Below, one piece after another: positions 1-64,000 of a DNA stretch of 64,000 nucleotides (the stretch's first letter is position 1; each line of letters begins with the position of its first letter). This DNA comes from an uncultured Acidimicrobiia bacterium. GTDB lineage: Bacteria > Acidobacteriota > Terriglobia > Versatilivoradales > Versatilivoraceae. A program made the position numbers and the translations under genes. A model generated the notes under the pieces. That model was not told the origin of the DNA and did not search any database. It saw only the letters and a list, made by a program, of their open reading frames with translations. Where the stretch lies: positions 1-64,000 of the forward strand of contig CAWBAT010000002.1 in assembly GCA_963786955.1 (NCBI GenBank), written 5' to 3'.

Positions 1-232
1 CGTCGAGCGGGCAACAATAAACAAGGACACCGGAATCCCCTACTCAATCACGTCGAGGAAGCCGACGTCGACTGATAAACTGATCAGAAATTGCTTTTCA
101 GGCGGAACGGGCACACGCCCGTTCAGACCGGCTGAAACAGCGCTTCCATGGAGAAGAGTGTGCCATGGAGTGAGTGACGAAGGCAAGGATGAAGGCAAAC
201 GTCCCCCGTAAGCGGGCTGGGTCTGCCCGCAG

Positions 233-520
233 GGGACGTGATCGAGTTGATCCGGTATTTGGAGGCCGAGCATTGGAGTAGGTGCTGGCGGCCCCGTTGA
301 ATCAGGTCTTCGAGCGGGCGATCTATCTGATTACCGACTGGCAAAAGGTGGATGAGGAGATTGAAGTGGCAGAATTCAAGTTCCAGCATCAGGATGCCAA
401 ATGGGAGCGATCGCGTCGCTTTGTTTTACAACCTGATCACGTTCTTCCGCCAACAGGTGCTCCCGCAGTGGGAGTCCCGCCACACCTTGCAGACCTTGCG
501 GCTGAAGTACTTTGCTATTG
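233..520 (+). mobile_element. IS1380-like transposase remnant (internally deleted, frameshifted)
   Basis: A mid-transposase segment (VLAAPLNQVFERAIYLITDWQKVDEEIEVAEFKFQHQDAKWERSRRFV) is joined in another frame to a C-terminal-type segment (LFYNLITFFRQQVLPQWESRHTLQTLRLKYFAI). No start codon and no intact ORF. Confidence 0.7.
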
Positions 521-535
521 CTGCCGCAGCCCTGC

Positions 536-3088
536 TCAGTATCTGCCGCGCTGCAGTTTTGGCCAGCGATTAAATACCTTTTCCAGAGGCACGGGATTCA
601 TGTAGGGCTTTCCATGGTGGAAATCATTGACGTTCTGGATGAATTTCTCGATGATTTCGGTTCCATCAATCATATACACGTTGTATTTGTAGAGGACGCC
701 GAGGTCCGAGGGATCGTCCATGATCTCTGCGAATTTGCTGGCTGTGGCGATGGACATGCGACGGGCTTCGCGGAACATCTCCATGCTGTGGTCCAGGCGT
801 TGCATGAATTCATCCTGATTGCCCGCCGCTCGCGCCCGAAAGGCCGCATCGAATTCCAAGTAGGCTTTGTTGAGCTGGACCAGCGTGTTTAGATGCATCG
901 CGTAAGCGTCAGTTTTGTTTCGAAGATACGCCAGCTCGCTGCGAGCGCCCATCGCCACGCTGCTCGCCGCTTGATCGAAATGCACGAGCGCCTGCCGCAG
1001 CAGTTCGGCAGAATGGGCGTAATACACCGATTCATTCCGGGCGTGATCCAGAAAGCCAGCCCAGCCTGCAAAGGTTGGGCCATCGTAGATATTTGCCTGT
1101 TCTGAGTAAGCCTCAAGGATGGCGATCTCCGCAGGAGCGCTGCAGCATGGAAAATTGGACCGACTCGTCCAGCCGAGGTATTCCTCGTTCTCTTCGAGAA
1201 TCTGGTAAGCCTTCAACGCTTCCGGTGCGGCAGCCTCACCGAAGATTCTCCGCACGTAATCCTGGTAGAACTCGCCAGGTTTCATGTGGGGTTTCCAGGC
1301 GCCGTCGGCCATAAACTTCTCGTTTTGTTCCATGCCGCGCGCCCGGTTTACCTGCATCGCGTGTCCCGTCACGCCATTCTCCAGAGCACCTTCGAAGGTG
1401 CGATCCTTGTAGAACATGTTCACGTTGAACTGCATGCCGAACATGCCGCTATCGTCGTCGGAGCGCGTAATCAGTGTCCGCTCGCGGTTACCCATGCCTC
1501 CGTAGTCTTGCATGGGAACTCCCGTCGGAGTCCAAAAGCCCCGGGAGACCATGTCTGAGAAGGGGACATTCTTGGGCATTGCCTTGTCGAGCGAGGGAAA
1601 GAAGAAACCGCGCCCGAACGCGCCGATGCCGACCTTGGCTTTCGGATTGATACGGTCGCGCACCGTCATCGCCTGGCGCATCAGTTCCAGCGTGCCGTTG
1701 TTGGAATCCACCACGCGGTCGCCGCCTCGTTCGTAGCCCGTGTACGCTTTCCAGCGCTGCAGCTGGTCCACGAGATACTTGGGACGTTCCTGCAAATAGA
1801 AAGCGCGGCTCTTATCATCCTCACAAACCGGATAAAATTCTGGGAACCACAGGAAGTAGCCCTCCGCCTCCGGGTAGGTCGTGAAAAGACTCTTCATCCG
1901 GCTTTCATTGATCGCGAGTATGACGGGGTCGGTAGGACACATGTAAACCCCGCCCAGGACATCTTGAAATGGGAGGTCGCCGGTGCGATTGGGCGTATAG
2001 CGTGCCAGGTTCGCCGGCACGCTCACCGGATCAAACGCAACCCAGGTATTGATCTTCCGCGTTTTCGCATAAGCGATGACAGCCCGCAAAAGGTCCTGTG
2101 CCTTCTGTTTCGCCTGCTCGGGTGTTTCTATGTCCTGCATTTCGGGAGGCGCGATCCGCGGATACTTGTAATGCTCCTTGCCCACCGTCATGTCCTTAAC
2201 CAGAGACGAGCCTTGATGGCGGCGCCAGAGCATGTATCCGCTCTCCTTGGCCGTCACGTCACCCAGGAAATTCGTCTCGCCCTTGTAGTCGAAAGTCAGG
2301 AAAGGAATGTCGGGGAGCCACCATATTTGCAGGTAATTCAGCCGCATTTTGGCCATCTGGTCGATGATCTTTCGCCAATCGTCCAGGGACCACAGCGTCT
2401 GGCTTGGGTAGCCATAGCCAATAAACACGCCGCGCCGTTGGAATGCCGGCTCCACGCGCTCGTTGAGGGAAGGGAGCGCGACGTCAGTTTGTTTCTCGGG
2501 AAGGATATCCTGGGTCAGCACAAAGACAAAACCCAGCCGCTCCAGGAAATCGTAAGCCGCATACATCGTCGCAGGCTCATCATTGCCACCTAAGACCAGC
2601 GCAGGGTGCCCTTCAAAGCTGATGCGGCGCAGGACATAACCATCAGTTTTCAATCCTGCAAAGCTTACCTGTCGGCGTTTTGCGGCTTGACCCACCGACT
2701 CGTTGTTCGTCGAGCTGCCGATCAGCAGAAGGCTTTCACCCTTCGGATGACTGCTCACCTCGCGTGACGTGATGATTTCCAGCTTCGCGCCGGACAGGGT
2801 TTGGATGTGTTTCTGCAATTCGCCGGCAACAAACCGATCGAATGAGCCGGCGTTATCACCAATTACGATCAGCGCATGTGGCTGGCTGTTGCTGACGATC
2901 ATTTCCTGACCGCTTGCAGCGGGATAAGCCCGAACTGCTAAATCAAGCAAGCTGATGGCAGTCACCAGGGAGAACAACAGCAAGCCCCGGGACGAATTCT
3001 TGGTTCCTCCCCGTGGCTTTTCGGAATGCTTCTTGAGCAGCGAGAATAGCAGAGAGACTCTGTTGGAAAAGTGCGTCGACATCTTCAC
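536..3088 (-). CDS. Secreted glycoside-hydrolase-like protein (GH20/GH67-type N-terminal domain plus putative TIM barrel), family unassigned
   Basis: 850 aa ORF with a hydrophobic N-terminal segment and motifs FVAGELQKHIQTLSGAKL, DGYVLR, YAAYDFLERLGF, PAFQRRG and WRKIIDQMAKMRLNYLQIW. Confidence 0.65.
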   Translation of the reverse strand: MKMSTHFSNRVSLLFSLLKKHSEKPRGGTKNSSRGLLLFSLVTAISLLDLAVRAYPAASGQEMIVSNSQPHALIVIGDNAGSFDRFVAGELQKHIQTLSGAKLEIITSREVSSHPKGESLLLIGSSTNNESVGQAAKRRQVSFAGLKTDGYVLRRISFEGHPALVLGGNDEPATMYAAYDFLERLGFVFVLTQDILPEKQTDVALPSLNERVEPAFQRRGVFIGYGYPSQTLWSLDDWRKIIDQMAKMRLNYLQIWWLPDIPFLTFDYKGETNFLGDVTAKESGYMLWRRHQGSSLVKDMTVGKEHYKYPRIAPPEMQDIETPEQAKQKAQDLLRAVIAYAKTRKINTWVAFDPVSVPANLARYTPNRTGDLPFQDVLGGVYMCPTDPVILAINESRMKSLFTTYPEAEGYFLWFPEFYPVCEDDKSRAFYLQERPKYLVDQLQRWKAYTGYERGGDRVVDSNNGTLELMRQAMTVRDRINPKAKVGIGAFGRGFFFPSLDKAMPKNVPFSDMVSRGFWTPTGVPMQDYGGMGNRERTLITRSDDDSGMFGMQFNVNMFYKDRTFEGALENGVTGHAMQVNRARGMEQNEKFMADGAWKPHMKPGEFYQDYVRRIFGEAAAPEALKAYQILEENEEYLGWTSRSNFPCCSAPAEIAILEAYSEQANIYDGPTFAGWAGFLDHARNESVYYAHSAELLRQALVHFDQAASSVAMGARSELAYLRNKTDAYAMHLNTLVQLNKAYLEFDAAFRARAAGNQDEFMQRLDHSMEMFREARRMSIATASKFAEIMDDPSDLGVLYKYNVYMIDGTEIIEKFIQNVNDFHHGKPYMNPVPLEKVFNRWPKLQRGRY

Positions 3089-3156
3089 CTCGTAATAGGT
3101 AGTGGATTTTTGCGTTCATGACTGTCCTGTGCGTCTTCAGCACTTCTGAGACGGAT

Positions 3157-3429
3157 CTAGCTTTTTTCCAAGCTATAGTTCAGACCCCGGCTCGCCCCGG
3201 GGTTGATTCGACTCCTGGCCCAGATTGTACTGGAACCGAGCGTCGATGGTGACCTGCTTTTGTTCCTTCCTCCGTTTGAGGATGTTTTGCCGTTGGCCGC
3301 AGTGAACATCGGCCGGCGTGACGTTTCCGATCCCTTCGTGGTAGTGATGGGATGGTAGATGTAAAACTCGATGAACTCCGCCATGGCCGCAAGCAGAGCC
3401 TCCGGGCTATTGAACACCAGCAGATTCAA
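3157..3429 (-). mobile_element. IS3/IS481-type integrase-core transposase C-terminal remnant
   Basis: NLLVFNSPEALLAAMAEFIEFY, then after a frameshift YHEGIGNVTPADVHCGQRQNILKRRKEQKQ, a typical rve-transposase tail. Confidence 0.7.
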
Positions 3430-3643
3430 GAGGGTGGTTCAATTCGCGATTGTCATGACCCAGTAATTTCGCCACTTGATGGAGGTGAGAACGCTCAGTG
3501 TCGGTAACGACACCGTCGGCAAGCGCATGAACAGCAAGGTTGTGAATGAGGGTTTGGTGGGCCGCCTTCACCGGCACTATTGAGAGGCCCCAGTTAGCAA
3601 CTGCATCAACACGGATAATCACTTCTGGGGATTCTGCCACCAC
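3420..3643 (-). pseudogene. Fragment of a TerB-like helical domain gene
   Basis: AHQTLIHNLAVHALADGVVTDTERSHLHQVAKLLG resembles the TerB-like ADG..t..E motif. It is truncated and abuts the transposase remnant. Confidence 0.4.
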
Positions 3644-3730
3644 GCAAACGTCGTGTGGCAGAGGAAGATCAATACCGACCGCATGCCGTCACGCGGCGTC
3701 TTACAGTAGCGAAGACACGGGATGATGGGC

Positions 3731-5584
3731 TTATAACGCAACCTCAAGCAGGGGTGCCGATTTATGCTCTTCCTTAGTTGGAGGAGTATATCCGTCGGGA
3801 AGGTCACCGTTGTCGGCTCGGAAATACTGAAGGTAATGAGGGCGGACACTGGCGATCAATTCTTTTCGTGACTTCGTCTTCAACGGCTTTCCCATGTAAA
3901 TCTTGCCCATCTTGTGCATCCATTTCTCGGGTAGTATCCCGGAAAACAGCAGGAGTGGCCAGGTGAAATCGGGTCCGTTTATTTTTCGAAGTTTATAAAG
4001 CCATAAGCCAATCGATCCCACTCGCCAGGCGGTTGGTCCCCACCAGCTGTACTGACCGGGGCGCAGATTGAATTTCCAACATTTCATCAACAACTGCCAC
4101 TGAAGTTTGGTGAGGTTTCGTGTCTCCGTGACACCTTGTTTTTTCTCCATCCGTGTGTCATGCAGCGGAGTAAAAATTGAAGGAACGAGGAATGCAAACA
4201 GTTTTCGCCGTTCCATTTCGTAGACGAGGTCGAGAGTCGCCTTGATATCATCATCCGTCTCGCCCGGGTTTCCCACCATCAAAGTCATGACCGGGAACCA
4301 GTTGTTTTCGTTATAAACCTTCAATCCCTCCAGGACAATGCTGGGCCAATCGTCAATTGAGAAGGGAACGCCTTTGCTGGGCATAATGGATTTGGCCATC
4401 CGGATCGATCCAGTCTCCAATCCAACAAGCGGTGCCAGGGCCTTTTTTTTCGGATGCGTGCTCAACAAGGGCAGATGGATCGGGCTTTTTTCCATTAATG
4501 TTTCAGACAGCTTCTTAATGAGTAGCGGGTCAACCACAGCCGGCGTCACGGTGCAATGACTGAGAACATGCTGTTCAACTCCGGGAGTATTGACCACTTC
4601 GCTGTACAGGTCGAGCAACGCTTCACGGTTGGGAAAAAAGAATGGAGTTTCGGTCTGAACCTGTCCCCAGATGAACATATCCTCGGTGGCCAGGGAGATC
4701 TGTTTGTTTCCCTGTTCCACATTGACATGGACAGTGGCCATGATTTTCTCTTTTGGAAAATCGATTTGGGGGTTGAGGTCCGGCACGCAAAACTGGCAGC
4801 GACGGCCGCAACCGGTAGTCATTTCGACCACTCCGAACGTGGTTCGTGACTGCGCGATAAGCAGATCCTCCCGGCGCGTGGGGTGGATCACTTCGACATC
4901 GCGTGGCAGTTCCTCTCCGCGGATCGCTTTATGGAAAAGCGCCAAAGTGTCCGCCGATTCGCTGCGCCCTTCCACGACACAATCCACGCTCAGTTCATCA
5001 TAGGAGTCGGTGTCTTTAATCTGCCATCCTCCAGATCCCCCCACGATAACTTTGAAGTTGCTGCGGTGCGGATTTTCTTTGATTGTTTTGAATAGCTGCC
5101 GGGCGTAATGAGAATTGATGGGCATTTTAGAGGAGCCAAAAATCGATGTATAGACTCCTGCCGCAAAGGTGACGCCCAGGGGATTGTGGGTTGAGAGCGC
5201 CACGACTCGCGTCTTCGGGCCAACAAACTTCGGAAGGTCGTCTGGGAAACAGGCAACGACATCCTCGCGACGAAATTCTCTCAATAGAGAACTTTCCAGC
5301 AGTCGGACACCTGCCGGCATGTAGCGAGCCGAGCCATCGTCGTTATACTCAAGGTTGCGCCATGTCGGATACTTGTTGTTGATCACCCACTCCAACCAGA
5401 TCGGTAGGGAAGCCAGGGCCATCTGGATAAAATAGCCCGCATGATCAATGATTTCCGTTAAAGGAGCACTCAGAACAATCAATCTGCCCCCATCGGGAGG
5501 AGGCGTATATGCGGCTATCGATCCTCCGCTGGCAACATCGCCTTGACGCAAATGGCCATTCCCATTGACTCCACTTCTGGTCAT
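3731..5584 (-). CDS. B12-binding-like radical SAM protein, GDGT ring synthase (Grs)-like family
   Basis: CxxxCxxC motif (GCGRRCQFC), plus KVIVGGSGGWQ, VGLETGS and TLMVGNPGETDDD. RBS GAGGAG upstream. Confidence 0.8.
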   Translation of the reverse strand: MTRSGVNGNGHLRQGDVASGGSIAAYTPPPDGGRLIVLSAPLTEIIDHAGYFIQMALASLPIWLEWVINNKYPTWRNLEYNDDGSARYMPAGVRLLESSLLREFRREDVVACFPDDLPKFVGPKTRVVALSTHNPLGVTFAAGVYTSIFGSSKMPINSHYARQLFKTIKENPHRSNFKVIVGGSGGWQIKDTDSYDELSVDCVVEGRSESADTLALFHKAIRGEELPRDVEVIHPTRREDLLIAQSRTTFGVVEMTTGCGRRCQFCVPDLNPQIDFPKEKIMATVHVNVEQGNKQISLATEDMFIWGQVQTETPFFFPNREALLDLYSEVVNTPGVEQHVLSHCTVTPAVVDPLLIKKLSETLMEKSPIHLPLLSTHPKKKALAPLVGLETGSIRMAKSIMPSKGVPFSIDDWPSIVLEGLKVYNENNWFPVMTLMVGNPGETDDDIKATLDLVYEMERRKLFAFLVPSIFTPLHDTRMEKKQGVTETRNLTKLQWQLLMKCWKFNLRPGQYSWWGPTAWRVGSIGLWLYKLRKINGPDFTWPLLLFSGILPEKWMHKMGKIYMGKPLKTKSRKELIASVRPHYLQYFRADNGDLPDGYTPPTKEEHKSAPLLEVAL

Positions 5585-5732
5585 ACGTTCTCCTCAACTG
5601 TCAGTTTGGGGACCTATCGTTGCAAACAGGCTTATTCTAAAGTGGTTTGCTTCCATGTGCAATTTAAAAAAAGAAGGAGGTTGCGAAAGAGCAAGGCATG
5701 AAGAGCTCAGACAGCCCTCTCTAAAACCGAAG

Positions 5733-7544
5733 TTAGTCCTTTTCCATTGGGATTTTCTTCATCCCGGGCCTCTTCCGAAGCCGGATCGAAGTGGGAGTGA
5801 TCTCAACCAGCTCATCCTCTCTAATAAATTCTAAAGCCTTCTCCAGCCCCATTTCTCGATAAGGGATCAATCGGATGGCTTCATCCGAGGTCGAGGCTCG
5901 CATATTGGTGAGCTTTTTTTCTTTGGTCACATTCACAAAAAGGTCGGTTGAGCGCGAGTTTTCACCACAGATCATTCCTTGATAAATATCGTCGCCGGGC
6001 CGTACGAAGAGTTCCCCGCGGTCTTGCAGGTTATTGAGCGCAAAGCCTGTTGCTCTGCCGGCACGATCTGCGACGAGAGCTCCCGTTAAACGCGAAGGAA
6101 TGGAGCCCTGCCAGTCATCATAACCATCAAAGAGGTGGTTCATGATCCCGGCGCCCTTGGTATCGGTGAGGAACTCGGTCCGAAATCCAATCAGACCCCT
6201 GGCGGGCAGCCGGAACTCCAGGCGCACACGGCCACTGCCATGATTAATCATTTTCTGCATCTTGCCCCTACGGGTGCCGATCTTCTGAGTGACGACTCCG
6301 ATAAATTCCTCAGGGCAATCGACCAGGAGCATCTCCATCGGCTCCATGGTTTTCCCATCAAGAGTCTTGGTGACGATCTCAGGCTTGGAGACTTCAATTT
6401 CATAACCTTCCCGTCGCATCATCTCCAAGAGGATAGCCATCTGCAATTCACCTCGACCGATCACACGGAAGGCATCATTTCCGGGCGATGGCTCGACTCG
6501 TATGCTGACGTTTTTGAGCAGTTCCTTCTCAAGTCTTTCTTTCAAATGCCGTGAAGTGACGAAGCGGCCTTCTTTGCCTGAAAAAGGGGACATATTGGGG
6601 GAAAATACCATTGCCAGCGCGGGCTCATCGATTTTCAAGGTGGGCAGTGGATGAGGGTTCTCAGCGTCGGCGATCGTCTCACCAATCGTGACGGTGTCAT
6701 TGCCGGCAAGGGCGACAATGTCCCCGGCGGAAGCTTCCGATATTTCCACTCGTTTCAGTCCGTCAAAGACATAAAGCAGTGTAACTTTAAAGCGGTCACG
6801 GACTTCGCCAGAGCTGCAAACGGATACCGTTTCACCTTGTTTGATGGATCCGCTGGTGATGCGACCGATCGTCAGACGTCCTACGTAGTCACTGTAATCA
6901 ATATTAGTTACTAGTAATTGCAAATTTTGCTGGGGATTGAACTGAGGGGGCGGAATTTGTTCGAGAATGGCTTCAAAGAGAGGACGCAGATCTCTGGATT
7001 CATCCTCAAGATGTCGCTTGGCTAATCCAAGTTTTGCATTGGTGAAAATGATGGGGAAATCGATCTGGTCTTCACGAGCATCCAGGTCAATGAACAGATC
7101 ATAGACTTCATTGATCACTTCCGAGATACGGGCGTCCGGGCGGTCAATCTTATTGATCACGACAATTGCCGGGAGATCCTGCTCGAGCGCCTTCCTGAGT
7201 ACAAATCGGGTCTGTGGCAACGGTCCCTCGGAAGCATCGACCAGCAACATTACGCCGTCCACCATCTTGAGGGTCCGTTCGACTTCTCCGCCAAAATCAG
7301 CATGTCCCGGCGTATCGACAATATTGAGCTTGATCTCATGGTAATGAACCGCGGTGTTCTTCGCCATAATGGTGATGCCTTTTTCCCGCTCCAAGTCATT
7401 ACTGTCAAGGATACGCTCCTGCACTTTTTGATGCTCCCGGAAAATACCGCTTTGCCAAAGCATGGCATCTACCAAAGTGGTTTTGCCATGATCGACATGG
7501 GCAATAATCGCAAGATTCCGAATATCATTTCTTACTTGAAGCAT
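5733..7544 (-). CDS. typA: Translational GTPase TypA/BipA
   Basis: [48 protein letters not shown] and [12 protein letters not shown] at 7544 has an AAGGA RBS. Confidence 0.97.
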
Positions 7545-7707
7545 GGTTTCCTTTACGTTGTAGTGATCTACCTCTTGTTGCAAAACGCTCTATCTTATGG
7601 CACTCCGTGAAAGGCTACAACCACAAAAAGAAAATGAGGGGATACTTTCACCGGGTGGTGTCGTTTTCTACTTGTGAAAAGCATGCGCTTGGCAAATTTG
7701 AATGAAG

Positions 7708-8205
7708 TTATGAGGAATGATCTGGAGTATCCATGGTGGGGCTCGTGCTGCGGTTTTCCGCAAGGATGGCGAGCAGTTGCAGTTCCTGGTTATAGATGCT
7801 CCGGAGCGTCCGGGCCGTAAAAAACCGCTCCAGTGGCCCGAAGATCCCACCCCGAGCAGAGAACCGAGTGGCAATCGTTACTTTTGTAAGTTGGCTTCCT
7901 TCGAGCGGAGAAATTGTGAAGGTCGTTTCAGTCCCGGATGACGAGTCTGTTTCTGCTAGAACGCGGCCTGGTTCGGGCTCAGTGATTGCTACCCGGAAAG
8001 TTCTTGTCAACCCGAATACATGCATCTTGAAACGGATAATCGTTCCCGCCCCAGTCCCACCTTGCTCGACTTCCAGTGCTGAAAAGTATCCCTTTGGCAA
8101 AATCTGAGGGTGCCCCTTTCGGTAGTCTGCTACGATTTCATAGACCAGTTGGGCTGGAGCGAGAACAAAAGCTTCTGCTTCCACCTGGAACTTTTTCATC
8201 GACAT
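7708..8205 (-). CDS. SRPBCC/polyketide cyclase family protein
   Basis: APAQLVYEIVADY..HPQILP, GGTGAGT and ITEPEPGRVLAET. Confidence 0.8.
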   Translation of the reverse strand: MSMKKFQVEAEAFVLAPAQLVYEIVADYRKGHPQILPKGYFSALEVEQGGTGAGTIIRFKMHVFGLTRTFRVAITEPEPGRVLAETDSSSGTETTFTISPLEGSQLTKVTIATRFSARGGIFGPLERFFTARTLRSIYNQELQLLAILAENRSTSPTMDTPDHSS

Positions 8206-8323
8206 TTTCCTCGATTGGGGAAATCCCCGCAAAGCTTCACGAGGGGATTCTGGGTATGGGCCGCAGTTCTTTTTGGTGCGTGAAATGGAAGAGGGTTTTT
8301 ACGTTTACCCGGCCAGATATACA

Positions 8324-9337
8324 TCACTTAATCCCAATGACCATAGAATCTGGCCCAACTAAGTGTTCGACGCGAGTCTCCTTAAATCCAACTTCATACA
8401 GCCATCCCGAGCAATCCGCACCTGTATAGTCAAAGCCTTCTGTCGTTTCGATGAGCATATTCAGACTCATGAGAAGACCAAAGGCATTCTTTGAGCGATC
8501 ATCGTCAATGATTGACTCGTAAATAATGACCGCTCCTCCATTCGGGATTGCTTCATACGCTTTTCGAAGAAGTAGCTTTTTTTCGCCCAAGTTCCAATCA
8601 TGGAGGATATGCCCCATCATGACCACGTCGGCGGGCGGCAGGGAATCATTGAAAAAGTCACCCCCAACAAAGTGCAATCGATCTGAAAGCCCATGCTGCA
8701 AAGCATGTTCCTCGAAAATGGGTTCGACCTCAGGAAGATCGAATCCAATTCCAGAGAGATGAGAGTTGGCCAAAGCAACTTGAGTTGCCAAATCGCCCTG
8801 GGCCGTCCCCACGTCAATGAAGAGATCGTAATGTTTCCAAGGAAATTGTCGGGCTATGGCAAGGTTGGCGCCGTGACTGATTCCCGTCATTGCTGTTAAG
8901 AATTCTTTGAGTCGTGCGGGGTCGGCATAAAGTGTTTGAAAGAATGGATCGCCCCCCATCTTCACTTCATTCTGTGGCTTGCCGGTACGCAAGGCCTCCG
9001 TTAAATGGTTCCAGAAACCATAAAGGCGATGATTGGCCATCTCGAGCATCCCGCCGATGTAAGAAGGTTTTCGCTTATCCAGGTACAGCGCTGTTTCAGG
9101 CGTGTTTTGGTACTTGTCATCAACTTTTTGAAGAAAGCCCAACGCCACTAATGCGTCCAGGAAATCACGTGCCGAACGTGGATGGAGGCCCAGCCGTCCC
9201 TGGAGAGTTTTGAAGTCCTCTGGATGTTTGGCGAGCTCTGTGAAAACCTCCATCTCGACTGCGCTTAAAAGCGTTTTGGAAGCCCAAAATCCAAGGCCGA
9301 CCTGCATGATCTTTTCCGGGCTTGAATCATTACTCAT
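8324..9337 (-). CDS. SAM-dependent O-methyltransferase (dimerisation domain plus Methyltransf_2)
   Basis: [32 protein letters not shown] and SLNMLIET. Confidence 0.9.
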
Positions 9338-9375
9338 CAAGTTCTTTCTCCTCTTCTAGTCCAAAAGTAACGCCT

Positions 9376-9681
9376 TTACCGAAAAACCCGGAATAATAGC
9401 CAAGTGAGGTATAAGATTAAAACAAACATGGCGGCAATTGCGAAGGGAACGAATCGTTGAATTCTGTTTACCAGGCGAGCACTCTTGTCCTGAATTGCTT
9501 CAGCTCGCTCTTGGATTTTCGCCGTTTTTTCGTGCTGATTCAGAAATATTTGATACTGCTCTCTTTGTAAAGCCAGAGATTCCGCCTGGCGCTCAAGCTG
9601 TGCTTTTTGATTATCCCGTATCTCTTCAAGGAGTCGAGCCATCTGTTCCAATTTGTCCGTATCGTTCATGCGCATCCTCAT
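9376..9681 (-). CDS. Small coiled-coil protein with C-terminal membrane anchor
   Basis: 101 aa, Q/E-rich helical body followed by one hydrophobic helix. Lies in line with the minus-strand cluster. Confidence 0.6.
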   Translation of the reverse strand: MRMRMNDTDKLEQMARLLEEIRDNQKAQLERQAESLALQREQYQIFLNQHEKTAKIQERAEAIQDKSARLVNRIQRFVPFAIAAMFVLILYLTWLLFRVFR

Positions 9682-9816
9682 GGTGATTCATACAACGCCA
9701 TGCCTTGTAAAGGTCCGTTGGAATTAAGAGCGATCGACGAAACCCGGATGACCGGGATCGGTCCAGGGCTCCTGGAGTTCCTGGCAATCTCAATGCGGGC
9801 GTAAATCGCTGACGGG

Positions 9817-12081
9817 TCAGGCCAGTTTGGTGCGGGAAAGAGGGAGTTCTCGCACCCGTTTGCCAGTGGCGGCAAAAATGGCGTTACATAATGCCGGCGC
9901 AAAAGGGGGCACCCCCGGCTCTCCCACGCCGGCAGGAGGCGCGTCGCTCTCAACGATATAGACATTGGTCTCGCGCGGCGCGTCACTGATACGGCATAGC
10001 GGATAGTCATTGAAGTTGGATTGGTTGATGACGCCATTCGTCGCCGTAATCTCTCCATAAAGTGCGAGGCTTGCGCCGAATACCGCGGCGCCTTCAAACT
10101 GAGACCGGACCATATCTGGGTTCACTACAGTCCCCGCATCCACTGCGGTGTGAACTTGCGGAATGTGAATCATGCCGTGGTCGTCCACTTCCACCTGGAC
10201 AATACTAGCGACGTAAGTCAGAAAACTGCGGTGAATGGCAATTCCCATGCCTTGGCCCTTGCCGAGCTTCTGTTTACCCCAGCGGGCTTTTTCGGCAGCC
10301 AGCTCCACGACCCGCCGGAATCTGGCGATGTCAATGGGGTATTCGGCATAAGAGGCGCCATAATTCGGATAATCCGCTGGCAGGCTATTCCGGTCGACAA
10401 TGCGGTCTGGTCCGAGCAGCGCGAGGAGGTATTCCACGGAGTCACGGCCCGCATGATGGGCAAGTTCATCGGCAAAGGATTGAACGGCGAAGGTGTGATA
10501 GATATTCGCGACCGAGCGCAGCCACCCAATGCGCACATGCGCGGCAGCAGGGCCATTTTCGACGCGCAGATTGGGTACCGCGAAGGGGAGATCGGACCAG
10601 CCGAGCCCCATCTCACCGGCATCGCTGTAGGTTTGATTCTCACTAAAAGTCGACCCAATGGGGGGAAAGACAGATCGCTGCAGCCAGGCGGTCGGCATCC
10701 CTTTTTCGTTCACGACAGCTTTCAGGTACATTGCCGCAACCGAGTGGAAGTAATCAGAGTGAATGTCATCCTCACGTGACCACACAACCTTCACCGGACG
10801 TCCCGTTTTTTTGGAAATTAAGGCTGCTTCCACTGCGAAGTCCGGCTTGGACTTGCGTCCAAAGCCGCCTCCCAGCAGCGTTACGTGGCAAATCACATCC
10901 TCTTTGCGGATGCCCAACAACTTGGCCACAGTTTCTTGCACGCCTTGTGGATTCTGGGTCGGAGCCCAAATTTCCACTTTGCTCTCTTGATAATTTGCTG
11001 TGGCGACAGGTGGCTCCATGGAGGAATGTGCCAGATGAGGGGCATAGTATCCCGCTTCAACGATCGTTCCGCCTTTGGAAAACTCTTTTTCAACGTCGCC
11101 ATCGTTTCGGATCATCTTTCCAGGTTTGCGAGCGGTTGCTTCCAATTCCTTCCGATACGCATCGGAATTGTAGCTGGCATTTGGACCATTTTCCCACTGG
11201 ACGTTCAGGTTCTTCCGGCCCTGGAATGCTGCCCAGGTGTTGTCGGCGATGACTGCCACGCCCCCGAGAGGTTGGAAGCCATAGGGAGGATTGGCAGGGT
11301 CAATTATCATAGTCTGCCGGACACCGCTCACGTCGAGTACCGCTTTTTCATCAAAGGACTTCACTCGGCCGCCAACGACCTTGGGATGTTCGATCGAGGC
11401 GTAGACCATGCCCTCCAAGCGAACGTCCATCCCGAACTCGGCTTTTCCCGTGCAGATGTCGCGCAGATCATAGCTACTCACGGGCTTACCGATATACCGC
11501 CATTCACTTCTCGGCTTGAACTTCACTGCCTCCTTCTTTGGAACTGGCAGCTTTGCCGCCGCTCGAGTCAGCTTCCCGTAGCCAAGTTTGCGGCCACTCG
11601 GCTGATGCACCACAGTGTGAAAACTGGCCTCGCATTCCGACACGGGCACTCCCCATTGCTGTGCGGCGGCCGTCACCAACATCGTTCGGGCCGTCGCGCC
11701 CGCCTCACGCATTGTGTCAAAGAAACTGCGCACCGAATGTGAGCCGTCGGTATCCTGACTTCCGTACTTAGAGTCGCCAATAGCCTGCACGATCCGAACA
11801 CGCTCCCAATCCGCCTCCAGTTCATCGGCAAGAATACGTGGTACTGCCGTGCGGCTGCCGCAGCCCATTTCCGAGCGGGTGGCGACGAGCACGGTAGTGC
11901 CGTCTGGTTCAATCCCCAGGAAGACATTGGGGTGAAATGACGTACCCTTTAGAGGGTTATTACCAGCAGGAGAGTCTGCCGAGAGACATGCGGGGGCGAT
12001 CTGGGCACCAAGGATGAAGGCACCGGCGGAGAGTGTTCCCTTGAGGAATCCACGTCGGCTAATGTTCTGGATGGTGTTCAT
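9817..12081 (-). CDS. iorB: Xanthine dehydrogenase-family molybdopterin subunit (isoquinoline 1-oxidoreductase beta-like)
   Basis: Tat-like [24 protein letters not shown] and [13 protein letters not shown] overlap with the upstream 2Fe-2S gene. Confidence 0.88.
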
Positions 12082-12602
12082 GCTGTGCCTCCGGCGGCAG
12101 CCTTGATGGCTGCTCGAATTCTCTGATAGGTTCCACATCGGCAAAGGTTGTTCGCCATCATGTCATCGATATCCTGGTCCGTCGGGTGTGGCTTTACCTT
12201 CAGGAGTGCAGCGGCTTGCATGATTTGCCCTGTTTGACAATAACCGCATTGTGGAACATTCTGTGCCATCCACGCTGTCTGGATCGGGTGCAGCACGTTC
12301 GTAGAGAGTCCTTCAATGGTTAAGATCTCTGATCCAGCTACCGATTTCATCGGAATCGTACAGGACCGAACAGGTTCGCCATTTTGGTGAACCGTGCAGG
12401 CACCACAAAGTGCGATACCGCAACCGAATTTTGTCCCGGTCAGACCCAGAACATCCCGCAGGTACCAGAGCAGCGGCATTTCCTGATCACCTGTAAATGA
12501 GCACGTTTTACCGTTTACCTTGAAATCGAGTGATTGATTATCTTTTTTTTCATGGCTTTTAATGTGATGTCTTGAGGATAATTGAAAACTTAACGGGGTC
12601 AC
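12078..12602 (-). CDS. iorA: (2Fe-2S)-binding subunit (IorA-like)
   Basis: [28 protein letters not shown] and NLCRCGTY. Start position uncertain. Confidence 0.9.
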
Positions 12603-12737
12603 GGCAGACTCCTAACAGCGGGCTGAGTTACGGACATCTTTCCGAGACCGATTTCAGGCGTTTTTCAAGATGACAAAAAAACCAGCACCTGCTGCGCTCG
12701 GATCCGGTTAATTTTAGGTAAATGCACTCCCGCTATT

Positions 12738-13688
12738 CTATTCGAGCGGGATCCGGCTTTTATTCTTCGCGAGCCATTGGTCAAAGGTTTGCAGCGCTGG
12801 ATTGAGCGATCGGGATACGTCGAGATTTCGTGCGCCACAGAAGTATTCTTCAAAATCACGCTTAAACTGAAACATGTTGCCCAAGTCTTCCGCGCCGGGG
12901 AAACCAAAGCTGCGGTAGATGTCGGGAGACACGTCGTTGTATCTTACCTCCTGCCCCAGTGCCTTCGTGAATGAAGTGGCCATTTGTTTACCTGTCGGAT
13001 GTTCGCCGGCTATGCCCACGGTCTTGCCAATATATTGCGCACCTTTCTTGAAGATACCATAAGCACATTTGCCAATGTCTTCGGCCGCTATACTGGGGAG
13101 TTTCTTGTCACCCATAGGCAGTGTAATGGCCAGCTTGCCGTCGGGACCCTTCTTGGGACCCATGCCAAAGTAGATAAAATTATCCCAATAAAAAGAAGTC
13201 AGCAAGAATGTGACGGGCAGGCTGGCATCCGTAAACAAATGATCAGACTCCCCCTTCGAATCCAAATGAGGGACCTTGTACCTGCCCATGAGAGTGGGCA
13301 TGCGGTTGTCGCTGAGAGGAATCCACTGGCGTGTATCTTCAAGGGTGGACCAAATCACATGTTCGATGCCCGCATGCTTTGATGCGCTGGCCAGTGCTTG
13401 GGCCTGCGCGAGTTCCTTGTCCGGCGAAAAGTGCGCCCAGTAAAAAGTGACGCAATAAGCCCCATAAGCCCCTTTGAAAGCGCTCCTCAGACTCCCCTCA
13501 TCGTCCACGTCGGCGGCCACGACTTCGGCTCCCAAACGGGCTAGTTCTTTGGCCTTATCCGAATTGACATCTCTCGTAATCGCGCGTACAGCAAAAGCAG
13601 TACTGGAATCATTCAAGATGGTGCGGACTAAGCCGCCCCCTTGGGCTCCGGTGGAACCTGCGACCGCGATGATCTTCTTTGTGGGCAT
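12738..13688 (-). CDS. NmrA/HSCARG family NAD(P)-binding protein
   Basis: IAVAGSTGAQGGGLV and VPHLDSKGE. GGAGG RBS before ATG 13688. Confidence 0.9.
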   Translation of the reverse strand: MPTKKIIAVAGSTGAQGGGLVRTILNDSSTAFAVRAITRDVNSDKAKELARLGAEVVAADVDDEGSLRSAFKGAYGAYCVTFYWAHFSPDKELAQAQALASASKHAGIEHVIWSTLEDTRQWIPLSDNRMPTLMGRYKVPHLDSKGESDHLFTDASLPVTFLLTSFYWDNFIYFGMGPKKGPDGKLAITLPMGDKKLPSIAAEDIGKCAYGIFKKGAQYIGKTVGIAGEHPTGKQMATSFTKALGQEVRYNDVSPDIYRSFGFPGAEDLGNMFQFKRDFEEYFCGARNLDVSRSLNPALQTFDQWLAKNKSRIPLE

Positions 13689-13808
13689 ACAATACCTCCG
13701 TTTGATACTAGCAAAAAAAAGCATCCAGTTTACTTTCATTCATGCCCTCTACTCAAACTCAGATGGAGCCTGGGAGTTTCCGAATTTCTTTGAGAATAAC
13801 TCCCAATG

Positions 13809-14210
13809 TTATTTGTTCAGCCACGCAACAACGATCCCCATTAAAATTACCCCAATCGTGTCGAAAACAATCTGTTTCAAGACGAGCAGTCCTGGCATCG
13901 GTTGCACTGCATAGTAAATTAAATAGTTTGGTATCGTGGTAAGGACCGCGATTGCCGTTCCATAACAAATGCCTTGCGTCAAAAACGGTTTGTCTTCCTT
14001 ACCCTTGATATATATCCAGGCAAATCCGTACGCGATAAAAACATGTGCGAGCAGCATGAAAGGGAAGTGATTCGCCTGATCCTCCTGAGAGCGGAACATA
14101 CTGGTCAATTGCGAATACTCCTGGACAAGAAGAAACCCATGCACCAAGAAACCAATTGCCATTGACATAAAGAACATGACGACCACGGAGAGTAATAATT
14201 TCTTATTCAT
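13809..14210 (-). CDS. Small four-TM membrane protein
   Basis: Four hydrophobic helices and YLIYYAVQPMP. AAGGA RBS. Confidence 0.75.
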   Translation of the reverse strand: MNKKLLLSVVVMFFMSMAIGFLVHGFLLVQEYSQLTSMFRSQEDQANHFPFMLLAHVFIAYGFAWIYIKGKEDKPFLTQGICYGTAIAVLTTIPNYLIYYAVQPMPGLLVLKQIVFDTIGVILMGIVVAWLNK

Positions 14211-14433
14211 AGACTTTTCCTTAGTTTTAGGATTAGAAGCCCAGAGATCCAACACCTGATGTCATTTCCAAGTGGCCAATTGAGATCGGTCCGAACAGTG
14301 ACACAAACATTTCATTTTATTTGCAAAACCAGCAAATAAGGTGAGTTAGGAGGAATTATTGACTAGAGGACAGGGTTTCGGCAACAAAAGAATTTAGATA
14401 GCAGCGGAGCAGGTTTGGGACTGATGGGCGAAA

Positions 14434-15621
14434 CTAGAACAGGGAGGCAGATTTTTTTTCAGCGGGAAAGCGAATTAGGTTGAGGTCGATCGGCTCCTCA
14501 AATTCTACACCTGCGAACATCATGCGGCCGGAATTTCCTTGCATGATCCACCGCACGACAGAATTGGTCGTAAATTCCTCAAAAACCAAATCCACCGGCC
14601 TTCCGATGGCCACTGAGTACTCCGATAGGAGAAGACAGGCTCCTTTTGCGCTAATATTCAATGTGTAACAGCTTTTCTCGAATGATTCCCCCAAGAGATC
14701 GGTTCCCTGAATAGTCACAGGCAAGAGATCCAGAATCCGGGGGGACTTGCGGAAAAGGTGGCTTTCTTCATGTATCGGTTCGGAGGCATCATCCAAAATT
14801 GTAGACTGGAAGGAGGTCTCCACTCGATTCATGACCTCCCGAATTCGAGCGGTTTGTTCAACGATCTCCATCAGATCTCTCCAGTGCTGAGAATCGGGTC
14901 GGGTATGACTCTTATAGAAACGCGTGTAGGCCAGAATGTTCTCCAGAGGCACCCGCATCTCTTCGACGAGATCAATGGGCTGAAGCTCATGAGGTTGTTT
15001 CATCTTCTTGAAGATATCTTTGTCTGACATGAATTCATCATGGGCCTTTTCTACGCCCACTTCAAACAAAGATTCCTGAAACGCATCACGATTCCGATTG
15101 TAAATACGGTGAAGCGAAAACCCGAAAATAGCCGCAAAAAGAAAATTTGCGAACTGAAATACGAAGGTGAGCACCAGGGACATATTCTTACTAAAGAAAA
15201 GCTGGAAGGTGCCGCTAATGACGGACAAGACGACGGCGGAAGCACAAAAAAATTCAACCGGAACGCTTTGAATGATCCCGGTTGCCCCCATAGATTCGGA
15301 ATCCGCATAATGGCTTGTTATTTCACAGTTTTCTCCGATTCGAATCTCCAGTTTAAGTAGAATGTCAATGACATTATATACGTCGCCCGCTTTTTCTCTG
15401 GGGAGTATCGGCGAAAAAAGGTTGATGTCGCCATGAGTAAATAGCGCCATACCCCAACCGTTTTCAAACAGATACGTCTGCGCACTCTCATTGACGTCGA
15501 CGATTTTCCAGTCTGCAGCCGAAACAAAGCGCTGGACGAGATAGTGGAAATCGGTGAACCCAAAACGAGCGATCTTGAACTTCACTTTAAAAGGTTTTTC
15601 CGGAAGCCGCCTTTTACTCAT
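14434..15621 (-). CDS. Membrane protein with degenerate HisKA-like hairpin and C-terminal PilZ domain
   Basis: Two TM helices, an H-box-like segment VEEMRVPLENILAY, and PilZ motifs RKSPR and NISAKG. Confidence 0.7.
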   Translation of the reverse strand: MSKRRLPEKPFKVKFKIARFGFTDFHYLVQRFVSAADWKIVDVNESAQTYLFENGWGMALFTHGDINLFSPILPREKAGDVYNVIDILLKLEIRIGENCEITSHYADSESMGATGIIQSVPVEFFCASAVVLSVISGTFQLFFSKNMSLVLTFVFQFANFLFAAIFGFSLHRIYNRNRDAFQESLFEVGVEKAHDEFMSDKDIFKKMKQPHELQPIDLVEEMRVPLENILAYTRFYKSHTRPDSQHWRDLMEIVEQTARIREVMNRVETSFQSTILDDASEPIHEESHLFRKSPRILDLLPVTIQGTDLLGESFEKSCYTLNISAKGACLLLSEYSVAIGRPVDLVFEEFTTNSVVRWIMQGNSGRMMFAGVEFEEPIDLNLIRFPAEKKSASLF

Positions 15622-15963
15622 ATTGCTAAACCTCAAGCAGACCTTGTCGATTCATCAGAAATCCCTGACTACTCGATCGTATCGGCCTTTACCTACCATA
15701 TCATGAGATTAATTATGGATAGGGTGGTTCTTGCAGAAAAGAGGACCTTATCTAAAACGGAGTCTTCACTCTTACCCAACCGGGTCTGAAGGAGCGAAGA
15801 AATTGGAAAACGCCGCGTGAGGTTCAGCTTTCAGAAAGCCTGAAGTCGCAATCATTTCAACGGGATTGTCATCTTCTTGTAGGCGGGGTTCCCCCTGGCG
15901 GAAGTCTGTCACGCCATCCATCACACACAAAATGGTGTCATGGATGAAACTCCGTGGGACTCA

Positions 15964-16722
15964 CTATAGCGACATCCCGCCATCGACGGTTAATTCAATC
16001 CCCGTGATAAAGCTGGATTCATCGGAACAAAGAAACAGTACAGCGTTAGCGATTTCATCCGGCCGTCCAAAACGCTTCATGGGCTGACGCGAAATAAAAT
16101 CGCGGCGAGCCGCAACCGGGTCCGGCAATGATTCTAACCGTTTCTGCAACGAAGGACTGTCCACCGTGCCCGGGCAGACGGAGTTGACGCGGATATTATC
16201 TTCGACATAATCAATCGCCATGCTCTTGGTCAACGCGATGACGCCACCCTTCGAAGCGCTGTAGGCAGCCCGGTTCTTTACCCCCATGAATCCTGCAACG
16301 GAAGCCATATTGACAATGGAGCCACTGCCAGACTTTTTCAAATGGGGCAGAGCATGGCGGGAGACCAGATAGATACTTTTCAGATTGACGTCGATACTCT
16401 TGTCCCAATCTTCTTCCGGAGTCTGGCTCAAAACTCCTCCCAAGACGATGCCAGCGATGTTACACAGGAAGTTGAGCTTCCCCCAGCGATGTACGGTCGC
16501 CTCAACCATAACCTGACAATCCCGGTTTGAAGAGACATCAACCGTTGCGGAGAATGCCTCTCCCCCGGCGCCTCGAATCTCCTGGGCCGTGGCTTCTGCC
16601 GCTTCCGCATTGGAATCAGCGACACAGATCGACGCGCCCTCTCTAGCCAATAGAAGAGCGGTGGCTTTGCCGATACCCGCTCCTGCCCCCGTCACGATTC
16701 CAACCTTGTCTTTGACTCTCAT
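15964..16722 (-). CDS. Short-chain dehydrogenase/reductase
   Basis: TGAGAGIG, YSASK and IRVNSVCPG. Confidence 0.95.
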   Translation of the reverse strand: MRVKDKVGIVTGAGAGIGKATALLLAREGASICVADSNAEAAEATAQEIRGAGGEAFSATVDVSSNRDCQVMVEATVHRWGKLNFLCNIAGIVLGGVLSQTPEEDWDKSIDVNLKSIYLVSRHALPHLKKSGSGSIVNMASVAGFMGVKNRAAYSASKGGVIALTKSMAIDYVEDNIRVNSVCPGTVDSPSLQKRLESLPDPVAARRDFISRQPMKRFGRPDEIANAVLFLCSDESSFITGIELTVDGGMSL

Positions 16723-17011
16723 GAGGCTCTCCGTTTCAAAGATGATTCTCCCGAGAAGGGAACAGAATTACTGAAATTCGATTCGAAAGTCAACCACCGA
16801 GAAACACATAGAGCTTGCGAAAAACTCCAAAAAATAATAATTCATAATTGATTAGGAACAACGTGAAACCTAAACCAGAGCTCATGCGTCCCGAAAACTT
16901 TGATCTGTTTAGGCACGGGAGGGTTCGCGATAACCGAAGCCAATTTGGGTTTGTGATGCTGGGGAGTACAACCGGCAACTTCGACAAAACTCTCCACTCT
17001 GGGACTTGTCC

Positions 17012-17686
17012 ATGATCAAGAGAATAGTTCCTGGCGGCGATTGCATGCTCCTTGTTGAATTTGAGGACGAGATTTCCCCGGCAGCGAGTGCCCAAGTGCT
17101 GGCGCTCGACCGGCAAATCAGGATGCAGGATCTATCCGGAATCATCGAGTGCGTGCCATCCTATCGCTCTTTGGCAGTTTTTTATAATCCACTTAAACTT
17201 TCCCCTTCACAATTAGAAAGCTGGATCATGCATCAGGCCAGCACTCTGCAAGAATTGCCTGAGCGAGTGCCGCGAAAGGTCGAAATTCCAGTCGTGTACG
17301 GAGGAGAAATGGGGCCTGACCTGGAGACGGTGGCCCAAGAGCACAATCTAACAGTTCCCGAAGCTGTTTCCATCCATACCGATCCCGTATACCGGGTGTA
17401 CTTAATCGGTTTTAGTCCCGGATTTCCATACCTGGGCGGGTTGTCACGGCGCCTTTTTACGGCACGGCGGAAAACGCCCAGACGCCTCGTCCCCGCAGGG
17501 TCCGTTGCTATCGGCGGTGAACAGACAGGAATATATACAAGCGATACTCCCGGTGGTTGGCAGATCATCGGCCGTACGCCTTTAAGACTTTTTAACGTAA
17601 ATGCTTCCCCGCCTTGTTTATTAGAACCCGGCGACCTGGTTACTTTTCGGTCCATTACCTTATCGGAATTTGATGATACCCGCTGA
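17012..17686 (+). CDS. pxpB: 5-oxoprolinase subunit B (KipI/AHS1 family)
   Basis: VPSYRSL, EIPVVYGGEMGPDL, IGFSPGFPYLGGL and PGGWQIIGRTP. Confidence 0.9.
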   Translation: MIKRIVPGGDCMLLVEFEDEISPAASAQVLALDRQIRMQDLSGIIECVPSYRSLAVFYNPLKLSPSQLESWIMHQASTLQELPERVPRKVEIPVVYGGEMGPDLETVAQEHNLTVPEAVSIHTDPVYRVYLIGFSPGFPYLGGLSRRLFTARRKTPRRLVPAGSVAIGGEQTGIYTSDTPGGWQIIGRTPLRLFNVNASPPCLLEPGDLVTFRSITLSEFDDTR

Positions 17687-18668
17687 AACCCCCAATCAGA
17701 AGAACTTGTTAACGAAAGGAGGAATCCCGGTTGCGGGTATCTTGAAGCCTGGATTTCATACAATGATTCAGGACTTGGGCCGGCTTGGTCAGCTTCGACA
17801 CGGGGTTCCAACCACTGGCGCGATGGATCGTTTTGCCTTTCGGATTGCAAATCAATTAGTGGGCAATCCAGAGTCAACTCCGTGCCTGGAAATCACTCTC
17901 GCCGGGTTAAAAATTGAAATCCTCGAAAATTGCATGATGGCGATTACAGGCGCAGATCTTTCCCCCCAGCTCGATGGAACGCCGACTCAAGGCTGGAAAA
18001 GTTTCGCAGCCCCACGTCATGCAATTTTGTCTTTCCCGAAAAGGATTGTCGGTTGCCGATCCTATCTGAGTGTTGGCGGAGGATTCCAAGGAAATTTGCT
18101 CTTCGGGAGTCGTTCAACCGATCTGCGAAACCACTGGGGAGGTATGGATGGGAGAGCCCTTATACAGGGCGACATACTACGAATTCAACACCTACCTGAC
18201 GCTGCAAGTATGTTGAGTTGTCGAATGGTCCAACCGGACATTTTTCGCGCGTATGAGGATCCTTTTAGGGTCCGTGTTATCTTAGGTCCTCAGCGTGAAT
18301 TCTTTTCGCGCGCTACAGTCAGTCAGTTCCTTGAAGGTGGTTATCGAGTCACTTTAGACTCCGATCGGATGGGGTATCGATTGCAAGGGCCGTCTTTGCA
18401 AGCAAAGCGCGCCGGGATGATCTCAGACCCGCTTCCTGTTGGCGCATTGCAAGTGTTGCCGAGCGGCCAGCTGATCCTTTTAATGGTCGATCGCCCTTCT
18501 GTCGGAGGCTATCCGAAGATAGCAGTGGTCTGCTCAGCAGAGCTCCCGAAAGTTGCTCAACTCAATATCGGGGATTCGGTGCGCTTCCAGGAAATCACAC
18601 TTAAAGAATCAATCAATTTACTCTCGCTACAAGAAAAAAGACTTCGAGAAGGCATTGTCGATGCATAG
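17670..18668 (+). CDS. pxpC: 5-oxoprolinase subunit C (KipA/AHS2 family)
   Basis: IQDLGRLG..GVP..GAMD, GSRSTD, SDRMGYRL and GGYPKIA. Confidence 0.9.
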   Translation: MMIPAETPNQKNLLTKGGIPVAGILKPGFHTMIQDLGRLGQLRHGVPTTGAMDRFAFRIANQLVGNPESTPCLEITLAGLKIEILENCMMAITGADLSPQLDGTPTQGWKSFAAPRHAILSFPKRIVGCRSYLSVGGGFQGNLLFGSRSTDLRNHWGGMDGRALIQGDILRIQHLPDAASMLSCRMVQPDIFRAYEDPFRVRVILGPQREFFSRATVSQFLEGGYRVTLDSDRMGYRLQGPSLQAKRAGMISDPLPVGALQVLPSGQLILLMVDRPSVGGYPKIAVVCSAELPKVAQLNIGDSVRFQEITLKESINLLSLQEKRLREGIVDA

Positions 18669-18747
18669 GGATTCAAAGTAATATGTATTCGATCGATGAA
18701 TAGATACGAAACTGCGGTGAAGGTGACCCATAAACTGAGGACATTTC

Positions 18748-19653
18748 ATGAAACTGGTTCAATTTTATGACCCCAAGAAGGGTTATCGCGCTGGGATTCT
18801 GGAAGGTGAATGCATTTTTCCAGTTTGCTATGAACAGAAACAGATCTATACCATTCTTGATCTCGTGGAATATGCCACGAGTCTAAACCTGGACCTCGAT
18901 GAAGTGGCTGAGGAGGCGAGAGCTTCCGAGCCTCTCGCCGTTTCATGGAGTGAGTTGAACATCCCTCCGGACATGAGTAAACTCCATCTGGCCTTACCCA
19001 TTCACGCTCCTGAAGTTTGGGCCTGCGGAGTAACTTATAAGCGGAGTGCTGAATTTCGAGACGGAGATACCCAGCTTTCCAAAGGAATCTACGATTCTGT
19101 ATATTTAGCCTCTCGTCCTGAACTGTTCTTTAAGGGCCGAGCGGGTCACTGTACCGGTCCCAATGACATGATTGGATTGCGCGGCGACTCTCAATTTACG
19201 GCCGTTGAACCGGAGCTAGCGGTCTTGATCAATTCCCGCAAAACAATTCTGGGATTTCTTGTCGCGAATGATGTTTCGGCGTGGGACATTGAACGTGAAA
19301 ATCCTCTGTATTTGCCACAATCGAAGATATTTCGTGCTTGCTGTGCGCTGGGACCGGTGATTGTCACGCGGAATGCAATTATCGACCCTTATGCCTTAGG
19401 GATCTCGTGTGTCATCCATCGTTCGGGGAAAACCATATTTTCTGGAGAAACCACGCTCGGCATGATGAAACGGACAATCGAGGAGTTGATTGATTTCCTT
19501 TTTCGATCAAATACTGTACCTTCAGGGACGGTTCTCTTGACGGGGACTGGAATTATTCAAACTCAGGATGCGGCTCTTCAGGAAGGGGATGTTGTCGAAA
19601 TCACGATTCCTGAGATCGGAACTTTGAGAAACACCGCCAGACGGGTTAATTAG
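18748..19653 (+). CDS. Fumarylacetoacetate hydrolase family protein (XylX/KdaD-like dehydratase type)
   Basis: EVWACGVTYKRS, RPELFFK, EPELA, NDVSAWDIERENPLYLPQSK and LLTGTGI. Confidence 0.88.
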   Translation: MKLVQFYDPKKGYRAGILEGECIFPVCYEQKQIYTILDLVEYATSLNLDLDEVAEEARASEPLAVSWSELNIPPDMSKLHLALPIHAPEVWACGVTYKRSAEFRDGDTQLSKGIYDSVYLASRPELFFKGRAGHCTGPNDMIGLRGDSQFTAVEPELAVLINSRKTILGFLVANDVSAWDIERENPLYLPQSKIFRACCALGPVIVTRNAIIDPYALGISCVIHRSGKTIFSGETTLGMMKRTIEELIDFLFRSNTVPSGTVLLTGTGIIQTQDAALQEGDVVEITIPEIGTLRNTARRVN

Positions 19654-19674
19654 CGTATAAAGGATAATAATGTC

Positions 19675-20718
19675 ATGAAGTGGGCAATCACCTTAGGGTT
19701 TCTACTAGTAATCACCCCAGCCAGTATCTCTGCCCAGGAACCCTCCAAAGGAACTGAAGGCAGCAAATCAGGCGACAAACCCGCCACCTTAAAAATATAT
19801 AACGTTCCTGCTCCGCAAGAAGCTGGTGGACAGTCTCAGGAAGAAGTTGCGGACTACTTGAAGGTTGCAAAAGCCACTGATCCGAAAGAACAAGTGGAGT
19901 TGATTGAAGTTTTCTTGAAGAAATATCCACAAAGTCAATACAACCTGCTGTTGCACCAGCAGGCTGCGGAAGATTATCAACGGGCCAACAACCCTGAAAA
20001 GTTCATTGAGCATGGCGAGGCGGCGTTGACATCCTCTCCAAGTAACGCTCCCCTTCTGGCAATGCTGGCTTTAACCTACTCAACTCGAGGAGAGACTGAA
20101 AAGGCAATTGAGCGTGGCACGAAAGCTGTTTCAATACTGGAAACCTTGGAGCCGTCTCCCCAAGCGGATCCAACCGTATTTGCAGCCCAACGTACGCGCT
20201 TCTTGGCTATTGCGTACACCGGTCTAGGGACTGCGTTTTTGACTCGCTATGAAGCCGCCAAAAAGGCACAACCTAGTAACCTTGCTCCTCCAGAGCCCAG
20301 CCAAACATCCGGGCAAAGCCCGGTCGCGGGAGAAAATGGGAGTGCTGCTTTACCTGCGAAACCTTCCGAAGAATCCAAAGCTGCCGCTGTGGGAAAGCCG
20401 CCGGCGGCCACGCCAGATCCCACGAATCTGGATTTGTCGAAAGCCAAAGGGTACTACTCTCGAGCACTTGAATTGAATTACGACTACGAGTTTGCAGAAT
20501 ACCAACTCGCTGTGGTCTATGCTTATGAGAGGCAAGTTGCTCCCGCGCTGGAGGCCTTTTCAAAAGTGATGGCTATGGGAGGGCCTATGTCTGCGTTAGC
20601 GAAAGAAAATTTTGAGCGAATCTATAAAGTGAGTCATAAGAATTCACTGGACGGGAGTGAGGAGTTGTTAGAGAAGGCGAGGTCTGCGTGGGCAGAGAAG
20701 AAACAGACGACGAAGTAA
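19675..20718 (+). CDS. Secreted TPR-repeat protein
   Basis: Signal peptide, TPR-like helices (FLKKYPQS, YYSRALELN) and a Pro/Ala-rich linker. Confidence 0.75.
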   Translation: MKWAITLGFLLVITPASISAQEPSKGTEGSKSGDKPATLKIYNVPAPQEAGGQSQEEVADYLKVAKATDPKEQVELIEVFLKKYPQSQYNLLLHQQAAEDYQRANNPEKFIEHGEAALTSSPSNAPLLAMLALTYSTRGETEKAIERGTKAVSILETLEPSPQADPTVFAAQRTRFLAIAYTGLGTAFLTRYEAAKKAQPSNLAPPEPSQTSGQSPVAGENGSAALPAKPSEESKAAAVGKPPAATPDPTNLDLSKAKGYYSRALELNYDYEFAEYQLAVVYAYERQVAPALEAFSKVMAMGGPMSALAKENFERIYKVSHKNSLDGSEELLEKARSAWAEKKQTTK

Positions 20719-20740
20719 TATCGGTTTGAAGGGAATGTTA

Positions 20741-20798
20741 TGGAGGGGGAGCCTTTTCCCCCGGCCGGCAAGAGCCGGCCACGGCGCTCCACTCCAAA
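20741..20798. repeat. REP-like palindromic element
   Basis: TGGAGGGG...CCGGC aaga GCCGG...CACTCCAAA nested inverted repeats between convergent genes. Confidence 0.45.
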
Positions 20799-20871
20799 GC
20801 AAAGACACAGCCCGCCGCAAAGATCTCCGGGTATGCCCCGCCGGGCTTATAGTCCAGGGGACTGCCATTTC

Positions 20872-21930
20872 TTATGGCTCTGATTTTCGCTCTACAAAGA
20901 TTTTTCCAGGAGTGCCGTCCTCGATGCAGCCAATAACGGCTGCGTTTTCGATCCCCTCCGAACGCATCTCATTTAGTAACAAATCCGCATTTTGTGAATC
21001 GACCGCAGCCAATAATCCTCCAGAAGTTTGAGCGTCGCAGAGAAGCAACTGCTCTTCCTTGGTAAGGTTCGGCGCATAGATCACCCAGTCGGCCAAGAAT
21101 CGGTGGTTTGCGTGGGTTCCCCCAGGAGCAATCCCAGCCTTGACATATTCCCATGCCGCGGGCAAAACAGGCACCTGGTCTAAGAAGACTCGCGCGCTGA
21201 CGTGGCTCGCAGAGGTCACATTTCGCAGATGGCCGAGTAGGCCGAATCCGGTGATATCCGTAAGAGCGTGGACCCCGATTCGGATGATTACTTCGGCAGC
21301 GGCACGATTAAGAGTGGTCATTACTTTCAAAGCATCCTGTATCGCTCCCAGTTTATCTTCACCGTTTTTGGCGGCGGTGGTAATGATGCCCAGTCCTAAA
21401 GGTTTGGTCAGGATAAGAGAGTCGCCGGGTTTTGCTCTGTCGTTAGAAAGGATCTTCGCTGGATGAATGGTCCCGATCACTGCCAAGCCAAAGATGGGTT
21501 CCTCCGATTTGATCGTGTGCCCTCCGACAATATCAATCCCCGCCTCTTTGGCTTTCTCACCAGCCCCCCGTAAAATTTCGACGAGTACATCCGGGGACAA
21601 GAGTGTGTCTGGGAATCCGACGATGCTCAAGGCGGCTAAAGGTTTCCCTCCCATGGCGTAAATGTCGCTGATCGCGTTGGTCGCCGCCACGGCCCCGAAG
21701 TCATAAGGGCCGTCTACAATCGGTGTAAAGAAGTCTGTCGTCAAGACTAACGCCAAGTCGTCGTTTAGTTTGTAAATGGCCGCATCGTCGGCGGTTGAGG
21801 TGCCTACCAGAACGTTTGGGTTCAGGATTGGGGGCAGTTTTTGGAGAAACGGTAATAAGTAACCAGGAGGTTGTTTCGCTGCACACCCGGCTCGTTTCGC
21901 AAGCTGAGTGAGACGCACGGGTTCGATCAT
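20872..21930 (-). CDS. selD: Selenide, water dikinase (Cys form)
   Basis: AGCAAK (codon TGT, not TGA), DDAAIY, TTDFFTPIVD, LTDITGFGLLGH and DAQTSGGLL. Confidence 0.96.
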   Translation of the reverse strand: MIEPVRLTQLAKRAGCAAKQPPGYLLPFLQKLPPILNPNVLVGTSTADDAAIYKLNDDLALVLTTDFFTPIVDGPYDFGAVAATNAISDIYAMGGKPLAALSIVGFPDTLLSPDVLVEILRGAGEKAKEAGIDIVGGHTIKSEEPIFGLAVIGTIHPAKILSNDRAKPGDSLILTKPLGLGIITTAAKNGEDKLGAIQDALKVMTTLNRAAAEVIIRIGVHALTDITGFGLLGHLRNVTSASHVSARVFLDQVPVLPAAWEYVKAGIAPGGTHANHRFLADWVIYAPNLTKEEQLLLCDAQTSGGLLAAVDSQNADLLLNEMRSEGIENAAVIGCIEDGTPGKIFVERKSEP

Positions 21931-21991
21931 CTATCCATCCATCCTCGCAGTCTCAGGAGGGGTCTATCGGGTACCTCGGGAGAGTTGCGAA

Positions 21992-22636
21992 TCAAATTTG
22001 GCCGGTTTCTTTGCGGCAATAGCGGGCTTTGGCAGGTGGGAGGTTCCACCAAACATGGTTGCTGTCGTATTGGTATTTCTGAAGAAAAGTATTCACCGCA
22101 ACTCCGACGCGCACTAACCGTTCCCGCTCAGCCCCTTTTACAATCTTGGACTGGAACCGGCGCGTCCCAATATACTCAAAATAGGCGAGAATCCCTCCAG
22201 GCGACAGATGATTCAGGAATGTTTCCAGAAACGTCTCAACCGTTTGAGGGTCAAAGTTATTGAGCGGCAGCCCTGAAATAATAAAGTCAAAAAAAGCGCC
22301 CTCGGGCAGCGAGCGGACGTCATCATTGTGCAACGCGCACTGGATTCCCTGGCTGATATATTCAGCAATCCGAACCTTCTCCCGCAGAACCAGGAAAAAC
22401 CGCGGATTCAATTCATAGATATCGAGCCTGTCACCGGGTCTTAGTTCCTTGAGAAGATGTTGGGTCACTGCGCCTGTGCCGGCGCCCACCTCAAGGACAC
22501 GAATCGGTTCTGCTGGGCGCTGCTTTAGGGGAAAAATCATGGCTTTGGCAAGGAGCGGCGAGCTCGGAGCGATCGCACCCGTGGTGATGAAATTCTTTCG
22601 AAATTCAGAATAAAAAAGCCGCAGATCTTTCAGCAT
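21992..22636 (-). CDS. Phospholipid/ornithine-lipid N-methyltransferase (PmtA/OlsG-like)
   Basis: TGAIAPSS, VLEVGAGTG, ISGLPLNNF and VWWNLPPA. Confidence 0.8.
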   Translation of the reverse strand: MLKDLRLFYSEFRKNFITTGAIAPSSPLLAKAMIFPLKQRPAEPIRVLEVGAGTGAVTQHLLKELRPGDRLDIYELNPRFFLVLREKVRIAEYISQGIQCALHNDDVRSLPEGAFFDFIISGLPLNNFDPQTVETFLETFLNHLSPGGILAYFEYIGTRRFQSKIVKGAERERLVRVGVAVNTFLQKYQYDSNHVWWNLPPAKARYCRKETGQI

Positions 22637-22716
22637 AACTAGTCTTTTGCAATTCCGGCTTTAAATGTGCGCGGTCTGTTGGATGGCGTTTGCGGGAGGA
22701 CAATGCATCCAACGTC

Positions 22717-23325
22717 TTAGGGCTTTGTGGCGATGGTGGAAGCCAAGGTGTTGGCTTTTTGTGCAAGCACTAGGCCCTGGTAATATTCTCCCCGTTTTAC
22801 TGCATCCTCGGCTTTTCGGATGAAATCAAAGACTACCTTCAGGCTTGTCTGGAGTTCTTTCGGCAACTGAGCCTCATCCAGCGATCTAACACGCTTTCTT
22901 GCCGATTCGAGCTGTTCATTTATTTTCCGCAGCATGGTATCACGGTCACTTCTGCTCAGCTGAGGCTGTAATTGAATGGGCGGTTGCTGAACTGGAGGGC
23001 GTGGGTCAACGGGTTCTACTGCGGCTGGCGTCCGTGTGCTCCGCCGCGGTTCAACCGAAGTCTTCGGAGGTCGTCCTGGTATGGTGCGAGGTGGTGGCGG
23101 CTTGATCATTGGCGCAGCTTCAGCAGATGAGGGTACCGGATCTGGAAGATTCTCGACAACAATGGGATTCGACGTCAACTGATTTTCTATCTCGGGTGCT
23201 GGGCCTTTACTTTCCTGAGTATAATCGAGCTCCGATACGGACTTTGCCGCCGGCGTGTTCTTATGGCAGCCCATCAAGAAGGAACCCAGAAAGAGGAAAA
23301 AAAGAAAGAATTTCACGGATCCCAT
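22717..23325 (-). CDS. Proline-rich lipoprotein
   Basis: Lipobox-like LMGC, a Pro-rich linker and a helical C-terminus. Confidence 0.7.
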   Translation of the reverse strand: MGSVKFFLFFLFLGSFLMGCHKNTPAAKSVSELDYTQESKGPAPEIENQLTSNPIVVENLPDPVPSSAEAAPMIKPPPPRTIPGRPPKTSVEPRRSTRTPAAVEPVDPRPPVQQPPIQLQPQLSRSDRDTMLRKINEQLESARKRVRSLDEAQLPKELQTSLKVVFDFIRKAEDAVKRGEYYQGLVLAQKANTLASTIATKP

Positions 23326-23424
23326 TGTAAATGAAACATAAGCCCATGGGCCTTAAAGGAATGAAACTTGCTACGTGTTTAATCAAGCGGTTATGGTCCG
23401 ACCGTAACGGACGCGATGCTTCCG

Positions 23425-25260
23425 TCACTGTAGAGGCAACCGAAGGGTAAATGTCGAACCTTTTCCCGGTTCCGAATCGACCCGAATATCCCCGTTGTGA
23501 AGCTGGATATTCTTGAAAACGGTTGCTAACCCGATGCCGTTGCCGTTTTCTTTGGTAGTATAGTACAAGTTAAAGATTCTATCACGATTCTCAGGGGAGA
23601 TTCCTATCCCTTCGTCCTGGATCATGACCTGAATGGCGCGATCATCCGCTGAGGTTCGGACAAGCAATTTCCCGCCATGCGGCATGGCCTGGCAGCCGTT
23701 TTGAATGATATTGAGGAGGCATTGCTTAATGAGATCGGAATCAATTCTTATGGGTGGCAGGTCTTTATCCAGCTCAAGACAAATGTTCACCTGCTGTTGT
23801 TCGGCTTCCTTTGTCGTCAAATTGACGACATCTTGAATGACTTCGGCTAAATTCTCTTCTCGAAGGGTCACGTCAACCGGTCGTGTAAAATTCAGGAAGT
23901 ATCGGACAACGCGGTCCAGCCTGCGAATTTCTTCCGTTATCGCTGAAAGATTGTTTTCGGCTTCACCCACCGCTCCCAACGCGACGTGCGAACGCAATAA
24001 CTCGAGATGGATCACGATAGCATTCAGTGGATTTTTGACTTCGTGCGCCACTCCTGAAGTTAAACGGCTTAAGGCGGATAATTTCTTGGCATATTCCAAC
24101 TGGCTTTCGAGTTTGGCCACCGTTTCAGGGTCTGCCAAAATAACCAATACACCCATGCTTTGCTGGTTCTCTTCCAGATAATGAACCCGCGCCGAAAATT
24201 TATTTTCAGGCCGCGTCAGTTGGAGCTCTGCTTTATAGAGATTTTTCTTCAGAGCGATGGCAGTCTCAACAAGGCCATTGAGTGGATGATCGGCGCCCAA
24301 CAGTTGGTTCAATGTCTTACCCAAGGCTTGCTCGGTCGTCGTGTTCAAAAGCGAAACCACGGATTGACTGACTAAAATAATCTGCCCCTGGGGATTCAGA
24401 AATATGAGCTTCTCTTCGAGACTTTGCACGATCTGGCCGAAATTCCCCCGGAGAGCATCCAGCTCTTCCTGGCTGCCTTCCAGGCGTTGACCAATTTCGT
24501 TTAACTTCAATGAGACTAATCCAAATTCGTCGCCACGATTTAATCGGATCGGTTTCTTAAATTCGCCATGGATGAGCTGTTCAATTCCTGCTGTAATGAA
24601 AGTCAATGGCCGAAGCAGAAGCTGAGCGAAGACTGCCGCCAGCGTCGTCGCAATGAGAAGCGACAGGCCCGCTATGAAAACATTCTTAAAAAGGAAGGTC
24701 CTTAATTGTTCGCGAATTAAGGCCGTACTCATGGCGACGCGAACCGTGCCAAACGGCAAGTTATTCGAATCGACCATCTGAAACGTCACTTCATAATTTT
24801 TCAGCGGGCCATAGATCGTCCTCAACTGGTTCCAAGGAGAGGCGTTCTTTAGGGTCAGAAAATTTTCCGCAAAGGGAAGGATCTGGCCAACCTGCGTGCT
24901 ATCGGAATGAGCAAGAATGTGATTGTGGGGGTCGGTCACCGCCAGGTAAATGATGGTCGGCGAATTGCCGTTGGTGGATTCCAACAGAGATTTAAGTCCC
25001 GCATTGCTCGATAGGATGTTCGTAATGTACTTCGAGATTCCTTCGGGTTCGGCAGGGCCCAAGGCGGGCTGGTCGGCACTGATCAAGGCTTGTTTGACTT
25101 GTCCGTAAATCTGTTTCCCAATTAAGTCTCCCCCATCATAGGTTGCACGAATTTGCTCTTCAGCAAAATTAGTGATGGTGAAAAAAGAGACGATCGAAAG
25201 GACAAGCAAAACCAGGATCGTGATAATCAGGGTTAGCCTAGTTTTCAGCTTCAGCGTCAT
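23425..25260 (-). CDS. Membrane sensor histidine kinase (HAMP, PAS-like)
   Basis: AHEVKNPL, NIIQNGCQAM, DEGIGI and GNGIGL. Confidence 0.95.
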   Translation of the reverse strand: MTLKLKTRLTLIITILVLLVLSIVSFFTITNFAEEQIRATYDGGDLIGKQIYGQVKQALISADQPALGPAEPEGISKYITNILSSNAGLKSLLESTNGNSPTIIYLAVTDPHNHILAHSDSTQVGQILPFAENFLTLKNASPWNQLRTIYGPLKNYEVTFQMVDSNNLPFGTVRVAMSTALIREQLRTFLFKNVFIAGLSLLIATTLAAVFAQLLLRPLTFITAGIEQLIHGEFKKPIRLNRGDEFGLVSLKLNEIGQRLEGSQEELDALRGNFGQIVQSLEEKLIFLNPQGQIILVSQSVVSLLNTTTEQALGKTLNQLLGADHPLNGLVETAIALKKNLYKAELQLTRPENKFSARVHYLEENQQSMGVLVILADPETVAKLESQLEYAKKLSALSRLTSGVAHEVKNPLNAIVIHLELLRSHVALGAVGEAENNLSAITEEIRRLDRVVRYFLNFTRPVDVTLREENLAEVIQDVVNLTTKEAEQQQVNICLELDKDLPPIRIDSDLIKQCLLNIIQNGCQAMPHGGKLLVRTSADDRAIQVMIQDEGIGISPENRDRIFNLYYTTKENGNGIGLATVFKNIQLHNGDIRVDSEPGKGSTFTLRLPLQ

Positions 25261-26602
25261 ATTGATTGAGCTTGTTATGAAGCGTCTTCAGGCTGATTCC
25301 CAGAATTTCGGCCGCTTTGGTCTTATTGTTCTCAGTGAACTCCAACGTCTTATGAATCAGCCGCTTTTCAGTTTGAGCCACGGTGCTTCCCACGGGGACG
25401 ACCAGAGTGTTTGCCGAAGGTGAGGCGGCCGGGACTTCAAACGATGGTAAATGCCGTTCCTCTATGATTTCTCCTTCGCAGAGGATCAAGGCTCTTTCCA
25501 AAGCGTTCCGTAGCTCCCGAACATTTCCCGGCCAGCTGTGGAGAGTCAGTCGACGAAAAGCGGCTTCGCTAAAACCTTTTACTTGCTTGTCATGTTTGGT
25601 ATTCAGTTGCTTAAGCAACGCCTCAACTAAGATCGAAATATCACGGAGACGGTCGCGGAGTGGGGGAAGGGAAATCGCAAAGACATTCAAGCGATAATAG
25701 AGATCATTCCGTAGTTCCCCCTCCTCAACTGCCTTGAAAGGGGGCTTGTTGGTCGCAGCAATAATCCGGATGTCGACGTCAATCTCATGTTTGCTCCCTA
25801 ACCTTCTAAATTTACGTTCTTCGATAACTCGGAGCAACTTGCTTTGTGTACCGATAGGCATTTCGATGATTTCGTCCAGGAAAATTGTGCCCCCGTTCGC
25901 CAGCTCAAAGCAACCAAGCCTTCGTTCTAACGCTCCCGTGAAGGCCCCTCGCTCATGGCCGAAAATTTCACTCTCCATGAGAGTTTCCGGGATTGCGGAA
26001 CAATTAATGGCAATGAAGGGGCCCTGGCTACGACGGCTCAAGGTATGAATCGTTCGCGCAACGAGCTCTTTGCCTGTGCCGCTTTCACCCGTGATCAATA
26101 CGGATGCCGTGCTGGGCGCAACCAGTTCAATGAGTCGGTAGACTTCCAGCATTTGTGGAGACTGGCCCACCATCTCTCCGAAGGATCCATATTGTTTGAG
26201 TTGGCTCTTGAGAAGCTGCATCTCCTTGAGGGTTCTTTGATGTGAGATGCAGTTGTCCAGCACAACGCGTAATCGTGCAGGATCTATGGGCTTCTCCAGG
26301 TAATCGTAGGCGCCGGCTTTCATGGCTTCAACCGTGGAGGGAATACTGGCTTGAGCCGTCAATACGATGACCGGCAAATAGGGATGTTCTTCTTTAATTC
26401 TTTTCAGGAGCGTCATGCCATCCATGGTCGGCATGACAAGATCCGTAACGACTACAGCGGGTTCGAACTCCGGGATCATCGCCAGCGCGCTTTCACCATG
26501 CTCCGCCGACTGGGCACAGAAGTTCCAGCTGGAGACCAGCATGGTCAAACCCGTACGCGCCGACTTCTCATCGTCGACAATGAGAATTTTTTCCTCTCCC
26601 AT
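25238..26602 (-). CDS. Sigma-54-dependent response regulator (NtrC/ZraR family)
   Basis: REC domain, GESGTGKE, GAFTGA, WPGNVREL and a Fis-type HTH. Confidence 0.96.
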   Translation of the reverse strand: MGEEKILIVDDEKSARTGLTMLVSSWNFCAQSAEHGESALAMIPEFEPAVVVTDLVMPTMDGMTLLKRIKEEHPYLPVIVLTAQASIPSTVEAMKAGAYDYLEKPIDPARLRVVLDNCISHQRTLKEMQLLKSQLKQYGSFGEMVGQSPQMLEVYRLIELVAPSTASVLITGESGTGKELVARTIHTLSRRSQGPFIAINCSAIPETLMESEIFGHERGAFTGALERRLGCFELANGGTIFLDEIIEMPIGTQSKLLRVIEERKFRRLGSKHEIDVDIRIIAATNKPPFKAVEEGELRNDLYYRLNVFAISLPPLRDRLRDISILVEALLKQLNTKHDKQVKGFSEAAFRRLTLHSWPGNVRELRNALERALILCEGEIIEERHLPSFEVPAASPSANTLVVPVGSTVAQTEKRLIHKTLEFTENNKTKAAEILGISLKTLHNKLNQYDAEAEN

Positions 26603-26710
26603 CCCGTCCTCGTCACCTTTCCGGTATCGAACTCCCCAGAACCGGTTTGCTTCAGAGCAGCCTCGATAAGGTTGCTATCATAGCCTTCGGTCTGGAAAAA
26701 GTAAAAATTT

Positions 26711-26739
26711 TTGACACCCCCTATCCCCCATGCTACCGT
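26711..26739 (+). promoter_or_regulatory. Putative sigma-70 promoter for moeA-moaC
   Basis: TTGACA, 17-nt spacer with extended TG, then TACCGT, about 100 nt upstream of moeA. Confidence 0.55.
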
Positions 26740-26839
26740 ATTTTGGCGGAGATCGCCGAAGGATCTACGATCCATACGGTTATCCTCAAGACATTTTCTG
26801 GCAACCCCTCACTGACCACCAAAGCGAGTTTCTCCCTCT

Positions 26840-28081
26840 GTGTTGAATGTTCGATCCGCCCGAAGCAGAATATTTGAACAATGCTCAAAGATCACGCCTG
26901 AGTCGCTAGCGTGTGAATCGGTCCCCCTGGACAAGGCACTTCAAAGGGTTCTGGCGGAGGAAGTTTGTGCGGACCGCGACTACCCTCCATTTGCGCGTTC
27001 GATGCGGGATGGTTACGCGCTTCAGGCCCAGGATGCCCTGAAGGTTCCCCAGGACCTCCCCTGTATTGGAGAAATCCGGGCGGGTGACACCGTCCGCTTG
27101 GAATTGCATGCAGGTGAGGCCGTACAGATCATGACGGGGGCGCCGGTACCTCCGATGGCAGATACCGTCGTCATGCTTGAAACCACAGAGCGGATCTCCC
27201 CGGAGAGCGTCCGAATTTTGAAAGCACCTCGTCCTGGCGACAATGTGGCTCCGAAAGGCTCCGAACGCCTCGCGGGAGAACAAGTTCTCGCGCCGTGGAG
27301 AACGATGGGTCCTTTCGCGATGGCTATCCTGGCGTCTGTGGGCAAATCTCGGGTCCGAGTCGTTCGAAAGCCGACCGTTGCAATCCTTTCAACGGGTGAT
27401 GAGTTAGTCGAGATTGAAGCGATTCCCGGGGCATCGAAAATCCGAAACTCAAATTCCTCCTCTCTGTCTGCCCAAGTCACGAGGGATGGGGGAATACCCG
27501 TGTTGTTGCAGACGGCACCTGATGAAGTATCGGCCTTGAAGGAGCAAATTCGAAAGGGACTAGAAGCGGATGTCCTGTTAGTCAGTGGCGGAGTATCTGC
27601 AGGGAAGTATGATCTAGTTGAACCCGTCCTGATGGAACTAGGGATCAAGATTCATTTTGAATCGGTCAGTATGCGACCCGGAAAGCCAACGGTCTTCGCA
27701 ACGCGAGATGCCAAATGGGTCTTTGGATTGCCAGGGAATCCGGTCTCAACATTTGTTTCTTACGCAATGTTTGTCAGCCCGGTACTGAAGACTCTTCAGG
27801 GTTTGAAATATGACACGCTCCCGCTGATCCCGGCGGTTTTGGAGGCTGAAATCGTTGAAAAATCCGGGCGCACCTCTTTTTTGCCTGCCAAGCTTTTCCG
27901 GAAGGGTAAGGGATTCGCCGTTCAACCGGTCAAATGGAAAGGATCGGCAGACATTTTCAGCGCAGCTGAGGCCAACGGCCTGATTATTATCCCGCTCGAA
28001 ACCAAGAAAGTCAGCCGCGGGGAGATCGTTGAGGTCCTCGTATTCGAAGAGTGTAACTCTCAGATGGAAGGAGTGTTTTGA
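26840..28081 (+). CDS. moeA: Molybdopterin molybdenumtransferase
   Basis: PPFARSMRDGYA, IMTGAPVP, STGDEL, SGGVSAG and GLPGNPVS. Confidence 0.95.
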   Translation: MLNVRSARSRIFEQCSKITPESLACESVPLDKALQRVLAEEVCADRDYPPFARSMRDGYALQAQDALKVPQDLPCIGEIRAGDTVRLELHAGEAVQIMTGAPVPPMADTVVMLETTERISPESVRILKAPRPGDNVAPKGSERLAGEQVLAPWRTMGPFAMAILASVGKSRVRVVRKPTVAILSTGDELVEIEAIPGASKIRNSNSSSLSAQVTRDGGIPVLLQTAPDEVSALKEQIRKGLEADVLLVSGGVSAGKYDLVEPVLMELGIKIHFESVSMRPGKPTVFATRDAKWVFGLPGNPVSTFVSYAMFVSPVLKTLQGLKYDTLPLIPAVLEAEIVEKSGRTSFLPAKLFRKGKGFAVQPVKWKGSADIFSAAEANGLIIIPLETKKVSRGEIVEVLVFEECNSQMEGVF

Positions 28082-28084
28082 ACG

Positions 28085-28561
28085 ATGAGCTCTTTTTCTC
28101 ACACGGATGAACAAGGCAAACCCCGAATGGTTGACGTGACCGACAAAGTGCATTCCATTCGCACCGCTCGCGCCACTGGCATGCTGAAAACTTCCAAGCA
28201 ACTGCTGGTCTTGTTACGGGAAGGGAAGATCCGTAAAGGGAACCCTCTGGATGTCGCCAAGATTGCAGGGATCATGGCTGCAAAAAATACTGCCCACTTG
28301 ATACCGCTTTGTCATCCTTTAGCCTTAACCCACGTGGATCTCTCTTATCAGTTGCTCGATGATGGGATAGGTCTCGAAGCCACGGTCACAGCAGAAGGAA
28401 AGACAGGAGTAGAGATGGAGGCTTTGACAGCCGTTTCCGTGGCAGCCCTGACTCTTTACGACATGTGTAAGTCGGTTGATCGGGCAATGACGATAACGGA
28501 TATTGCTTTGGCTGAAAAAACTGGCGGCAGGTCCGGACATTACATTCGCAAAAAGGATTAA
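28085..28561 (+). CDS. moaC: Cyclic pyranopterin monophosphate synthase
   Basis: MVDVTDK, LIPLCHP, TGVEMEALT and YDMCKSVD. Confidence 0.97.
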   Translation: MSSFSHTDEQGKPRMVDVTDKVHSIRTARATGMLKTSKQLLVLLREGKIRKGNPLDVAKIAGIMAAKNTAHLIPLCHPLALTHVDLSYQLLDDGIGLEATVTAEGKTGVEMEALTAVSVAALTLYDMCKSVDRAMTITDIALAEKTGGRSGHYIRKKD

Positions 28562-28612
28562 GGATTAAAGGCCCTCGATAAAATCTCCACCGCACATTCT
28601 CGCCTTTCGCTT

Positions 28613-29053
28613 ATGACTCAGTTCCTCAAAAATTGGATACCCCCTTTTCTATGGGCCATTCTTATTTCGTATTTTTCCACCGATCATTTCTCGTTTGCCA
28701 ATACCTCTTCATATTTTGATCCTGTTTTCATGTGGTTGTTCCCGGGGATGTCAGCGGAAGGAAGGGAATGGATCCATGCAGGTATCCGAAAGCTGGGGCA
28801 CTGGAGCGAGTTTTTTGTTTTTGCGCTCCTCGTGGCGCGCGCACTTCGGTCAAGCACGAACCTGTTACTGAGGGCTCGTTGGGTGCTCTGGACTTTGCTA
28901 ATTATTGGTGTCTATGCCGGCGCCGATGAAATTCACCAGCTATTTGTTCCAAGCCGCAGCGGCAGTCTTAAGGACAGCCTCCTAGACTACTTAGGCGGCT
29001 GCTGCGCCGTGTTAATGATCTTCTTCCGGTCGAAGAACCGGGATGGTGGGTAA
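28613..29053 (+). CDS. VanZ family membrane protein
   Basis: RKLGHWSEF and DEIHQLFVPSRSG. Confidence 0.88.
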   Translation: MTQFLKNWIPPFLWAILISYFSTDHFSFANTSSYFDPVFMWLFPGMSAEGREWIHAGIRKLGHWSEFFVFALLVARALRSSTNLLLRARWVLWTLLIIGVYAGADEIHQLFVPSRSGSLKDSLLDYLGGCCAVLMIFFRSKNRDGG

Positions 29054-29074
29054 GACCCTCCGAGGACCTGTCCC

Positions 29075-31945
29075 ATGGACCGATATCCCTCATTGCTTCA
29101 GACCACACGAAACCTGCATTCCATAAAAGTCGCCCGGGCCGGTATGATCTTTGGCCTGCTTCTTCTCACTTTTCCAAATCGGTTGGCATTCGGAGATCCA
29201 CAGACCCAACCAAAGCCATCAGCCACCAGCTCGGGGCCAACAAGCGAAAAAAAAGTGAAGATCATTGGACCGTTCGTGTCCCGGGAAGATTTGGATGAAT
29301 ATACGAAAGTTGTCTTAAAAAACGGATTAACCGCGGTTATTTTCGAACGCCAGGATGTCCCTTTGGCGGCAATTACAGTCTATGTCAAAGCCGGCATTCA
29401 AAATGAGTCGCAATCTCAAAAAGGTGCGGCAAACCGGGTAATGCAAAGTGTATGCTTCGGAGGAAGAAACTCCACCCATCGCCCAGCAAGCCTAGAAATC
29501 AGCCAATTCGGTGGCTTTATCGAAAGCAATTGTTCGACGGAATATACACAATACTCCGTGGTGATTCCTTCAAATTCGTTTCGGAAGGGAATGGAGTTGG
29601 AAGCCGATGCGCTTCGCTCTCCTGACTTCAGCGAACGGATGATTCCTGAAGGGAGCGCTCTTTCCTTGTTCTTGAACTGCGAAACCTTAGACTCCCCGAG
29701 AAGGTACGGCCTGGAGAGGCTGAACCGGTTCATGTTGCCGCTGACTCCGGGATGGGAAACAGGATTTTGTGAAGGGGGTCAATCCGCCTCTTGGGCATCC
29801 GTTGACTTGCAGAGTTTCTATGAGCAATGGTACGCGCCAGGAAATATTATCGTGGTGATTTGCGGCAGTGTCGATCGCCGGCAAGCCCTGGAAGAGCTGG
29901 TCAGAGACTATGGAGACATGGTTCCCACTCGCATAGCCTCGGTCAGCCTTCCTCCCGAGCCGCCCCAAACCATTATTCGTTCTTTGCAGATTCAAGGCAA
30001 GTCCGAGCAAGCCCTGGCCTTTGTCGGCTTTCAGGGGCCACGTCCATATTCGAGTGACTGGTATGCCTGTAATTTGCTTCAAGCGATTCTTGCAGAAGGC
30101 AACGGCTCAAAATTGAACTATGAATTAAGGAATAATGGAGGACCCGCGAGTTCTCTTTCTTATCAGTCTCTAGAACTGCGGCAGCAAACAGGGTTTAGTT
30201 TTTCCATTGCGACGTCAGCCCGGCAGATTGAAGCGGTCGAAGCCGCCTTATTCATCGAGTTCCAGAAGATCAAGAATGGGCAATTGGAGGATGCCGATAT
30301 TGAGCGCGCCAAAAATCTAGTAGAACGGCGTTTTTATCTGGACCAGGAAGATATTGTCAATCAAAGCAAGCAACTCGCCCGCTTCGAAGACATTGCCCGG
30401 TTTTCAGAATGGAAAGGCTTCATCGGAAAAATTCGAAGCGTCTCTCGCAACGAAATCATTCAGGCGGCACGTCAGTATTTTTTGTTAAGCAGAGCAAACC
30501 TTGTGGAATTTCTTCCTGCTGGCGTTCCGCTTCGGGAAATGACCCAGGCTGACCTCCAGAAAACCTTGGAAATGGCAGTCCGTGCAAAAGTCCAAGAATC
30601 GCAGATTATGGAGCCCCTGGACTCGAAAAAGCTAAAAACGGCAAAGACCCCAAACAAAGATATGGGTCTCTTCTATAGAAAATCTTCAGGCGAGCTAACC
30701 TCAGCATGGGTAAGCCACGAGTTGACTACCTACAAAGTCTTGCATGGCCCTGAGGTCCTCGTTAAGCAGAGCCAGGCTCTGCCAATCATCTCTTTGGGAA
30801 TTTTCTTTCCCGGGGGCAGGGCTTTTGAGAATGAGGGAAATGGGGGCATTACCGAACTCATGCTACGAGCTTCCACCCGGGAAACGATGAGTCTCAGTCC
30901 TATCCAAATCGCCACGGAGATTGAATCCTATGGCGCAGAACTAGAAACAGTCGTGGGCCGAGACTCGTTCGGCTACGTTTTGACCGGAACCAAATCCGAC
31001 TTTGAGAAGACGTTGAATGTCATTGCTTCTATTCTCAACGAACCTCGATTCACCCAAACGCAAATTGAATTTGAAAAACGACAGCTCAGCTTCGAAATGG
31101 CGGCCGTTGATGACAATATGGAAGAAATGGCGCGACAGCTATTCTTCGAAGCACTCTTTGATAAGAGAGCTTATGGGATGCCGCCCATGGGGACCGTCGA
31201 GTCCATGAAGAAGATTGAGCTTTCGGACGTCACCGAATGGCACCGTCTCTGGGTGAAGAGCGTCAGACCGATTCTTGTCATTGCCGGTGATACCGACGGA
31301 AGTGAAATTGTTTCATTGCTCTCCGCCAAGTTGGGCTTATCAGGGAAATTTCCAATCGAGTTACCTAAACAAGGTCCGATGAAGCCTCCAGAACCTGGAA
31401 AAGAAAACATCATGTTCCAATCGAAACACCATTCGGCCCTTGTTTTTGGGGCACTGACTCCGCCTGCCAGTTCGCAACTTCTCCTTTCCACGACGATCGC
31501 TATGGAACTGTTGTCAGGCCCCGGCAGCGGATTAGTGGAAGGATTGCGAAAGGCCCATGTCTGGCCCGCAATTGTAGACACTCGTTATGAACCGGGATGG
31601 GTGGGTGGTTCCTTGGCCATTCGCGTCTCAACTCTGCCGGATCTGAGGAATAAAATCCTGGAAAGGGTCGATGGCCAACTACAATCGTTGCAGAGTCGAT
31701 CCATTCCTGACACCGACTGCAAAAGAGCCATTGCTTTGGCGTCTACGCGTAAAATCAGGCGCTGGCAACATCGAAACACTCAAGTCATCGATTACGCACA
31801 ATTCAAGAATTTCGGCATGGAAATGGAAGAACTTCGAAACTTCTTGGCTCTGCTCAGTAACCTTGGGGGAAGTGATATTGATGAGGCGATCAAAAGTATC
31901 GGTCCGCGTTGTCAGGTAATCGCTGGAATCGAAGGAAAGCCTTAG
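29075..31945 (+). CDS. M16 (pitrilysin/PqqL-like) peptidase homolog, probably inactive
   Basis: Two M16 halves (LKNGLT, WYAPGNIIVVICG, YGMPPMGT) with no HxxEH motif. Confidence 0.85.
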   Translation: MDRYPSLLQTTRNLHSIKVARAGMIFGLLLLTFPNRLAFGDPQTQPKPSATSSGPTSEKKVKIIGPFVSREDLDEYTKVVLKNGLTAVIFERQDVPLAAITVYVKAGIQNESQSQKGAANRVMQSVCFGGRNSTHRPASLEISQFGGFIESNCSTEYTQYSVVIPSNSFRKGMELEADALRSPDFSERMIPEGSALSLFLNCETLDSPRRYGLERLNRFMLPLTPGWETGFCEGGQSASWASVDLQSFYEQWYAPGNIIVVICGSVDRRQALEELVRDYGDMVPTRIASVSLPPEPPQTIIRSLQIQGKSEQALAFVGFQGPRPYSSDWYACNLLQAILAEGNGSKLNYELRNNGGPASSLSYQSLELRQQTGFSFSIATSARQIEAVEAALFIEFQKIKNGQLEDADIERAKNLVERRFYLDQEDIVNQSKQLARFEDIARFSEWKGFIGKIRSVSRNEIIQAARQYFLLSRANLVEFLPAGVPLREMTQADLQKTLEMAVRAKVQESQIMEPLDSKKLKTAKTPNKDMGLFYRKSSGELTSAWVSHELTTYKVLHGPEVLVKQSQALPIISLGIFFPGGRAFENEGNGGITELMLRASTRETMSLSPIQIATEIESYGAELETVVGRDSFGYVLTGTKSDFEKTLNVIASILNEPRFTQTQIEFEKRQLSFEMAAVDDNMEEMARQLFFEALFDKRAYGMPPMGTVESMKKIELSDVTEWHRLWVKSVRPILVIAGDTDGSEIVSLLSAKLGLSGKFPIELPKQGPMKPPEPGKENIMFQSKHHSALVFGALTPPASSQLLLSTTIAMELLSGPGSGLVEGLRKAHVWPAIVDTRYEPGWVGGSLAIRVSTLPDLRNKILERVDGQLQSLQSRSIPDTDCKRAIALASTRKIRRWQHRNTQVIDYAQFKNFGMEMEELRNFLALLSNLGGSDIDEAIKSIGPRCQVIAGIEGKP

Positions 31946-32071
31946 TACTGCCTTTCATAAATACGGTAGCGTTAACGCCGGGTCGGTGACCCGGCCTACA
32001 ACTTTGTAGGCCGCGTGACCCCACGCGGCGCCTATCTTAAGATACGTCACCGCAATTACGAATAGCAGTAC
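31945..32071. mobile_element. MITE with ~25-bp imperfect TIRs enclosing REP-like palindromes (copy 1)
   Basis: GTACTGCCTTTCATAAATACGGT ... ACCGCAATTACGAATAGCAGTAC, with CTTAG overlapping both ends. An inverted homolog lies at 55665-55808. Confidence 0.75.
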
Positions 32072-32280
32072 TTAGGATCATGACCTCACAAATCTCGGTC
32101 CGCAAACGAAATCATGTGCTGACAGGCAATTTCAAGAGCGGCCGACTCATTCCTAATCTATTGAAAAAAATACAGATCGAGGTATTTTGCACGATAGAGT
32201 GATTTGCTACAAAGGTGGATACACGTCAGATGGGGTTCTTCAGTCACTCACTCCGCCAATCCCTCTGCAGGAGCATATTT

Positions 32281-32540
32281 TGTGAATTACACGGCCCGAA
32301 AGGCTCTGTGCATTTGTATTTTCAGAACGCGATTGTGGAAAACTCTCATCTGGCGGGCATCTTGTTCAACGATTGCTATATATACAGAATATCGGATAAT
32401 TTATTGATAAGAGTTTGCTTCACAAAGGGTTGCATGTGTGTTCAATCCTTGTGCAATCTGCTCTTCATTTAATCTAACTAACGAGTTGGAAATAGGCGAA
32501 CCATTTTTTGCACAGGTTTTTCCACAAAAACTGTTGATAT
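32281..32540. promoter_or_regulatory. Cluster of DnaA-box-like 9-mers
   Basis: TGTGGAAAA (32334), TTTTCCACA (32518), TTTTGCACA (32506), TGTTGATAT (32532) and TGTGAATTA (32281) in an AT-rich intergenic region. Confidence 0.5.
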
Positions 32541-32732
32541 CCATTCGTAACATGAAGCCAGAAGGTATTTCTTCGAATACTTGCGCTCTCCCCTGAAAGC
32601 GGGCTTGACCCTAGGAAAGATTTATCCTGGCCCGGTAGGCATTGAGTCGTGTGACTTTATTTGCTTAACTTTCTTTATTTTGATATAGATATCGCCTCTG
32701 CCAATCGATAGAAGAGCTCTGAAACGCAAATC

Positions 32733-34088
32733 ATGCAAACTAAGAAATTCTTGATTGCGCTTGAAGTTGTCGTCGTTTTCCTAGGGTTGACCGTCTACCT
32801 GTGGTTCACCATTCAATTAACTCAAAAACAAAAGCAGGTGCAGGCACTCGACATCAGTGCCGGTCACCTAAAAAATGGGATTGATGCCTTTCTCACTGAA
32901 AAGGTCTCGATCTTGCTTCAGGTCAGAAATTTCTGGATGAATAGTTCCAGTGTCTCGCATGAACAGTTCAGCGGGTTTTGCAGGGACATCCTCAGTCAGA
33001 CTCCCGGGTTTCAAGCGATTGAATATGGAGATACAAGTAATCGCGTCGTTTGGGTTGAGCCATTCTTATCGAATGAACCCAGCGCCCAATCCAGTGTTGT
33101 GTCTGAGCCCGTTCGCTACAAGACGCTCCAGCGCGCTATTCTCAAAAGGAACGTCTCCCTTACTCCTGTACTTGATCTTTCTCCCGGGGTAAAAGGTTTC
33201 TTTGCCTATGTGCCTATTTTTAAACAGGGAAAGTACGATGGGACCGTGGTTGGGGCTTTTAAACTCGATACGTTGTTCTCGCTAGTATTTGATTCTGTCG
33301 TTCGACAGAAATATAACATTCTGGTTCAAGACGGCGAGAGGCAGATCTACGCCGACTTTAACGCCAAACAGCCATGGAACAGGTCCCACTTTCTTGCCAG
33401 ACTGACGATTACGATGCCGGATCAGACTTGGGGACTCTTGGTCTGGCCGAGGGAAGCTGATGCAGAATTCAGTTTCATTGGGAGTGCGATATTAATTCTC
33501 GGCATTGCTCTATCGTTTGCCTTAGGAACATTAGTTTGGGCCCTATCAAGCAGGACGGAACAATCGGACTTGTATTCCGAATTCCTGGAATGCTCCGCTC
33601 ATATTAAGGTGGCCGCTGAATTGGAGGGCGTTTATCGGGTGGTTGGCGATTCCTGCAAGCGCATCTTTGCAGTTCGGCAGGTGGGGTTCTTTGCCGCGAA
33701 CGATAAGCAAAAGCGATTTGAACCTGCCTGGTATTCCGGGGGCGATGAATCCAAAACGAGGCGTTTTTTTGATTTACAGATGCACTATGGGTCTGTACCA
33801 CTTCTAAATAAAATGGAAAAAGAGGGGAAAGGCTTTTGCTTGGAGCGGGGAGGAGAGCAAAGAGAATTGGGCTCCGAGCTCCTGCAAATGTTTGAGGCTG
33901 AGAACTTGGCTGTGATGCCGATGCTGCATCGAGGAGAGCTAAGAGGCCTGATGATACTTGATTATCCCCAGAAGTACCGCCTATCCGATGGCGAATTTTC
34001 CGTGCTTGAGGCGATGGCGTCTGAAGTCGCTCTTGTCATTGAGAATTTCCGTCTCACTTCTGAACGACAGGCGTATGCGGATCTTTAG
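32733..34088 (+). CDS. CHASE plus GAF membrane sensor without output domain
   Basis: TM, CHASE-like region (LQRAI...LTPVLDL..GVKGFFAYVPIF), TM, then GAF (LAVMPML.RGELRGLMIL...IENFRL) and a stop. Confidence 0.75.
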   Translation: MQTKKFLIALEVVVVFLGLTVYLWFTIQLTQKQKQVQALDISAGHLKNGIDAFLTEKVSILLQVRNFWMNSSSVSHEQFSGFCRDILSQTPGFQAIEYGDTSNRVVWVEPFLSNEPSAQSSVVSEPVRYKTLQRAILKRNVSLTPVLDLSPGVKGFFAYVPIFKQGKYDGTVVGAFKLDTLFSLVFDSVVRQKYNILVQDGERQIYADFNAKQPWNRSHFLARLTITMPDQTWGLLVWPREADAEFSFIGSAILILGIALSFALGTLVWALSSRTEQSDLYSEFLECSAHIKVAAELEGVYRVVGDSCKRIFAVRQVGFFAANDKQKRFEPAWYSGGDESKTRRFFDLQMHYGSVPLLNKMEKEGKGFCLERGGEQRELGSELLQMFEAENLAVMPMLHRGELRGLMILDYPQKYRLSDGEFSVLEAMASEVALVIENFRLTSERQAYADL

Positions 34089-34167
34089 GAGAACGAAAAT
34101 TCCTCGTATCATTCCCGTGTGCCCTTCTGCGGTGCTGATTGATTGAGATTCGTAGGAGAGAAGTAGC

Positions 34168-35373
34168 ATGGAGTTAAGAGATCAGGATCGGGTTTCACGT
34201 ATCCGAACATCCCTGCAACGGGCTCAGCTTGATGCCCTTATCCTTTTTCATCCCGAGAACATTCTCATGGCAACTGGGATGCTTCCAGGGAGCACCCATG
34301 TGATCGCCATTGTCACGGCCGATGAAAAAGTCGTCGTGATAACCCCTTGGTGGCGTGAAACATTTGTCCGGCTGGAAAGCTGGGCTGACGAGGTTTGGAC
34401 CTTCGACTGGTGCAAGGGCTTTAATGGCGTAGAGCCTGTTTCATCTATCCAAAACTTCCTCAAGCAGGCCCGCGGGGAATTGAAACTTGAAAAAATTGGG
34501 TACGATGCAAAGATGCATCATTATAGCCCGAACCAGTTACCTTCGGAATCCTTCACCTATGATGAGATCAAAGCGTCACTTCCCGGCATCTTCGCTTCGG
34601 CTGGGAATGCTACTGAGATTATTAACCAACTGAAAACGATCAAGACAGAACGCGAGATCGCCAAGCTTCGGCTCACAAACAAAGTGGCAGGAACCGGAGT
34701 AAGGGCCTTTTATAATTATGCCCGAGAAGGGGTTCGAGAAACCGACTTGGCAGCAGAAGTAAACTATGCTGTTCTGAAGATGGCGGGCCAGCAAGGTATT
34801 CGCTCTACATATTGTGATCCACCGCAAATCATGTCTGGGCCAGAGAGAACCTCGATTGCCGATACTATGTCCAACCACGCCACAGAGCGTATCCTTCAAC
34901 AAGGAGACCCCGTGATACTGGAATTTGGAGTGCACGCGAATGGTTACTGGGCCGATATCACTCGCAGCTTGGTCGTAGGAGGGCCGACGGATCGTGCGTT
35001 GTCGGTCCATGAAGCCATACTTGCCGCCCAACGGAATGCCATCGCGTGTTACCGGCCCCGGAAAAGCACCGGAGATGAGTTGTGCCGCGCTGCCTGGGAA
35101 ACGATGCGAGAAAGAGGATTTGGGCAAGGGATCACGCATTTTCTCGGACATGGGCTGGGGTTTGCATACCATGAAGATCGTCCTGTCCTAGGTCCAGGAG
35201 AAACCGCCCTCGTCATGCCTGGGCAAGTCACATCCATAGAGCCGGGGTTATATTGGCGGAATGGGAGTGAATTGATTGGCGGAATGCGCGTTGAAGACAA
35301 CGTCGTCTGGGGTGAGGCCGATGGGCAAGCGGAGGTTCTGTCAGACTTTTACAGAGGTCTGAGCCACCCTTGA
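34168..35373 (+). CDS. Xaa-Pro peptidase family (M24B)
   Basis: YWADITRS, HFLGHGLG..YHE, SIEPG and GMRVED. Confidence 0.9.
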   Translation: MELRDQDRVSRIRTSLQRAQLDALILFHPENILMATGMLPGSTHVIAIVTADEKVVVITPWWRETFVRLESWADEVWTFDWCKGFNGVEPVSSIQNFLKQARGELKLEKIGYDAKMHHYSPNQLPSESFTYDEIKASLPGIFASAGNATEIINQLKTIKTEREIAKLRLTNKVAGTGVRAFYNYAREGVRETDLAAEVNYAVLKMAGQQGIRSTYCDPPQIMSGPERTSIADTMSNHATERILQQGDPVILEFGVHANGYWADITRSLVVGGPTDRALSVHEAILAAQRNAIACYRPRKSTGDELCRAAWETMRERGFGQGITHFLGHGLGFAYHEDRPVLGPGETALVMPGQVTSIEPGLYWRNGSELIGGMRVEDNVVWGEADGQAEVLSDFYRGLSHP

Positions 35374-35552
35374 ATCGTCAGTTCCACCTGATTTCGTTTG
35401 CAACGACTTCCTGGATTACCCGATGAATCGATTTCATGAGTTGAAAGGATTCGTTACATGCCGTTGGAATCAAGTTTCGAGAAGAGAGCCACTCCTGGAA
35501 TTCCTTGACCAAAATCAGCTCGAAATGATACAAGAAATCGACCAGTAGTACG

Positions 35553-35628
35553 GGGCGAGTAGCTCAGTTGGGAGAGCGCGGCGTTCGCAACGCCGAGGTC
35601 GAGGGTTCGATCCCCTTCTCGTCCACCA
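35553..35628 (+). tRNA. tRNA-Ala (CGC)
   Basis: 76-nt cloverleaf: acceptor GGGCGAG/CTCGTCC with G3:U70, anticodon loop TT-CGC-AA, GGTTCGA T-arm and encoded CCA. Confidence 0.97.
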
Positions 35629-35633
35629 TCCGC

Positions 35634-37745
35634 TCACGTTGGCGGCGACCGACTGAGGAGACTCTTTAGCTCCTCCTTGGAATCGACCGGTGCCCTGCAG
35701 GTGTAATTCTCGCATACATAAACCGCGGGCTTTCCGCCCACGAGCGTTTTTCCTTCCAGCAACGGAAATAGGTTCGTCTTTGCCGATACTTTCCCAGCGG
35801 AAAAGGCGAGGACTTTGTTGGGCAGAAATTCCTGAAAGATAGCGCTCAACAATTCTCGGGTTCTGGGGTCTCCCATTTCTCCAACCAGGGCAAACTCTTT
35901 GACCGGACCGACGAGAAAATCAACGCCGAGCAACAGATACCCAAACCCTCCAGGATAATGAGTCAAAGCCGCAGCCATCGTATCCAAAACAGATTGTGCG
36001 ATTTCTCGATAGCGCTTTTTTCCGCTTAGAACAGAAAACCGGAGGAGGTTGATCACGGCAACTGAATTTCCCGCAGGGGTCGCATTATCGTAATAATCTT
36101 TCACGCGAGTAATGAGACGTTCATGGTCTTTCCCCGCTAATGAAAAACTGGACTCGTTCGGATCCCAGAACTGCTCAAGCAGTAAATCGGTCAAGACTTC
36201 GGCCGGCTCTATCCAGTTCGACTCTCCTGTGACTTCGTAAAGCGTGAGTAGGCCTTCAATCAGATTAGCATAGTCTTCAAGATAGCCGGGTATCTTTGCC
36301 TGTCCATCTTTATAGACCCGGAGGAGCTTTCCATCCCTCCGCATGCGCTGAAGGATGAAGTGAGCATTTTCTCGCGCGGTTTTTAAGAAGTCTTCCCGTT
36401 CCAGGATTCGTCCGGCGAGTGCGAAACCCGCGAGCATCAACCCATTCCAACTCGTCAGAATTTTCTCATCCCGGCCGGGCTTGACTCTTTTTTCTCGCTC
36501 AACCAGCAATCGTCTCCGTCCCTCCTCGAGCTTTGCATTCAGTTCTTCAACGGAAATTCCCGCTTCTTGGGCCACATCTTTGCGAGCGTGGGGGGTATTC
36601 AAGATGTTTTTTGCCTCAAAATTCCCTCCCTGAGTCACATCATAGAAGGAACAAAATAGGTGCCCCAACTCATTCCCCAAGATCATCATCATTTCGTCTG
36701 GGGTCCATACAAAGTACCTGCCCTCTTCACCCTCGCTATCGGCATCCTGGCTGGAATAGAACCCGCCTGTAGGGTCTGTCATCTCCCGTTGAACGTATTC
36801 CAAAATCTCTACCACGATTTTCTTGTAGCTTTCTTCCCCCGTGAATTGATAAGCCTCAAGATAGACCCGGCTCAATAAGGCATTGTCATAGAGCATCTTC
36901 TCGAAGTGAGGAACCAGCCAGTGATCGTCCACGGAATAGCGATGAAAACCTCCGCCAATCTGGTCATACATCCCTCCTGAAGCCATTTTGTCCAGAGTCA
37001 GTTTTACGAAATCCAACGCCGCAGGTTGGCCTGTTCGGAGGTAATATCGCAGGCAGAAAGCCAGATTCATGGAAGGCGGAAACTTTGGTGCCCCCGCGAA
37101 GCCCCCGTTCACCCAATCGAATCGCTCGGAAAGCTGTTGAAAAGCTAGGTTAAGGGTTTCGATACCATTCAATGCCCGCCCTTCTGGCAGCTTATTCATC
37201 TTCTGCAGTGCTTCGACGATTTCGGGACCCGAGGCGGTGATTTCATTTTTGCGAGTGCGGTAAGCCTGACTGACCGCTGAACAGAGCCGGGTGAACCCGG
37301 GACGCCCGTAACGATCGTCCGGAGGGAAATAGGTCCCGCCAAAAAAGGGAATTTGGTCGGGGGTTAAGAAAACAGTCATGGGCCAGCCCCCGCTGCCAGT
37401 AGTCATCTGCACGTAACCCATGTAGATGGAATCCAGGTCTGGGCGTTCTTCCCGGTCCACCTTGATGTTGACGAAGAATTCATTCATCAATCCAGCGATG
37501 GATTCATTTTCGAATGATTCTCGCTCCATGACATGGCACCAGTGACAAGCAGAGTAGCCGATGCTTAACAATATGGGTTTGTCCGATCGGCGGGCCGTTT
37601 CTAAAGCTTCTGTCCCCCAGGGATACCAGTCGACTGGGTTATGCGCATGCTGTCGAAGATAGGGGCTGGTCTCATCGATCAAACGATTTGTAAACTGAGG
37701 TTTGCTGCCGGCTGGGGGAGAGTGGGTCACGTGTTTTCCCTTCAA
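35634..37745 (-). CDS. Thioredoxin-domain protein, YyaL/SSP411 family
   Basis: [33 protein letters not shown] and [12 protein letters not shown]. Confidence 0.95.
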
Positions 37746-37880
37746 GCTTTAACTGAGAACTCTTAGCAACTTAACGTGAATTCAGAGCGCGGTCAAACGA
37801 AACCCTCCAACGATGCACTGGACTTTAATTGCGTTAATATTTAATGTGTAGAGCGGAAGATGAATCTTTCGAATGAGGGC

Positions 37881-38663
37881 ATGATGAATAACGACAAAAT
37901 TAAGATTGCAGGTCGAGAGTTTCGTTCGCGGCTCATGGTCGGTACTGGAAAATATGCGACATTGGGGCAGATGGCCCAAGCGTTGGAGGCTTCCGGAGCG
38001 GAGGTCGTTACGGTTGCGGTACGCCGGGTTAATGTGTCGGATCGAAATAAAGAATCCTTGTTGGATTCAATTGATTCCAAGAAGTACTTCATTCTGCCGA
38101 ATACGGCGGGCTGTTATTCAGCCGATGAAGCCGTACGGACGGCACGTTTAGCCAGAGAAGTCGGGCTTTCCAATTGGGTTAAACTGGAAGTCATCGGAGA
38201 TGAAAGGACACTATTTCCTGACAATGTTGGCCTTTTGAAAGCCACTGAAATCTTGGTCAAAGAGGGGTTCGTCGTGTTGCCCTACACCAATGATGACATT
38301 GTCACAGCTAGGCGCTTGATTGAGGCTGGAGCGGCGGCGGTCATGCCATTGGGTGCACCTATTGGCTCTGGCATGGGAATTCAAAACTTGACCAATATCC
38401 GGATTCTTCGCGAGATGATTCAAGATGTCCCTTTGATCGTTGATGCCGGAGTAGGGACGGCTTCCGATGCGACCATCGCCATGGAACTGGGGGTTGATGG
38501 CATTCTCATGAATACCGGTATTGCGCTGGCGCAAGATCCTGTGGCCATGGCCGAGGCGATGAATTATGGAACGCGGGCGGGTAGATTGGCGTATTTGGCA
38601 GGAAGAATTCCTAAGAAGCTTTACGCGACCGCGAGCAGTTCTCCCGAGGGCGTCGTCCGTTAG
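37881..38663 (+). CDS. thiG: Thiazole synthase
   Basis: [33 protein letters not shown] and VDAGVG. Confidence 0.97.
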
Positions 38664-38701
38664 CGTTTGCGGATTCCAGTCTTCTTCCCCCTTCCGCTGA
38701 G

Positions 38702-39064
38702 CAAACCGGCCGCTCCTGACGGAGCTTTGTTTTTTACCGAACATTAGGTTCTATAGACAGGTCGCCGCGCCGCGGCCTTTCTCCTCACCCGTTTTAAAAA
38801 GCCGCAGAGTCAAAAATCGACTCCACGCTACCTTCAACGTGTTGGCTCCGATAGGAGCCTCCGGTTTATAGTAAGCAGGGGTCAGCTGTCCTGAAAGCTC
38901 CAGAGGAGCGACCTGTAAATTCCGATCCCAGCCCATCGATGCATTGGCCGACAAGCTAAAGGGTAGCCACGATTGACCAGCGATGGACTCGGATCAGCCT
39001 AACCCGCACAATCGCGCGACACAGGCCCAGGATTGGCGCAGAAAGCGCGTCAATCGTGTCTACC
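38702..39064. repeat. Cluster of REP-like units plus a 16-bp inverted repeat pair
   Basis: Four related hairpin units, mostly GCTCC-n-GGAGC (two per orientation, 38702-38916), and GGTAGCCACGATTGAC (38962) / GTCAATCGTGTCTACC (39049). Confidence 0.6.
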
Positions 39065-39152
39065 TTTGACGTTAAAAGAATTGGAATGGTCGGTGGAGAG
39101 ATCTAAAAATCGTCGCAAGCCTCGTGGAAGCGGAGTCAGGCGGGCTTTCTGC

Positions 39153-39695
39153 TCACCAATCGCTGTAAGGGGTTCCTTCAGTCGAAATGGCGTTCGAACC
39201 GCTCTTCACATCGAAGATGCCTGTTTCTGTTTGATCCGGGTACAAGGAAGAATCTTCCATCACGACCTGCCAGGTCGAGCTCGAGTTCGTAACCGGATCC
39301 TTTGGGATGCCCCTGAGATATCCTGCGCTCACGAGATCCTCCAGGGATTGCGGGGCTTTATGTTTGTCTGCTGTGTATTGATCGATCAGCGTCCGAAGTG
39401 TATGGAGGTTACTCTTGAGAACACCCTCCTTAGCACGAAGGATCGCGGAACTGGCAATAGGGATCGCGATACTGACCAGGATGGAAATCACCGTAAGGAC
39501 CATCATGAGTTCAATTAAGGTGAATCCTTTGGTCGTTAAATGACGCTTCTTCCGATTTCCACTTTGCCGCCGGATGTGACAGACCTGCTCCGAGTCAGCG
39601 CCGGCGTTGGTGGGGAGAACTTCCATTCCGCGAGATGCCACTTCAGCCAATAAGACCCTCATCATTGAACAGGATGCTCCAGTTGTTTCTACCAA
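39153..39695 (-). CDS. Type II secretion pseudopilin (GspG-like)
   Basis: KGFTLIELM prepilin motif and YLRGIPKDPVT. True start may be downstream of 39695. Confidence 0.88.
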   Translation of the reverse strand: MVETTGASCSMMRVLLAEVASRGMEVLPTNAGADSEQVCHIRRQSGNRKKRHLTTKGFTLIELMMVLTVISILVSIAIPIASSAILRAKEGVLKSNLHTLRTLIDQYTADKHKAPQSLEDLVSAGYLRGIPKDPVTNSSSTWQVVMEDSSLYPDQTETGIFDVKSGSNAISTEGTPYSDW

Positions 39696-40183
39696 TCCGC
39701 GTACTTCGACCCATCGAGTGCCGTACCCGTGCTTTTGCTAAAGATATCGTAAACATTCTGCCCGCCAAAGCTCTTGGAGTCAGGGCTGTCCTGGGAGGAT
39801 CGCAACCCCCATTCCGTATTCCCAGTCATGGGATCCCTTGGAATCCGGCGCAGGAATTTCAGCTTCTTGTCGACTGCATTGAGTTGAGCCACGCCTTTGA
39901 CCAGTGTTTCCATGTCAGGCGGGTAGCCTTCACTTCCAAACTTTAATTCGACGAAACCACGGTCAGAAGCATCTTTATACCGGTCAATGGCCTCTCGTAT
40001 TTCTCTCAGATTTCGGCGTAACTCCACTTCTTTTTCACGCTGGATCGTCACACGCGCCAGAGGCAAAGCGGCCATGGACAGGATACACACAATCGCAACC
40101 GTAAAAATCAACTCAATGAGCGTCAGGCCTGCCTGGCTTGTTAGGGTGAGTATTCTGGATTTCGAATTTCGGGTGCTTCGCAA
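39689..40183 (-). CDS. Type II secretion pseudopilin
   Basis: AGLTLIELI and FLRRIPRDPMTG. Confidence 0.88.
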   Translation of the reverse strand: MRSTRNSKSRILTLTSQAGLTLIELIFTVAIVCILSMAALPLARVTIQREKEVELRRNLREIREAIDRYKDASDRGFVELKFGSEGYPPDMETLVKGVAQLNAVDKKLKFLRRIPRDPMTGNTEWGLRSSQDSPDSKSFGGQNVYDIFSKSTGTALDGSKYADW

Positions 40184-40225
40184 GAAGGTGTCCTCCCGAC
40201 TCTGTCCACATCACCTTCTAAACCT

Positions 40226-42487
40226 TCATTTTACCGTAATTTGAGTGCCTGAGGAACTCGCCGGCAACATGGATTTCGTCCCATCAAGGATGGTCGCCTG
40301 GCTAAAGTTAATCGGAGAAACCCCCGGGCCTGTGCCTTGAAACACCAACAGGAGCAGTCGGCCTGTTCCTGTAACCCCGGGAGCATCTGCCATCCGGTTC
40401 AGTGTCGCGCTGAATTTACCGGTTTCATTCTCAATACTAGGCACTAGAGTACTCGGCCTGCCATCCTGGGTCATCAATCCGCCCTCCTGCACTTCGAGAA
40501 GCTTCAGAACCTTTGGATCGTAAGAAAGAGCGAGATCAAGGCTGCTGACATTTTGCGCGTTCTCAAAGGAAATGGTCACAAAGGATTTGCCCCCCACAGG
40601 AACTTCAGGATTGGACGACTCCATTTTCAAAAAGGCCAGTCGAGGAGCAGGCTGGTTGTCCGCAGGCGCAGTGCGGGGCTGGGCTAGCTGAGAAGTATCA
40701 TCTTGAGGCACTACCGAAGGAGCCGGAGCCGTTGAAGCAGCCGCGTCTGTCGGGGATTTAGCGGCAGGCTCACTGCTACCGAGTCGAGGAGGTTTCCCGA
40801 TATACCGAGGATTGGTCCCCGAACCCAGAATAGAGAGCGATTTTAGGTCAACCTCCTGAATATCGGGGAGCCGAACAATGTGGGGGGTGATGACGATGAT
40901 GACTTCAACTTGATTCTTGTCTCTCTTTTCAGTCGCAAAAAGATACTTAAGAATGGGAACCCTATCTATTCCGGGGATTCCTTCTGTCGTCGTGAGGTCC
41001 TCTTCGGAAAGAATTCCAGCAATGATACTGGATTCTCCCTCTTTGAGACGGATTTCGTGCTCCACTTCACGATTGGCGAGAATGGGATACTTATTCTCGC
41101 TTAACGTTTCAAAACCCACGATTGCCTTGATCGCCACATGGACATTCATGGCAATATCCCGGTTCATCATGACTCTAGGAGTCAAATCCATATCCACACC
41201 CACATTAATCGTTGTGAATTGAACGACCGGGGTTCCACCAACGGTGCCTCCAAACACGGGCTGGAAACTGCCCGATGCGACCGGCTGCTGCTTCCCAATC
41301 CGCAAGGTGGCTTTCTTACCATCTGCGGCTCTAAGGGTCGGGTTTTGCAGGACCCGGCCACCTTTTATATTTTCATGGAATGTGGCTGATGGAACGGTGA
41401 CATAAAAATTGCCGCTGCCCAATTTTGAGAAATCTTTGATGGAGACTGTTTGACCTGTACTTCCGGGCGGGTTAACCCCTTGGATCGAGGTGGGCAGTGA
41501 AACTCCGAGATCCGTTAGCCGTTCTCTATTTACCTCAACAAGACTCACCTCAATAAGCACCTCTGGCTTGGCCTTGTCGATGGATTGAAGGATCTTCTCA
41601 GCCATTGCGATCTTGTCAGGTGTGTCACGAATCACGATCGCATTTTGACTATTGATCACGCCAACTTTTCGTAAGTCGAGTAAGGTTCGCAGTGTGTTCA
41701 AGATTTCCTGCAGGTCGGCTGTCGCCAGCGAATTTCCGAGGTAAAAGGTTTTGATCACTTGCTCTTCATAGAATTGGCGGGTCTGCTGATTGTCATTGGT
41801 AACGATGATGGTGTTCTTATTGACAACGGCCCAATAAGTTTTGGTCTGCAGCGCCAGAAGATCAAGGGCTTCGATCGCCGTTACATTGTTCAAATCAACC
41901 GGCACTTGCTGAGTCAAGCGATTTCCCAGATCCGAATCGAAAATGACGTTGATCCCGCTGACTTTACTAATTGACTCATAGGCCCGTTTCAGGTCCCCGG
42001 TCAATTTTAAAGAGATGGGGGCACTATTCGCAAATGTAAGTAAATCTCGGGCAGTAGAGAATTTACTTTTTTCGATCATATCGACGAGCTTATGTCGCTC
42101 GATTTCTTCTTTATCCTTGTTTTCTTTAATGAGTTTCTCGGTCGCCTTAATTTCCTGGTCAACCAGCCGATTCGATGGATCAATTTTGGCAGCCAACTGA
42201 TACTCAGCCAAAGCACCTTCGCTATTACCAGCCTCACGCAGTTTTCGTCCCAAATCCGCGTGATAAATCGCAGCCGAGCTTCGGGCATGATCGTAAGCAG
42301 CCCGGTAAGTGAAATCTCCAGGATTCTGTTCCAGCGCCTTAGAAAAATAGGCTAACGCCTCATCGTACTTTTGCTCCCTCTCGAACTCTACCCCCTGTTT
42401 AAAGGCCTTAGAGGTAGCACAGCCGGCAAAGAAGAGAATGGGCAGCAGGGCGACCAAGAGTCTTCTAAGGCAATTTATTTTCATCAT
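40226..42487 (-). CDS. Secretin (GspD-like) lipoprotein with TPR N-terminus and C-terminal cohesin-like domain
   Basis: Lipobox FFAGC, IDKAKPEVLIEV, GIPGIDRVPILKYLF, and C-terminal LSYDPKVLKL...GTGRLL. Confidence 0.88.
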   Translation of the reverse strand: MMKINCLRRLLVALLPILFFAGCATSKAFKQGVEFEREQKYDEALAYFSKALEQNPGDFTYRAAYDHARSSAAIYHADLGRKLREAGNSEGALAEYQLAAKIDPSNRLVDQEIKATEKLIKENKDKEEIERHKLVDMIEKSKFSTARDLLTFANSAPISLKLTGDLKRAYESISKVSGINVIFDSDLGNRLTQQVPVDLNNVTAIEALDLLALQTKTYWAVVNKNTIIVTNDNQQTRQFYEEQVIKTFYLGNSLATADLQEILNTLRTLLDLRKVGVINSQNAIVIRDTPDKIAMAEKILQSIDKAKPEVLIEVSLVEVNRERLTDLGVSLPTSIQGVNPPGSTGQTVSIKDFSKLGSGNFYVTVPSATFHENIKGGRVLQNPTLRAADGKKATLRIGKQQPVASGSFQPVFGGTVGGTPVVQFTTINVGVDMDLTPRVMMNRDIAMNVHVAIKAIVGFETLSENKYPILANREVEHEIRLKEGESSIIAGILSEEDLTTTEGIPGIDRVPILKYLFATEKRDKNQVEVIIVITPHIVRLPDIQEVDLKSLSILGSGTNPRYIGKPPRLGSSEPAAKSPTDAAASTAPAPSVVPQDDTSQLAQPRTAPADNQPAPRLAFLKMESSNPEVPVGGKSFVTISFENAQNVSSLDLALSYDPKVLKLLEVQEGGLMTQDGRPSTLVPSIENETGKFSATLNRMADAPGVTGTGRLLLLVFQGTGPGVSPINFSQATILDGTKSMLPASSSGTQITVK

Positions 42488-42655
42488 GTTAACTGTTAAT
42501 TCGTATCTTTGAGTAACAGGTTCGTAATCGTAAAGGAAGGTCGAACTTCTCAATCTCAATTTTCTTTAACGTGACTAGTCTAGTCTTTAAAACTATGAAT
42601 CGCCGTTACTGTGTCATTCTATTTATCTTACATCATAAATCAAAGACTGCACAAA

Positions 42656-42684
42656 TTGACAATTCTTTTCGCCTGGGCTAGACT
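42656..42684 (+). promoter_or_regulatory. Putative sigma-70 promoter for the sugar transferase
   Basis: TTGACA, 17-nt spacer, TAGACT. Confidence 0.65.
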
Positions 42685-42874
42685 CGCCATTCATTTAGTC
42701 GGCAAATTCGTCCAAAAAATGAGCTTAATCATTGAACGGAATTTTCTGTTCTTGCTGTTAGTTTAGAAGATAAAGCGTCTTGGGCCTCTTACTATTCGAG
42801 GCATGGCTCTCCCCTCCGAGTGGCTTTCCTCATATTCACCTCCGCTCCTGATGTGAAGAGCAACGAATCGGCGT

Positions 42875-44290
42875 ATGATTCAGAAAAAGTACCGCATTGC
42901 AGTTGCCACCTACGCACTCTTTGAGTCCTTCGTTACAGCACTTTCCTTTGTTGCTGCCTACTACCTTCGAACTCAGCTTCCGGGCGAGTTTTTTGGCAAG
43001 GTTTTCCCATTTAAGGACTACCTAGGCTTGTTGATAGTGGTCATCCTGTTGTGGATCATCCTATTTTTCCTGGTCCGCCAGAGAAAGGCTGACTTTGCGG
43101 AAGATTGGGTTGAAGTGACGCAGGAGATTCTGTTAACAGTTATTACAGGAACGGTTCTGATCAGTGCAGCCATCTTTATCCTCAAGTACGATTTTATTAG
43201 TCGTCCCTTCATCGTTATCTTCGCTGTGATCAATTTCATGTTCCTGTCTGGTTTCCGCTACTTCACAAAGTCCGGCGCCAGCCATTTTAAGAGGATCCTT
43301 GCCGGGGAGAGACGGGTGCTGATCGTGGGAACAGAGGAAAGGGCAGGGGAAGTCGCAGAAGTGCTCGAGGCGGCACAACAATGGGGATATAAGCTCGTGG
43401 GCGTCGTGCAAGAATCACCCCAAGCTCTGCTGGACGAAAGACTTAAGAGGTATTCGCTCATTCCCCTGGACATGGTCCCTACAGTCCTGAACGAGCATGT
43501 TATCGATGAAGTAATTTTTGCCGTATCAAAAGAAGCCTTAGCTCGCCTGGAAGAGATTTTTCTCCTCTGTGAAGAGGATGGAATCAAGACTCGGGTCATG
43601 CTCAGCTTTTTCCCTCATGTCACGTCGAAAATCTATTTAGAAGCTCTCAAAGGCCTTCCGCTGCTGACGTTTTCGACGACCCCAGAAAACGACTATCTTC
43701 TTTTTATCAAAAGCACGATCGATCTTCTATTGGCGTCCCTCTTCATGGTCGCCCTTTTCCCTTTGTTGCTCCTGATTACCATTCTCATCAAATTGACTTC
43801 CCGAGGGCCTGCTATCTTTACGCAAGTGCGTTGCGGGCTGGGAGGCAGAAGATTTGACTTATTTAAGTTCCGATCCATGATCTCGAATGCCGAAGAGGTC
43901 CGGGATGATCTCCAACATTTAAATGAAATGACAGGGCCCGTATTTAAGCTCAGTAAAGACCCGCGATGCACTCCACTAGGAAGATGGCTGAGGAAATTCA
44001 GTCTGGACGAGCTTCCTCAATTGATCAACATTTTGAAAGGGGATATGTCATTTGTCGGGCCGCGGCCCCCGCTTCCCGAGGAAGTCGAACGGTACGAGCG
44101 CTGGCAGCGAAGACGCTTGCGAATGAAACCCGGGTTGACCTGTCTCTGGCAGGTGCAAGGGCGAAACGAGATTGATTTTGAAGAATGGATGCGACTGGAT
44201 CTTCATTATATCGATAACTGGTCACTGTTTCTGGATTTAAAGATCATCTTACAGACCATCCCGATAGTCCTTCTGGGCAGGGGTCGTTAA
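42875..44290 (+). CDS. Polyprenyl-phosphate glycosylphosphotransferase (WcaJ family)
   Basis: TM N-terminus, FKFRSM, LRKFSLDELPQL, GDMSFVGPRP and KPGLTCLWQV. Confidence 0.93.
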   Translation: MIQKKYRIAVATYALFESFVTALSFVAAYYLRTQLPGEFFGKVFPFKDYLGLLIVVILLWIILFFLVRQRKADFAEDWVEVTQEILLTVITGTVLISAAIFILKYDFISRPFIVIFAVINFMFLSGFRYFTKSGASHFKRILAGERRVLIVGTEERAGEVAEVLEAAQQWGYKLVGVVQESPQALLDERLKRYSLIPLDMVPTVLNEHVIDEVIFAVSKEALARLEEIFLLCEEDGIKTRVMLSFFPHVTSKIYLEALKGLPLLTFSTTPENDYLLFIKSTIDLLLASLFMVALFPLLLLITILIKLTSRGPAIFTQVRCGLGGRRFDLFKFRSMISNAEEVRDDLQHLNEMTGPVFKLSKDPRCTPLGRWLRKFSLDELPQLINILKGDMSFVGPRPPLPEEVERYERWQRRRLRMKPGLTCLWQVQGRNEIDFEEWMRLDLHYIDNWSLFLDLKIILQTIPIVLLGRGR

Positions 44291-44381
44291 ACCGAATTTT
44301 TACCGCCAGTGAAAACAGACACACTGTGTTTTTGAGGAATGCCTTTCGCCGGGCGGGGATGAATCATTGAGAATGCTTCAT

Positions 44382-44420
44382 GCCTACAAGGGTTGTAGGC
44401 CGCATGCCCTCATGCGGCGC
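44382..44420. repeat. Isolated REP-like unit related to the MITE core
   Basis: GCCTACAAgggTTGTAGGCCGCATGCCCTCATGCGGCGC compared with GCCTACAActTTGTAGGCCGCGTGACCCCACGCGGCGC in copy 1. Confidence 0.65.
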
Positions 44421-44495
44421 TGGTGGTGAGCAATCCGAGTTAGGCCGTGGATGACAGGCTATTGGAATACCGGAGATTAGCTGGGAGTCAACCCC

Positions 44496-46247
44496 CTAAA
44501 CTGTGGATTTGAGAACCAGCAAAGTGAAATCGTCCTGAATCGTGCCATCGGCCGCAAATTCGAGGATTTTCTCTTTGACCAGGAGGGTAATTTCTTGAGC
44601 GCTTAAAGATCGATGAGTACTGGCCAGTTCGAGGAGCCGTTCGACCCCAAATTCTTCTTCATTCTTATCGTAAATTTCCGTAACCCCATCAGTATAAAGC
44701 AGCAGGATTTCGTTTGGCTGGATCTGGACATACCCTTCCCAGTAACTGGCGTCGGCAAACGCTCCCAAGATGAGCCCCCCGGTCTCAAGCTGGGTTGAGC
44801 TTCCGTCAGCGTGGATCAAAAGACCAGGAGTGTGACCGGCATTACAGAAGGTCAGTATGCGGCGCTTTTCATCCAGCACGCCATAAAAAGCGGTGACAAA
44901 CTGATTAGAATCCGTACTCTCCCACAGAAGTTGGTTGACTTTGGCCATTATCGTCCGGATTGAATAATTATTACGAATCTCCGCCAAGAGGCTGGCCCGG
45001 AAGCTGGCCATGATCAGGGCGGAAGGAATCCCTTTGCCCGACACGTCTCCGACCACTAACCCCCATTGTCCTTCGACTATCTTGATGAAATCATAGTGAT
45101 CTCCGCTGACAAGACGCGACGGCAGATTGAGCCCTGCGACTTCAAAGCCTTTGATTTGCGGATTTTGAGCGGGAAGAAAACTCTTTTGAATTTCCCGTGC
45201 AATCGAAATTTCCTGTTCGAGTCGTTTCTTGCTCAGCAACTCGCGATGGAGACGTGCCTTTTCAATTGAAATGGCCACCTGATTGGTAAATTTTTCAAAA
45301 AGCTCCAAATCATAAGCCGTGTAGACATCGGGTTCACGACTCTCCAGCGTGAACACCCCAATCATCCTCTTGTTACTAAAGATGGGAGCCACCATCGCCG
45401 AATTCAACTTCCTCTCCAGGCTGGTCGGCTCCTGAGACTGGCGTCCCTCTTTCAAAATCACCGCCTTTTCCGTTTTGATCACCACCTGCAGCGCTTCTCG
45501 TCCCGCCTGCATCAGTTCGTCTTGCTCCACCGTCTGGTCATAACCATACACGACCATGCGTTGAATATCTTTGGTGCTTCGCTCTAACAAATAGATCCCG
45601 GCGGCGTCATAAGGGATCAGAGCGCGCAAGGAGTCGATAATCAAGTCCAATAGTTCATCGAGCTCGAGAGACGCGCTAATTTTCTCGCTGACTTCAGCCA
45701 GCTTCTTCTCTTCCAAGCTAATCCGTTCGGTTTGCTCGCGCAGTCTGAAATAGTTCAATCCTGTTGCAATCTGGTAGGAAATCACCCTCAGGTAGCGCAA
45801 TTCCGCCTCGGTAAAGCGAGTGGATTGTTCCGAGAAAAACACTTCAACAACCCCGAGGACTTCGCCTCGGCGAATGAGAGGCGAAGCCAGCACATGTTCA
45901 GATGTCACCCCGAAGGCCTGGAAGATTGTTCGTGAAGGGCCGTATTCCTGTAAGCTCTCGACGCGTCGAGAGAGATGGCTGGCGGCCACGACCCCTGCCA
46001 AGCCTTCTCCCACCTTTAGCTTAAACTCCGTGAGAACCGGCTCGCTCCCCGGAGAGTAGTAGACCAATTCATCACGGTAGAAATCAAAAATGGAGACGAG
46101 AATCTCCGAACATTCGAATTCCTCCTGGATGAGAAGATTGACGTTTTCGAGGAGAGCTTGAAGCACTGGGGCGGACTGCAGTTCCTCGTGGATCTTTCCC
46201 AGGACGGTTGTTTTTGTTTCAATCGGAATTTCTGAAAATTTTAACAT
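44496..46247 (-). CDS. GAF-GAF-PP2C (SpoIIE/RsbU-like) phosphatase
   Basis: AREIQKSFLP, VSGDHYDF, GDVSGKG, YTDGVTE and DDFT. Confidence 0.92.
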   Translation of the reverse strand: MLKFSEIPIETKTTVLGKIHEELQSAPVLQALLENVNLLIQEEFECSEILVSIFDFYRDELVYYSPGSEPVLTEFKLKVGEGLAGVVAASHLSRRVESLQEYGPSRTIFQAFGVTSEHVLASPLIRRGEVLGVVEVFFSEQSTRFTEAELRYLRVISYQIATGLNYFRLREQTERISLEEKKLAEVSEKISASLELDELLDLIIDSLRALIPYDAAGIYLLERSTKDIQRMVVYGYDQTVEQDELMQAGREALQVVIKTEKAVILKEGRQSQEPTSLERKLNSAMVAPIFSNKRMIGVFTLESREPDVYTAYDLELFEKFTNQVAISIEKARLHRELLSKKRLEQEISIAREIQKSFLPAQNPQIKGFEVAGLNLPSRLVSGDHYDFIKIVEGQWGLVVGDVSGKGIPSALIMASFRASLLAEIRNNYSIRTIMAKVNQLLWESTDSNQFVTAFYGVLDEKRRILTFCNAGHTPGLLIHADGSSTQLETGGLILGAFADASYWEGYVQIQPNEILLLYTDGVTEIYDKNEEEFGVERLLELASTHRSLSAQEITLLVKEKILEFAADGTIQDDFTLLVLKSTV

Positions 46248-46302
46248 GGTGCTCAAAATTTTTTCGCCAAAATAACTTAAAGGGGAACCGTCGAGTCCGC
46301 GC

Positions 46303-46992
46303 TTATCCATCAAGCGGTGGAGTGGCGGAATATTCGGTCCTGTCCTCGACCTTTGCGATTTTGAAGGACCGCCTGCGTTCCGCGCACTTATTGCAGGCGC
46401 CACAATGGAGATCTCCGATAGGGTGAATACAAGAGAAACTCAAGTGTAAGGGAAGGTGACGGCCCAATGCGATAACGTCCGGCTTGGAATAATTCGAGAA
46501 AGGGGTAAGGATCTGGAGTGGCATGCCCAAAGCGAGTTCTGCATTTTCGGCAAAGCGCTTGAGGAAATTCGGCGAACTGTCAGAAAAAGGGTTGCCCTTC
46601 AAAAGACCCATTGCCACGGTCGGAATCTGATTCATGGCACAAAAAACTGCGGTCTTTGACAACAAAAGTAGATTTCTCCCAGGCAAATAAACCTCCAGGT
46701 CGTCAGACCGATAATCGGGAGTTTCATTCCCGGTGGTGCTCCAGTGGCCGCCATAGAGATCTTCCAACGGCAGGGCAATTTGTTTTAAAGGCAAGATGGA
46801 TCCGGAGCCTAGCCGATTGAAGAATTTTTCGATCCAATAAATTTCAACGGGTTCCCATAAGAGCCCGCTCCGGACGTAAACAGGGTAAACTTCAGAGTGA
46901 AGCTCTGCCATTCGGGCCACCAGAACACAACTGTCAAGCCCTCCACTCACCAAAACGCATATCGTGTTGCGACGACGGGAATCTGTTTTCAA
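46303..46992 (-). CDS. queC: 7-cyano-7-deazaguanine synthase-like protein
   Basis: SGGLDS PP-loop, YLPGRN and SC..P...HCGACNKC zinc motif. Confidence 0.82.
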   Translation of the reverse strand: MKTDSRRRNTICVLVSGGLDSCVLVARMAELHSEVYPVYVRSGLLWEPVEIYWIEKFFNRLGSGSILPLKQIALPLEDLYGGHWSTTGNETPDYRSDDLEVYLPGRNLLLLSKTAVFCAMNQIPTVAMGLLKGNPFSDSSPNFLKRFAENAELALGMPLQILTPFSNYSKPDVIALGRHLPLHLSFSCIHPIGDLHCGACNKCAERRRSFKIAKVEDRTEYSATPPLDG

Positions 46993-47401
46993 TAATGACC
47001 CGAGTCTTTACCTGTTTTATCCGGGCATGCGACCCTTCACAAGGACAATAGTCAGGGCATTTACCGGGCTACCAGGAATTGCATCCCCAACCGGCGTCCT
47101 TTGGCCGGGACCGGAAAAATTCTACCGTCGATGCCTCACAGGGGTAAAGGAAATTCCGCCCGATGAGGACTCGCCGACCGGGCTTCAGGACTTTCGAAAA
47201 AAAATCTAGACAATCCGGGAACTGCTGGCATAATCTCAAATCGTTCGCCTATTATTCGAGTCGTTTGAATGTTTTCGCCCTCACAATCATTTTCTGTGAG
47301 CATGATACGATCGTCTTGCGGTTCCTGAAACTGCCGTCTGGCCCCGTACTTCCTAGTGCTTGAGCAACACGAGTTCAATTCGGCAAATCCACTATTTACA
47401 A

Positions 47402-47477
47402 CGTGGTTCAACGGAGAACCGCGGGTTTGAAATTGGGAAGATAACAGATGCTTCGGTCGGGATGCAATGACGCATCC
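47402..47477 (+). promoter_or_regulatory. Putative ANTAR-binding dual-hairpin RNA in the amtB leader
   Basis: CGTGGTTC-AACGGA-GAACCGCG and GGATGC-AATGAC-GCATCC. Both hexaloops have A1 and G4 and are closed by C-G. Confidence 0.55.
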
Positions 47478-47564
47478 ACAAATCGAAACAAAGAAGGAAC
47501 GATAAAGAGTCGGTTCTCATAGAAGGTTTCTGAGTGACACAAATTCCGAATCGAGGTTTGAGAT

Positions 47565-48956
47565 ATGAATTCTCCAAAGTATTCTCTCCTTTCCCGTTTT
47601 TTGTTTCTGATCCTTTGTTTGCTGGTGTTGGTCCCTTCTTTTGCGCTGGCCCTTCAGTCGACGGAAACGGCCGCACCAACGGTGGCGGCGACAACCCCTG
47701 CTCCTAAGATTGATACCGGAGACACTGCTTGGATGCTGACTTCAAGCGCATTGGTCCTGCTGATGACTCCGGGACTTGCTTTATTCTATGGAGGGATGGT
47801 TCGCCGCAAAAATGTGTTGGGGACCATGTTACAGAGCTTCATCCTTGTGGCTGTCATCAGTGTGTTGTGGGCTTTTTACGGCTACAGTCTGTCCTTCCAT
47901 GAAGGTTCATTTTGGGGAGGATTTAAATGGAGTTTTTTGAATGGCGTTGGAGCCGATCCCGATCCCTATGGCTATGCTGGAACAATTCCGCATCAGGTCT
48001 ATATGGTATTTCAATTGATGTTTGCGATCATCACCCCGGCCCTGATTACGGGAGCGTTTGCCGAGCGCATGAAGTTCAGCGCGATGCTCCTGTTTATGAT
48101 TCTCTGGGCCACGTTTGTTTATGATCCCTTGGCCCACTGGGTTTGGGGGAAGGGAGGGTGGTTGCGTTACGGGGATCCAGCAGCCGTTTTTGGAGCACTC
48201 GACTTTGCCGGTGGAACCGTAGTGCATATCAGCTCAGGAGTGTCCGCGCTGGTTGTCGCGTTGGTCATCGGCCGACGTTTGGGATTTGGGAGCGAACCAT
48301 TTATTCCACACAATCTTACGATGACCTTGACGGGGACAGGTCTTCTCTGGTTTGGTTGGTTTGGCTTTAATGCAGGGAGCGCGGTCGCTGCAAACGGTTT
48401 GGCCGCCAGCGCCTTCATTGCCACTCACTTTGCAGCTGCTTCCGCCACTCTGGCCTGGACCTTGGCCGAGTGGGTATTTAAGGGAAAACCGAGTGCCTTA
48501 GGCGCTGTGTCTGGGGCGGTTGCCGGACTCGTGGGGATTACCCCCGCCTCTGGATACGTGAGCCCCATGGGCGCACTGGCCATTGGCGCAGTGACTGGCT
48601 TTGTTTGCTTCCTGGCAACCTCGTACATGAAGAATCGACTTGGATACGATGACTCACTCGATGCGTTTGGCGTTCATGGTGTCGGGGGGACTGTAGGCGC
48701 TCTGCTGACCGGCCTATTTGCGTCCACTGCGATCAACTCGGCCGCAGCGAACGGGCTTTTCTACGGAAATCCTAAACAATTGCTCAATCAGGTCGTGGCG
48801 GTCCTTGTCACCTGGATTTACTGCATCGTCATGTCCCTGGTCATCATTAAAGTCGTCGACCTTCTGGTAGGATTGCGCGTCACGGCTGATGAGGAGATTG
48901 AGGGTCTTGATAGTTCTCAACACGGCGAAAGCGGCTACAATCTCGAGGAAGCTTAG
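47565..48956 (+). CDS. amtB: Ammonium transporter
   Basis: DTAWML, PGLALFYGG, DFAGGTVVH, WFGWFGFNAGS and DDSLDAFGVHG. Confidence 0.96.
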   Translation: MNSPKYSLLSRFLFLILCLLVLVPSFALALQSTETAAPTVAATTPAPKIDTGDTAWMLTSSALVLLMTPGLALFYGGMVRRKNVLGTMLQSFILVAVISVLWAFYGYSLSFHEGSFWGGFKWSFLNGVGADPDPYGYAGTIPHQVYMVFQLMFAIITPALITGAFAERMKFSAMLLFMILWATFVYDPLAHWVWGKGGWLRYGDPAAVFGALDFAGGTVVHISSGVSALVVALVIGRRLGFGSEPFIPHNLTMTLTGTGLLWFGWFGFNAGSAVAANGLAASAFIATHFAAASATLAWTLAEWVFKGKPSALGAVSGAVAGLVGITPASGYVSPMGALAIGAVTGFVCFLATSYMKNRLGYDDSLDAFGVHGVGGTVGALLTGLFASTAINSAAANGLFYGNPKQLLNQVVAVLVTWIYCIVMSLVIIKVVDLLVGLRVTADEEIEGLDSSQHGESGYNLEEA

Positions 48957-48988
48957 CTCACTGGGCTGGTTTGGGCATGGATGAAATA

Positions 48989-49169
48989 AATGGCCGCGAA
49001 TAAACGCGGATAAACGCAAATAGGTCTCCCATGTCAAACCCCGCAGTTGCTTGCAGGGATTTTGAAAGTTCGACGCGCAAACAATCGAATATGCTTCGAT
49101 CTTGCTTTGGGCATCGGGAGTTTCGAGAGCTTCAATATTCGCGTTTATTTGCGTTCATTTGCGGCCATT
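48989..49169. repeat. Inverted repeat built from 10-bp periodic units (MITE-like)
   Basis: AATGGCCGCGAATAAACGCGGATAAACGCAAATA (48989-49022) and TATTCGCGTTTATTTGCGTTCATTTGCGGCCATT (49136-49169). Confidence 0.7.
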
Positions 49170-49187
49170 CATAATCGTAGTCGTCCC

Positions 49188-50519
49188 TTAAATATGTTTG
49201 GCGAAGACGAGTCCTTCCATTAGCTTGGGATGGAAGTGGGTCGATTTTTGGGGAAGGACATCTCCTGCTTCAACGACCGCTTTCACCATTTCGACTGGCG
49301 TCGGGTTTAAGAGAAAAGCGCACTGGTAACCCTTCTTATCGACCATCCTGACGGCTTCTTCGTGCTGGCTCGCGTACTCCAGGTGGCTCTGATCAGTGAG
49401 TTGCTGATCCGTTATTCCGAGCAGTCCCCCCAAGATCATGACCTGAAGAATCGAGACATCGAGCTTCCTCCAGGTTTCACTCTTATCTGCAGGCCATTGG
49501 ACGCGTTCGAGTCCGCTTGCCCTGAGTTTAAGCAATAAAAACCGACGCAGGGAAGGCAAGTAGACGACTAAAGCGTTCGCTCCAGCGTGTTGCTGTTTGT
49601 GGGAGAGCGCGACGATGAAGTCAAGGGTGGATATCTGATTGTCGGGGCCGTAGGGATATTCTTCAACGACGAAGGAATCTCTAAGACGTTCAATCAAACT
49701 CGCTGGGCTGAAACCTTTCAAGCTATGAACCAAACGGTGAATGGGGAAAATGGTGATGCCGGCGGATTCGAGTCGCACAAAGCTCATGATCTTGTATCGG
49801 TACTTTTCCCAGCGCGGATCTTGGGCGATTCGCGGTTTGACCTCTTCCTGGAACATCTGAGCGACTTCATAACGGTGATGACCGTCTGCGATAATGACGC
49901 TCTTGTTCGACATCATCTCCTGGATTTTTCCGGTTAGAGCAGTGTCCGTTATCCGCCAGAGTTGATTGACCTCCTCGTTCAGGTCCAGAGCACTCATGAG
50001 GGGCGCACTGGACGTAGCTTGATCTAACAGATTCTCAACTTCTCCGGCAGGGTCGCTGTATAACATGAAGACCAGTCCCGTATCGGCAAGGGTTGCCCGC
50101 AGCAGATTCAAGCGATCTTGCTTAGGCTTTGCCAATGTTCTTTCATGAGGGAGCACAATTCGCTCAGAATAGTCCGTGACCTCTCCTAATGCAAGGAAGC
50201 CCTTGCGGCACCGTTCTTCGCCTTCGACGAGATAGTTTTGGAAATAGGGATAAAAACCGGGGACGTGATCTTGTAAGAAGATTCCATCCCGAATCCATTG
50301 ATCTAGGACAGCCTGGGAACGAGTGTATCGATTATCCTTCTCAGAATCGGAAGAGGTTTCCTTATTCATAATGATCCGCGCAATATTGTAAGGATGGCGA
50401 TTGTACAGGCGATCATCCATCCCCTCCTTGTACTGATCATAGGGAGGAGAGATCACCTCATCAAGCGATTGGATCTTTGAAGAGTTAAAGCGGTAACCGC
50501 AAAACGGGATAATTTTCAT
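49188..50519 (-). CDS. DUF1015 family protein
   Basis: SPPYD, LPHERT, IADGHHRYE and PQKSTHFHPKL. Confidence 0.92.
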   Translation of the reverse strand: MKIIPFCGYRFNSSKIQSLDEVISPPYDQYKEGMDDRLYNRHPYNIARIIMNKETSSDSEKDNRYTRSQAVLDQWIRDGIFLQDHVPGFYPYFQNYLVEGEERCRKGFLALGEVTDYSERIVLPHERTLAKPKQDRLNLLRATLADTGLVFMLYSDPAGEVENLLDQATSSAPLMSALDLNEEVNQLWRITDTALTGKIQEMMSNKSVIIADGHHRYEVAQMFQEEVKPRIAQDPRWEKYRYKIMSFVRLESAGITIFPIHRLVHSLKGFSPASLIERLRDSFVVEEYPYGPDNQISTLDFIVALSHKQQHAGANALVVYLPSLRRFLLLKLRASGLERVQWPADKSETWRKLDVSILQVMILGGLLGITDQQLTDQSHLEYASQHEEAVRMVDKKGYQCAFLLNPTPVEMVKAVVEAGDVLPQKSTHFHPKLMEGLVFAKHI

Positions 50520-50825
50520 TGAATCACTCGGGAATTGGATTTGGATAAAAGGGGCAAAGATCCGGGATTCTTCAGTTGAATCAAACGTGGCTTTTATGAT
50601 TTTGAACTTTTCTCTATCATTGTAACTCTACTTCGATGGGTCCTTGGTGCAGCACCGGTATCACCGCAGAGTCAAGCGAGAGTAACGAATCTAAGAGTTG
50701 ATGTCAACGGAGGCAAATCGCCAACAGTAGGTTAGTTTCCCAAAACGGCGTAACTCGAGGGCAATCCCGAGATGTGCCGCCGAATCGCGGTTGGGTTATA
50801 GCCTTGACAACAGGAGAATCGTCTC

Positions 50826-53075
50826 ATGCAAACCAAAAACCTTCATTTGACTGTCCATCCACCCAAGCATTCCTTCAATCGTCGTTTGTTCTTGAAGCTG
50901 GGAACTTTCGGCACTGCATTGCCTGTTGCCATGTCCAGGTCAGGACATTCAGCCGCGGCAAAGGGGCAATTGCTGCCTGAGATTCCGAAGCTTGCCGATC
51001 TTGCCAGCGACCGCTTGGTACACCACCATCGAGACTTGTTCAGTCCTCCGGCAGTCCAGAATGAATGGGGTTATCTTCAGTCCATTCGCTCAGTTTCCGG
51101 GATCACCGCAATCTCATTTCCTCCATTTGCTTGTTGCGGTGTTCCAGAAATACCTTTTAGTCCTGGAAACCTTGTCACCTGCGAACTGTTTTTAGATGGC
51201 CGCATTCTAAACTCCTATCCTCCCCCGGCGGGAATGGTGGCCTACACCTGGTATCCCCACCGGGTTGTGCGCGAGACCACAGTCCAAGGCCTCCGATTCA
51301 AGACTCAGACCTATATGCCAACCAAGCAGCGTGCGGTCGGCCAACTTCTTGAGATCAAGAATGAGAGTGGTCAGCGAAAATCAGTGGTCCTCGGCTACGA
51401 CCTGCGCGCCGGTGTCACCGTCAAGCGTGACAAACCATGGTTTGTCAATTCTCCAGCCGAGGCGGATAACAAACTGACTCCCAGCGAGTCCCATGGCTGC
51501 CTTATATTTGAAGCGCAGCAAAGCAAAGCGGTTTCTATCCAGGGGGTTACTCCGCGGCCAAGTCAGATTGAGCACAGTCGCATGCTCGTCTACGAATTGA
51601 CCCTGAATCCCGGTGAGACGCGCACGTTTCATTACTTGAATCTTATTGGCGAAGACACAGTCAAGTTACTCGACTCCTACGATCAACAACAGGCTGGTTT
51701 TGAGCACCTTGTGAAAGGGAATGAAGAGCGCTTCACGGAAATTCTGCGGTCAGCGTTCACACCTGGGAATTCGGAATTCTCGGGTCACTTGCCACGACTT
51801 ATGACCAACGATAAGTCTCTCTGGAAACTCTATTACGCAGGTTTTACCAGTCTCCTGATTACTCGCCGGGATTCGCCTGAATGCCTCTATGGCCCCACGT
51901 ACCTGACTATTCCGCGCTTTACACCGACGCTGAGTTTCATCTGGGACGCCATGCTGACCTCGCTCAGCATCGCCCTGCTTGACCCCCAGGCACTGCGCCG
52001 GCTGATTGAGAACTGGCTCGTGCAGGACATGCACCAGCACCTAGCTACGGATTTCCTTACCGGGAAGGGTGTAGGTCCCTGGTACGCGGTGAACGACATG
52101 GGGATCCTCAGGTGTTCTGAAAACTATTTGCGTGTAACCGGAGATTTTGGCTGGCTCGACAAATTGGTCCAGGGGAAACCCGTGCTTGATTATCTTGTTG
52201 AGCATGCCCTCTATTGGAAGAAGCTTGACAAGCTCGGCCGAGGATTGGCTGACTACGGCAAGCTCGATAACGTCCTCGAAGTTGTCAGCACTTGGATTCA
52301 CGAAGTTCCGGCAATGAATTCTGGAAATGTCTATGGGATGAGGTTTGTAGCTTCCATGCTGGAGAAGCGCGGGGATTCCCGAGCGGTCCAGTTAAAGGCG
52401 GAGGCTAAAGATTTGGCGGCAAGAATCAACCGACTGCTCTATGTCGACGGCAAAGGTTGGTGGAGATGCGGCCAGCCGGATGGGACGTATAATGAAGTCC
52501 GTCATTGCTACGACCTGCTCACATTGCTGGATACGATGTCTTCGGATCTCAGCAAAAAGCAGAAGGAAGAAATGAGTCGATTCTTTTGGAATGAATTGTA
52601 CACGCCGCTATGGATGCACGCGCTCTCACCTTATGATGTGGACGCTACCTGGAATTTGCGTGCCGACCACAGCTGGCTGGGGGCCTATGCGGCCTGGCCT
52701 TCTATGACCGCCAAAGGGCTCTATAAGGTCGACCCAGCAGCAAAGGTGTCGGCCTGGGTCAAAGGTCTGGCGAAGACGATGAATCAAGGACCCATCGGCC
52801 AGGCTCATATTGTCGAGACTGTGTTTCCGCCAGAAAATGGGGGGGCCTTCAAATGCCCGATTGAACAGCCTTATGGAAACGATTGGTGCATTGTCTCGGG
52901 AGGAAGCTTTACAGATCTGGTCATCGATTCGATTTTCGGTGCGGACTTGAGCTTGTATGACGGGATCCGTATCCAATCCCGACTGACGGAGTTTGACTCG
53001 AATGCAAAGCTCATGAAGGTTCATTACCAGGGTAAAGGCTATACCATTGGGCGCAATGGAGCCGTGCCGGAATGA
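50826..53075 (+). CDS. Tat-exported glycoside-hydrolase-like protein (putative six-hairpin barrel)
   Basis: NRRLFLK Tat motif, LWKLYY, SFIWD and helical repeats. AGGAG RBS. Confidence 0.6.
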   Translation: MQTKNLHLTVHPPKHSFNRRLFLKLGTFGTALPVAMSRSGHSAAAKGQLLPEIPKLADLASDRLVHHHRDLFSPPAVQNEWGYLQSIRSVSGITAISFPPFACCGVPEIPFSPGNLVTCELFLDGRILNSYPPPAGMVAYTWYPHRVVRETTVQGLRFKTQTYMPTKQRAVGQLLEIKNESGQRKSVVLGYDLRAGVTVKRDKPWFVNSPAEADNKLTPSESHGCLIFEAQQSKAVSIQGVTPRPSQIEHSRMLVYELTLNPGETRTFHYLNLIGEDTVKLLDSYDQQQAGFEHLVKGNEERFTEILRSAFTPGNSEFSGHLPRLMTNDKSLWKLYYAGFTSLLITRRDSPECLYGPTYLTIPRFTPTLSFIWDAMLTSLSIALLDPQALRRLIENWLVQDMHQHLATDFLTGKGVGPWYAVNDMGILRCSENYLRVTGDFGWLDKLVQGKPVLDYLVEHALYWKKLDKLGRGLADYGKLDNVLEVVSTWIHEVPAMNSGNVYGMRFVASMLEKRGDSRAVQLKAEAKDLAARINRLLYVDGKGWWRCGQPDGTYNEVRHCYDLLTLLDTMSSDLSKKQKEEMSRFFWNELYTPLWMHALSPYDVDATWNLRADHSWLGAYAAWPSMTAKGLYKVDPAAKVSAWVKGLAKTMNQGPIGQAHIVETVFPPENGGAFKCPIEQPYGNDWCIVSGGSFTDLVIDSIFGADLSLYDGIRIQSRLTEFDSNAKLMKVHYQGKGYTIGRNGAVPE

Positions 53076-53279
53076 TACGGCAACCCAATTGTGGGCAGCA
53101 CGCTCGTCAGTTTCCGATAAAGACGTTTCCCGGGCGGCATCCTTGAAAAATATTCAGTGAAAAGGCGAAATAGATCTTGCCGATTTTCCGTTTTGACGAT
53201 CACCTGACGCCTTCGCTGACTTTATGGGAACGCCGTGAATACCTAAGAACGAGTTTTAGGTACACGAAATCCAAGGATG

Positions 53280-54281
53280 CTATCGGCCGTGCCGTTGGCC
53301 CTTTTGAGAGAGCGGGGCATTTATTGCCTTACGCTTGCGACGGAATTGCGCCGGAGGACAATGATACTCCCGCTTGAACGCCCGGTTGAATCCCGCTTCC
53401 GAGCCATAGCCTACCGCCGCAGCGACTTCCGCAATGCTGCTCTCGGTCGACTGAAGAATCTCCGCCCCCAATTTCAGCCGCCATTGGGCCAAGTAAGCCA
53501 TCGGGGGCTCTCCTAGAAAATGACGGAAGCGCTCAGCCAGCCGCGTTCTGGATAAACCGACTTGTCTTGCTAATGTCGCGACCGTCCATGGATGGGCGGG
53601 CTCCTTGTGCAGAAGAGCAAGAGCTTGGCCGATGATGGGGTCACGGGCGCCCGCGAGCCAGCCGATCTGGTTGGGAGGCAGCGCGTTGATGTAGCGTCGG
53701 AGGGTCTCCACGAACAGTACTTCAGAAAGTTTAGCGAGTACCAACCCGCTGCCCGCGTTCGATCCGATCGCCGCATCCACCGTGAATCGGATTGAGTTTT
53801 CGAGCCATTGGCCTGACGGCTCTTTAGCAAGATGCAGTTTTAGCATCTTCGGTAGGCCAGCCAGAAAGACCTCGCTCAGTCGTGGCTCACACGCCATATA
53901 TCCGCAAACGAATCGGGTGATCTCGCCGCCCCCTCCAAAACGGGCGAGTTTGAGTCCCTGGGTCAGGTTTTTCGCAAAAGCGTGCAAGGAGTCCACCGGC
54001 TTTTCAGGCATGCCGTTGCCCAAACGGTGGGGGTCGCCGTGCGGGAAAATGACGATGTCGCCGGCGATCAACTCTTCCCGTCGTCCATTTGGGAGCTTGG
54101 CATAGGCACGCCCTTCAGTTAAGAAGTGGTAAATGATTATGTGCCCCGCTCCGGGGGAAAGATAGGGCGCTTTGGCGGTTGATGGGGGTTCGCTGATACA
54201 CCAGGGAGCAGAAAACTCCGCGTTGAAAAACAGCGCCCCCTCCAGTCTAACGACTCTCAAAACCTCGGAAAGCACATCCAT
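53280..54281 (-). CDS. AraC family regulator with cupin domain (RclR-like)
   Basis: MDVLSEVL, GWLAGARDP, YLAQWRL and GYGSEAGFNRAFKR. Confidence 0.92.
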   Translation of the reverse strand: MDVLSEVLRVVRLEGALFFNAEFSAPWCISEPPSTAKAPYLSPGAGHIIIYHFLTEGRAYAKLPNGRREELIAGDIVIFPHGDPHRLGNGMPEKPVDSLHAFAKNLTQGLKLARFGGGGEITRFVCGYMACEPRLSEVFLAGLPKMLKLHLAKEPSGQWLENSIRFTVDAAIGSNAGSGLVLAKLSEVLFVETLRRYINALPPNQIGWLAGARDPIIGQALALLHKEPAHPWTVATLARQVGLSRTRLAERFRHFLGEPPMAYLAQWRLKLGAEILQSTESSIAEVAAAVGYGSEAGFNRAFKREYHCPPAQFRRKRKAINAPLSQKGQRHGR

Positions 54282-54301
54282 TTTAATAGCTTCACCGAAC
54301 T

Positions 54302-54345
54302 GGGCGTTTGTGTCAAGAATCCGGTACGACCGATCAAGTATCAAG
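54302..54345. promoter_or_regulatory. Putative tandem AraC operator half-sites
   Basis: TCAAGaAT (54313) and TCAAGtAT (54334) repeat at 21-bp spacing between the divergent araC and methyltransferase genes. Confidence 0.45.
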
Positions 54346-54420
54346 ATCCTATTGGCCGTATAGTAGAACTGGATCGCGAAGTGTGCGGGCCACCAACAAC
54401 TCAAATAGGAGACAACCAGC

Positions 54421-55293
54421 ATGAATGCGATTGCGAGAGAGACACAAAGCACCAATGAATTCGACAAACTTAAGATTCGCCTGAGGAAGACATGGATGAC
54501 TGGAGACTACGACCTTTTCTCCCGCTTTATGGAGAAAGGCGCGGAGCTTTTTTTCCGGCGGCTCGGCGTCACACCAGGATCCCGGCTGCTCGATGTCGGA
54601 TGCGGCGCCGGGCAACTTGCCCTGATTGCGGCGCGGGCGGGCGCACAGGTTATAGGTTGCGACATTTCCAGTAACTGGCTCGAGAAAGCCCGTGCTCGCG
54701 CGGCGGCCGAGGGACTTGAAATCGCCTTTGAAGAAGGCGATGCCGAATCGCTGCCGTATCAAGATGCTCAGTTTGATGCCGTCATCAGTTTAATCGGAGC
54801 GATGTTTGCGCCTCGCCCGGATCTGGTCGCGGCCGAACTCACGCGCGTGTGCCGACCAGGGGGCATGATTGCCATGGGAAATTGGACACCCGGTGGGTTC
54901 GTCGGGAAAATGTTCAAAACGATTTCCAAGCATATCGCTCCCTCCGGCATGCCCGCACCCGTGCTGTGGGGGGATGAAACCACCGTTCGTGGTCGTTTTC
55001 GTGAAGGAATAGCTGATCTGAAGTGTGCACTTAATGTGTATCACTTTAACTATCCGTTCCCACCGGATGCGGTTGTGGAATTCTACCGGACCAACTATGG
55101 CCCAATGTCGCGCGCCTTCGCCTCTCTAGACGAGGCCGGGCAGGAGAAACTGCGGAGCGATCTGGTTCACCTATGGTCCTCACATAACTACTCCGATGAC
55201 CATGCGACCAAGGTTGAGGCAGAATACCTTGAAGTAATTGCAACGCGAGACTGGGGTACACTGGACGTGACACAGACCACCGCTACTGAATAA
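54421..55293 (+). CDS. Class I SAM-dependent methyltransferase
   Basis: LLDVGCGAG, GDAESLPY and GAMFAPRP. Confidence 0.92.
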   Translation: MNAIARETQSTNEFDKLKIRLRKTWMTGDYDLFSRFMEKGAELFFRRLGVTPGSRLLDVGCGAGQLALIAARAGAQVIGCDISSNWLEKARARAAAEGLEIAFEEGDAESLPYQDAQFDAVISLIGAMFAPRPDLVAAELTRVCRPGGMIAMGNWTPGGFVGKMFKTISKHIAPSGMPAPVLWGDETTVRGRFREGIADLKCALNVYHFNYPFPPDAVVEFYRTNYGPMSRAFASLDEAGQEKLRSDLVHLWSSHNYSDDHATKVEAEYLEVIATRDWGTLDVTQTTATE

Positions 55294-55664
55294 ATGGAAG
55301 GCCACCTTGGAGCGGCGAGTCGTTGTGATGACTCACTGCTTGATCGCATCTAGGAAGGCACTGCCGGCGAGGCCGCTTTTGTTGAAATGCTCTCGGAATC
55401 GGAGTGGTATGAGCCCGTGTCCGCAACAGACAGCCGATCGGTTGGCGTCGTCGTGCGCCATGGTCCCGATTGAGATTGATCTCGCGCGAAAAGTGGTCAA
55501 CGGCAAGGCCGTGACGGGTGTTACGCGGGAAGCCGTGGTCGAGATAAATTCCAAGCATGCTGATGGCGGGGGACGGACCAAACGAAGCTGCCGATTAGGT
55601 TTGCGTTAGTGTGAAAATTTGGCTCATTTATTGGTCTAGAAACATTTTTTTGGCCCTGAACTAA

Positions 55665-55808
55665 GTGCTTCTTTTCGTGATTACAGTGACGGGTCTGAGG
55701 ATAGGCGCCGCGTGGGCTTGGGGCTTTTAGAAAGCCCCAAGCCTAAAAAAGTTGTAGGTCGGGTCACCGACCCGGCGTTACCGTCACCGTATTTATGAAT
55801 AGCAGTAC
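55665..55808. mobile_element. MITE copy 2 (inverted relative to copy 1)
   Basis: Matches the reverse complement of 31945-32071 at both ends and in the GTAGGTCGGGTCACCGACCCGGCG core. Bounded by CTAAG and CTCAG. Confidence 0.75.
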
Positions 55809-55903
55809 TCAGGCCGGTAGCACAACATGGCCAGAGCACACTTCTGCATCGCTTACCCTGTGTCCGCGCTTTGTTGCTGGAAAGATTTGACAGAAATATC
55901 TGA

Positions 55904-58900
55904 TCACTGAGCGTATGCGATTCGCCTCAGTAAGTCGTCGAAATTGGATGGACGTTCAGCCTTCTGCTTCCTAGCCAACTCCGCGGCATAATTGATCATG
56001 TTGAGCAAGAGACGGTCCGCCACTGGATTCACTTCGAGGTTCTCCAGGATTTTGCAAGTATTCAGGATAAATCGTCCCTCCCCTAGTGGATAAGAGGCGA
56101 TCAGGAGTCCTGAGGCGTATCCACCCGGAATGGGATAACCTACAGCGAATGCCGCGGCGGCAATATCATCCGGCGTCTCTTGCCCTTCAAATAGGTATTC
56201 CGGAACAACACTTCCGCAGTAGTCTCCGTCCATGATTCCCTTAATTGGTAAGCCATCAAAAATGGGGTGAGGCTTAGCCACACATTCTTTGTGATAGAGC
56301 CAATCATTAAATCGATAGACTCTCCCTTTCTTTTCTAGCGGCAGCCAGCCCACCGGATCCTGGTCTCTCTGGAAGGCTTGTGGCGAAAGAAAAATGGCAA
56401 CGCCTCCCAAGGCGATTTGTCGTGCCAATTCCTGCCATCGATTCGAGTCCTTTTCTGTTCTATTCCCGACCACAATCAAAGGGTTGTTCTGTTTGGCGGA
56501 ATCGTTGAACGGCTCGCAATGAACACCGTGCGACTCAAGCCATCCTCTTGTCTTTTCTTCAATCCCCCACAGCTGCACGGTTTGGCCGGGTCGTGGGAGC
56601 GCAGCGGCATCCGAAACATAAAACTTCAGACTTCTGCCAAATGGACCGCCCCCGTGCTCCAAATTCGCAGTGAAGGTGTAGGCTCCCGAAGGGCCACTCA
56701 ATCGAGCTTCTTCAGTAAGTACGGGCACTGCGAATGGAGCATACTCACCTGCAGGGGCTTTACGAATTATTGCGCTCGTTTCTTGCTCCCAGACGATTCC
56801 TGCTGGCCCCATGACTCGGAAACGTGCCGGGTATTCACCATGTCTTAGCACGTCCTCGTTAGCCAGTACAGCCTCTAATCTGATTGGGCGGCCTGCATAG
56901 ACATGCATTGGCTCAGCAAACAGACACCAACGCAACGGGGCCCACCCATCCTGCAGGGCTTCCATAATCGCGGGCTTCCACTCTCGCCAAAAGGTCCAAG
57001 GTCCTTCACCAGTCAATGCATGATCTAACATCCCGGTCAAATTGTAGCCGCAAATATTAGGATTAGAGCGGATGACGTCAAAACCTAATCGCCTTTGACG
57101 AGCCATCAGACGCTGACTATCGAGAAGCATGTCTTCAGGAAAAGGATAGACACCCTCCATCCCGTAGCGGCTCCAATCGGATGCCAGTCTCTCAGCCATC
57201 GATTGCATCAAGGCGAAATCTTCAAGTTCTGGATTCGCTTTGACTTGTTCGTACAGGCGTGTTTCACGAATGGCATTTAGCAGACTCCCGATGCCGTACT
57301 CAGAAAGGAAAACCGGTTTTGTTCCCTGGCCGAGTGTTCGAATGAATTGAGATACCGCTTGAGTTTGCGGCAAGCCATAGAAGGGATAGACGTGCGCATC
57401 TCCTGCGCCTTCGACATAGCCGCCGATGACGGCTCCAAGACTTTCGAGCATCCAGTCCTTCCCAGGTTTTGGACCAGGCGCCGCCCCCGGCGCTTCCTTG
57501 CCCCAAACGTGTTCCCATTCAGAACTACCGGGATTGCTGATGGAGCCTATTCCCGGATGATTGTCCCATCGCCCACTGGACAGTAATACTAGTCGCGTTT
57601 CGTCCAGATTACGGACGAGAGGAAGAATGGATACCGCATGCTGGAAGATAGGGCCGTCAAACGTCTCATTGAGTACTCCCCAAATGGTCAGGCTGGGGTG
57701 ATTGCGATCACGAAGAATCATCTCTTTCAAAGAGCGGTCAAAACGCTCCCCCATTTGGGGAGAATCAGCTAATAGCCAGGCGGCTAGACTCTCCTCATAA
57801 ACCATCAACCCTATTTCATCACACAGGTCCAATTGGTATGGAAAAGCCAAGCCGGAAATGAAACGGACCATGTTAAAGCCTGACGCCTTCGCATAAAGAA
57901 GGTCGCGCCGTAACAAGTCCGGAGCTTGACGGGGTGCCAGCATCATCCCGATTGGGACATGATTCCCGGTATGGGTACTACGCACAAATAGTCGTTTTCC
58001 GTTCAGTTGGAAATACCCGTTGACGACCCGAAACTCTCTGAAGCCGCAACGAACCGATGTTTCGTGTGAACTTTGCGATCCTTCTGTCTGAACCTTCACT
58101 TTTACCAGATACAGGTAAGGGTCGTCGAGCTCCCAAAGACGAGGACTTTCAACCATCAACTGCGACTCGATTAGGCTATCCCCACTGGGCAGATCACTTT
58201 CGACCTCGGCTACAGAAATTGCTTCTCCGGTTGCGGAAGCGGCCACGGTAAAACCCAGACGAGCCCTCGAGGATTTCTGCAAACGATTCCGTACATTGAT
58301 CCGAATGTGCACGAGTCCTGTCTTTATATCCGGCAGCACATGTAAATTTTCACCCCAGATCCCCGGGACCATTATGAGTTCCACGGTGTCTACGATCCCC
58401 CCGGAATTAAATGAGTTTCCGGGAACGTATTTCATACTTTTGTTGCGGTGCGGGGTCTCATCCAAAGCGATCCCATCAATCCGCGCATCGCTCGGATTCA
58501 GCACGCGAACCACCAGCACGTTCGATTCATTGGGCTTGATGGCATCCGTCACATCTAGAACGAAAGGCGTGTCTGCGCCTTCATGGCCACCCATATGGAG
58601 TCCGTTGAGCCAGACATTGGCAAGATAATCCACAGCTCCGAAACGTAGCAGGTGGCGTCCTTCTGAGTACGGGTTCAGTGGAGCAGAGAAATTGCGGCCG
58701 TACCACACCACTCCATGATAGCCCGGAAATACCTCTTGAATGACGCTTGGGACGCGCGCCAGCTTTGCTTCCGGCAACGGCCCTTTAAACCATTCCTCAG
58801 TTCGTCCTACATTTTTGGGATCAATGGATAGCGACCACTCCCCATCCAGTGAAACCAGCATTCCCGTAATGGATCTCTCCCCAAGCCCTATCCCAGTAAC

Positions 58901-59032
58901 TGATTTCTGTTGACTGCTAGTTTTCATGGCTTGTTCAGAGGCAGTCAACATATCGTCAACCGATAGCGCGCTTCGCACGGTTAGAGCCATGCTAAGCTGG
59001 GTAGTGTTTTTGAGGAAACGTCGCCGATCCAT
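55904..59032 (-). CDS. Tat-exported glycoside hydrolase family 2
   Basis: MDRRRFLK, LRFGAVDY, GGHEG..TPF, DLCDEIGLMVYEE, RDRNHPSL.IW..LNE and FLSEYG. Confidence 0.88.
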   Translation of the reverse strand: MDRRRFLKNTTQLSMALTVRSALSVDDMLTASEQAMKTSSQQKSVTGIGLGERSITGMLVSLDGEWSLSIDPKNVGRTEEWFKGPLPEAKLARVPSVIQEVFPGYHGVVWYGRNFSAPLNPYSEGRHLLRFGAVDYLANVWLNGLHMGGHEGADTPFVLDVTDAIKPNESNVLVVRVLNPSDARIDGIALDETPHRNKSMKYVPGNSFNSGGIVDTVELIMVPGIWGENLHVLPDIKTGLVHIRINVRNRLQKSSRARLGFTVAASATGEAISVAEVESDLPSGDSLIESQLMVESPRLWELDDPYLYLVKVKVQTEGSQSSHETSVRCGFREFRVVNGYFQLNGKRLFVRSTHTGNHVPIGMMLAPRQAPDLLRRDLLYAKASGFNMVRFISGLAFPYQLDLCDEIGLMVYEESLAAWLLADSPQMGERFDRSLKEMILRDRNHPSLTIWGVLNETFDGPIFQHAVSILPLVRNLDETRLVLLSSGRWDNHPGIGSISNPGSSEWEHVWGKEAPGAAPGPKPGKDWMLESLGAVIGGYVEGAGDAHVYPFYGLPQTQAVSQFIRTLGQGTKPVFLSEYGIGSLLNAIRETRLYEQVKANPELEDFALMQSMAERLASDWSRYGMEGVYPFPEDMLLDSQRLMARQRRLGFDVIRSNPNICGYNLTGMLDHALTGEGPWTFWREWKPAIMEALQDGWAPLRWCLFAEPMHVYAGRPIRLEAVLANEDVLRHGEYPARFRVMGPAGIVWEQETSAIIRKAPAGEYAPFAVPVLTEEARLSGPSGAYTFTANLEHGGGPFGRSLKFYVSDAAALPRPGQTVQLWGIEEKTRGWLESHGVHCEPFNDSAKQNNPLIVVGNRTEKDSNRWQELARQIALGGVAIFLSPQAFQRDQDPVGWLPLEKKGRVYRFNDWLYHKECVAKPHPIFDGLPIKGIMDGDYCGSVVPEYLFEGQETPDDIAAAAFAVGYPIPGGYASGLLIASYPLGEGRFILNTCKILENLEVNPVADRLLLNMINYAAELARKQKAERPSNFDDLLRRIAYAQ

Positions 59033-59116
59033 GAAGATTCTCCTTAGAGGGTGGGCTTTAACCAACAAGAAAGCCAAGAATCTCGATCTGTTTGATTCAT
59101 CAATTCCGGGTTGCGG

Positions 59117-59280
59117 CCGCTCGCAAAGCCCGTTTGTTTGGGGTGAGCAGAAGGAAGTTCGGAGGAGTTTTGCTCTCATCGCTCGCACCGCAACATCGAG
59201 CTCCTCAGACTAGATACTATCCCGATCATGAATCAGAAAGCGATAGTCTTGACGGTTGTCAATGACCTCGCGAAACGGCT
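59117..59280 (-). mobile_element. Integrase-core transposase remnant
   Basis: YRFLIHDRDSI*SEELDVAVRAMRAKLLRTSFCSPQTNGLCER contains HDRD and P..N..CER motifs with an in-frame stop. Confidence 0.75.
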
Positions 59281-59464
59281 GCGAGGTGTCGTTTATCGAG
59301 GAGGCAAAAGGGTGCAAGGAGCGGGAAAAAGTAAGGGTTATCATGTGAGCACAGTCCCTTATGAGAGCTGTGAATTCAATAGTTTAGCGGACACGGATGA
59401 TTTTTGCGTAAGACAGGCGGCAGGCCAGACCGACAAGGATAGTGAACCCATTGGAGGTAATGCA

Positions 59465-60430
59465 ATGACAACCAAGGTCCTACAGCTGTGTACGGCTCTA
59501 TTGGCGGTCATTCTGGCCGTAGGAATCCCCTTCGTGGACGGCTATCAGTCCCAAACCAAGTTCTTGGATAACCCGCAGGACAAAGCCGAATCGGGTTCTG
59601 ACAACCTGGTTGTTCACGTCGACCTGGTCAATGTTTTATTTACGGTCAGCAATCGAAATAGCAAACTGGTGACTGATCTGGAAATGCAGAATCTGAAGAT
59701 CTTTGAAGACAACAAACCGCAAACGATTACGAACTTCACCCGGGAAACCGAGCTTCCTTTGACGATTGCCGTTCTCATCGATACCAGCACCAGCATTCGA
59801 GATCGGTTTAAATTCGAACAAGAAGCTGCCATTAGCTTTCTCTACAGGACCCTTCGTCCCCAAAAAGATAAAGCGCTCCTGATTACCTTCGACTCGGCTA
59901 TTGAGTTGGTTCAGGACTATACGGATAATCCGGAACTACTGGCTAAGGCGATCCGTCAAGTGCAATCAGGTGGAGGAACTAAAATGTTTGATGCCATTTA
60001 CCTGGCTTGCCTAGAGAAACTCAAGGCGGAAAACGGCAGAAAAGTTCTGATCTTGATTAGCGACGGTGACGACAACCTAAGTCTGGAGACCCTCAAAGGG
60101 ACGTTGGAGATGGCTCAAAAATCGGATGTGACCATCTTTGCAGTAAGCACGAACTCCAGCGGATTTTACGGCACCGCTGCTCCCAAAGTAGATAGGGTTC
60201 TTAAACAACTTGCTGAAGACACAGGCGGCCGAGCTTTTTTCCCGTTCAAGGCTGAAGACCTTTCTGCCAGCTTTCAAGTTATTAGCGCAGAGCTGCGAAG
60301 TCAATATTCGCTGGCTTATCGTTCATCGAATCCGGCTCGCGACGGTTCTTTCCGCTCGATTAAAATCGAAACGGACCGGAAGAATCTCAAAGTCAAATCC
60401 CGCAAAGGGTACTACGCCGCTCGGGGGTAA
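59465..60430 (+). CDS. VWA-domain protein (acidobacterial type)
   Basis: Signal peptide, MIDAS DTSTS, LILISDGDDN, TGGRAFF and ELRSQYSLAY. GGAGG RBS. Confidence 0.9.
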   Translation: MTTKVLQLCTALLAVILAVGIPFVDGYQSQTKFLDNPQDKAESGSDNLVVHVDLVNVLFTVSNRNSKLVTDLEMQNLKIFEDNKPQTITNFTRETELPLTIAVLIDTSTSIRDRFKFEQEAAISFLYRTLRPQKDKALLITFDSAIELVQDYTDNPELLAKAIRQVQSGGGTKMFDAIYLACLEKLKAENGRKVLILISDGDDNLSLETLKGTLEMAQKSDVTIFAVSTNSSGFYGTAAPKVDRVLKQLAEDTGGRAFFPFKAEDLSASFQVISAELRSQYSLAYRSSNPARDGSFRSIKIETDRKNLKVKSRKGYYAARG

Positions 60431-60464
60431 AGATCGACCCTCCTCCATAGTTAGGAAGCCCCTC

Positions 60465-61151
60465 TCATTTGCCATCCACCGTGAAATCGTCAAAGTGAAT
60501 GATTGAATCCGCTTTGGTCCAGAGGCCGACTTTGCCGGCTTCAGTAAAGGTGTTGTCCTCGACTTCGTAAAGCTTCTGATCATTGAACGAAACCGTGAAG
60601 AGATTCCCTATCACTTTTACACTGAGCTTGTTCCAGATATTTCCGGGAACCTTTGTCTTCATGCCATAGGTTTTCACCGGTGTCCCTTTCGGGGCCAGCG
60701 AGGTGCGCTTGCCGTTTTTCACCTTGTAGAGGACCACATTGTCTTCCAGTGCATTGGCCCGGACAATATAGTAGTTGTTGGCATCCCGATACCGCCACAC
60801 CAAACCGGCTCCCTGGTCTTCCTTCCCTGAAATCGTCTTGAACCGGACAGACATGTCGGGGTCTTTGTAGGTCGTGTTGTTGGCGATGGCCAAAGGAAAC
60901 CGGTAGTCCGTAGTGTCTGCTGACAACTGTGCGATGACATTGGGTTTCGAGGGGGCAGTGGCATCCACGATGACTTGCCACTCCCCCTTGGCACCCTGGC
61001 CGGTAAACTCGGAAAGCCATCCTGCAGGCAATGCCTGAGTTTTGTCCTTGTCGAAGTTCCAGGTTTTGGATTCGGCTAGAGCGTTTTGGCCGACCATGAA
61101 GAGGTAAGCCAGCAGGATCAAAAGAGGGACCGTTCGGTTCTGTGTCGTCAT
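60465..61151 (-). CDS. Secreted DUF1080-like (3-keto-disaccharide hydrolase-like) protein
   Basis: DQGAGLVWRYRDANNYYIVRANALE and GKVGLWTKADS. AGGAG RBS. Confidence 0.78.
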   Translation of the reverse strand: MTTQNRTVPLLILLAYLFMVGQNALAESKTWNFDKDKTQALPAGWLSEFTGQGAKGEWQVIVDATAPSKPNVIAQLSADTTDYRFPLAIANNTTYKDPDMSVRFKTISGKEDQGAGLVWRYRDANNYYIVRANALEDNVVLYKVKNGKRTSLAPKGTPVKTYGMKTKVPGNIWNKLSVKVIGNLFTVSFNDQKLYEVEDNTFTEAGKVGLWTKADSIIHFDDFTVDGK

Positions 61152-61685
61152 ATATGTGCGATCTCCTTTTGCCACTTGCCAAGCTAAGGGCTCCGTATCA
61201 TAAATAAATGAACACAACTTCGAGCTGCTAGCGAAGACTGGTGGAGCGGGCGCGTGGGACCGCTGTCCCCCGGCGCACGCTTGAGCGCACGCGTTCCATA
61301 TAGACAGAAAGTGGGGTGCTCTCCTGAAAAAACGATGCTCGCAGGATGGATCAGGAATAACCTTGCAGCGATTATAAGAGCTTTTCAATTTTTTTCGTCT
61401 TTTTCTCATGATTGCATTGTAGAGTTAGAAAGCTTACCTGTAGGGACAAAGAGGACTTTGCCAATGGAAACGGCATTGCAAGAAGAAAACTAAAACTACC
61501 TCAAGCGGAGCAGGTTGCTGAAAAACTCGCTGTAGCCGGGCTCGACGAGGCCGGAAGCATTGTAACCCTTGGTTTATCCGTGGTCCTCGACCACGGCTAC
61601 AAATGATTTCTCCAGGTCTTATAAGATTGTTAGCATCCAGTTTGAACTGAGTGGAGTTTTCTTGAATCAAAGACGACGGATTACT

Positions 61686-63125
61686 ATGCCCTTCAATTTT
61701 CGCTGTTGCCGAAGCATAACGCGATTCCTGTGTGTTGCACTTACACTCTCGCCATTAGGGCCAATAGGGGTGATAGGACAAAACAACCCCGTCTCTACGG
61801 AAAAGAATGAAACTATTTCACTGACACTTGACCAGGCGGTTGAGTTTGCACTCAGCCATTATCCTGCGATTCGGGTAGCTATCGCCCAAGCTTCTGCTGC
61901 TAATTCGGGAGTGGGCTTGGCCCACACGGCTTATCTTCCTCGCACGGACCTGGTCTGGCAAGCAAATCGGGCGACGCGAAACAATGTTTTCGGCCTCTAC
62001 TTTCCACAAGCGGTTCCATTGCCCATTTCCGGACCCGTTTTGGGGACCAACAATGGGACCAACGTATGGGGAACGGCCACCGGCTTCCTTTTTGGGTGGG
62101 AGCCGTTTGACTTCGGGTTAAGGAAGGCCAGAGTAAACACGGCCAGAGCCCAAGAGAATCAAGCGAAAGCCATCCTGGATGTCACACGATTCGACGTGAG
62201 CGTTGCGGCGGGCGATGCTTTTCTCACCTTGCTGGCATCCGAGCAAGCCGTTCGAGTTGCTCAAGCGAGCGTGGAGAGGGCCCGGGTGCTGGCCAATACG
62301 ATAGACGTATTGGTCAAAAATGAATTACGCCCTGGCGCTGATGCCTCGCGCGCGCGAGCTGAGTTGGCGACTGCCGAAACTGAACTCATTCGAGCCCAAG
62401 AGAACGAAGAGGTCAACCGTTCAACCTTGGCGCAACTTCTAGGGATTGCCGGAACCAAGGTCGTTATACAGGAAGGCCCGCTTCTTCAACTCCCGCCATC
62501 TAGTGCAATGCCACGACCTGTCGTCTTCACAACCCACCCTCTCGCTATTGCCCAATCGTCAGTAATTGACGAAGTGAAAGCCCGCCAGACAGAATTGAGC
62601 AGGTCTTACGCCCCCCGTTTTGATTTTCAGGCCGCTACTTTTGCGAGAGGCTCCGGTGCTGAAACGAACGGCGAGGTATTAGGAGGGCTCAACGGTCTTT
62701 CGCCCAATATTATCAACTGGGCCGTTGGATTTACGGCAAAGTTCCAGCTTTTTGACATAGCATCCATACGCAGTCGGAAGGAGATTGAAAAGAATCATGA
62801 GCTAGCCGAGACGGCTCGGTTTGATCAAGTAGTGCAAAACCTGACGGCCCAGTATGAAAAGGCTAAGGCGGAAATCGAGGGAGCCCGGCGCGTCGCGGAA
62901 AACACGCCCATTCAGCTGGAGGCTGCTAGAGTGACGGAGGAACAAGTTCGGGCGCGTTACCAGGCAGGACTCGCCACGGTTGTCGACGTCGCCGATGCCG
63001 AAAGGTTGTTGGCACAAGCGGAGAGCGAGGATTCGCTCGCGCGGCTGCGCGTGTGGCGTGCGCTACTCGCCGTGGCCGCATCTCAAGGGGACCTTGCACC
63101 TTTTCTGGAAGCAATTCGCAAGTAG
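61686..63125 (+). CDS. TolC family outer membrane efflux protein
   Basis: [16 protein letters not shown] and [16 protein letters not shown]. Confidence 0.9.
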
Positions 63126-63139
63126 ATCAAGGAGCTTGT

Positions 63140-64000
63140 ATGTGGCTTGTGTTGATGGCATTGAAGCGGCCGATCATGGTTCTGGTCGCGGTCATGTCGA
63201 TTGCTCTTTGTTCTCTCCTGGCAATTCGCCAGATGAAGGTGGACATCTTCCCGAAATTGGGTGCGCCCGCAATCTACGTCGCTCAGCCTTTTGGTGGTAT
63301 GGATCCTTCTCAGATGGAAGGTTACCTGACCTACTATTATGAGTACCACTTCCTTTACATCACCGGCATCGAGCATGTCGAGTCCAAGAATATTCAGGGC
63401 GTCGCTCTGATGAAACTAGTCTTTCACCCGGATACCGACATGAGCCAGGCCATGGCAGAAGTGGTTGGGTACGTGAATCGGGCGCGGGCGTTCATGCCGC
63501 CTGGCGCCGTGCCTCCCTTCATCATGCGATATGACGCCGGAAGCGTTCCCGTGGCTCAACTGGTATTTTCCAGCGAGACCCGCAGCCCTGGAGAGATGCA
63601 GGACATTGCTCTCAACCGCGTCAGGCCGATCTTCGCCACCTTGCCCGGTGTGTCTGCGCCTCCTCCCTTTGGGGGCAACCAGAGGAGTATCGTGGTGCGA
63701 GTAGACCCCGAACGAATGAGGGCGTACCGGCTCTCACCGGAAGAAGTGATCGCAAAGGTCAACCGGGCGACAACAGTCCTCCCGTCAGGAAGCATACGAA
63801 CCGGCGACCTCCTTCGGTTTGCGTCGACCAATGCAGCTCTGGGCGGAAATATCGCTGAACTCCTGGATACGCCGCTTCGCTGGGGCCCCGGCCCCACGGT
63901 CTATCTGCGAGATATTGGGACCATTGCCGACAGTACCGATGTCGTCGTGGGTTATGCCCACGTGGATGGCCGGCGCACTGTTTATATTCCCGTCACGAAA
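63140..64000 (+). CDS. RND efflux permease subunit (partial, runs off window)
   Basis: Read directly: [12 protein letters not shown]...VDIFPKL...[10 protein letters not shown]...[23 protein letters not shown]. Confidence 0.9.

Follow-up and report, generated by a model that had tools for sequence, protein, structure and literature searches.

GrsA and GrsB of Sulfolobus acidocaldarius are GDGT ring synthases, and the only members of their radical SAM family with a known function are such lipid ring synthases. In the models of GrsA (Saci_1585, 489 aa) and GrsB (Saci_0240, 528 aa), an N-terminal Rossmann-like domain and a partial TIM barrel are combined with a C-terminal helix, which is predicted to bind the substrate (PMC13459092). 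Both enzymes have a single CX3CX2C motif and no auxiliary cluster, and both co-occur with a Tes-type synthase. Homologs have been defined in print by BLASTP similarity to both GrsA and GrsB, with at least 70% coverage, at least 20% identity and E≤1e-40, and published trees place mesophilic homologs apart from the GrsA and GrsB clades of thermophiles.

The closest described bacterial case is that of Candidatus Solibacter usitatus Ellin6076, which produces brGDGTs with cyclopentane rings and whose single Grs homolog is Acid_5783 (Q01UE0, 597 aa). Published BLAST values for this protein are 29% identity and E 4e-38 to GrsA, and 25% and 1e-40 to GrsB, and a published figure places it in the GrsA/GrsB PANTHER family. 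The earlier note on the DNA studied here had treated the tailoring of bacterial tetraether lipids by such a protein as an open idea; for Acid_5783 it can be found in the literature from 2022 onwards. The protein that we describe, P0001, is a further member of this acidobacterial group, and we presume that Acid_5783 is its ortholog. The two come from the same phylum, are of similar length and match PF04055 only.

The gene and the predicted fold of its product

The gene for P0001 is a single minus-strand ORF of the window, the whole 64,000-nucleotide stretch that was analysed. It occupies 3731..5584 and is complete from its ATG start to its stop codon; the plus-strand translation of the same interval is riddled with stops. 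The earlier note had announced a 617-aa radical SAM protein and named no strand; the ORF agrees with it in length, with every quoted motif present in its translation: PAGVRLLESSL (residues 90-100), PDDLPKFVGPKTRVVALSTHNPLG (114-137), KVIVGGSGGWQ (178-188), GCGRRCQFC (258-266, with a CX3CX2C arrangement), GLETGSIRMAKSIMPSKGVPFSIDDWP (388-414) and TLMVGNPGETDDD (434-446). Judged from its more than 3000 homologs, the best 120 of which are 73-100% identical to it, the gene is real. Contigs from two studies, assembled from three sediment RNA libraries, include near-identical fragments of the gene; these fragments are short and strand-blind, with DNA carry-over possible, and the gene stretches that such short contigs leave uncovered carry no meaning.

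A Shine-Dalgarno-like GAGGAG can be read at 5590..5595 (minus strand), 6 nt 5′ of the ATG. The 148-nt gap after typA holds a single, weak candidate for a sigma-70-like promoter at 5634..5661 (minus strand), with the hexamers TGCACA and TAGAAT and a 16-nt spacer. This match is no better than chance, as the promoter and terminator scan returned 2 promoter-like sites against 3.5 ± 2.4 in shuffled sequences; its terminator part did not exceed shuffled sequences either.

PF04055 (Radical_SAM) matches residues 253-454 with 32.2 bits against a cut-off of 29.5, and it is the sole Pfam match of P0001, even at E≤10. The AlphaFold2 model (mean pLDDT 88.3, pTM 0.87) has the same general organization as that described for GrsA and GrsB. 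The radical SAM core, a partial TIM barrel, spans residues ~253-470 (4175..4828, minus strand) and includes GLETGS at 388-393 and GNPGETDDD at 438-446; G388, E390, K404 and P407 are invariant in an alignment of 82 sequences (A3). The three cysteines of the CX3CX2C motif (C259, C263 and C266; 4787..4810, minus strand), which bind the SAM-cleaving [4Fe-4S] cluster, are conserved in all 82 family members. C502 is found in 67 of them and no further cysteine is invariant, so that no auxiliary cluster motif is apparent, as in GrsA and GrsB.

Upstream of the core, residues ~33-235 (4880..5488, minus strand) form a Rossmann-like domain that resembles B12-binding domains, with strands alternating with helices from E36 to E205 and with conserved PAGVRLLE, HNPLG and VGGSGGWQ. 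The Foldseek neighbours of the model are the cobalamin radical SAM enzymes MgmA (9ccb), TsrM (6wte), TokK (7kdx), CysS (9n1b) and OxsB (5ul4), which have the same overall fold (E 5e-13 to 1e-7) but only 10-16% identity, act on different substrates and differ from P0001 in its lack of a PF02310 signature; the cobalamin-free MiaB (7mjz) and AprD4 (6fd2) are matched as well. The modelled domain probably binds cobalamin. PF02310 gave no match in P0001 even at E≤10, while relatives show faint matches of 12 bits, and since the Pfam B12-binding domain is undetectable in P0001, the use of cobalamin is an assumption.

The C-terminal region, residues ~493-587 (3824..4108, minus strand), is rich in Trp, Leu and Phe and is modelled as the helices 493-507, 515-536, 538-548, 553-558, 573-578 and 582-587. 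It likely provides a surface for lipid binding or for peripheral contact with the membrane. The highest 19-residue Kyte-Doolittle mean anywhere in P0001 is 1.32, so that a transmembrane helix is not predicted. Compared to GrsA and GrsB, P0001 is some 90-130 aa longer, with extensions at both termini, and it carries an insert at about residues 360-380, where 43-47 of the 82 aligned sequences have gaps. Its host is bacterial and its putative substrate is non-isoprenoid (branched alkyl), unlike those of the archaeal enzymes.

A bacterial clade among archaeal homologs

A phmmer search of 1.84 billion representatives returned 999 relatives of P0001, 254 of them at E≤1e-30, and its full-length distant relatives have 480-590 aa and 28-43% identity. 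Where the relatives of these distant sequences bear names, they belong to archaea (Bathyarchaeota, Hadarchaeales, Odin, Thor and Hel archaea, ANME-1, Archaeoglobaceae, Thermoplasmata, Nitrosopumilus and Thermofilaceae). The best named match, over residues 75-559, is L101, a protein of 531 aa from a Thermoplasmatales genome in which it is the single Grs-like protein (E 1.1e-99, 36% identity). From the motif layout the earlier note had argued for a Grs-like protein rather than a generic class B methylase, and the comparison bears this out: the motifs of P0001 are the consensus of a large, mostly archaeal family (APYGLRK.EA.LL, DPLG, K.VVGGPGAWQ, RGCGRGC.FC, GIETGSPRL..MxGK..PF.PEEWP and TLI.GLPGET.DDV), of which it retains all the invariant residues.

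In IQ-TREE phylogenies of bacterial and archaeal homologs, a set of rows that leaves aside the validated GrsA and GrsB, the bacterial sequences form a single clade (SH-aLRT 99-100) nested among homologs from Thermoplasmatales, Bathyarchaeia and Hadesarchaea. Rooting with five PF02310-type radical SAM proteins as outgroups recovers the family as monophyletic (100), with the bacterial clade (99) again lying among archaeal rows. In two trees, L101 and its relatives from Bathyarchaeia, Hadesarchaea and Methanomassiliicoccales, which are archaeal and shorter than P0001, are the sister or neighbour lineages of this clade. The canonical B12 radical SAM proteins encoded by the same archaeal genomes form a separate and distant group. 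The earlier note had named a position outside the Grs-like clade as the result that would speak against it; instead, P0001 is nested within the archaeal family, apart from the canonical PF02310-type class B proteins. These trees show that the bacterial clade descends from archaeal Grs-like genes. That P0001 belongs to the same family as GrsA and GrsB themselves is suggested indirectly, by the taxonomic range of the homologs and the published BLAST figures of Acid_5783. P0001 also shares 31% identity (167 bits) with P0406, a protein of 409 aa and the only one labelled 'MAG Sulfolobales archaeon', a label that is doubtful since this protein groups tightly with a Bathyarchaeia sequence.

The bacterial clade comprises two subfamilies, that of the window gene and a sister subfamily. 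A long stem branch (0.63-0.82 substitutions per site) leads to the orthologs of P0001, which are highly conserved thereafter, with 58-75% identity across the phylum. Their distribution is patchy: the window gene's subfamily was found in 24 of the 301 sampled genomes of the phylum and in none of the 26 other sampled genomes of the window's own class, and its named relatives are mostly Pyrinomonadaceae and Blastocatellia.

Several better-known identities were considered for P0001 and rejected. Neither NCBIfam nor Pfam has a model for the Grs-like family, and the 25 members that we scanned gave only weak matches to TIGR04013 or MiaB. A canonical class B methylase (of the Gmm/Cgm/MoeK5, TokK or HpnR type) is set aside, as PF02310 did not match at E≤10 and no class B model is found among seven weak NCBIfam matches; such models do match further B12 radical SAM proteins encoded by this genome, at 94-210 bits. 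MiaB/RimO fails on its score (48.3 bits against the TIGR00089 cut-off of 251), on the lack of conserved N-terminal cysteines and on the lack of a TRAM match, and a true RimO is encoded elsewhere in the window genome (512 bits). YgiQ (UPF0313) possesses its own N- and C-terminal Pfam domains; PF04055 alone matched P0001, even at E≤10, and because no YgiQ-specific domain was matched, P0001 is not YgiQ. Nor is it a Tes (GDGT-MAS) protein: NF045702 does not match it, and its best sequence match in the PDB (E 0.03) is to RimO. A role in hopanoid synthesis was also rejected, as no hopene cyclase was matched in 26 of 33 carriers. In the JGI annotation, relatives of P0001 bear only the COG-level labels 'YgiQ' or 'MiaB'.

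Synthase genes, gene neighbours and candidate chemistry

The search for tetraether synthase genes proposed in the earlier note was fruitful. The window genome encodes two Tes homologs, matching NF045702 at 294 and 328 bits, both of the long type and below the NCBIfam cut-off, together with a PlsA/Ger-like DUF2229 gene. In S. usitatus, too, a PlsA-like gene is found along with a Tes homolog of the long type (Acid_2410, 714 aa); this organism additionally encodes a canonical one (40% identity to MA_1486), whereas those of the window genome are of the long type only. Among the 301 genomes of the phylum, 32 of the 33 carriers have a Tes-family match against 149 of the 268 non-carriers (Fisher p 6e-7, uncorrected for kinship), so that the orthologs do not occur mainly in genomes devoid of a membrane-spanning lipid synthase, the finding that the earlier note had held would count against it. 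The hopene cyclase used as a control does not differ in this way (7 of 33 carriers, 50 of 268 non-carriers, p 0.8). However, Tes-family genes are common (181 of the 301 genomes) and the genomes are related, and the co-occurrence is therefore an enrichment rather than a tight link.

The gene neighbourhood is not conserved. The window gene is flanked by typA on one side and by an unrelated glycoside-hydrolase-like gene on the other, and no neighbour family recurs among 48 flanking proteins at 12 ortholog loci, a set from which L138 (G049) was left out as the ORF caller had not called the gene there. In one genome (G296), a sister-subfamily gene directly follows, on its downstream side, a gene for a Tes homolog; both belong to a cluster of genes on one strand that also encodes two fatty-acyl reductases, an AMP-binding/ACP/acyltransferase protein and a further radical SAM protein. 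No Tes homolog was found in the flanks of 80 metagenomic sister-subfamily loci, 38 of which have at least 2.5 kb upstream; lipid-type neighbours (FAR or ElbD-like) were found at one of these loci, and the commonest neighbour cluster occurs at 11. The window genome has a second copy, of the sister subfamily, which is broken into four ORF pieces.

As a member of a bacterial offshoot of the archaeal ring-synthase family, P0001 is a reasonable candidate for a tailoring enzyme of bacterial branched tetraether lipids. Which chemistry would it perform? Taken as a whole, the explanation that we favour, as quite possible though short of probable, is that P0001 is a Grs-like enzyme that forms rings in membrane-spanning lipids. 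It would be a radical SAM enzyme that is either soluble or bound peripherally to the membrane, and in it reductive cleavage of SAM would yield a 5′-deoxyadenosyl radical. This radical would take a hydrogen from an unactivated alkyl-chain carbon of a membrane-spanning lipid of the iso-diabolic-acid or brGDGT type, and the substrate radical, perhaps held by cobalamin, would join a methyl branch to a methylene four carbons away; the cyclopentane ring would thereby be closed in the way that has been proposed for GrsA and GrsB. We infer cyclopentane formation as the preferred chemistry of P0001, yet it is the least secure step of this mechanism; we found no activity in print for any bacterial Grs homolog. 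Against it stand also the position of the mesophilic homologs in the published trees and the occurrence of the Grs-like family in archaea that are not known for ringed lipids, such as Methanobacterium, which suggests that the family has more than one chemistry.

The lipid chains could also be the target of another reaction, namely C5/C6 methylation, desaturation or cross-linking. Homologous archaeal B12 radical SAM enzymes cyclise, methylate (Gmm, Cgm, Pgm) and desaturate (Ted) tetraethers, and no C5/C6 brGDGT methylase is assigned in the literature that we examined. The long stem and the subsequent strong conservation would fit a function changed after transfer, and the Tes co-occurrence fits another reaction equally well. 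However, Ted and those archaeal methylases that have been characterised are described in print as Gmm/MoeK5-type relatives, P0001 matches neither PF02310 nor a class B methylase model, and the canonical B12 radical SAM proteins of those archaeal genomes are distant from it. Furthermore, S. usitatus both methylates and cyclises with a single Grs homolog (published BLAST table), and one enzyme therefore cannot simply explain both activities. We consider it unlikely that the reaction is one of these.

It seems rather unlikely, too, that P0001 is a stand-alone radical SAM enzyme acting on some other lipid, a cofactor, a peptide or RNA, with shared genome ancestry behind the link to Tes. Its isolated position next to typA, with no conserved neighbourhood, the presence of Tes-family genes in 60% of the phylum sample regardless, and the merely COG-level labels of its relatives would all agree with this. 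Against it, the only functions known for the family from the literature are in lipid ring synthesis, the MiaB/RimO and YgiQ identities are ruled out by scores, cysteines and domains, the scarcity of hopene cyclases among carriers makes a hopanoid role unlikely, and two lipid-cluster contexts are known for the sister subfamily. The fragmented sister-subfamily copy in the same genome could finally evoke an archaeal gene that lost its function in the bacterium. For P0001 itself such a relic is very improbable, as the window copy is intact with all invariant residues kept, its orthologs are well conserved across the phylum, and near-identical fragments were recovered from the three RNA libraries, DNA carry-over being possible there.

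Significance for branched tetraether lipids

As palaeothermometers and pH proxies for terrestrial settings, few compounds are used as widely as branched GDGTs. In the literature examined we found no assignment for the enzymes behind their rings and additional methyls, and a bacterial Grs-like clade that tracks Tes homologs is an obvious candidate for this tailoring. To the idea already published for S. usitatus, our analysis adds that the bacterial homologs form a single clade within archaeal, Thermoplasmatales-like homologs, divided into two subfamilies, and that the subfamily of the window gene is very conserved and patchy, does not track hopanoid genes and is almost never found in lipid clusters. 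Since thousands of homologs are nearly equivalent to the window gene, its individual value is modest.

A wider reading, which we regard as speculative and rather improbable, is that this conserved acidobacterial subfamily, instead of merely copying the archaeal ring synthase, is the missing brGDGT tailoring enzyme that sets the proxy signal, either as the cyclase behind CBT (pH) or as the C5/C6 methylase behind MBT. As part of this reading, a single transfer from a Thermoplasmatota-like archaeon may have brought the gene into the phylum, where it would later have been duplicated. If this were true, the 'pH response' of the ring and methyl indices would largely reflect which lineages carry the gene, and not their physiology.

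The P0001 gene and its predicted product

The radical SAM protein P0001 is encoded by one intact ORF on the minus strand (3731-5584, ATG start, 617 aa), and translation shows the plus strand across 3731-5584 to be closed by stops. The six motifs quoted in the earlier note are all present in it (residues 90-100, 114-137, 178-188, 258-266, 388-414 and 434-446). The ATG is preceded, at a distance of 6 nt, by a GAGGAG ribosome-binding site inside the 148-nt gap after typA; the sole promoter-like match in this gap does not exceed chance expectation. Three sediment RNA libraries from two studies contain short contigs that align to the gene and show 1-5 differences per 120-295 nt; since these contigs neither show strand nor exclude DNA, they give only a weak hint of expression.

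In the window, the gene is flanked by typA and by the gene of a GH67N-like protein. The product of the latter (536-3088, minus strand, 850 aa, N-terminal signal-like segment), which weakly matches a GH67 N-terminal domain (30.7 bits) and nothing else, NCBIfam included, is a large uncharacterised glycoside-hydrolase-like protein. Upstream, five mutually unrelated genes (5733-12602), all on the minus strand, encode TypA/BipA (5733-7583, 909 bits), an SRPBCC/polyketide-cyclase-like protein (7708-8232), a plant-type O-methyltransferase with dimerisation domain (8324-9340), a TAT-signal molybdopterin oxidoreductase large subunit (9817-12144) and, beside it, a 174-aa ORF (12078-12602).

The AlphaFold2 model of P0001 (82-row alignment, mean pLDDT 88.3, pTM 0.87) comprises an alpha/beta domain at the N-terminus, a barrel-like core and, at the C-terminus, six helices. 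Its Foldseek matches are MgmA (9ccb, E 4.6e-13), MiaB, AprD4, TsrM, OxsB, CysS and TokK, and the predicted fold is that of B12-type radical SAM enzymes, which is common also to cobalamin-free ones. It agrees with the models of GrsA and GrsB, the validated GDGT ring synthases of Sulfolobus acidocaldarius, for which PMC13459092 describes a Rossmann-like domain, a partial TIM barrel with CX3CX2C, a C-terminal helix and no auxiliary cluster. The only invariant cysteines in the family alignment are the three radical SAM ones, and a hydrophobicity scan of P0001 found zero segments at transmembrane level.

Relatives and origin of the bacterial clade

PF04055 is the sole Pfam match of P0001, even at E<=10 (32.2 bits against a cut-off of 29.5). 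NCBIfam gave only weak, sub-threshold matches (MiaB/RimO, 48 bits against 251; TIGR04013, 35 bits), and the best match in a PDB sequence search, to RimO, had an E value of 0.03. P0001 thus lies outside every curated family in those libraries. Scoring of 8000 candidates gave 3088 proteins that match it at E<=0.001; the best 120 of these are 73-100% identical to it, and the 13 of those 120 that carry organism names are all Acidobacteriota (6 Pyrinomonadaceae, 3 Blastocatellia, 2 Terriglobia, 2 unspecified). A phmmer search of 1.84 billion cluster representatives returned only 999 relatives, 254 of them at E<=1e-30, the full-length distant ones measuring 480-590 aa at 28-43% identity. The motifs of the earlier note recur in the consensus of 44 distant relatives (APYGLRK.EA.LL, DPLG, K.VVGGPGAWQ, RGCGRGC.FC, GIETGSPRL..M.GK..PF.PEEWP and TLI.GLPGET.DDV), and G182, C259, C263, C266, G388, E390, K404 and P407 are invariant in the 82-sequence alignment that includes P0001.

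Where the distant sequences have named relatives, these belong to the Archaea, namely Nanoarchaeia, Odin, Hel and Thor archaea, Bathyarchaeota, Hadarchaeales, ANME-1, Archaeoglobaceae and Thermoplasmatota. Likewise, 78 of the best 80 loci in the species-genome collection are archaeal, the remaining 2 bearing acidobacterial titles; among the 78 are loci of Thermofilaceae, Thermococci, Thermoplasmatales and Candidatus Nitrosopumilus salarius. This range agrees with the taxonomic range of Grs homologs given in the literature (Blum et al. preprint, PMC11214058, PMC8473941). P0001 was also compared directly with five named archaeal genomes, and matches were found in Thermoplasmatales (E 1.1e-99, 36% identity over residues 75-559, one copy), Methanobacterium (E 1.9e-68), Thermofilaceae (E 1.4e-60), Archaeoglobus (E 1e-55) and Ca. 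N. salarius (E 2e-55, with a second copy besides). PF02310 scores only 23-25 bits on these Grs-like genes, and the same genomes also encode canonical B12 radical SAM proteins, distinct from them, that match PF02310 strongly.

A FastTree of 143 rows divides the Grs-like family into two large groups. With IQ-TREE (67 rows, LG+C20, SH-aLRT supports), the sequences of the window's phylum form one clade (support 100) of two subfamilies, adjoining Thermoplasmatales within a 98-supported group that includes Bathyarchaeum, Hadesarchaea, Thermoplasmata and Methanomassiliicoccales. When five canonical PF02310-type radical SAM proteins were added as an outgroup (51 rows), the family was monophyletic (100) and the bacterial clade (99) was still deeply nested among archaeal rows; both IQ-TREE runs were of the quick kind and were not bootstrapped, and the outgroup sits on a long branch. 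The Grs-like placement proposed from the motif layout stands as to nesting among archaeal homologs and separation from PF02310-type proteins, a position judged from rows other than the proven GrsA/GrsB. On these trees, the simplest reading would be one transfer from Archaea to the phylum, then a duplication.

Grs-like genes of another type, archaeal in character, occur on two acidobacterial-labelled contigs, L078 (a Candidatus Acidiferrales MAG) and L079 (a Polarisedimenticolaceae MAG), that of L078 grouping on short branches with ANME-1/Methanophagales and "Euryarchaeota archaeon" sequences. They reflect either a second, recent transfer or an error of binning. Ammonia-oxidising archaea have up to three deeply separated Grs-like types (526 aa, 577 aa and 491-555 aa; loci L105/L115 and L116 of Ca. 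Nitrosopumilus salarius BD31, L097 and L102 of Nitrososphaerales and Nitrosopumilales MAGs), and one MAG has two such genes head to tail (L097:18-1466 and 1489-3156). Speculatively, these types may be related to the cyclohexane ring of crenarchaeol.

Distribution, co-occurrence and gene context

We sampled 301 genomes of the phylum, the window's own included, and counted as carriers those with a Grs-like match at E<=1e-20. There are 33 carriers (one, G054, unpublished): 24 have orthologs of P0001 (58-100% identity) and 9 the sister subfamily alone (36-41%), both being present in G226 and in the window's genome. The sample includes 26 other genomes of the window's class; all of these lack an ortholog, and 2 have the sister subfamily. 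The tetraether synthase family Tes (NF045702, E<=1e-40) was found in 181/301 genomes, in 32/33 carriers against 149/268 non-carriers (Fisher p 6e-7), and hopene cyclase (TIGR01507) in 57/301, 7/33 against 50/268 (p 0.8), these p values being uncorrected for kinship among genomes that are not independent, and the tallies including the unpublished G157 and G029. The lone carrier lacking a Tes match is assembled in 510 contigs. Among 14 control genomes, the Tes search matched only M. jannaschii, S. acidocaldarius and M. acetivorans.

The search for membrane-spanning lipid synthase homologs proposed in the earlier note found, among the 40 PF04055 matches of the window's genome (G000; 5.65 Mb, 9 contigs, 93% complete), two long-type Tes homologs (656 and 679 aa; 294 and 328 bits, below the NF045702 cut-off of 450), one of them 23 kb from a PlsA/Ger-like DUF2229 gene. 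This genome also has a second Grs-like copy, of the sister subfamily and 40% identical to P0001, in four consecutive ORF pieces of 125, 129, 268 and 92 aa (L149:8001-10080, G000:C6:506000-508080, minus strand, outside the window). The copy is a pseudogene or else was frameshifted in assembly, and assembly error is as likely as decay because several other genes of the genome are also split. A hopene cyclase match with a TAA (C6:339212-340074), a radical SAM gene with a TGA (C6:566834-567321) and a PlsA-like DUF2229 gene spread over two frames (C6:593554-594242) all lie outside the window on the same contig. Sequencing or assembly errors across the genome are suggested, so that "broken" genes there must be read with care.

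The orthologs are stand-alone genes. At 12 loci (8 kb each side, L138 excluded), no neighbour family is shared beyond close kin, and the 48 flanking proteins are housekeeping or unrelated. A sister-subfamily gene of genome G296 lies directly downstream of a Tes homolog, in a same-strand cluster (L143:2489-16991, G296:C104) encoding, in order, an AMP-binding/PP-binding(ACP)/acyltransferase protein (853 aa), a radical SAM protein (349 aa), a 97-aa ORF, the Tes homolog with Zn-ribbon (717 aa), the Grs-like protein (559 aa), a beta/gamma-crystallin-like protein and two fatty-acyl reductases, one HAD + NAD_binding_4 + Sterile (787 aa) and one NAD_binding_4 (417 aa). The cluster resembles a compact operon for ether or membrane-spanning lipids. 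Few loci are arranged in this way: of the 9 sister-subfamily-only genomes, 1 shows it, and no Tes homolog lies within the flanks of 80 sister-subfamily metagenomic loci, where the commonest neighbour family reaches 11/80 and one locus (L200) has fatty-acyl reductases and an ElbD-like gene beside the Grs-like gene.

A proposed role in membrane-spanning lipids

According to a preprint by Chen et al. and to PMC10087280, Solibacter usitatus makes cyclopentane-bearing and C5-methylated brGDGTs, and its single Grs homolog was noted by both groups. This protein, Acid_5783 (597 aa), is listed with 29.3% identity to GrsA (75% coverage, E 3.9e-38) and 25.2% to GrsB (84% coverage, E 1.3e-40) in the PMC10087280 supplementary table and the preprint. 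Grs homologs nested among archaeal sequences are reported for hot-spring Acidobacteriae, and others are published for Planctomycetota, for Cloacimonadota and in family-level surveys. None of the papers found on heterologous brGDGT ring synthases from 2023 onward describes activity of a bacterial Grs homolog.

The P0001 gene is intact and genuinely belongs to the bacterial clade within the Grs-like family of radical SAM proteins. Its homology to this family, traced in trees through members other than the proven GrsA/GrsB, the co-occurrence enrichment and the two rare gene clusters together point to a function in lipid tailoring, a hypothesis already published for Acid_5783, its presumed ortholog. 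The likeliest role of P0001 would be to tailor alkyl chains in membrane-spanning lipids, and the leading candidate for its chemistry is ring closure.
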